Source of the DNA: a virus
Lineage: Duplodnaviria; Heunggongvirae; Uroviricota; Caudoviricetes
IMG/VR virus record: IMGVR_UViG_2698536443_000001
Coordinates: 1-7,740 of that record
Reading direction: 5' to 3' (one strand)
Length of the DNA stretch: 7,740 nucleotides
Shown: positions 1-7,740 of the stretch, piece after piece
Layout: each line of letters begins with the position of its first letter
Position numbering within the stretch: position 1 is the stretch's first letter
The notes under the pieces: model-generated
The model's database searches: none
Seen by the model: the letters and a program-made list of their open reading frames with translations, nothing else
What the model was told of the DNA's origin: nothing
Translations under genes and position numbers: made by a program

Positions 1-49
1 CCCCGTCAGTAGCTGAACAGGAGGGACAGCTGATAGAAACAGAAGCCAC
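1..49 (-). CDS. insA: IS1 InsA, 5' partial (first about 16 codons; continues beyond window)
   Basis: Minus-strand GTG GCT TCT GTT TCT ATC AGC TGT CCC TCC TGT TCA GCT ACT GAC GGG translates to (M)ASVSISCPSCSATDG, the known InsA N-terminus, starting at 49-47 and running off the left edge. Confidence 0.75.
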   Translation of the reverse strand, partial: MASVSISCPSCSATDG

Positions 50-81
50 TGGAGCACCTCAAAAACACCATCATACACTAA

Positions 82-104
82 ATCAGTAAGTTGGCAGCAT
101 CACC
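82..104 (-). repeat. IS1 left terminal inverted repeat (IRL, about 23 bp)
   Basis: Terminal GGTGATGCTGCCAACTTACTGAT on the minus strand ending exactly at the junction (position 104). Confidence 0.8.
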
Positions 105-453
105 CGAATTGCTTGTTTCGAATGAGAGTAATGTATTCTTCGCGAACGTTAGAAACGGTTACGTTAATCCCGTTGTTGTTGATCTCCTTCTCTTCGGTAT
201 TCGATGAGATTTGAAGGAAATCGCCCGTTGCGAGATACGTAAATCCGTTATAGTCCAAATCGAAATACCCATCTGTAAGCCGTAGAACATCCCCTGACGC
301 GGTAATCACTTCGATAATGTGAAACATCGATCCAGTAGAGAAAAGCTGCGGTAGCGTCAATCTAGACACGTTCTGCCCTGTCTGGTCGTTGTAGACCTCG
401 ATGAAGTCAAGATTAGTGCATAGTTTGCTGAATGATTCTTGAATAGTTGCCAT
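100..453 (-). pseudogene. Tail-module gene downstream of the distal-tail-like gene, interrupted by IS1: 117 phage-encoded codons (453..106), then an IS1-derived Gly codon and TGA stop (105..100)
   Basis: ATG at 453-451 overlaps the upstream TAA (TAATG coupling). The frame is open to the IS1 junction, and the last sense codon GGG (105-103) and the stop TGA (102-100) are supplied mostly by IS1 sequence. N-terminus MATIQESFSKLCTNLDFIEVYNDQ. The native C-terminal portion is presumably displaced beyond the IS1. Confidence 0.6.
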
Positions 454-1013
454 TATACATTCTCCACTAATTCGAATTTCATCTTGCCAATCTGGGCGAT
501 CTTCCAATCGATATTTTCAGTTTTGAGAACAAATTCACCTTCTACGTTCTGATACTTGATCACCTCACCAGCCAGGACGTTTTGACGCAAGTTAGGGAAG
601 AGTTTCATTTCACCACCTGATTTCACGTCTTCGGTGATCGTGTAGATTTTCTTGTGGTTCTCAAACTGGATGACAGTTCCCGCTTTCAGTGTTCCGGTGA
701 AGTTGGAGATTCTCACCTTACGCCCACCGCGAGCAGTACCAGCAGCAGCCGTTACCATCTGGCGTACATCACCTGTATATTTTGAAAAGTAAGACAGTGG
801 CACACTAAAAGGACGACCAAAAAGGTGACGTGCTACAAATTCTTTTACTTCGTTAATATCCTGAGCCATGTAATTCGCGGTAAATTCTGCTTCGTAAAAA
901 TGGATGCCAGTAAAGCGACGCTGGAACTTACCGGAGATAGATTGCGCCTTGAAGAAAGGTTGTTTTGATTTAAGAGTAAAATCTGTGATTTTAATATTCT
1001 TGGATTTGAACAT
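453..1013 (-). CDS. Putative distal tail / minor tail protein (186 aa), assigned by position immediately downstream of the tape measure gene
   Basis: Minus-strand ORF. Preferred start is ATG 1013-1011 (MFKSKNIKITDF...), preceded by GGGGG at 1026..1022 with an 8-nt spacer. The track's GTG at 1049 and the ATG at 1028 lack any Shine-Dalgarno and lie inside the hairpin. Stop TAA 455-453. Function is inferred from synteny only. Confidence 0.6.
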   Translation of the reverse strand: MFKSKNIKITDFTLKSKQPFFKAQSISGKFQRRFTGIHFYEAEFTANYMAQDINEVKEFVARHLFGRPFSVPLSYFSKYTGDVRQMVTAAAGTARGGRKVRISNFTGTLKAGTVIQFENHKKIYTITEDVKSGGEMKLFPNLRQNVLAGEVIKYQNVEGEFVLKTENIDWKIAQIGKMKFELVENV

Positions 1014-1016
1014 AGA

Positions 1017-1062
1017 AAAAGCCCCCATAGTTTTATGATTATTTATCACTATGGGGGCTTTT
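1017..1062 (-). terminator. Intrinsic-terminator-like hairpin between tape measure gene and downstream gene; its 3' arm contains the downstream gene's Shine-Dalgarno
   Basis: Perfect 14-bp inverted repeat AAAAGCCCCCATAG (1017..1030) / CTATGGGGGCTTTT (1049..1062), with an inner 4-bp stem TGAT/ATCA (1036..1039 / 1045..1048). On the minus-strand RNA the stem is followed by UUUUUCU and then AUG 1013. Confidence 0.45.
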
Positions 1063-1064
1063 AA

Positions 1065-3410
1065 TTACATCTTACGGCGCTGTGCGTCTTCTACCGCCTG
1101 AGCAACTAACTTAGCGTGACGTTTGATAGCATCCATAACCATCTTGTCTGAGCTATTAACATTGCCGTTAATGTTCAAAGGCGCATTAACTTCAATCGGC
1201 TGAGAGTTACCACCGCCTGATTTTTGAGCAGATAAGAAGTCTTTCAAATCACCGTTAGTACGCTGATCAACTACTCGTTCACCCTTATCAAGCAACCATG
1301 TACCCTCACGAGGGATGTTATCAATACCATCATGAGCCATACCGCTAACGTTAGTAGACTTGATGTTTGCGATGTTCCCCATGTTCTGAGAAACAGCCAA
1401 TGCAGCAGCAGCAATTTTTTGACCTGTGGTGACGTTGGTCGGATCGTTCCATGCATCGGTAGCAGCCGTCCACATGTTCACCGTCGCTTGTCCGATAGAG
1501 AATGCTTTATGAGCATTGAAAGCCATCTGCATAGCTTTAGTGTTTTCCTGCCCGAAGAGAGTCATTGCAGCAGCAAAACCGCCATACATATCATCGGCTA
1601 TTGACTGGCGAGCATCAGCATATTTCTTTTCAATTGCAGCCATCCGTTTTTGATGGTTTTCATTGAGTTTTTCTAATGCTTCCATCCGTTTAGCCGGATC
1701 GGTGATCCCATCAATCTTGAGTAGTTTATCGGTCTTATAATCTTGTTCGGCTTCCGATTTCTCTTTATCGATTGCATTAAATTTAGCAAACGGATTATTT
1801 GAGTCTTGATAATCAAATCCGTTGGTTAATTGATTGGATTTAAAACCATCCATTCCCTGTAAATGACTATCAATCTGAGAATAGTTTTGTTCGGTGTCAT
1901 TCACGCGACGCATATATTCTTCATAGGAGATAGCTTTACCATCAAGTAACCGTTTATGGCTTTCTAACTCGTTGTCCCTGATTTGTTGCAAAACTGTTAA
2001 GGCATTCAAAGCATCAACCGGATCAGCACCCAGCATCATTTTATAAATGTTTTCTGCGTTCTGGTCTAACAGTTGCTGACGTTTCGCGGCTGCGTCTTGC
2101 TGAGAGATTAAGCCCATATCTAAAGCAGTGTCTAAATCTTTCAAGCTGGCTTCTAACTGCTTGTTTTGAGAAGCAATAGACGCGGCTGTCTGACCGTGCA
2201 ATCTAACATCAAGAGCATTCAGCTTTTTAATTGCATCTTCACGCTGTTTCTGCGCTTTTTCTGCGGCCTTCCTTGCTTCTTCTGCCGCTTTTTCTGCTTC
2301 TTCTTGTTCTTTTTTTGTTGGACCAGTGACTCCTCCACCTTGACCAGTTGGGGTAAATCCAGTATCCGATTTATTTCCAGTGATAGTAATTACCGGATCA
2401 CCGTTTTTATCACGGGTAACGCCTTCACTATCCACCCAACGATCAGGATAATTTGGTTTATTGTTGAAGCTGGCTTGTCCACCTGCTAGACCAGTAGAAC
2501 TATAACCATGCTTGTTAATAAAACCACCGTTAGCCATAGCCATATTCTGGCGAGCTTTTTCAAACCTTTCATTAAAAGTCTTTAATGCGTTGAATAAAGC
2601 GGTCTTTTCCCAATCTTTATCAAACCAGTTGTATAACTTGTTCATCCCTTCAACAACTGGATTTAGCGCATTTGCAGCCATACCCTTTAAGTTATCGGTA
2701 AGGGTATCCATATTTTTAGAGAATTTATTATATTCTTCGGCTGTATCATTGGTGATTTTAACAGTTTGCTGATTAATGGCGTTTACAGCTTCCTGATAAG
2801 ATCCGTATTTCTGCAATTCATCAGCCATATGACTTGAATCACTGGCTAACGATTCCATCATAAACTTAACATCAGCGATAGACGCACCAGCTTTGCGCAT
2901 GTCATAGAAGACCTTGATCGCCGCTTTCATCCCGCCTTGTGGATCGTTCATAAACTCGGCATAGTCTTTAATCTTCAAACCTACACTTTCTAGGTCATCT
3001 TCTATACCGCCACCATTACGCCACGCATCAGCCAGTTTATCTAAGGTGTCTTTGTTAATATCACCAAATTTCTCAACGGTTAAGCCAGTACCGGAGAATT
3101 GCTTCTCTAATTTCTGGAGTGTTTCGACGGTTAAACCAGTTGCTTTTGAAACTTCGCTGTATTCCTTTACATAATCACCGATGGCATTTGCAGCAGAGAC
3201 AGCACCAGCAGCCAGACCAACAAAACCACCAGCAGCCAAAGCAAGCGATCCACCAGTTCCGCGAAGGGTTCCACTTAAACTAGATAAACCACCAGACAAA
3301 TCAAGATTCATTGCCCTTTCTGAAAGGTTATCAAGCATGTCAATCGCTTGGTTGGTACTTCTCCTTAGACCGTCGTTATTCCCTTCTATTGTTACTATAT
3401 GTCTTGTCAT
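1065..3410 (-). CDS. Tail tape measure protein (781 aa)
   Basis: Long ORF directly after the chaperone pair. N-terminal Gly/Ala-rich hydrophobic segment (LSGGLSSLSGTLRGTGGSLALAAGGFVGLAAGAVSAANAIG), long helical or coiled-coil-like stretches, and a charged E/K/A-rich block (KKEQEEAEKAAEEARKAAEKAQKQ). ATG 3410-3408 preceded by GGGG (3417..3420). Stop TAA 1067-1065. Confidence 0.85.
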   Translation of the reverse strand: MTRHIVTIEGNNDGLRRSTNQAIDMLDNLSERAMNLDLSGGLSSLSGTLRGTGGSLALAAGGFVGLAAGAVSAANAIGDYVKEYSEVSKATGLTVETLQKLEKQFSGTGLTVEKFGDINKDTLDKLADAWRNGGGIEDDLESVGLKIKDYAEFMNDPQGGMKAAIKVFYDMRKAGASIADVKFMMESLASDSSHMADELQKYGSYQEAVNAINQQTVKITNDTAEEYNKFSKNMDTLTDNLKGMAANALNPVVEGMNKLYNWFDKDWEKTALFNALKTFNERFEKARQNMAMANGGFINKHGYSSTGLAGGQASFNNKPNYPDRWVDSEGVTRDKNGDPVITITGNKSDTGFTPTGQGGGVTGPTKKEQEEAEKAAEEARKAAEKAQKQREDAIKKLNALDVRLHGQTAASIASQNKQLEASLKDLDTALDMGLISQQDAAAKRQQLLDQNAENIYKMMLGADPVDALNALTVLQQIRDNELESHKRLLDGKAISYEEYMRRVNDTEQNYSQIDSHLQGMDGFKSNQLTNGFDYQDSNNPFAKFNAIDKEKSEAEQDYKTDKLLKIDGITDPAKRMEALEKLNENHQKRMAAIEKKYADARQSIADDMYGGFAAAMTLFGQENTKAMQMAFNAHKAFSIGQATVNMWTAATDAWNDPTNVTTGQKIAAAALAVSQNMGNIANIKSTNVSGMAHDGIDNIPREGTWLLDKGERVVDQRTNGDLKDFLSAQKSGGGNSQPIEVNAPLNINGNVNSSDKMVMDAIKRHAKLVAQAVEDAQRRKM

Positions 3411-3413
3411 AAA

Positions 3414-3788
3414 TTACCCCAATTGACCGCTCTTGAGCTTTTGTAATAATGAAGCGTCGAAATAACTATCAACCAAAGCAGAGTTACGTTCTTCCTCTTT
3501 CTTACGAGCAATTTCTTTTATTTCTTCTTGCGTTTTAAATTGCTTGTCGTCCTTAATCATTCGGAATTGGTTAACATTGATTTTATTCAACCATTCACGA
3601 GTCATGTTAGGAGATGTAACGTGCATGTAATACATCGACTGTGCATGTCGCGCATCTTGATATAGGGGGCTTTGTGGTTCAAGATATGTATCGAATATAT
3701 GCAACGCCCAAAATAGCGTAATTGGCATATTATCCATCTCATCTTTACTCAAGCCCCGACGCATCATTTGCCGAAAATAAAAATTCAA
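3414..3788 (-). CDS. Tail assembly chaperone T-segment (-1 frame); probably expressed as a G-T fusion by programmed frameshift rather than from its own start
   Basis: The ORF is in the -1 frame relative to the upstream 102-aa ORF, and its open frame extends upstream to 3812 (bounded by TGA 3815-3813). The track start at 3788 is a TTG with no Shine-Dalgarno. Stop TAA 3416-3414 lies 3 nt before the tape measure ATG. This matches the conserved G/GT arrangement upstream of tape measure genes. Confidence 0.55.
   Translation of the reverse strand: MNFYFRQMMRRGLSKDEMDNMPITLFWALHIFDTYLEPQSPLYQDARHAQSMYYMHVTSPNMTREWLNKINVNQFRMIKDDKQFKTQEEIKEIARKKEEERNSALVDSYFDASLLQKLKSGQLG
3417..3420 (-). promoter_or_regulatory. 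Shine-Dalgarno (GGGG) for the tape measure gene, embedded in the last codons of the upstream ORF
   Basis: Minus-strand TTGGGGTAATTT precedes ATG at 3410. Confidence 0.5.
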
Positions 3789-3796
3789 GAGCGGGT

Positions 3797-3812
3797 TTAC
3801 TTTACCTCGTTT
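3797..3812 (-). other. Candidate -1 programmed ribosomal frameshift window (A-AAG followed by UAA stop)
   Basis: G-frame reads GAA AAC GAG GTA AAG TAA. The -1 frame is open only from 3812, so any shift must occur within 3812..3800. The last sense codon AAG (3802-3800) sits on A-AAG, where tRNA-Lys can re-pair to AAA (3803-3801) while the A site holds a stop codon. Confidence 0.45.
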
Positions 3813-4105
3813 TCAATTACCGCCGCATCTTTCATCAATGATGCTTGAGCAACTAAGCCGATTAATTCACTGCGGACGCTAGTATACAGTGCCTTAACTT
3901 GTTCAATAGATTCAAATACTGGCTTACCGTCTTCATCTTCAATACAACGAAGAATAGAGCGTTCATCACGGTCTTTTTTATCAGTATTGAAAACATGTTC
4001 ATTAAATTCTTGTACCGACATAGGGCGAGCATAGAACGTAAATCCGCCGAGGGTTAAAGATTCACGTTTCGGAGAAAGAGCTTTCAGCATTTCATTCAGA
4101 TTCAT
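3797..4105 (-). CDS. Tail assembly chaperone G-like protein (102 aa)
   Basis: ATG 4105-4103 preceded by GAGGA (4117..4113) with a 7-nt spacer. Stop TAA 3799-3797. Small acidic protein directly upstream of the -1-frame ORF and the tape measure gene. Confidence 0.65.
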   Translation of the reverse strand: MNLNEMLKALSPKRESLTLGGFTFYARPMSVQEFNEHVFNTDKKDRDERSILRCIEDEDGKPVFESIEQVKALYTSVRSELIGLVAQASLMKDAAVIENEVK

Positions 4106-4150
4106 TATTGTTTCCTCATTAATAGTGATTACGCTGTATTTATTTAGAAT

Positions 4151-4657
4151 TTAAGAGATTTTCAAAGTCTGCTTAGTGCCAGTCTTCTTAATGTTATTGA
4201 GGAAAGCAGCCGGAGGATTGCTTAACCAGTAGTAATGAAAACCACTTTGCATACTGTTATAAGGAACAGTGACAGCAGCACCACCCAAATTAACGGTTAT
4301 ATTCCCCGCTCTACCGTTCTGGAGATATACAGCCATAGTAGGAGTACCACCATTGAATTGACCAACGATAACGCCAATCAGACGCCCTACGCCCACGTTT
4401 TCGGGGTTCTCCATTGACCCTTTACCGCGCATGTCAGTTACTGGATAGTTTGAAGCAGTTACCCCCCAGTTATTCCCCAATGAAGTAGACCATGCAGCAG
4501 TAGCTACAACCGTATCCATACCACGACCACACATCGCGCTCATATTACCAGGAACACCAACTTTTAACGCTTGCATAGCCTCACGCATCCATCGCTTGCC
4601 AGTCACAGAAACAGCCGATGATCCGACCCAGCCGGGCTTATTAACGACATTTGCCAT
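4151..4657 (-). CDS. Hypothetical protein (168 aa), Gly/Asn/Val/Thr-rich, possibly structural; function unknown
   Basis: ATG 4657-4655 preceded by GGAG (4669..4666) with an 8-nt spacer, immediately after a terminator-like hairpin. Stop TAA 4153-4151. No motif I can assign. Confidence 0.6.
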   Translation of the reverse strand: MANVVNKPGWVGSSAVSVTGKRWMREAMQALKVGVPGNMSAMCGRGMDTVVATAAWSTSLGNNWGVTASNYPVTDMRGKGSMENPENVGVGRLIGVIVGQFNGGTPTMAVYLQNGRAGNITVNLGGAAVTVPYNSMQSGFHYYWLSNPPAAFLNNIKKTGTKQTLKIS

Positions 4658-4665
4658 TTTGATTA

Positions 4666-4669
4666 CTCC
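4666..4669 (-). promoter_or_regulatory. Shine-Dalgarno (GGAG) for the 168-aa gene
   Basis: Minus-strand GGAGTAATCAAA precedes ATG at 4657. Confidence 0.55.
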
Positions 4670-4699
4670 AATAAAAAAGCCCCACCATTAAGGCAGGGC
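4670..4699 (-). terminator. Intrinsic-terminator-like hairpin plus U-tract downstream of the tube gene and its extension
   Basis: Minus-strand RNA: GCCCUGCC (4699..4692), loop UUAAU, GGUGGGGC (4686..4679), then UUUUUUAUU (4678..4670). The 8-bp stem uses two G-U wobbles that would be C-A mismatches in a plus-strand RNA, so the structure is specific to the sense transcript. Confidence 0.5.
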
Positions 4700-4705
4700 T
4701 TAAAA

Positions 4706-4825
4706 TTAATTCTTAGCCTTGCGGCCTCGTTTTGCTGTGGCTTTCACCGTAACTTCTTCTACTTCTGGAATCACCACCGCTTCATGTTCCGGCTGTGGTT
4801 CCGGTTCGGGAAGTTCTTCGTTAGT
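4706..4825 (-). other. In-frame 39-codon extension after the TGA stop of the 157-aa gene (candidate readthrough product)
   Basis: After TGA (4828-4826) the same frame continues ACT AAC GAA GAA CTT CCC ... AAG AAT TAA (stop 4708-4706), encoding TNEELPEPEPQPEHEAVVIPEVEEVTVKATAKRGRKAKN. The other two frames hit stops within 2-19 codons. The extension stops 6 nt before the terminator hairpin. Confidence 0.35.
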
Positions 4826-5299
4826 TCATCCGGCAGTGAAGATTTCCTGTTTCAGCGGAGCACCATCAACAGCAAAGGTAAACTCTTTAGTTACCACTTC
4901 TTCATCGCCACCGTTCATAGCAACTTTAGAGATGAAGCCGTTGAAAGCGGTGCGAATACCAGTCTGTTTTGCTGCATCAACATAGTATTCAATCTTAATC
5001 TGAATACGAGTACCGTCTTCGGCAGCTTTAATGAGCTTCTCGTGTACCGCATCACCAGGGATGTAGTTAACGGTCAGAGTCAGATCAGGAACGTTCAGCT
5101 TCCCTACCAGCTTACGGTTATACTGAGAAGAGAAGGATTTAACTTCTACAGTACCGCGCTCGATACCAGTTTCAGGAAAACCAGCACACTCTTTAATTTC
5201 TTCGTAGCTTTCGTGATCGAGAGCGGTGTTAGTGGTATCGGCGTGATAGAACATACTTACCAGACCACCAGTAAAAATATCTTTAAATTGCTGAGTCAT
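4826..5299 (-). CDS. Putative major tail (tube) protein-like protein (157 aa)
   Basis: ATG 5299-5297 preceded by AAGGGG (5312..5307) with a 7-nt spacer. Stop TGA 4828-4826. Size and position (upstream of chaperone pair and tape measure gene), plus hairpins flanking the cistron on both sides, suggest an abundantly expressed structural gene. The tube assignment is inference. Confidence 0.6.
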   Translation of the reverse strand: MTQQFKDIFTGGLVSMFYHADTTNTALDHESYEEIKECAGFPETGIERGTVEVKSFSSQYNRKLVGKLNVPDLTLTVNYIPGDAVHEKLIKAAEDGTRIQIKIEYYVDAAKQTGIRTAFNGFISKVAMNGGDEEVVTKEFTFAVDGAPLKQEIFTAG

Positions 5300-5306
5300 A
5301 GAATTA

Positions 5307-5312
5307 CCCCTT
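5307..5312 (-). promoter_or_regulatory. Shine-Dalgarno (AAGGGG) for the 157-aa gene
   Basis: Minus-strand AAGGGGTAATTCT precedes ATG at 5299. Confidence 0.5.
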
Positions 5313-5330
5313 AATTAAAATTGTTTATAA

Positions 5331-5349
5331 CGGGGGAACTAGTCCCCCG
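5331..5349. terminator. GC-rich hairpin between fiber gene and tube-like gene (possible terminator or attenuator, either orientation)
   Basis: CGGGGGA (5331..5337), loop ACTAG, TCCCCCG (5343..5349): a perfect 7-bp stem. U-rich tracts follow on both strands (plus: CUUUUAUUAUUU; minus: UUAUAAACAAUUUUAAUU). Confidence 0.4.
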
Positions 5350-5356
5350 ACTTTTA

Positions 5357-7675
5357 TTATTTAGTTGCTTTCAGTTCGGCAATTTCTTTCTGTAATGCTT
5401 CGATCTGTGCTTTATATTTGGCGTCCATTTCCTGCATAGCTTTAATAATCAGAGCATTGACAGCAGAGTTAGAAATAGTCTTGATTGCTTCTGGATTTTC
5501 TGGATCTTCGGTGGATTGAATACCTACTGCTTCCGGCAATACTTCTTCCAGATCCTGAGCAATAATACCTACTTCGCGTTTAATCACTGTGTCATCGGAA
5601 AGAGATTTAACTTTATCGTAGGTGTAGACTTTCAGGGAGTTTACTTTCTCTAATGCGCCGTCCTGTAATTCTTCCTTGTTAATCTTCAAACGGGAGTCAG
5701 AGCGAATGTAAACATCGTTAAAGCTACCGTTACGACCTGCGGTAAAGTCACCAGCAGCGTTAAAGTCAAAGTTAGTATCATGAACATGGAGACGAACAAG
5801 AGCGTTACCGATAGTACCGCTAGGAACGTGCACACCCATTGCTGCAATGTGATATTGACCCCAATGAGTAGCTTTCCAGATGTTATGTGCTGAATCTTTT
5901 GATTGGGGGCAATCAACTTGCAAACCGGAAGCACGGTCACGCCAACTAGACCAGCTACCACCAGAAACGTTACCACGAATCAAACCTTTATCAGACCCGC
6001 CGACGCTACCAGATTCAAGATGAATCATCTTATCCGCAAGTTTCCACGTCTGGGCTTGTTTCTGACCACGGAAGCGAATAACACCAGCATCATCGGAATA
6101 CATCAAACCTAGTTCTAAGCCGTTCGGATCTCTAAACCAGATGTGCTTATTTCCAGTGCGCTTAAATTCAATATCAGCACCGTTAAGCGTGATATTACCG
6201 CCAGTGTGGATTGCTTGAGGCCTAACAGTACCATTGATGGCAAATTCAATAGTAGAAGTACCAGGACCGCCAGCACGTTGGGTATACCAGTGCCAACCAC
6301 TTTCATCCGCGCATTCTAATACTTGCTTACGAGAATCATTACCCCATGCACGAATATTAAAGCTGGATGTAGCTGTATTTTTACCCCAAGTAAACTTACC
6401 ACCGACTTCAAGATCGCCTAAGAAGTTTGCCTTAAGAGCACCAGTACCCATAGCACGCTCTGTGCTAAAATGTCGACCTTGACTGTCTTCTATATACAAA
6501 ACGTTATCACGGGCATTATTACTATCACCCCAATGATTAAATCGAATATAATCACGAGATCCGCTTCTCCCAGCAGAGAAGGTTAAAAACCCTTTCTCGA
6601 TATATGTATCGCCAGCAAATCGAGCAGCACGGCTATCTCTTTCAAGAATTAATGCGCCTTCGTTGCCGTCACCACCTAAAGTAACTTTACCGTTAGTCAA
6701 ATCGTAAATGAACGGTCTGTTTCCATTCCACCCGCCCAATTTATCATTTTCGGCAGTAGAAAGAAGATAAACTTTACCACCATCATTACGCCAGAATGCA
6801 CCATAATTACCGTAGATCATGCGGTAGGCGTCGCTATTCATTGAGATGAATTGAGCGTTAGTATAAACTCGTTTTGTTTTACCTGTTGCAAGTTCGATCT
6901 GTCCGTCGATGTGGTGACGAATAGAAGTACCACCTACATCACTATACCATTCAAAAACGTTAGTATCAGCATTACCATAGCCGATCCAACCTTGACGGGT
7001 AATATCTCCAGTCCGATTATCTTGAAACGCAATATGGTTGGATTGACCAGCAGGACGCCGCAAGGTAATAACATTACTACCGCCACCTAACATCATTCGA
7101 CCAGAAAGAATATTACCTTTATGAGTCCCAGCAATAGAGCTACTAGATTCAACGGTTAGAATCTCCTGAGCATCGGTACTACCCGTGGCGAGTCGATAAC
7201 TGGAACCTTGAACCGTCTCATGCCAGATCATTTCATTATAGTTACTACGGAATTTACGAATATATTTCCGTCCAGTACCTCTATCATTGCTTAGATGAAC
7301 AATGTCATAGCTGTTTTGTGTATTGTCGTCAAAACTCAACACACCACGTTTATTTTCGGTATTAAAAAGAGTTACGTTGCGACCACCGATAACACCAACG
7401 GAAGGTTTAATTAACGTGGCTTCCGGCGTATCATAAACCGTCAAACTTACATAAACAGATTTCCCATATTCGACAATAACGTTATCGGTATAACGCTGAT
7501 ATTTCACGTAGATATCATAGTTATCACCGGAAGTATTGACAGCAAATACCTCAAAATCCTTGTTTGTATTTCTACGGTATGCAATTACGTTAAGACCTTT
7601 AGGTCTATCGTTACCACTACGCAGAAGAATTTCTACTACGTCAACCTGTGGATTTGCCCCTATATTTCCAGACAT
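5357..7675 (-). CDS. Tail fiber / tailspike-like protein (772 aa) with C-terminal intramolecular chaperone auto-processing domain (peptidase S74-like)
   Basis: C-terminal region contains YIRSDSRLKINKEEL... followed by a coiled-coil tail (AKYKAQIEALQKEIAELKATK). The S...K spacing matches the Ser-Lys dyad motif of endosialidase-type C-terminal chaperone domains. The large Gly/Asn/Thr/Ser-rich central region is typical of beta-structured fibers. ATG 7675-7673, stop TAA 5359-5357. Confidence 0.8.
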   Translation of the reverse strand: MSGNIGANPQVDVVEILLRSGNDRPKGLNVIAYRRNTNKDFEVFAVNTSGDNYDIYVKYQRYTDNVIVEYGKSVYVSLTVYDTPEATLIKPSVGVIGGRNVTLFNTENKRGVLSFDDNTQNSYDIVHLSNDRGTGRKYIRKFRSNYNEMIWHETVQGSSYRLATGSTDAQEILTVESSSSIAGTHKGNILSGRMMLGGGSNVITLRRPAGQSNHIAFQDNRTGDITRQGWIGYGNADTNVFEWYSDVGGTSIRHHIDGQIELATGKTKRVYTNAQFISMNSDAYRMIYGNYGAFWRNDGGKVYLLSTAENDKLGGWNGNRPFIYDLTNGKVTLGGDGNEGALILERDSRAARFAGDTYIEKGFLTFSAGRSGSRDYIRFNHWGDSNNARDNVLYIEDSQGRHFSTERAMGTGALKANFLGDLEVGGKFTWGKNTATSSFNIRAWGNDSRKQVLECADESGWHWYTQRAGGPGTSTIEFAINGTVRPQAIHTGGNITLNGADIEFKRTGNKHIWFRDPNGLELGLMYSDDAGVIRFRGQKQAQTWKLADKMIHLESGSVGGSDKGLIRGNVSGGSWSSWRDRASGLQVDCPQSKDSAHNIWKATHWGQYHIAAMGVHVPSGTIGNALVRLHVHDTNFDFNAAGDFTAGRNGSFNDVYIRSDSRLKINKEELQDGALEKVNSLKVYTYDKVKSLSDDTVIKREVGIIAQDLEEVLPEAVGIQSTEDPENPEAIKTISNSAVNALIIKAMQEMDAKYKAQIEALQKEIAELKATK
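5360..5701 (-). other. Intramolecular chaperone (S74-like) domain-coding region of the fiber gene; predicted autocleavage motif SDSRLK at 5684..5701
   Basis: Residues about 659-772. Codons TCT GAC TCC CGT TTG AAG (5701..5684) encode S-D-S-R-L-K. Confidence 0.6.
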
Positions 7676-7740
7676 CTGTTATCACTTAACCCATTACAAG
7701 CCCGCTGCCGCAGATATTCCCGTGGCGAGCGATAACCCAG

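What the first reader, a model, noticed from the sequence alone, without database searches (positions are those of the whole stretch)
1..113. IS1 end inserted into a phage tail gene, truncating it after 117 codons
Positions 1..104 are the reverse complement of the IS1 left terminus (IRL plus the insA start). The minus-strand tail gene starting at 453 runs open right up to the junction and is terminated by IS1-derived sequence (GGG then TGA at 105..100). By synteny (tape measure, distal-tail-like gene, then this gene) the interrupted gene would be a tail tip or baseplate component. The cluster is therefore probably a defective prophage, or an element whose distal tail and receptor-binding end has been remodelled by IS activity.
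Basis: partly seen in the sequence, partly recalled or inferred. Interest (0 to 1): 0.75.

Follow-up and report, generated by a model that had tools for sequence, protein, structure and literature searches.

The report
IS1 insertion breaking prophage tail-hub gene
A copy of the common jumping gene IS1 has landed in the middle of the tail-tip "hub" gene of an E. coli prophage, and a second jumping gene, IS2, has split the tail-fibre gene at the other end of the contig; this is ordinary, recent decay of a prophage.

Summary
Window 1..104 is 104/104 identical to the IRL/insA end of IS1A of E. coli K-12. The minus-strand gene starting at 453 keeps 116 native codons, then a hybrid GGG and an IS1-derived TGA.

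Intact copies of this gene are 217 aa in 56 complete E. coli genomes and in every full-length database homologue. Two uninterrupted prophages are 7544/7544 identical to the rest of the window, so the insertion is disruptive and very recent.

Window 7649..7740 is 92/92 identical to the right end of IS2, which removes the first 413 codons of the 1176-aa tail fibre. The fibre ORF's "ATG" lies inside IS2.

The window is a whole 7.7-kb draft contig of E. coli (CYFN01000104.1), bounded by IS copies. Matching missing halves of both genes exist as separate database proteins, which favours simple insertions.

The second IS1 end and its 9-bp duplication could not be read. Interest is low.

The parts
1..104 (-). 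Left end of IS1: IRL at 104..82; insA GTG start at 49..47 with its first 16 codons running to position 2. The contig ends inside the element.
   Evidence: 104/104 identity to IS1A of K-12. Thousands of identical copies occur in E. coli genomes.
105..113 (.). Candidate 9-bp IS1 target-site duplication copy (CGAATTGCT; AGCAATTCG in gene orientation).
   Evidence: Inferred only. The empty site in the 100 %-identical relative L011 reads AAGCAATTCG|ATAAATCC. The second copy lies on another contig that could not be read.
100..453 (-). Truncated tail-tip hub gene: 116 native codons (453..106), a hybrid Gly codon (105..103) and an IS1-derived TGA (102..100). The intact gene is 217 codons.
453..1013 (-). 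Distal tail protein (Dit-like), 186 aa. Its stop codon overlaps the hub start codon.
   Evidence: phrog_1302 distal tail protein, 1.3e-16. Weak PF21430 pb9 B-domain match.
1065..3410 (-). Tail tape measure protein, 781 aa.
   Evidence: phrog_13674 tape measure, 6.7e-66.
3414..4105 (-). Two small genes in the tail-assembly-chaperone position (3797..4105 and 3414..3767).
   Evidence: phrog_344 TAC 1.8e-07 and weak PF16459 for the first gene; position only for the second.
4151..4657 (-). gp38-like tail-fibre adhesin gene, 168 aa.
   Evidence: PF21721 Gp38_N 3.6e-15; phrog_1121 tail fiber adhesin 1.5e-33.
4826..5299 (-). Tail tube (major tail) protein, 157 aa.
   Evidence: phrog_158 4.6e-21; PF16460 just below cut-off.
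5357..7648 (-). 3' part (763 codons plus stop) of a 1176-codon tail-fibre gene. The 772-aa ORF reported up to 7675 borrows its ATG and 9 codons from IS2.
   Evidence: Gp34_trimer and Peptidase_S74 domains. About 80-83 % nucleotide identity to gp37 of RB49-like phages.
7644..7648 (.). One copy of the 5-bp IS2 target duplication (CAGGT in gene orientation).
   Evidence: The window fragment starts with QV (CAGGT...). The separate N-terminal fragment P0066 ends ...YDQV+RLAP*, which is GT plus the IS2 left end translated.
7649..7740 (-). Right end of IS2 (IRR plus the last codons of insD). The contig ends inside the element.
   Evidence: 92/92 identity to the last 92 nt of IS2A of K-12.

Best explanation
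The window is a complete short-read contig (CYFN01000104.1, E. coli) that holds the central tail module of a roughly 32-kb siphovirus-type prophage carrying a serine recombinase. The assembler stopped at repeated IS copies on both sides.

On the left, IS1 transposed into codon 117 of the 217-codon tail-tip hub gene. This gene is the lambda gpL / T5 pb3-N / DUF2163 type, and IS1 sits in the same orientation as the tail operon. The hub product is cut inside its conserved attachment domain.

By the classical polarity of IS1 insertions (inference from established knowledge), transcription of the downstream DUF6950 gene and the 1258-aa J-like tip gene should also be reduced.

On the right, IS2 split the tail-fibre gene after codon 413/414.

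Together these two hits should make the prophage unable to build an adsorbing tail, that is, a defective prophage. Both insertions are very recent simple transpositions rather than ancient decay or deletions.
For: Shown:
- IS1 identity is 104/104 and IS2 identity is 92/92.
- The window is the entire contig, and the source names the organism as E. coli.
- Uninterrupted orthologues of 217 aa exist in 56/5426 complete E. coli genomes. In Logan contigs L011 and L015, the DNA is 7544/7544 identical to window 105..7648, with clean empty sites at both junctions.
- All complete homologues are 214-221 aa, with many invariant residues after position 117.
- The missing halves exist as separate gene products.
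  - A 93/97-aa hub C-terminal fragment (CTZ32322.1 / WP_261289476.1) lies on a 31,974-nt contig. Its sequence is identical to the C-terminus in L011/L015, and its RefSeq number is 5-6 below those of the two window fragments.
  - The 419-aa fibre N-terminal fragment P0066 (CTZ54658.1) is identical to the L015 fibre over 415 aa and ends in IS2-IRL-encoded RLAP*. This implies the canonical 5-bp IS2 duplication.

Inferred: the polarity on downstream genes, the loss of infectivity, and the 9-bp IS1 duplication.
Against: - The contig stops 104 nt into IS1. The rest of IS1, its IRR and the target duplication were therefore not seen.
- The GenBank protein number of the hub C-terminal fragment (CTZ32322) is far from the window's numbers (CTZ554xx). 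It may come from a sister isolate rather than the same assembly, so co-residence of the two halves is likely but not proven.
- No expression or induction data exist.
- The Pfam score for the hub (26.4) only just passes the cut-off (26), and the AF2 model is of moderate confidence (pLDDT 70, C-terminal 40 residues unmodelled).
Confidence: 0.88

Rival explanations
1. IS1-mediated rearrangement. The IS1 copy marks the edge of an adjacent deletion, or of an inversion between two IS1 copies, so the distal tail genes are no longer next to the hub fragment or are lost.
For: The contig ends inside IS1, so the far side is unseen. IS1 is multicopy in E. coli, with a median of about 10 matching places per genome. 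That makes IS1-IS1 recombination possible.
Against: A hub C-terminal fragment starting just after the breakpoint is annotated as a separate 93/97-aa gene on a 31,974-nt contig. Its sequence is identical to the 100 %-matching relatives, and its RefSeq accession is adjacent to those of the window fragments. At the other contig end, IS2 shows both flanks and a 5-bp duplication, the signature of simple transposition. An inversion between IS1 copies is still not excluded.
Confidence: 0.08
2. Assembly artefact. The IS1 sequence was wrongly joined to the prophage contig end by the short-read assembler, and the hub gene is intact in the cell.
For: Both contig ends are about 100 nt of a repeat, which is roughly k-mer or read length.
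Against: The identical contig is recorded from two samples. The breakpoint is base-precise at the IS1 terminus. Matching complementary fragments exist as separate gene calls. No full-length hub protein from this assembly turned up. The IS2 end shows the expected TSD logic across two contigs.
Confidence: 0.03
3. The gene naturally ends near codon 117 and IS1 lies in an intergenic space, so the insertion is harmless.
For: None found.
Against: All complete homologues in E. coli, Salmonella and Leclercia are 214-221 aa. Invariant residues extend to W212. The Pfam domain and the predicted beta-sandwich core span the breakpoint. Relatives 100 % identical in DNA read through the site.
Confidence: 0.01

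Closest known systems
IS1 (IS1A of E. coli K-12 MG1655)
   Same: The terminal 104 nt are identical, including the IRL and the insA start.
   Different: Only the end is present in the window. Full length, the insA/insB frameshift region, the IRR and the 9-bp duplication were not observable.
IS2 (IS3 family; IS2A of K-12)
   Same: The last 92 nt, including the IRR and the insD 3' end, are identical. A 5-bp duplication is inferred from the two fibre fragments.
   Different: Only the right end lies in the window. The left junction is known only from a protein (P0066), not from DNA.
Siphophage tail-tip hub proteins: lambda gpL, T5 pb3 N-terminal region, JBD30 DUF2163 protein, Chi gp27, R4C hub, Sf11 gp16
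   Different: Sequence identity is only 8-17 %. No PDB hit was found by sequence, and the profile gave only E = 0.39 to T5 pb3. At 217 aa it is shorter than most hubs. No lambda-L-type Fe-S C-terminal domain was tested.
IS-inactivated (cryptic or defective) prophages of E. coli, e.g. K-12 CP4-6 with IS5A, and O157 Sakai prophages with IS629 (the latter from my own knowledge)
   Same: IS elements sit inside prophage structural genes. IS elements and prophages are neighbours genome-wide (PMC13548323). CP4-6 with IS5A is visible.
   Different: Here the decay is at its very first step. The prophage DNA is otherwise 100 % identical to uninterrupted copies.

Membership tests
IS1 family insertion sequence | 23-bp terminal inverted repeat (IRL GGTGATGCTGCCAACTTACTGAT) at the junction | tested here: met
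   Window 104..82 is identical to the IS1A IRL.
IS1 family insertion sequence | insA reading frame starting about 55 nt from the IRL | tested here: met
   The GTG start and 16 codons (VASVSISCPSCSATDG) are identical to K-12 InsA.
IS1 family insertion sequence | Complete 768-bp element with insB' and IRR | not testable with these tools
   The contig ends at IS1 nucleotide 104. The junction pattern is absent from genome contigs.
IS1 family insertion sequence | 8-10-bp (typically 9-bp) target-site duplication | not testable with these tools
   Only one flank is readable. The candidate is CGAATTGCT at 105..113, and the empty site is shown.
IS2 (IS3 family) | Terminal sequence with IRR and the insD 3' end | tested here: met
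   92/92 identity to IS2A.
IS2 (IS3 family) | 5-bp target-site duplication | tested here: met
   At protein level. P0066 ends ...DQV+RLAP* (GT plus the IS2 IRL) and the window fragment begins QVD (CAGGTTGAC). The empty site reads GAT|CAGGTTGAC. This assumes P0066 comes from the same genome.
Siphophage baseplate hub / tail-tip protein (PF09931, DUF2163; gpL-like) | Pfam PF09931 match at or above the gathering score | tested here: met
   26.4 bits against a cut-off of 26, residues 43-149. This is marginal. The precomputed PF09931 hit appears on several homologues.
Siphophage baseplate hub / tail-tip protein (PF09931, DUF2163; gpL-like) | Hub fold | tested here: met
Siphophage baseplate hub / tail-tip protein (PF09931, DUF2163; gpL-like) | Gene order TMP - Dit - hub - small protein - large J-like tip protein | tested here: met
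Defective prophage | Essential structural gene(s) disrupted within an otherwise recognisable prophage | tested here: met
   The hub gene is cut by IS1 and the fibre gene by IS2. The prophage context includes terminase, portal, capsid, lysis genes and a serine recombinase.
Defective prophage | Failure to produce infectious particles on induction | not testable with these tools
   An experiment is needed.

The most novel reading that the evidence does not exclude
The hub gene of this prophage family may be hit repeatedly and independently. Three events were seen: IS1 at codon 117 here, IS5 after about codon 175 in another lineage (P0025, 11 member sequences), and a frameshifted variant (P0026). 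This could reflect selection for lysogens that keep the prophage but cannot make functional tails (domestication), or a local IS target hot spot, rather than random decay.
Probability: 0.08. Interest if true: 0.35.

Novelty: already known. Interest (0 to 1): 0.1.

Why it matters
It matters little beyond correct annotation.

- The 117-aa 'hypothetical protein' (CTZ55409.1 / WP_261289481.1) and the 772-aa 'tail fiber domain-containing protein' (WP_261289482.1) are IS-generated fragments, not genuine genes. The fibre ORF's start codon belongs to IS2.
- The prophage should be scored as defective in this strain.
- The case is a clean example of the first step of prophage decay. There are two IS hits and zero substitutions over 7.5 kb relative to intact copies.
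- It also shows how IS copies fragment short-read assemblies at exactly the informative junctions.

Tried and rejected
- An exact search for the IS1/hub junction in genome contigs gave 0 hits, because the source assembly is not a species representative.
- Megablast of 1..1100 against 5426 complete E. coli genomes found no genome with this same insertion.
The other IS1 junction and the TSD could therefore not be read.
- A PDB sequence search with the hub protein gave no hit. The profile search gave only E = 0.39 to T5 pb3. NCBIfam gave nothing.
- The phage nucleotide collection matched only the fibre gene, against RB49-like gp37, and not the rest of the module.
- A composite transposon spanning the window was considered and rejected, because IS1 and IS2 belong to different families and cannot act together.
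- The 'naturally short gene' idea was rejected.
- The idea that the IS2-derived ATG creates a functional N-terminally truncated fibre was considered. There is no evidence for it; the in-frame ATG has a 1-in-3 chance expectation.

Full report
**What the window is**

An exact look-up of the 117-aa product shows that the window is the whole of contig CYFN01000104.1 (7740 bp, reversed) of assembly GCA_001283445.1. The sources name the organism Escherichia coli.

All genes lie on the minus strand and form a siphovirus-type tail module:

| Window coordinates | Gene |
|---|---|
| 5357..7675 | tail-fibre ORF |
| 4826..5299 | tail tube |
| 4151..4657 | gp38-like adhesin |
| 3414..4105 | two chaperone-position genes |
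| 1065..3410 | tape measure |
| 453..1013 | distal tail protein |
| 100..453 | the gene in question |

**Checking the observation**

I fetched IS1A of K-12 MG1655 with its annotation and compared it base by base. Window 1..104 equals the terminal 104 nt of IS1A, 104/104, in reverse-complement orientation. This stretch contains the IRL and the GTG start plus the first 16 codons of insA.

Identity ends exactly at 104|105. From 105 the sequence continues as prophage DNA that is found without IS1 in 56 of 5426 complete E. coli genomes at 97-98.6 % identity.

The minus-strand ORF from ATG 453 has 116 native codons. It then reads GGG (one native base plus two IS1 bases) and the IS1-derived TGA at 102..100.

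**Is the insertion disruptive?**

Yes.

- In annotated complete genomes the orthologue is 654 nt / 217 aa and is named 'DUF2163 domain-containing' or 'baseplate hub domain-containing' protein.
- All complete homologues in the large protein database (E. coli, Salmonella, Leclercia; down to 48 % identity) are 214-221 aa. Invariant residues extend to W212.
- An exact look-up of the window's tape-measure protein returned uninterrupted prophages. Two of them (L011 from SRR11281102 and L015 from SRR7693628) are 7544/7544 identical to window 105..7648. They read straight through the site, AAGCAATTCG|ATAAATCC.

The insertion is therefore also very recent.

**What the gene is**

- The intact protein matches Pfam PF09931 ('baseplate hub protein, N-terminal attachment domain') over residues 43-149. 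The score of 26.4 bits only just passes the cut-off of 26.
- It matches phrog_2048 'tail protein' at 3e-27.
- An AlphaFold2 model built on 17 homologues has mean pLDDT 70, with a well-predicted core up to about residue 170.
- Downstream in intact copies lie a DUF6950 gene, a 1258-aa J-like tip protein (Phage_Tail_Tip, Ig_GpJ_C), small ORFs, an M15 peptidase and a serine recombinase at the prophage end.
- Upstream lie terminase, portal and a protease-capsid fusion.

The interrupted gene is therefore the gpL-type tail-tip hub of a roughly 32-kb prophage, and the break lies inside its conserved domain.

**The other end of the contig**

Window 7649..7740 is 92/92 identical to the right end of IS2A of K-12.

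The 772-aa 'tail fibre' ORF takes its ATG (7675) and nine codons from the IS2 inverted repeat. The native part is the last 763 codons of a 1176-codon gene.

A separate database protein, P0066 (419 aa, CTZ54658.1, on an 8,947-nt contig), is identical to the first 415 residues of the L015 fibre. It ends in RLAP*, which is exactly GT plus the IS2 left end translated. Both fragments contain the codons for Q-V. This implies the 5-bp duplication CAGGT that is typical of IS2.

The contig is therefore the piece of prophage lying between an IS2 insertion and an IS1 insertion.

**Simple insertion or rearrangement?**

The far side of IS1 cannot be read. I predicted which ORFs would remain on the other side and looked them up by exact sequence.

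- The 93-aa (CTZ32322.1) and 97-aa (WP_261289476.1) C-terminal hub fragments exist as separate gene calls on a 31,974-nt contig.
- Their sequence equals the C-terminus of the 100 %-identical relatives.
- The RefSeq number is 5 and 6 below those of the two fragments in the window (WP_261289481.1 and WP_261289482.1). This suggests the same annotation batch.

These points favour a simple transposition with both gene halves retained. The distant GenBank protein number leaves open that the fragment was recorded from a sister isolate. An inversion between IS1 copies is not excluded.

**Mechanism**

Shown: the hub gene is truncated inside its domain, and the fibre gene has lost its N-terminal 413 codons.

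Inferred from established knowledge:
- gpL-type hubs are required for tail-tip assembly.
- IS1 insertions are strongly polar, so the downstream DUF6950 and J-like genes are probably under-expressed.
- The prophage should therefore be unable to make adsorbing virions.

There is no sign of 'remodelling' of the receptor-binding end. These are knock-outs.

**Comparison and novelty**

IS1 and IS2 here are identical to the K-12 copies. IS insertion into prophage structural genes is a standard route of prophage decay, and ISs and prophages are neighbours genome-wide (PMC13548323). Nothing here departs from known behaviour.

The practical value lies in annotation. Two deposited 'proteins' are IS-generated fragments, and the prophage is defective in this strain.

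**Verdict**

It is extended by the IS2 end and by the identification of the gene as a hub. The phenomenon is already known, and interest is about 0.1.

Noticed in passing
window 7649..7740 (and 7649..7675 within the fibre ORF): The right contig end is the right end of IS2 (92/92 to IS2A). It splits the 1176-codon tail-fibre gene after codon 413/414. The annotated 772-aa fibre protein starts at an ATG inside the IS2 inverted repeat, so its first 9 residues (MSGNIGANP) are IS2-derived.
   Followed up: yes
protein P0025 (187 aa; homologue of window 100..453): In another lineage (11 member sequences) the same hub protein is cut after about residue 175 and ends in KVRISGEILLG*. This is frame 2 of the IS5 terminus, so it is an independent IS5 insertion in the same gene. 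P0026 (221 aa) is a frameshifted variant.
   Followed up: partly
L010 1547..2317 (NZ_CP080126.1); same in H81, H103, H106: In at least 4 of the 56 complete E. coli genomes with this prophage, a 771-nt gene for a NUMOD3-domain protein (homing-endonuclease-like) sits between the hub gene and the DUF6950 gene. The hub gene is left intact.
   Followed up: partly
window 5426..7648 and 4151..4657: The fibre gene is about 80-83 % identical in DNA to gp37 (long tail fibre distal subunit) of lytic RB49-like Krischvirus phages (ECD7, Phi1, RB49), and a gp38-like adhesin gene is present. This is a T-even-type fibre module in a temperate siphovirus-type prophage. Unusually, the fibre gene precedes the tail tube gene and gp38 follows it.
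   Followed up: partly
window 105..7648 compared with L011 5763..13306 and L015: There are zero substitutions in 7544 nt between this IS-disrupted prophage segment and uninterrupted copies in unrelated sequencing runs (SRR11281102, SRR7693628). By contrast, complete-genome copies differ by 2-15 %, mostly in the fibre/gp38/TMP region, which looks mosaic.
   Followed up: partly
L008 (NZ_CP119011.1 4316800..4333500): In strain CE0007a the prophage ends next to the hicA / (truncated) hicB / yncJ region. The hicB antitoxin gene is annotated as partial there, which may mark the attachment site of the serine recombinase.
   Followed up: no

What the first reader, a model, noticed from the sequence alone, without database searches (positions are those of the whole stretch)
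3797..3815. Candidate -1 programmed frameshift joining the G-like and T-like chaperone ORFs at a shifty stop (A-AAG-UAA)
The 124-aa ORF is in the -1 frame relative to the 102-aa ORF. Its open frame begins only 13 nt upstream of the G stop and has no credible independent start (TTG, no Shine-Dalgarno). The only plausible slip site in the 13-nt overlap is the last sense codon AAG on A-AAG with a UAA in the A site, which is not the classical XXXYYYZ heptamer. That would give a G-T fusion of about 230 aa, in the conserved position directly upstream of the tape measure gene.
Basis: partly seen in the sequence, partly recalled or inferred. Interest (0 to 1): 0.55.

Follow-up and report, generated by a model that had tools for sequence, protein, structure and literature searches.

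The report
Unannotated tail-chaperone frameshift at A-AAG-stop
An E. coli/Shigella-type prophage almost certainly makes its second tail-assembly chaperone by a -1 ribosomal slip on the last codon (A_AAG) of the first one, right before its stop; this is a well-known phage trick using an unusually minimal signal that no annotation examined here records.

Summary
All genes are on the minus strand. G (4105..3797, 102 aa) ends GUA AAG UAA. The T frame is -1 relative to G. It opens 13 nt before the G stop, behind a TGA at 3815-3813, and runs to 3414, 4 nt before the tape measure gene.

Comparison of 69 related loci from Escherichia, Shigella, Salmonella, Edwardsiella and metagenomes supports the frameshift reading:
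- T is always -1 of G.
- An in-phase A_AAG always lies in the short overlap. In 60 of 69 loci the stop follows it directly.
- The 11 T-frame codons between the G stop and the first conserved ATG are under protein-level selection. Eight of the ten variable codons change only synonymously, against one of ten in either other frame.
- No start codon is conserved there, and the ATG has no Shine-Dalgarno sequence.
- Distant relatives carry canonical heptamers at about the same place (U_UUA_AAG; A_AAA_AAG_UAA with a 7-nt overlap).

The G model's only meaningful PDB match is the HK97 tail assembly chaperone. No conserved RNA structure or upstream Shine-Dalgarno stimulator was found.

This is a new, unannotated member of the known G/GT frameshift class with a non-heptamer signal. 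The stop's stimulatory role is unproven, because some relatives lack it. Nothing was tested experimentally.

The parts
3797..4105 (-). G-like tail assembly chaperone gene (102 aa, 11.6 kDa). It has its own Shine-Dalgarno sequence (GAGGA) and its stop is UAA at 3799-3797.
   Evidence: ORF. PHROG 344 'tail assembly chaperone' E=1.8e-7. Pfam Phage_TAC_13 E=1.6e-4, below the curated cutoff. AlphaFold model has pLDDT 77. The only meaningful Foldseek PDB hit is 2OB9, the HK97 tail assembly chaperone: prob 1.00, TM 0.55-0.58, full length.
3800..3805 (-). Proposed shift site GUA_AAG. The core tetranucleotide A_AAG is 3803-3800. tRNA-Lys re-pairs from AAG (3802-3800) to AAA (3803-3801), and the next codon read is GUA (3800-3798).
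   Evidence: GTA AAG is invariant in 60 of 60 loci of this clade. An in-phase A_AAG is present in 69 of 69 loci. The synonymous positions of both codons never vary, while 17 of 19 other amino-acid-invariant four-fold columns do. The base 5' of GUA varies (G, A or T), so this is not an X_XXY_YYZ heptamer.
3797..3799 (-). G stop codon UAA directly 3' of the shift codon. It is the candidate 'shifty stop' stimulator.
   Evidence: A stop is directly adjacent to AAG in 60 of 69 loci: UAA in 58, UGA once and UAG once. It is absent in the DCP80 clade, one codon away in L096-99, and four codons away in the Edwardsiella variant.
3813..3815 (-). TGA stop in the -1 (T) frame. It sets the upstream limit of any productive shift and leaves a 13-nt window.
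   Evidence: The -1-frame residues between this stop and the slip-site Lys are not conserved (K/R/E/I, R/I/S, G/S/C).
3768..3800 (-). Eleven T-frame codons (V N P L L N F Y F R Q) between the shift site and the first conserved ATG. They are translated but have no start codon of their own.
   Evidence: The amino acids are invariant at 9 of 11 positions. Eight codons vary only synonymously, two change amino acid, and CCG never varies; the ATG that follows (3767-3765) is also invariant. Of the 15 variable sites, 10, 3 and 2 fall at T-frame codon positions 3, 1 and 2. TTG 3788 is CTG in 28 of 40 distinct junction sequences and TTA or CTA in 5 more.
3414..3799 (-). T-frame (-1) coding region read after the shift (128 aa, including the Val codon that overlaps the stop). 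It ends 4 nt before the tape measure ATG.
   Evidence: Homologues occur in E. coli, Shigella, Salmonella, Edwardsiella, Proteus and Providencia, all 'hypothetical' with inconsistent starts of 73-123 aa. The model is all-helical but of low confidence (pLDDT 67).
1065..3410 (-). Tape measure protein gene (781 aa), immediately downstream of T.
   Evidence: PHROG 13674 'tail length tape measure protein' E=6.7e-66.
4826..5299 (-). Major tail (tube) protein gene, upstream of G.
   Evidence: PHROG 158 'major tail protein' E=4.6e-21. Pfam Phage_TTP_11 E=1.9e-6.

Best explanation
The two ORFs are the G and T parts of a lambda-type tail assembly chaperone pair in a siphovirus-like prophage of E. coli/Shigella.

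Most ribosomes translate G (102 aa) and terminate at UAA 3799-3797. A minority shift -1 on the last sense codon. The single enterobacterial tRNA-Lys (anticodon UUU) unpairs from AAG (3802-3800) and re-pairs cognately with AAA (3803-3801). Decoding then continues with GUA AAC CCG... in the T frame. The product is a 230-aa, 27-kDa G-T fusion: ...IENEVK-VNPLLNFYFRQMMRRGL...

By analogy with lambda gpG/gpGT, the G part would bind the tape measure protein and the T part would recruit the major tail protein. This last step is inferred, not shown.

The signal is a bare Z_ZZN tetranucleotide in a GUA_AAG hexanucleotide context. It is not an X_XXY_YYZ heptamer, and it has no conserved downstream RNA structure or upstream Shine-Dalgarno sequence. 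The adjacent stop codon is the only conserved candidate stimulator. In that model, peptidyl-tRNA-Lys slips in the P site while the A site waits for a release factor. I consider this somewhat more likely than an A-site or translocation-stage slip of Lys-tRNA with GUA in the P site. Both routes give the same protein, and the data here cannot separate them.
For: Shown by sequence and comparison:
- The frame, overlap and stop geometry are as described.
- All 69 related loci have T in the -1 frame and an in-phase A_AAG inside the overlap. The overlap is 7-25 nt in 61 of 69 loci, and 60 of 69 have the stop directly 3'.
- Protein-level selection in the T frame begins at the codon after the slip-site Lys. 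It covers 11 codons that have no conserved start codon.
- The third positions of GUA and AAG are invariant although synonymous sites elsewhere are nearly saturated. Only 2 of 19 four-fold columns and 7 of 37 two-fold columns are codon-invariant.
- The slip-site Lys is an invariant column in the protein alignment with phage DCP80.
- Relatives at 35-39% T identity carry canonical heptamers at about the same place: U_UUA_AAG (DCP80, L058, L060) and A_AAA_AAG_UAA, where the -1 frame opens exactly 7 nt before the stop (L095, L100).
- There is no Shine-Dalgarno sequence before the T-frame ATGs. There is no minus-strand promoter-like site and no terminator between G and T.
- G has a tail assembly chaperone fold and family hits, and lies between the major tail and tape measure genes. 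The G C-terminus (residues 93-100) is predicted to be disordered, as expected for a linker.

From the literature:
- A_AAG is the most efficient -1 tetramer in E. coli. It reaches 5.6% with a stimulator but is near background alone (PMC4066793).
- NNA_AAG shifts are used by IS1222 and occur in B. subtilis cdd. E. coli has a single tRNA-Lys (PMC5009743).
- A 'shifty stop' is a slow stop in the A site combined with a P-site tRNA that can re-pair in a new frame (PMC3082878).
- Lambda needs only about 1 gpGT per 30 gpG (PMC5009743).
Against: There is no protein or reporter evidence of any kind.

The tetramer alone is barely above background in reporter assays (PMC4066793). No RNA structure or Shine-Dalgarno stimulator was found: the local fold has z=0.61, and RNAalifold gives -0.4 kcal/mol with no covariation.

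The proposed stop stimulator is not universal. The Edwardsiella variant (and, by the same C-terminal extension, Salmonella G homologues) has AAA instead of UAA and terminates four codons later. The DCP80 clade terminates 10-12 codons later.

UAA is normally a well-recognised stop, so the pause may be short.

An ATG (3767) is conserved throughout the E. coli/Salmonella clade, so some independent T synthesis cannot be excluded.

The T part has no hit to any described T-domain family, and its model is of low confidence.
Confidence: 0.85

Rival explanations
1. T is made only as a separate protein of about 117 aa. It starts at the conserved ATG 3767 (or 3764), either by weak Shine-Dalgarno-independent initiation on the A/U-rich leader or by reinitiation of ribosomes that have just terminated at the G stop 29 nt upstream. 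No fusion is made.
For: The ATG is present in all 40 distinct junction sequences of the E. coli/Salmonella clade. Gene callers annotate T as a separate gene. In the Edwardsiella variant the G stop overlaps an ATG in the T frame (TGATG). This is a typical translational-coupling arrangement, and it suggests T can be made on its own in at least that lineage.
Against: The 11 codons upstream of that ATG show a clear T-frame coding signature and have no conserved start. There is no Shine-Dalgarno sequence, with dG -1.1 and -1.7 kcal/mol. The Met is not conserved in the DCP80 clade or in L096, where the position is Leu or Ile. Annotated starts differ among near-identical copies (117, 116, 112, 107 and 104 aa). 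This rival gives no reason for the invariant synonymous positions of GUA AAG, for the universal -1 phase, or for the heptamers in relatives.
Confidence: 0.08
2. The T frame is reached by a different recoding event in the same few nucleotides. One option is a +5 hop of tRNA-Val between the two GUA triplets of the tandem GUAAA-GUAAA (3805-3796), giving ...NEV-NPLL. Another is an A-site slip on the upstream A_AAC (3812-3809). A third is transcriptional slippage.
For: GUAAAGUAAA is a perfect 5-nt tandem repeat, and +5 is equivalent to -1 in frame. A_AAC is an in-phase Z_ZZN tetramer inside the open window.
Against: Relatives with GAA AAG AAC UAA, UUA AAG CCG or AAA AAG UAA have no matching take-off and landing pair. 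In L045 the second GUA is GUG. A_AAC is not conserved, and the -1-frame residues before the slip-site Lys are not conserved either. A_AAC was barely or not at all shift-prone as a tetramer in E. coli (PMC4066793). A run of only three A is too short for polymerase slippage (established knowledge).
Confidence: 0.04
3. The T-frame ORF is a decaying or non-functional remnant, and the geometry is a historical accident.
For: The elements are prophages. Two loci have truncated T frames: L028 with 96 codons and L046 with 43.
Against: The T protein is conserved across six genera with abundant synonymous change and few replacements. The frame stays open for about 125-135 codons in nearly all loci.
Confidence: 0.01

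Closest known systems
Lambda gpG/gpGT and the conserved G/T tail assembly chaperone frameshift of long-tailed dsDNA phages (Levin, Hendrix and Casjens 1993; Xu, Hendrix and Duda 2004, as cited in PMC5009743)
   Same: Two small ORFs lie between the major tail and tape measure genes. The second is in the -1 frame, overlaps the 3' end of the first and has no start signals of its own. G has a tail assembly chaperone fold (HK97 chaperone 2OB9). A low-level fusion product is expected.
   Different: Lambda uses the heptamer G_GGA_AAG some distance before the G stop. Mean distances from slip site to stop of 26-36 nt are reported for chaperone datasets in PMC10885494. Here there is only the tetranucleotide A_AAG on the very last sense codon, with the stop in the next position. 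In this window a gp38-like adhesin gene separates the major tail gene from G.
A_AAG tetranucleotide / NNA_AAG hexanucleotide -1 frameshifting (IS1222 G_CGA_AAG, IS3 A_AAG, B. subtilis cdd A_CGA_AAG; PMC5009743, PMC4066793)
   Same: The same minimal motif is in the same phase. The host has a single tRNA-Lys(UUU) that pairs weakly with AAG and cognately with AAA. It is a single-tRNA slip.
   Different: IS3 relies on a downstream pseudoknot stimulator (PMC4066793); from memory, unverified here, cdd relies on an upstream Shine-Dalgarno-like sequence. None is detectable or conserved here. The 5' codon is GUA rather than CGA.
'Shifty stop' frameshifting (prfB CUU_UGA; CCC_UGA and CCC_UAA in Listeria, Lactobacillus Q54 and SPP1 phage tail genes; PMC3082878)
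   Same: The shift codon is immediately followed by a stop codon, and the P-site tRNA can re-pair in the new frame. Phage tail genes are known users of this device.
   Different: The examples named in the papers read here are +1 shifts. This would be a -1 shift. Dependence on the stop is not demonstrated, and some relatives have lost the adjacent stop.
E. coli dnaX A_AAA_AAG
   Same: The same A-site codon and tRNA-Lys are involved. The distant relatives L095 and L100 carry exactly A_AAA_AAG at the corresponding place.
   Different: dnaX needs an upstream Shine-Dalgarno sequence and a downstream hairpin, and it shifts at about 50%. The window lacks the first AAA and both stimulators.

Membership tests
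G/GT tail assembly chaperone with programmed frameshift (lambda-like) | Two small ORFs lie between the major tail protein gene and the tape measure gene. | tested here: met
   Major tail gene 4826-5299, G 3797-4105, T 3414-3812, tape measure gene 1065-3410. In this window an extra gp38-like adhesin gene (4151-4657) lies between the major tail gene and G. Relatives such as L048 have the major tail gene directly followed by G.
G/GT tail assembly chaperone with programmed frameshift (lambda-like) | The first ORF is a tail assembly chaperone by homology or fold. | tested here: met
   PHROG 344 E=1.8e-7. Pfam PF16459 E=1.6e-4, which is below the curated cutoff. One homologue cluster carries a precomputed PF16459 hit. 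The top and only significant Foldseek PDB hit is 2OB9, the HK97 tail assembly chaperone, with prob 1.00 and TM 0.55-0.58.
G/GT tail assembly chaperone with programmed frameshift (lambda-like) | The second ORF is in an alternative frame, overlaps the 3' end of the first, and lacks its own initiation signals. | tested here: met
   T is in the -1 frame in 69 of 69 loci. There is no Shine-Dalgarno sequence. There is no conserved start upstream of codons that are under selection.
G/GT tail assembly chaperone with programmed frameshift (lambda-like) | A canonical X_XXY_YYZ slippery heptamer lies in the overlap. | tested here: not met
   The window has G_GUA_AAG, and the first base varies (G, A or T) in relatives. 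Canonical heptamers (U_UUA_AAG, A_AAA_AAG) occur only in relatives at 35-39% T identity. Non-heptamer chaperone sites are acknowledged in the literature (PMC10885494), so this feature is typical rather than strictly defining.
G/GT tail assembly chaperone with programmed frameshift (lambda-like) | A G-T fusion protein is made at a low ratio and is required for tail assembly. | not testable with these tools
   This needs a western blot, mass spectrometry or genetics.
G/GT tail assembly chaperone with programmed frameshift (lambda-like) | The T part is related to described T domains. | tested here: inconclusive
   No Pfam or PHROG family was found for the T frame. The model is of low confidence (pLDDT 67, pTM 0.34), so no fold search was attempted.
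Z_ZZN tetranucleotide -1 frameshift (A_AAG type) | A_AAG is in phase, so that the zero-frame AAG re-pairs to AAA in the -1 frame. | tested here: met
   Window 3803-3800. Present in 69 of 69 loci.
Z_ZZN tetranucleotide -1 frameshift (A_AAG type) | A flanking stimulator is present: a downstream hairpin or pseudoknot, or an upstream Shine-Dalgarno sequence at 10-14 nt. | tested here: not met
   Folding z=0.61. RNAalifold consensus -0.4 kcal/mol with no covarying pair. No Rfam element. GAGGU lies directly 5' of the site but is not conserved: GAAGU, GCGGU, GAUGU and UCGGU occur in relatives.
Shifty-stop frameshift | A stop codon lies immediately 3' of the shift codon, and the P-site tRNA can re-pair in the new frame. 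| tested here: met
   AAG UAA in the window. The stop is adjacent in 60 of 69 loci. AAG to AAA is cognate for tRNA-Lys(UUU) (PMC5009743).
Shifty-stop frameshift | Shift efficiency depends on the stop codon and on release-factor activity. | not testable with these tools
   This needs stop-to-sense mutants or release-factor titration. Natural variants without the adjacent stop exist, which argues that the stop is not indispensable.

The most novel reading that the evidence does not exclude
In this prophage family the programmed signal may be nothing more than A_AAG followed by a stop codon. That would be a naturally used -1 'shifty stop', in which peptidyl-tRNA-Lys slips back while the A site waits for a release factor, with no heptamer, RNA structure or Shine-Dalgarno sequence. 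The G:GT ratio would then depend on the host's termination capacity. The family would also provide a natural series of signals at about the same position: A_AAA_AAG_UAA, U_UUA_AAG, G_GAA_AAG_AAC_UAA, N_GUA_AAG_UAA and GUA_AAG_AAA.
Probability: 0.35. Interest if true: 0.55.

Novelty: new member of a known kind. Interest (0 to 1): 0.4.

Why it matters
It corrects the annotation of a prophage tail module. The exact G sequence occurs on 916 contigs, and the region is found in 52 of 5426 complete E. coli genomes. In those records G is called 'cytochrome' or 'hypothetical', T is given five different arbitrary starts, and the predicted 230-aa fusion sequence is absent from a 15-billion-protein collection.

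For recoding research it offers a compact natural test case. The question is how little sequence suffices for a utilised -1 frameshift in E. coli, and whether a stop codon can replace the P-site half of the heptamer. The related loci already supply the comparison constructs.

The motif also falls outside the ten motif classes that the PRFect paper lists (judged from the motif names; PMC10885494), so cases like this are probably missed.

Tried and rejected
- Megablast of the region against the phage and plasmid collections found nothing. Only one distant phage record, DCP80, was found by tblastn.
- Two genome-contig scans with T alignments confirmed no relatives. A viral-contig scan with the DCP80 T sequence found nothing.
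- I searched for a downstream stimulatory RNA structure by single-sequence folds of 13 representatives, a fold of the window region with shuffles, and RNAalifold on 12 diverse sequences. No stable or conserved structure appeared. A possible 4-bp CCCG/CGGG pairing with a loop of about 35 nt was considered and dropped as negligible.
- An Rfam scan at permissive E-value gave only a chance snoRNA hit.
- The GAGGU next to the site was considered as an upstream Shine-Dalgarno stimulator. I rejected it because it is adjacent rather than 10-14 nt away and is not conserved.
G and T were modelled separately instead. The T model is too poor for fold searching.
- A PDB sequence search with G gave only chance hits.
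- Licznar et al. 2003, which holds the NNA_AAG efficiencies including GUA_AAG, is not in the library. The expected efficiency of GUA_AAG is therefore unverified.
- A literature search for the string AAAGUAA returned only irrelevant primer matches.
Full report
**Observation**

All genes in the window are on the minus strand. The minus strand between 3820 and 3760 reads GUA AUU GAA AAC GAG GUA AAG UAA ACC CGC UCU UGA AUU UUU AUU UUC GGC AAA UGA UGC in the G frame.

- G runs 4105..3797 (102 aa) and stops at UAA 3799-3797.
- T codons begin one base 5' of the G codons, so T is the -1 frame.
- The -1 frame is closed by TGA at 3815-3813 and open from 3812. The overlap is therefore 13 nt.
- The predicted fusion, if tRNA-Lys moves from AAG to AAA and GUA is read next, is 230 aa and 27.0 kDa. 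G alone is 11.6 kDa.

The one correction is that a weaker in-phase tetramer, A_AAC at 3812-3809, also lies in the overlap.

**Context**

- ORF 4826-5299 is a lambda-like major tail (tube) protein: PHROG 158 E=4.6e-21, Pfam Phage_TTP_11.
- ORF 1065-3410 is a tape measure protein: PHROG 13674 E=6.7e-66.
- ORF 453-1049 is a distal tail protein.
- G hits PHROG 344 'tail assembly chaperone' (E=1.8e-7) and, below cutoff, Pfam Phage_TAC_13.
- An AlphaFold model of G built on 30 homologues (pLDDT 77) has a single meaningful match in the PDB. That match is 2OB9, the HK97 tail assembly chaperone, over the full length with Foldseek probability 1.00 and TM 0.55-0.58.
- The last ten residues of G are predicted to be disordered, as expected for a linker.
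- The T frame has no Pfam or PHROG family. Its model is helical but of low confidence (pLDDT 67).

**Origin and annotation**

The region is absent from the phage and plasmid collections at the DNA level. It is found in 52 of 5426 complete E. coli genomes at about 60-99% identity. The exact G protein occurs on 916 contigs.

The E. coli RefSeq records annotate G and T as separate hypothetical proteins, with T starting at a downstream ATG. Elsewhere G is often named 'cytochrome'. Within one 90%-identity cluster T is annotated with five different starts (117, 116, 112, 107 and 104 aa). The predicted fusion sequences tried are not in the 15-billion-protein collection. The frameshift is therefore unannotated in every record examined.

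**Comparative test**

I collected 69 non-redundant related loci from IMG/VR prophage contigs, metagenomes, Logan/ENA/NCBI assemblies, E. coli genomes and phage DCP80.

1. T is -1 relative to G in all 69 loci.
2. The -1 frame opens 7-25 nt before the G stop in 61 loci, 43-49 nt in 3, and 106-112 nt in 5.
3. An in-phase A_AAG lies in the overlap in all 69 loci.
4. In the 60 loci of the E. coli/Salmonella clade (T identity 50-100%) the junction is N GUA AAG followed directly by a stop. The stop is UAA in 58, UGA once, and UAG once with a 3-nt GTA insertion that keeps the phase. The base 5' of GUA is G, A or T, so the site is not an X_XXY_YYZ heptamer.

**Is the stretch between the G stop and the ATG-ATG translated?**

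Among 40 distinct junction sequences, the T-frame codons after the slip-site Lys read V N P L L x F Y (F/Y) R Q M.

- Amino acids are invariant at 9 of the 11 positions before the Met.
- Synonymous variants include GTA/GTG, AAC/AAT, CTC/CTT, TTG/CTG/TTA/CTA, TTT/TTC, TAT/TAC, CGG/CGC/CGT/AGG and CAA/CAG.
- Of 15 variable nucleotide sites, 10 fall at T-frame third positions.
- Eight of 10 variable codon columns are synonymous-only in the T frame, against 1 of 10 in each of the other frames.
- The TTG at 3788 is CTG in 28 of the 40 sequences and TTA or CTA in 5 more. No ATG, GTG or TTG is therefore conserved between the -1-frame stop and these selected codons.
- The -1-frame residues upstream of the slip-site Lys are not conserved.

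Protein-level constraint thus starts at the proposed shift site. This is hard to explain unless ribosomes enter the T frame there.

**Synonymous-site conservation at the site**

I made codon alignments of 46 unique G+T pairs.

- Only 2 of 19 amino-acid-invariant four-fold-degenerate columns never change codon. One is the slip-site Val (GUA). The other is a Pro (CCG) three codons downstream.
- The slip-site Lys (AAG) is one of 7 of 37 invariant two-fold columns.
- AAG is the minority Lys codon in the window's genes (AAA 108, AAG 56).

The A of GUA has no coding role in the T frame. Its invariance fits the requirement for A_AAG.

**Distant relatives**

- In the protein alignment with phage DCP80 (35% identity), the Lys encoded by the -1-frame AAA is an invariant column.
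- In DCP80, L060 and L058 that Lys lies in a canonical U_UUA_AAG heptamer, and G continues for 10-12 more codons.
- In L095 and L100 (39% identity) G ends GAA AAA AAG UAA. That is the dnaX heptamer A_AAA_AAG directly followed by the stop. The -1 frame opens exactly 7 nt before the stop, so the heptamer is the only place a shift could occur.
- L096-L099 have G_GAA_AAG AAC UAA.
- The number of residues between the slip-site Lys and a conserved RGL motif is 13-17 in all clades, so these sites are at about the same position (my count).
- The one feature shared by all clades is A_AAG.

**Independent initiation**

- The anti-Shine-Dalgarno duplex energies upstream of the T-frame ATGs 3767 and 3764 are -1.1 and -1.7 kcal/mol. 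The values for the major tail, gp38-like, G and tape measure genes are -5.9 to -8.4.
- There is no minus-strand promoter-like site and no terminator between G and T.
- The Met is not conserved outside the E. coli/Salmonella clade.
- One lineage is different. In the Edwardsiella tarda loci (L059, L094) the UAA is AAA, G is 4 codons longer, and its UGA overlaps an ATG in the T frame (TGATG). A_AAG is retained. Salmonella G homologues P0099 and P0103 carry the same 4-residue extension (KKTPS). There T could also be made by translational coupling.
- I keep independent T synthesis as a minor rival or as an additional route.

**Mechanism**

The literature establishes four relevant points.

- A_AAG is the most shift-prone -1 tetranucleotide in E. 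coli. It reaches 5.6% with the IS3 pseudoknot but is near background without a stimulator (PMC4066793).
- NNA_AAG sites are used by IS1222 and occur in B. subtilis cdd. Their efficiency depends on the wobble behaviour of the tRNA that reads the 5' codon. E. coli has a single tRNA-Lys (PMC5009743).
- A slow stop in the A site combined with a P-site tRNA that can re-pair in another frame is shift-prone, the 'shifty stop'. This device is used for +1 shifts in several phage tail genes (PMC3082878).
- Lambda needs only about one gpGT per 30 gpG (PMC5009743).

I found no stimulatory RNA.

- The 113-nt region folds no better than shuffled sequences (z=0.61).
- Structures differ between relatives.
- RNAalifold gives -0.4 kcal/mol with no covariation.
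- Rfam has nothing relevant.
- The adjacent GAGGU is not conserved.

The stop codon is therefore the only conserved candidate stimulator, and 60 of 69 loci keep it. The exceptions show it is dispensable, or compensated, in some lineages. An A-site or translocation-stage slip on GUA_AAG gives the same protein. I rate the P-site/stop route as only moderately more likely.

A +5 hop between the two GUA triplets of GUAAAGUAAA is formally possible. Relatives that lack a matched landing codon do not support it.

**Comparison with known systems**

Functionally and by membership, this is a lambda/HK97-type G/GT tail assembly chaperone pair. Position, fold, -1 overlap and absence of T start signals all match. 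It lacks the typical heptamer and the typical 20-40 nt distance to the stop. It works like the A_AAG tetranucleotide shifts of IS elements but without their stimulators. It also resembles shifty-stop sites, whose examples in the papers read here are +1.

**Verdict**

Direct protein evidence is lacking. The finding is a new, unannotated member of a well-known class that uses a minimal, non-heptamer signal. Interest is moderate (0.4). It would be higher (about 0.55) if experiments show that the stop codon alone drives a utilised -1 shift.

Noticed in passing
window 4151-4657 and 5357-7675 (minus strand): A gp38-like adhesin gene (Pfam Gp38_N E=3.6e-15; PHROG 1121 'tail fiber adhesin' E=1.5e-33) sits between the major tail gene and G. 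A long fibre gene with T4 Gp34_trimer and Peptidase_S74 chaperone domains sits just upstream of the major tail gene. This puts T-even-type receptor-binding parts inside a siphovirus-type tail-tube module. Relatives lack or swap this cassette: in L048 the major tail gene is followed directly by G, and L052-L057 have three small ORFs instead.
   Followed up: partly
window 3797-4105; proteins P0076-P0121: Homologues of G are widely named 'cytochrome' in NCBI and UniRef records, although the fold and PHROG hits say tail assembly chaperone. This looks like a propagated misannotation.
   Followed up: partly
L059 about 2480-2504 and L094 about 2507-2531 (Edwardsiella tarda); proteins P0099, P0103 (Salmonella/Logan): In the Edwardsiella loci the adjacent stop UAA is AAA. 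G gains four residues (KTRS), and its UGA overlaps an ATG in the T frame (TGATG), while A_AAG is kept. Salmonella/Logan G homologues P0099 and P0103 end in the same kind of extension (KKTPS). This may be a switch to, or addition of, translational coupling for T.
   Followed up: partly
L095 and L100, about 2495-2510: Relatives at 39% T identity end G with GAA AAA AAG UAA. The -1 frame opens exactly 7 nt before the stop, so the whole overlap is the dnaX-type heptamer. The run of seven A could also allow transcriptional slippage there.
   Followed up: partly
window 3792-3794 (CCG) and 3790-3796 (A[C/U]CCGCU): The Pro codon CCG three codons after the shift site never varies in 46 unique sequences, and the nucleotides after the stop are unusually conserved. 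No RNA pairing partner was found, so a role as spacer or context is possible but unexplained.
   Followed up: partly
window about 3972-3983 (GAT AAA AAA GAC in G); protein P0107: One E. coli record encodes an 80-aa G variant that is out of frame after the A6 run (…DKK|TVMNALFF…). This is an indel or sequencing error at the homopolymer. The run is not in the right phase for tandem -1 slippage.
   Followed up: no
L028 and L046: The T frame is truncated to 96 and 43 codons in two otherwise typical loci. These are probably decaying prophages or assembly errors.
   Followed up: no
L001 (Escherichia phage DCP80, PQ671644): The 141-kb record is classified as Straboviridae/Gaprivervirus, yet it carries this siphovirus-like module of major tail, G/T and tape measure genes with every gene labelled 'hypothetical'. 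The classification or the assembly may deserve a check.
   Followed up: no

What the first reader, a model, noticed from the sequence alone, without database searches (positions are those of the whole stretch)
4706..4828. Uniquely open 39-codon in-frame extension after the TGA stop of the tube-like gene, ending just before a terminator
Following the TGA the same frame stays open for 39 codons, while both other frames close quickly. It encodes an acidic Pro/Glu-rich linker (EELPEPEPQPEHE...EVEEV) followed by a strongly basic tail (KATAKRGRKAKN), and the frame closes 6 nt before the terminator hairpin. The stop context is UGA-A. This is consistent with programmed stop-codon readthrough producing a minor, C-terminally extended form of an abundant structural protein, analogous to extended major tail or capsid proteins made by recoding in other phages. 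The alternative is a recent nonsense mutation in a decaying prophage.
Basis: partly seen in the sequence, partly recalled or inferred. Interest (0 to 1): 0.7.

Follow-up and report, generated by a model that had tools for sequence, protein, structure and literature searches.

The report
Leaky-stop extension of a phage tail-tube protein
In a family of E. coli prophages the tail-tube gene ends in a leak-prone TGA stop followed by a conserved in-frame 33-41-codon tail, so a few tube subunits are probably made longer by stop-codon readthrough, which I found no report of for a tailed-phage tail-tube gene.

Summary
On the minus strand a lambda-like tail-tube gene (5299..4829) ends in TGA-A. Thirty-nine in-frame sense codons follow, then TAA 4 nt before an intrinsic terminator.

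One sequence alone is weak evidence (chance about 0.08). The comparison is not. All 62 related sequences (27 distinct extension haplotypes) from E. coli prophages, viral contigs and metagenomes keep TGA ACT and an open extension of 33, 36, 39, 40 or 41 codons. This holds at tube dS about 1, in three downstream gene contexts and with two terminator types.

Frame 0 shows purifying selection (dN/dS 0.10-0.50); shifted frames do not. All 13 tube homologues at 73% identity or less end in TAA next to the terminator, with no extension. No continuous version exists; the one "198-aa" database protein is a code-4 gene-calling artefact.

No SECIS, downstream RNA structure, frameshift route or conserved internal start was found. 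The best reading is low-level UGA readthrough, probably by tRNA-Trp, giving a minor 197-aa subunit. Its tail is a disordered acidic/proline linker with a basic tip, at the point where lambda gpV carries its outward Ig-like domain.

Translation and function are not demonstrated. This copy's tail-fibre gene is cut by IS2.

The parts
4829..5299 (-). Tail-tube (major tail) protein ORF, 157 aa, 17.3 kDa, lambda gpV N-domain fold
   Evidence: Pfam PF16460 Phage_TTP_11 at 28.1 bits, just under the 28.4 cut-off. The AlphaFold2 model core has pLDDT 80-92. Foldseek top hits are phage YDC107 and lambda gpV tail tubes, E 2e-7 to 4e-7, prob 1.00. Synteny is fibre, tube, (gp38-like), TAC, TMP.
4825..4828 (-). 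Leaky stop signal UGA-A (TGA at 4828..4826, +4 A at 4825)
   Evidence: TGA ACT is invariant in 62 of 62 sequences, while the preceding codon varies (GGA, GGC, GGT, GCT and, in L052, a Ser codon). All 13 tube homologues without an extension use TAA. Seven of the 9 stops in the window are TAA. UGA followed by A is reported as especially prone to misreading by tRNA-Trp in E. coli (PMC5289835, citing Engelberg-Kulka 1981).
4742..4825 (-). Readthrough extension, part 1: acidic Pro/Glu-rich linker (28 codons, TNEELPEPEPQPEHEAVVIPEVEEVTVK), containing the conserved VIPE-x-E-x-V motif
   Evidence: Open in frame 0 in all 27 haplotypes. All indels fall here and all are multiples of 3. Synonymous excess: 12 synonymous against 16 amino-acid variants, with 22% synonymous sites, p = 0.012. 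Predicted disordered, pLDDT below 50.
4709..4741 (-). Readthrough extension, part 2: basic C-terminal tip (ATAKRGRKAKN), with conserved core TAKR-[GS]-RK
   Evidence: TAKRGRK is kept between the window and L023 through 5 synonymous and 0 replacement changes: ACA GCA AAA CGA GGC CGC AAG against ACC GCC AAA CGA GGT CGT AAA. pI 12.0. The C-terminal part of the extension (alignment columns 21-42) shows synonymous excess, p = 0.028.
4706..4708 (-). True end of the extended ORF (TAA)
   Evidence: It lies 4-11 nt before the terminator hairpin, within the 4-24 nt spacing seen across the family including the extension-less homologues. The TGA instead lies more than 100 nt upstream.
4667..4701 (-). Intrinsic terminator: hairpin 4701..4677 plus T-run
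   Evidence: 10 pairs, 6 G-C, loop 5, then TTTTTTATT. It is the only stable element in the centroid fold. It is present after the extension in all relatives, in two sequence types.

Best explanation
The tail-tube gene of this E. coli siphovirus-type prophage family is a two-product gene. Most ribosomes terminate at UGA and make the 157-aa tube subunit.

A small fraction probably read UGA-A with a near-cognate tRNA, most likely tRNA-Trp. They continue for 33-41 codons to a TAA just before the terminator. In this window that gives a 197-aa, 21.8-kDa subunit.

The added segment is predicted to be disordered. It has an acidic, proline-rich spacer, a conserved VIPE-x-E-x-V motif and a basic TAKR-x-RK tip. 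It starts at the end of the tube domain, the point where lambda gpV carries its outward-facing Ig-like domain. A few subunits per tail would therefore carry a flexible external tether.

Shown here: the anatomy, the family-wide conservation, the coding-type selection in frame 0, the link between TGA and presence of the extension, and the absence of other recoding signals.

Inferred: that readthrough occurs, its level (my assumption is a few percent at most, so a handful of the roughly 175 subunits of a tail sized by a 781-aa tape measure), the inserted residue, and the role of the tether. Candidate roles are weak electrostatic adhesion to the cell surface, or a contact made during tail assembly or stabilisation.
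For: 1. TGA ACT followed by an open frame of 33, 36, 39, 40 or 41 codons is found in 62 of 62 sequences (27 extension haplotypes). Sources are complete E. coli genomes, Logan/NCBI/ENA contigs, IMG/VR and metagenomes.
2. Tube dS between clades is 1.1-1.3 and extension dS is 0.7-0.9, so the arrangement is old.
3. Extension dN/dS is 0.10-0.50, against 0.05-0.16 for the tube. Frame 0 pN/pS is 0.15-0.76 (Fisher p = 1.5e-4 for L023 against L030, 0.007 for window against L023). Frames +1 and +2 give 0.7-2.3, not significant. Variable sites by codon position are 15/11/23. Column-wise there are 24 synonymous against 32 amino-acid variants, with 24% expected, p = 0.0015. The excess holds separately in the linker and in the C-terminal part of the extension (alignment columns 21-42).
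4. At least 57 substitution events produced no in-frame stop (chance 0.1-0.18). I count at least 4 separate indel events from the alignments, and all lengths are multiples of 3.
5. The extension travels with the tube gene, not with its neighbours. It is present with the gp38-like gene, with a 422-aa gene, and directly before the TAC. It occurs with two terminator types.
6. All 13 homologues at 73% identity or less use TAA, then the terminator, with no extension.
7. The final TAA, not the TGA, sits at the family's usual stop-to-terminator distance.
8. UGA is the leakiest stop in E. coli, and a +4 A favours tRNA-Trp misreading (PMC11126739; PMC5289835).
9. The C-terminus of this fold is a known decoration site. 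The model matches the lambda gpV N-domain. The gpV, T5 pb6 and YSD1 tail proteins carry outward C-terminal Ig-like domains, and SPP1 gp17.1* is made by frameshift (PMC8718954). Remote homologues fuse this tube domain to a further ~100 residues (P0040, 252 aa) or to 700-1500-aa C-terminal regions.
Against: - There is no direct evidence of translation: no proteomics, Ribo-seq or reporter data.
- No isolated phage carries the feature. The best phage hit is only 44% identical.
- No stimulatory RNA structure follows the UGA (z = -0.42), so the readthrough level may be very low. That is especially likely in natural isolates, whose RF2 I recall being more active than K-12's.
- The extension evolves 2-5 times faster at replacement sites than the tube, and every nucleotide haplotype encodes a different peptide.
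- One indel class lies in a CCNGAA hexamer repeat, which slips in-frame by itself.
- All sequences belong to one recombining E. coli prophage lineage, so the number of independent events is modest.
- Invariance of TGA rather than TAA, and of ACT, is only weakly informative. In the tube, 31-37% of synonymous sites are also invariant.
- The function of the tail is unknown.
Confidence: 0.73

Rival explanations
1. Tolerated error rather than programmed product. The very abundant tube mRNA ends in a naturally leaky UGA. The downstream in-frame sequence is selected only to be harmless (soluble, disordered, ending before the terminator). The extended protein has no role of its own.
For: The extension is predicted disordered, evolves faster than the tube, and has no stimulatory RNA structure. 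Readthrough of UGA is common background in E. coli (PMC11126739).
Against: Error mitigation is achieved far more simply by TGA to TAA, one transition, which is the state in every sister clade. Instead TGA-A and more than 100 nt of ORF are kept in 62 of 62 sequences. Specific motifs (VIPE, TAKR-x-RK) are held through synonymous changes.
Confidence: 0.09
2. RNA- or DNA-level function. The about 120 nt between the tube stop and the terminator would be a conserved 3'UTR, for example a 3'-end-derived small RNA or a spacer, and its openness in frame 0 would be incidental.
For: It is the 3' end of an abundant transcript and ends in a strong terminator with a U-tail, which is typical sRNA anatomy. A single open frame of 39 codons is not rare (0.076).
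Against: The substitution pattern is codon-periodic and synonymous-biased in frame 0 only. All length variants are multiples of 3. There is no significant fold apart from the terminator and no Rfam match above noise. The sequence varies most where an RNA element would need conservation.
Confidence: 0.09
3. Dead remnant: a nonsense mutation in a formerly longer tube gene of a decaying prophage, with the downstream part not yet eroded.
For: This copy is damaged. IS2 truncates its tail-fibre gene. In strain PI7 the terminase gene is flagged as frameshifted.
Against: The same TGA is shared by 62 sequences whose tube genes differ at dS up to 1.3, and the extension has itself accumulated dS of 0.7-0.9. 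There is no stop, no frameshift, and dN/dS is below 1. No homologue with a sense codon at that position exists among the 38 clusters found at 90% identity or the phmmer hits listed from 1.84 billion representatives.
Confidence: 0.04
4. Separate small peptide started inside the extension, for example at the GTG of VIPE, or by reinitiation after the UGA.
For: A near-invariant in-frame GTG precedes ATT CCA GAA.
Against: By inspection of the sequence I see no Shine-Dalgarno-like sequence upstream of it. The GTG is GGG in L057. The region between the TGA and this GTG still keeps frame, lacks stops and shows synonymous excess (p = 0.012), which an independent ORF would not require. There is no ATG, GTG or TTG adjacent to the TGA.
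Confidence: 0.03
5. Other recoding of UGA: selenocysteine insertion, a phage- or host-wide TGA reassignment or suppressor tRNA, or ribosome hopping over the stop.
For: A metagenome gene caller translated the TGA as W (P0004).
Against: The P0004 contig has a plain TGA; the W comes from calling with an alternative genetic code. No hairpin or SECIS-like element follows the UGA, and that stretch carries indels. All other genes in the window are intact under table 11 and 7 of 9 end in TAA. No tRNA is found in the window or annotated in a whole prophage. The take-off codon is not conserved (GGA, GGC, GGT, GCT) and I found no matching in-frame landing site (and the sequence).
Confidence: 0.02

Closest known systems
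Q-beta coat / A1 (readthrough) protein of the ssRNA coliphage Q-beta
   Same: An abundant structural protein ends in a leaky UGA. tRNA-Trp readthrough gives a minor, C-terminally extended structural subunit in E. coli. From memory, the Q-beta context is also UGA-AC. A1 is cited as the classic case in PMC7026636 and PMC5289835.
   Different: Q-beta is an RNA phage and the protein is a capsid protein. Its extension is about 200 aa, folded, and essential for infectivity. Here the genome is a dsDNA tailed prophage, the protein is the tail tube, and the extension is 33-41 aa, predicted disordered, and of unknown necessity.
Frameshift-extended major tail proteins: SPP1 gp17.1*, and Listeria phages A118, A500 and PSA Tsh
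   Same: One tail-tube gene gives a major short form and a minor form with a C-terminal addition on the outside of the tube, at a ratio fixed by recoding (PMC8718954; PMC5009743).
   Different: Those use +1 frameshifting into another frame; in SPP1 the addition is a folded FN3 (Ig-fold) domain and the short:long ratio is about 3:1. Here the extension is in the same frame behind a stop codon, is short and unstructured, and is probably far rarer.
Lambda gpV (and T5 pb6, YSD1 tail protein): tube domain plus directly fused C-terminal Ig-like domain
   Same: The tube fold is the same (Foldseek E 3e-7). The decoration starts at the same point, which is residue 157 in gpV.
   Different: In those proteins the decoration is on every subunit, is a folded Big_2 or Big_1 domain, and involves no recoding. 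Sequence identity to gpV is only 14-15%.
C-arm of 80alpha gp53 and SPP1 gp17.1
   Same: A short, non-globular C-terminal extension of a siphophage tube protein that lies on the outer sheet of the neighbouring ring. The conserved hydrophobic VIPE-x-E-x-V segment could act similarly. Directly encoded short tails with a VIPE-like motif or a basic end exist in the Edwardsiella, Proteus and Salmonella homologues.
   Different: The C-arm is constitutive and required for polymerisation. Here it would be present on only a few subunits. The similarity to the Edwardsiella tail is short and not statistically established.

Membership tests
Programmed stop-codon readthrough (recoding) | ORF continues in the same frame after the stop | tested here: met
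   39 codons in the window; 33-41 codons in 62 of 62 relatives.
Programmed stop-codon readthrough (recoding) | Leak-prone stop and context, conserved as such | tested here: met
   UGA-A (TGA ACT) is invariant. Sister clades without an extension use TAA. The effect of the context is taken from the literature, not measured.
Programmed stop-codon readthrough (recoding) | Protein-coding evolutionary signature downstream of the stop | tested here: met
   dN/dS 0.10-0.50. The signal is specific to frame 0. All indels are in-frame and there are no stops.
Programmed stop-codon readthrough (recoding) | Extended product detected, and efficiency above background | not testable with these tools
   Needs mass spectrometry, western blot, Ribo-seq or a reporter. 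No isolated phage with this gene is in the phage collection.
Programmed stop-codon readthrough (recoding) | Stimulatory 3' RNA structure (present in many eukaryotic-virus cases; I am not aware of a requirement for one in bacteria) | tested here: not met
   The 75 nt from just upstream of the UGA into the extension (window 4834..4760) fold no better than shuffles (z = -0.42). There is no Rfam match.
Lambda-like tail tube protein (Pfam PF16460 / gpV N-domain fold) | Profile match at the curated threshold | tested here: inconclusive
   28.1 bits against a cut-off of 28.4, E = 1.9e-6. A profile search of PDB sequences found nothing.
Lambda-like tail tube protein (Pfam PF16460 / gpV N-domain fold) | Tube-protein fold | tested here: met
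   AlphaFold2 core pLDDT 80-92. Foldseek hits YDC107, lambda gpV, NF5 and 80alpha tubes at E 2e-7 to 7e-6, prob 1.00.
Lambda-like tail tube protein (Pfam PF16460 / gpV N-domain fold) | Position in the tail module, upstream of TAC and the tape measure | tested here: met
Frameshift-generated extended major tail protein (SPP1 gp17.1*, Listeria Tsh) | Extension encoded in the +1 or -1 frame and reached at a slippery site | tested here: not met
   The extension is in frame 0. The +1 and +2 frames hold 3 stops each.
Frameshift-generated extended major tail protein (SPP1 gp17.1*, Listeria Tsh) | Added folded Ig-like or FN3 domain | tested here: not met
   The addition is 39 aa, with pLDDT below 50 and no secondary structure.
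Selenocysteine insertion | SECIS hairpin immediately 3' of the UGA | tested here: not met
   The region carries indels among relatives.
Stop-codon-reassigned phage (TGA read as sense genome-wide) | In-frame TGA scattered through late genes, plus a suppressor tRNA | tested here: not met
   All other tail genes are intact under table 11 and 7 of 9 stops are TAA. No tRNA is present.

The most novel reading that the evidence does not exclude
The opal readthrough may be a tunable device with two outputs. First, it would set how many tube subunits per virion carry an external acidic-basic tether. That number would shift with RF2/tRNA-Trp competition, temperature and nutrient state. Second, ribosomes that read through stop only 4 nt before the terminator hairpin and would occlude its 5' arm. 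That could couple translational leakiness to transcription of the downstream gp38-like adhesin, chaperone and tape-measure genes. It would be an attenuation-like link between decoding fidelity and tail-gene stoichiometry.
Probability: 0.08. Interest if true: 0.8.

Novelty: new variant of a known kind. Interest (0 to 1): 0.62.

Why it matters
Recoding that gives a minor, extended tail or capsid subunit is well known in tailed phages, but by frameshifting. Stop-codon readthrough as a structural-gene strategy is textbook for the RNA phage Q-beta.

I found no report of readthrough for a tail-tube gene of a dsDNA tailed phage. That rests on six full-text searches of the open-access library, which do not cover subscription journals.

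If confirmed, four things follow:
- Readthrough would be a third route, besides direct fusion and frameshifting, for decorating siphophage tails.
- A short disordered tether, rather than an Ig-like domain, could be the selected cargo.
- Annotation pipelines systematically miss such products. Every RefSeq record here stops the gene at the TGA.
- It would give a natural, conserved E. coli context for studying UGA-A leakiness, and an easily engineered site for displaying peptides on a few tube subunits.

Tried and rejected
- **Phage collection.** Megablast of the region found nothing. tblastn found only a 44% homologue. So there is no isolated phage and no proteomic literature to lean on.
- **P0004.** This 198-aa protein with W at the stop looked like a natural continuous version. 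Its contig has TGA and the gene does not translate to the protein under table 11, so it is a gene-caller artefact.
- **Genome-contig scan.** The scan with the family alignment returned nothing usable.
- **Structure prediction.** The single-sequence AlphaFold2 run was useless (pLDDT 37). It was repeated with a 35-sequence alignment.
- **PDB sequence search.** The profile search was empty; only the fold search worked.
- **SECIS or stimulatory structure.** None was found.
- **Hopping or bypass.** Rejected, because the last sense codon varies and GGA landing sites are out of frame (and the sequence).
- **Antisense ORFs** (+ strand 4719..4985 and 4784..5314). These are mechanical. The antisense frames gain stops in several haplotypes.
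- **Stop and context invariance as a test.** TGA-rather-than-TAA and ACT invariance is weak, because 31-37% of tube synonymous sites are also invariant.
- **Tail homology to Edwardsiella.** BLASTP carries the alignment through P..H..VIPE, but over too few residues to be conclusive.
- **AT-hook reading of KRGRK.** Considered from memory and not adopted, because the GRP core is absent.
Full report
**1. What is in the window**

The feature is on the minus strand.

- An ORF at 5299..4829 encodes a 157-aa protein.
- Its stop is TGA (4828..4826) and the next codon is ACT, so the context is UGA-A.
- The same frame then stays open for 39 codons (4825..4709): TNEELPEPEPQPEHEAVVIPEVEEVTVKATAKRGRKAKN.
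- It closes with TAA (4708..4706).
- A terminator-like hairpin (4701..4677; 10 pairs, 6 G-C) with a T-run follows 4 nt later.
- The other two sense frames hold 3 stops each in this stretch.
- The first 28 residues are acidic and Pro-rich (pI 4.05). The last 11 are strongly basic (pI 12.0).

By itself, 39 open codons after a stop has a chance probability of about 0.076 from base composition, so the single sequence proves little.

**2. What the gene is**

The 157-aa protein is a tail-tube protein.

- It scores just under the Pfam threshold for the lambda-like tail-tube family PF16460 (28.1 bits against 28.4).
- An AlphaFold2 model built on 35 homologues has a confident core (pLDDT 80-92). Two regions are disordered: the long beta2-beta3 loop, and everything after residue 158.
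- Foldseek places the model with the tail tubes of phage YDC107, lambda gpV, NF5 and 80alpha (E 2e-7 to 7e-6, probability 1.00).

The neighbourhood is a siphovirus tail module. In order it holds:

- a tail fibre with a gp34-type trimerisation domain and an S74 chaperone domain;
- the tube gene;
- a gp38-N-like gene;
- a tail assembly chaperone, with a second ORF in the -1 frame;
- a 781-aa protein in the tape-measure position (assigned by size and position; Pfam gave no significant family match);
- a distal-tail-like protein.

In complete genomes the element is a prophage of about 35 kb. It is inserted in hicB next to ydcR, has a serine recombinase, and has no annotated tRNA.

**3. Comparative test**

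I collected related loci from five sources:

- twenty complete E. coli genomes holding the whole region at 87-97% DNA identity, of which I read 19 loci;
- contigs carrying the protein clusters P0003, P0004, P0006 and P0007;
- 23 IMG/VR viral contigs;
- 9 metagenome contigs.

Every sequence whose tube protein is at least 82% identical to the window's has the same arrangement: 62 of 62 carry TGA ACT and an open in-frame extension.

- There are 27 distinct extension haplotypes.
- They fall into five length classes (33, 36, 39, 40, 41 codons), all multiples of three.
- No haplotype has an internal stop or frameshift.
- The codon before the TGA varies (GGA, GGC, GGT, GCT and, in L052, a Ser codon), while TGA ACT never does.
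- The extension stays with the tube gene across three downstream contexts. It is found before the gp38-like gene, before a 422-aa gene (L023-L028), and directly before the chaperone (L019).
- It occurs with two unrelated terminator sequences.

By contrast, all 13 sequences with tube homologues at 73% identity or less end in TAA. These come from other E. coli prophages, one metagenome contig, Salmonella, Edwardsiella and Proteus. Their TAA is followed within 7-24 nt by the terminator, with no extension.

The extension's TAA lies 4-11 nt from the hairpin, which is within the usual spacing of the family. The TGA lies more than 100 nt upstream. The extended ORF therefore has the normal gene-end geometry, and the TGA behaves as an internal stop.

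**4. Is the extension evolving as coding sequence?**

- Tube genes of the different clades differ at dS 1.1-1.3. The extension itself shows dS 0.7-0.9, so the arrangement is old.
- Nei-Gojobori dN/dS in the extension is 0.10-0.50, against 0.05-0.16 in the tube.
- A frame control is clean. In frame 0, pN/pS is 0.15-0.76 (Fisher p = 1.5e-4 for L023 against L030; 0.007 for window against L023). The same columns read in frames +1 and +2 give 0.7-2.3, with no significance.
- Variable sites by codon position number 15, 11 and 23.
- Counting variants per column over all 27 haplotypes gives 24 synonymous against 32 amino-acid variants, where 24% synonymous is expected (p = 0.0015).
- The excess holds separately for the linker (p = 0.012) and for the C-terminal part of the extension, alignment columns 21-42 (p = 0.028).
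- The block TAKRGRK is kept between the window and L023 through five synonymous and no replacement changes.
- At least 57 substitution events occurred without creating a stop (chance 0.1-0.18). I count at least four separate indel events from the alignments, and all lengths are multiples of three.

The caveats are these.

- The sequences belong to one recombining lineage, in which tube and extension variants reassort.
- One indel class lies in a hexamer repeat that slips in-frame by itself.
- Invariance of TGA and ACT is only mildly informative, because 31-37% of tube synonymous sites are also invariant.

**5. Is there a continuous version?**

No. Among the 38 protein clusters found at 90% identity, only P0004 (198 aa) appeared continuous, with W at the stop position. 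Its contig carries TGA and does not translate to that protein under table 11. The W comes from gene calling with an alternative code.

A full phmmer scan of 1.84 billion representatives with the 198-aa sequence found no relative whose match runs through the extension, apart from one long unrelated overlap.

**6. Mechanism**

The extension is in frame 0, so frameshifting is not a route.

- *Selenocysteine or structure-stimulated readthrough.* Neither has support. The 75 nt from just upstream of the UGA into the extension (window 4834..4760) fold no better than shuffles (z = -0.42). Rfam gives only noise. This stretch carries indels among relatives.
- *Genome-wide TGA reassignment or a suppressor tRNA.* These are excluded. 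The other tail genes are intact under table 11 and mostly end in TAA. No tRNA is present.
- *Hopping.* This is unlikely, because the take-off codon is not conserved.
- *An internal start at the GTG of VIPE.* This is unlikely for three reasons. I see no SD-like sequence upstream in the sequence. The GTG is GGG in one haplotype. The upstream linker is itself frame-constrained.

What remains is context-dependent leakiness. UGA is the most error-prone stop in E. coli (PMC11126739). UGA followed by A is reported to be particularly prone to misreading by tRNA-Trp (PMC5289835, citing Engelberg-Kulka 1981).

A highly expressed structural gene would be expected to use TAA. Its sister clades do, and so do 7 of the 9 genes in this window.

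I therefore infer low-level readthrough giving a 197-aa, 21.8-kDa subunit. My assumption is a few percent at most.

A 781-aa tape measure implies a tail of roughly 29 rings, or about 175 subunits. This is my estimate from 1.5 Å per residue and about 4 nm per ring. A handful of long subunits per virion would result. None of this has been measured.

**7. What the extension might do**

- In lambda gpV the tube domain ends at residue 156, and an Ig-like domain then projects to the outside.
- The T5 pb6 and YSD1 tail proteins are similar.
- SPP1 makes gp17.1* with an FN3 domain by frameshifting.
- 80alpha and SPP1 have a short C-arm that lies on the neighbouring ring (PMC8718954).
- Remote homologues of the present tube domain are fused to a further ~100 residues that I read as Ig-like (P0040, 252 aa; Pfam found no family) or to 700-1500-aa fibre-like regions ending in PF25670.

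The C-terminus of this fold is therefore an established external attachment point.

Salmonella, Edwardsiella and Proteus homologues carry short, directly encoded tails ending in RK or KEK. The Edwardsiella tail contains VIPE. This hints that the tail is an old element that became sub-stoichiometric behind a UGA in the E. coli clade. The similarity is too short to establish that.

The function is open. Weak electrostatic adhesion to the cell envelope through the basic tip is possible. So is a C-arm-like or assembly contact through the VIPE-x-E-x-V segment.

**8. Comparison with known systems**

In working principle the closest system is Q-beta A1: UGA readthrough of an abundant structural protein in E. 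coli. In biological role the closest are the frameshift-extended major tail proteins of SPP1 and the Listeria phages (PMC5009743; PMC8718954).

This case fails the defining features of the latter group, because there is no frameshift and no folded Ig-like domain. It differs from Q-beta in virus type, protein and cargo.

Six full-text searches found no report of stop-codon readthrough in a tail-tube gene of a tailed phage. The library omits most subscription journals, so this is absence of evidence.

I rate it a new variant of a known kind.

**9. State of this copy**

Window 7670-7740 is the end of an IS2 element (100% identity; 18,456 places in E. coli genomes). The 772-aa fibre ORF corresponds to residues 436-1200 of the intact 1201-aa fibre of strain PI7.

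This particular prophage is therefore probably defective. That does not affect the conclusion, which rests on the family.

**10. Verdict**

My confidence is about 0.73 that the extension is a selected, translated readthrough product.

The main residual alternatives are tolerated error without function (0.09) and an RNA-level role (0.09). Direct detection of the long form is the decisive missing step.

Noticed in passing
window 7670-7740 and ORF 7675..5357: The upstream end of the window is the terminus of an IS2 element (100% identical, multi-copy in E. coli). The apparent 772-aa tail-fibre ORF matches only residues 436-1200 of the 1201-aa fibre of related prophages. The fibre gene of this copy is therefore truncated by IS2 and the prophage is probably defective.
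   Followed up: yes
window 4151-4657 (minus strand); L019, L023-L028, L039: A 168-aa gene matching only the N-terminal domain of the T-even adhesin gp38 (PF21721, E 3.6e-15) sits in a variable slot between the tube terminator and the chaperone gene. It is absent in L019 and replaced by a 422-aa gene in L023-L028. In Edwardsiella a full gp38 lies before the tube instead. This is moron-like behaviour. No promoter-like site was found between 4000 and 5500.
   Followed up: partly
window 3797-3812 (minus strand), end of the 102-aa chaperone ORF: The next ORF (3788..3414) is in the -1 frame, and that frame is open from 3812. It overlaps ...GAG GTA AAG TAA. There is no canonical X XXY YYZ heptamer. 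An A_AAG slip next to the TAA stop could give the usual G/GT-type chaperone fusion. Gene callers place the start of the second ORF inconsistently (77-124 aa across).
   Followed up: partly
L022 (ENA ERZ27280761 k141_243218), protein P0004: A public protein database entry of 198 aa shows W where the DNA has TGA. The short contig was evidently called with a TGA=Trp code. Such entries can mimic natural continuous versions of readthrough genes.
   Followed up: yes
P0051-P0164, e.g. P0073 and P0051: Dozens of remote homologues (25-34% identity) carry this tube domain as the first ~140 residues of 700-1500-aa proteins. Their remainder has fibre-like repeats, and in the two I scanned (P0051, P0073) it ends in a PF25670 'phage tail protein C-terminal domain'. 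A tail-tube domain fused to a long fibre is unusual and was not pursued.
   Followed up: no
L036-L041; proteins P0011-P0013, P0023-P0025, P0034: Salmonella, Providencia, Edwardsiella and Proteus homologues encode short constitutive C-terminal tails ending in basic residues (GRK, LRK, ARK, ARSK, KEK). The Edwardsiella tail contains VIPE, like the E. coli extension. This may be an ancestral form of the tail.
   Followed up: partly
L023 vs L064; L017 vs L018 vs L052: Tube-end variants and extension variants occur in different combinations. For example, the tube end VPQKIFTVGG occurs with both the TFEEQPQPI-type and the TNEELPLIEPEP-type extension. This indicates recombination within or next to the extension that always preserves the frame.
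   Followed up: partly
L042 (E. coli PI7 prophage), locus 8393-10419: In strain PI7 the prophage terminase large-subunit gene is annotated as frameshifted with an internal stop. Several copies of this prophage family may therefore be defective.
   Followed up: no

Follow-up and report, generated by a model that had tools for sequence, protein, structure and literature searches.

The window, meaning the whole 7,740-nt stretch of viral DNA analyzed, carries tail genes of a siphovirus-type E. coli prophage with an insertion sequence end at either side. Coordinates refer to the minus strand except for the IS1 end, which is given without strand. The fiber gene appears as a 772-aa ORF (5357..7675) made up of nine codons from the right end of IS2 (7649..7740), a gp37-like shaft and tip (5702..7648; ORF residues 10-658, equivalent to 414-1062 of the intact fiber), and a Peptidase_S74 domain (5360..5701). 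Two genes downstream of the fiber gene lies the gene for a short gp38-like tail fiber adhesin (4151..4657; 168 aa). The intervening gene (4826..5299) encodes a tail tube protein that matched PHROG 158, "major tail protein", at 4.6e-21 and Pfam Phage_TTP_11 at 28.1 bits, just under the 28.4-bit cutoff for that family. A terminator-like hairpin also occupies the interval separating the fiber gene from the adhesin gene. The TAC junction showed no clear slippery site, and an Rfam search of both strands returned no match. At the other contig end, an IS1 end (1..104) that is identical (100%) to the IS1 of P1 and of other records, ending in ...gcatcacc at position 104, cuts a hub-like gene. This is a second interrupted tail gene, so the prophage is decaying.

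The original prediction assigned the C-terminal ~114 residues of the ORF to an intramolecular chaperone domain with a Ser-x4-Lys arrangement, and a profile search bore this out. Pfam Peptidase_S74 (PF13884) matched residues 659-717 with an E-value of 8e-14 over profile positions 1-57 of 58. At 52.1 bits against a cutoff of 22 bits the match is far beyond chance, and the isolated C-terminus alone scored 56.9 bits. The profile match starts exactly at Ser659 of the SDSRLK motif. Region 5360..5701 is confirmed as encoding a Peptidase_S74 intramolecular chaperone domain that spans ORF residues 659-772 (1063-1176 of the intact fiber), reading SDSRLKINKEEL...KYKAQIEALQKEIAELKATK. It constitutes the last 114 residues and the extreme C-terminus of the fiber, and its calculated mass of 12.6 kDa agrees with the ~12 kDa previously estimated for a fragment that would be released. 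An exhaustive homolog search with the C-terminus recovered 2383 representatives at E <= 1e-3, and the domain ended <=10 residues from the protein C-terminus in 159 of the 170 domain matches among retrieved hits. A word-indexed search with a 132-aa C-terminal query found only 19 short fragments.

Profile searching against the PDB matched S16 gp37 (6F45, 2e-23), MyRF (7DC3, 2e-12), a tail fiber (8JOV, 8e-12), and 3GUD (8e-4), and resolved the S16 match that a single-sequence PDB search had returned only weakly (E 0.003). The AF2 monomer model of the chaperone domain had a pLDDT of 88.9. Foldseek with this model matched 7DC3 (E 1.6e-5, TM 0.62), followed by 3GW6 and 3GUD; the significant matches were to chaperone domains only, with no unrelated fold below E 0.1. 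A C-terminal coiled-coil segment had also been anticipated, and the model predicts one long helix there (residues 736-771; 5363..5470; model positions 96-131, pLDDT 93-98) that is likely a trimeric coiled coil. In MyRF, trimerization is driven by a C-terminal coiled coil (PMC8326128). Self-cleaving S74 chaperone domains are commonplace and well known in T2/S16-type phage tail fibers.

The Ser-Lys pair is conserved. Ser659 (Ser1063 in the intact fiber; TCT codon, 5699..5701), which is predicted to be the nucleophile and to start the released domain, was present in 141 of 142 diverse homologs, and Lys664 (Lys1068; 5684..5686), the predicted general base, in all 142. Other conserved positions were D660 (141), R662 (133), G703 (142), and A706 (142), and the near-invariant family residues S, D, R, K, G, A, and Q are all found in the fiber domain. 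Profile alignments paired SDSRLK with SDRRIK of S16, SDERHK of GA-1, and (S587A)DLRAK of MyRF. Ser659 aligned with the residue that opens GA-1's released chaperone chain (3GUD, which starts SDERHK) and with MyRF position 587, and Lys664 with MyRF K592. The latter has been equated with endosialidase K916 and the MyRF Ser-Lys pair with that of the endosialidase, and alanine at either the Ser or the Lys abolished MyRF cleavage (PMC8326128).

Immediately before the putative cleavage site is the strand DVYIR (residues 654-658; 5702..5716), the predicted post-cleavage C-terminus and gp38 docking surface. It is identical to the site in fPS phages, DVYIR^SDGRLKI, which has been aligned to the S16 cleavage site; S16 gp37 is cut at DLNVS^SDRRIKK, losing 113 residues and exposing the gp38 dock (PMC7917993). 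VYIR is common to the fiber, T2 gp37, and Krischvirus gp37, with NVYIR^SDIRLK in T2 vs DVYIR^SDSRLKI here. From this homology we infer that the fiber would be cleaved between Arg and Ser.

The N-terminal 650 residues of the ORF had been described as free of assignable motifs, a description that did not hold. They include a Gp34_trimer-type domain in the shaft (6704-6988; Pfam Gp34_trimer, 87.5 bits), the fiber matched PHROG 1699, "long tail fiber distal subunit", at 2e-124, and the shaft and tip had 80-83% DNA identity to Krischvirus gp37. Amino acid identity was 77% to Krischvirus gp37 over about 910-917 aligned residues/columns and 83% to the intact fiber of the ETEC1738 prophage (residues 395-1153). 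The fiber is a homolog of T-even gp37, and judged by these alignments its N-terminal region is homologous to Krischvirus (RB49-like) gp37 over nearly the full length. Alternative-frame ORFs that overlap the fiber gene internally (e.g., 5686-5976) had no support and were disregarded.

Receptor specificity had also been considered unknown, which misses the gp38-like adhesin gene, whose product is a probable receptor-binding cap for the fiber tip by analogy with S16 and T2. The adhesin matched Pfam Gp38_N at 56 bits and PHROG 1121, "tail fiber adhesin", at 1.5e-33. Its Gp38_N domain was closest (65%) to that of Krischvirus gp38, and the two tryptophan prongs of this N-terminal attachment domain, W10 and W23, were invariant in an alignment of the window adhesin with those of phi191, Krischvirus, and T2. 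The protein had no match to PF05268, the polyglycine receptor-binding GP38 domain, whereas Krischvirus gp38 scored 243 bits; the adhesin's C-terminal part is different and shorter, and in alignments was common to Stx-phage, CMS-2020a, and Kosakonia 305 adhesins. A search of PDB sequences with the gp38-like protein gave no match, and its AF2 monomer, modeled from a shallow alignment, had a pLDDT of 42.5. In T2 and T6, cleavage of gp37 is followed by capping with gp38 (PMC3157838). On the model of S16 and T2, the adhesin here probably binds the receptor, and homology suggests that it would dock on the DVYIR tip exposed by cleavage. We also considered whether Krischvirus is without gp38, since ECD7 has none beside gp37, and rejected this because a full gp38 is encoded ~100 kb away, in agreement with PMC3157838.

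We regard it as unlikely that the fiber tip itself binds the receptor after chaperone release, in the manner of T5 pb1, with the gp38-like protein not part of the fiber. S74-ending fibers that need no separate adhesin do exist, T5 being an example (PMC11990801), and both the position of the tube gene and hairpin between fiber and adhesin genes and the lack of the canonical polyglycine domain would suit such an arrangement. However, a gp38-docking sequence precedes the cleavage site, and the adhesin has a clear Gp38_N domain with both tryptophans, whose closest relationship, to Krischvirus gp38, matches the Krischvirus-like fiber. Furthermore, in CMS-2020a and Kosakonia phage 305 the S74-ending fibers are immediately followed by short Gp38_N homologs, and the RB49 gp38 gene is likewise displaced from gp37 (PMC3157838).

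The 772-aa ORF (WP_261289482.1) is an artefact of IS2 insertion and corresponds to only the last two-thirds of a prophage fiber gene for 1176 aa. Positions 7649..7740 matched IS2 in thousands of E. coli records and translate, in a frame other than that of the fiber, to a 26-residue transposase C-terminus. This IS2 end supplies the ATG (7675-7673) and the first nine codons of the ORF (MSGNIGANP). The missing 415 N-terminal codons were found adjoining the IS2 left end on contig CYFN01000100.1 of the same E. coli draft assembly, and a 5-bp CAGGT target duplication matched at both IS2 junctions. IS2 inserted after codon 415 of the fiber gene with duplication of CAGGT; as the fiber halves are on separate draft contigs, their adjacency across a single IS2 is deduced from the matching junctions and the duplication and was not read directly. 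The contigs to be joined are CYFN01000100.1 and CYFN01000104.1 of GCA_001283445.1, reached through an exact protein look-up; an exact search for the IS2/fiber junction found none in species-representative genomes. Rejoined, the gene encodes 1176 aa with gapless 96% identity to an intact Shigella boydii protein, the gapless alignment with P0175 giving 96.2% and a 100% identical chaperone domain. The uninterrupted frame of intact homologs, with its N-terminal part, is absent from this genome, and the fiber cannot be made intact here because the gene is split by IS2. The mature fiber of ~658 aa given by the original prediction must be revised accordingly, since processing of the rejoined protein at Ser1063 would give 1062 and 114 aa.

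That the 772-aa ORF is expressed unaltered, e.g., via IS2 transposase read-through, to give a trimeric protein that processes itself and works alone, is very improbable. IS2 has the same orientation as the ORF and provides an in-frame ATG, all 763 phage-derived codons are open, and C-terminal gp37 fragments are known to fold (the 6F45 construct). But such a protein would be without the 413 N-terminal residues that form, by analogy with gp37, the virion-attachment end, and there is no obvious Shine-Dalgarno sequence 5' of the ATG. Sigma-70 promoter-like sites were no commoner than in shuffled sequence, so independent expression of the truncated ORF is unsupported. The IS1-cut tail gene is a further sign of a decaying prophage, and the gapless match of the rejoined gene to intact homologs is expected of recent disruption rather than a new gene. 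It is scarcely credible that the S74 domain is a catalytically dead folding chaperone that stays attached, for although cleavage of the fiber here is predicted from homology, the domain keeps every near-invariant residue and matches the domain of an intact homolog at 100% identity.

We return to the reading that we consider very likely: the domain belongs to a gp37 homolog serving as distal long tail fiber of T-even type in a siphovirus-type E. coli prophage, with cleavage, gp38 capping, and inactivation by IS2. In intact copies (1153-1176 aa), the C-terminal helices of the domain would nucleate trimerization and fiber folding. The Ser1063/Lys1068 pair would then cut between Arg and Ser in DVYIR^SDSRLK, releasing the 114-aa fragment and exposing a flat DVYIR tip, where the gp38-like adhesin would use its N-terminal domain (W10, W23) for docking and would bind the receptor. 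In the present genome the gene is inactivated, leaving the 772-aa ORF as a downstream fragment joined to nine IS2-end codons. More tentatively, and with considerable doubt, this prophage family could carry an entire T-even-type distal half-fiber on its non-contractile (siphovirus) tail, anchored by a dedicated 277-aa tube paralog with resemblance to the gp36 joint over its C-terminal ~100 residues. As proposed, the set would run from the tube paralog with its gp36-like C-terminus to the gp37-like self-cleaving fiber and the short gp38-like adhesin. If so, it would imply recent module transfer (~80% DNA identity) between virulent Krischvirus myophages and temperate siphophages, and a previously undescribed mode of fiber attachment.

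The mechanism is an already known one in a disrupted prophage gene. Its value as a discovery is small because S74 domains on gp37-type fibers and gp38 capping are established for S16, T2, and T6, and WP_261289482.1 was already in public databases with a PF13884 assignment. The value is corrective: the relevant protein has 1176 aa with catalytic residues Ser1063 and Lys1068, and since the 772-aa protein is an IS2 artefact, size predictions or expression designs based on it would mislead. Recent exchange of fiber modules between virulent T-even phages and temperate siphophages is also clearly exemplified here, as is the decay of a prophage through IS elements.

Among known systems, S16 gp37-gp38 (6F45) and the T2/T6 type have the same gp37-type trimeric fiber ending in a ~113-aa S74 chaperone, the aligned motif xVxxx^SDxRxK, with the VYIR tip strand common to T2, and a separate gp38 with a Gp38_N attachment domain and two tryptophans. 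They differ in that the adhesin here is short and without the polyglycine GP38 domain, a tube gene lies between the fiber and adhesin genes, and the carrier element is a siphovirus-type temperate prophage with an IS2-split gene rather than a T-even myophage. Krischvirus gp37 (RB49, phi1, ECD7) has the same Gp34_trimer plus Peptidase_S74 layout and a non-adjacent gp38 gene, but a repeat-rich N-terminal segment adds ~190 aa to the prophage fiber, there is divergence over the last ~22 codons, and Krischvirus gp38 is of the long polyglycine type (259 aa). The endosialidase of K1F (endoNF, 3GW6), the GA-1 neck appendage (3GUD), and the MyRF ICA (7DC3) share the Pfam family, Ser-x4-Lys, the fold class, and a helix at the C-terminus that would suit trimerization; sequence identity to them is low (12-19%), and they sit on tailspikes or on a eukaryotic transcription factor instead of an adhesin-capped gp37-type fiber. 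The L-shaped T5 tail fiber pb1 is also a side fiber on a non-contractile tail with a self-cleaving chaperone end (PMC11990801), but its tip binds the receptor itself, whereas the prophage has a Gp38_N adhesin gene and a gp38-docking strand.

The minus-strand ORF at 5357..7675 in the window spans 772 codons. Its TCT codon at 5701-5699 encodes residue 659, and the interval 5360-5701 corresponds to residues 659-772, which start with SDSRLKINKEEL and finish with KYKAQIEALQKEIAELKATK. The original prediction read these ~114 C-terminal residues as an S74-type chaperone domain and proposed a profile search as a test. The Pfam family PF13884 (Peptidase_S74, 'chaperone of endosialidase') covered residues 659-717 with positions 1-57 of its 58-position profile, scoring 52.1 bits (E 8e-14; cutoff 22 bits), and the match began at exactly the serine that had been singled out. 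The proposed test was therefore passed. HMMER, run exhaustively against 1.84 billion representatives, detected 2383 proteins at E<=1e-3. Among the hits retrieved, the domain ended <=10 residues from the C-terminus in 159/170 domain matches, and the proteins carrying them spanned <100 to about 2700 aa.

The N-terminal 650 residues, previously considered to lack an assignable motif, contained a Gp34_trimer domain (Pfam, residues 230-324, 87.5 bits) and matched PHROG 1699, 'long tail fiber protein distal subunit' (2.4e-124). Window positions 5426-7648 shared 80-83% DNA identity with gene 37 of the Krischvirus phages ECD7, phi1, and RB49. Residues 243-1150 of the intact prophage fiber matched residues 71-978 of ECD7 gp37 at 77%, and the extreme N-termini of the two proteins were likewise related. 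The neighboring genes formed a siphovirus-type tail module of tube, assembly chaperone, tape measure, distal tail protein, and hub.

Two genes downstream of the fiber, at 4151-4657 on the minus strand, was a gene for a 168-aa gp38-like adhesin with matches to Gp38_N (56 bits) and PHROG 1121 ('tail fiber adhesin'), so the earlier statement that receptor specificity is unknown needs correcting. Residues G9, W10, G12, S14, A15, T19, G20, W23, and M24 were invariant with T2 and Krischvirus gp38. The attachment domain was nearest to Krischvirus gp38 (65%, vs 48% for T2), matching the Krischvirus-like fiber. In Salmonella phage S16, the fiber trimerizes and then loses its last 113 residues by autocleavage at DLNVS^SDRRIKK, which bares the gp38 docking surface; DVYIR^SDGRLKI is the equivalent site in fPS phages, and the N-terminal domain of gp38 inserts two conserved tryptophans into the fiber tip (PMC7917993). 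The window fiber reads DVYIR/SDSRLKI and T2 gp37 NVYIR/SDIRLK. From this literature, the shared motif, and the downstream Gp38_N adhesin, we infer an order in which the chaperone domain would aid fiber trimerization and folding, the fiber would cleave itself between Arg and Ser, and the adhesin would dock on the exposed tip and bind the receptor. It is possible that the fiber tip itself binds the receptor, as in T5, but the docking strand (DVYIR, residues 654-658) and the matched Gp38_N protein disfavor that mode.

Pfam and alignment found no polyglycine GP38 domain in the 168-aa adhesin, and its AlphaFold2 model had a pLDDT of 42.5. It belongs to a short gp38 type of 165-170 aa, in which Gp38_N is joined to a ~125-aa C-terminal part without polyglycine motifs; other members were at L003:5986-6498 (Stx phage phi191, NC_028660), L008:3893-4405, and L009:3995-4492. 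By BLAST against the phage collection, this C-terminal part was found only in O104:H4-type Stx2a phages and CMS-2020a, and the full-length adhesin also matched T-even Kosakonia phage 305. In CMS-2020a and Kosakonia phage 305 the short adhesin directly follows an S74-ending fiber. In phi191, the tail fiber annotated as 699 aa enters its S74 domain (L003:5640-5985) at NDVQIR/SDKRNKRNLVKLDNALDRLEHL and then runs out of frame, with the remainder readable in two other frames until just ahead of the gp38-like gene. CMS-2020a carries an intact version, so the phi191 domain is broken by two frameshifts, which reflect either decay or sequencing error. Two hairpins flanked the window tube gene (4826-5299, minus strand). 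A GC-rich palindromic one at 5331-5349 separates the fiber stop codon from the start of the tube gene. The other, at 4677-4701 on the minus strand, is strong and terminator-like, carries a T-run, and sits immediately behind the tube gene, ahead of the gp38-like gene.

The 772-aa product does not represent a natural protein. Similarity to related prophages and T-even phages broke off abruptly at 7648. Positions 7649-7740 are the right end of IS2, matching that element in thousands of E. coli records, and their minus strand encodes the transposase C-terminus. The ORF ATG (7675-7673) and first nine codons (MSGNIGANP) sit within the IS2 terminal repeat in a different frame, while residues 10-772 aligned with residues 395-1153 of the intact 1153-aa fiber of E. 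coli prophage ETEC1738 at 83% identity. The window is the complete draft contig CYFN01000104.1 of E. coli assembly GCA_001283445.1. CTZ54658.1 (419 aa), from the same protein cluster, lies at the end of CYFN01000100.1, another contig of that assembly, where terminase, portal, protease-capsid, and head-tail genes precede it; it consists of fiber residues 1-415 and RLAP, four residues read from the IS2 left end. The left-end junction reads ...gatCAGGT followed by TAGACTGGCCCCC, the right-end junction GGGGCAAATCCA followed by CAGGTtgacgta, and the same site in an uninterrupted relative ...gaccaagttgatgta. The 5-bp direct repeat at the junctions, CAGGT, is a known product of IS2 insertion. The truncated ORF is unlikely to function independently: the N-terminal part present in intact fibers is missing, no ribosome-binding site is evident, and promoter-like sites occur at no more than chance frequency. 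The rejoined halves instead make 1176 aa and match intact homologs gaplessly (96.2% for the intact Shigella boydii protein, also 1176 aa, whose chaperone domain is 100% identical). The correct numbering is therefore Ser1063/Lys1068 for Ser659/Lys664, and processing would yield a 1062-aa fiber (about 116 kDa per chain), not one of ~658 aa, with a predicted released fragment of 114 aa (12.6 kDa). The fiber cannot be assembled in this genome. An IS1 terminus at the left contig end (1-104) cuts a second tail gene, hub-like, at 100-507, so the prophage is decaying. The hub-like gene, with a weak Phage_phiJL001_Gp84_N match, retains about 116 N-terminal codons; the protein is intact in ETEC1738 (217 aa). 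P0020, a 1174-aa homolog of the rejoined fiber, shared 82% with it in the N-terminal part, 55% in the shaft and tip, and 97% in the chaperone domain, a mosaic in which the middle of the fiber was exchanged and both flanking parts were retained.

In an alignment of 142 domains, Ser659 was conserved in 141/142 and Lys664 in 142/142, along with Asp660 (141/142), Arg662 (133/142), Gly703 and Ala706 (each 142/142), and Gln707 (136/142). This full conservation of key residues contradicts a catalytically dead domain. In the PDB, a profile built from 23 sequences matched 6F45_A (S16 gp37, 2e-23), 7DC3 (ICA domain of human MyRF, 2e-12), 8JOV (a phage tail fiber, 8e-12), and 3GUD (released GA-1 neck appendage chaperone, 8e-4). 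SDSRLK aligned with SDERHK, the first residues of the 3GUD chain, and Ser659 and Lys664 aligned with the S587A-mutated position and K592 of 7DC3. MyRF S587 and K592, the counterparts of endosialidase S911/K916, form a catalytic serine-lysine pair, and cleavage is lost with either S587A or K592A (PMC8326128). For the last 132 residues, the AlphaFold2 model was confident (pLDDT 88.9) and ended in a 36-residue helix; its only Foldseek PDB matches at E <0.1 were 7DC3, 3GUD, and the endosialidase chaperone 3GW6. DNA similarity to Krischvirus gene 37 ended 22 codons ahead of the stop codon (5360-5425), and, compared with ECD7, the helix end KYKAQIEALQKEIAELKATK shows several substitutions and an indel of 4 residues. 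The last ~10 positions were gapped in most of the 142 homologs, so the helix ends earlier in those.

Of the side observations, the most interesting concerns a gene beyond the window, immediately upstream of the fiber 5' half (CYFN01000100.1, L007:6711-7544). This gene encodes a 277-aa protein for which a Pfam match was not found. Over residues 3-163 it is paralogous to the window tube protein, covering all of the latter (29% identity, E 6e-15), and residues 180-277 are similar to the last 100 aa of Krischvirus gp36 (31% identity, E 1e-5). Judged by these similarities, the protein is possibly a tube-like anchor that offers the gp37-like fiber a gp36-type joint, which suggests a way in which a T-even distal half-fiber might be anchored on a non-contractile tail.

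The domain, its catalytic pair, its presence on gp37-type fibers, and gp38 capping are all established already; the gp37/gp38 fiber system is described directly in the literature, and the 772-aa protein is already a RefSeq entry, named 'tail fiber domain-containing protein', for which the PF13884 assignment is precomputed. The original prediction was right about the domain, an ordinary one, and needs correcting on size and specificity. Krischvirus gp37 has the same Gp34_trimer and Peptidase_S74 layout as the window fiber, whereas an additional repeat-rich segment of about 190 aa occurs in the prophage fiber only. This alanine/asparagine/threonine-rich segment, with NKTxAxxxIxxL-like repeats (L007:7624-8868; intact fiber residues ~52-242), is placed after the conserved N-terminus and ahead of the gp37-like shaft.
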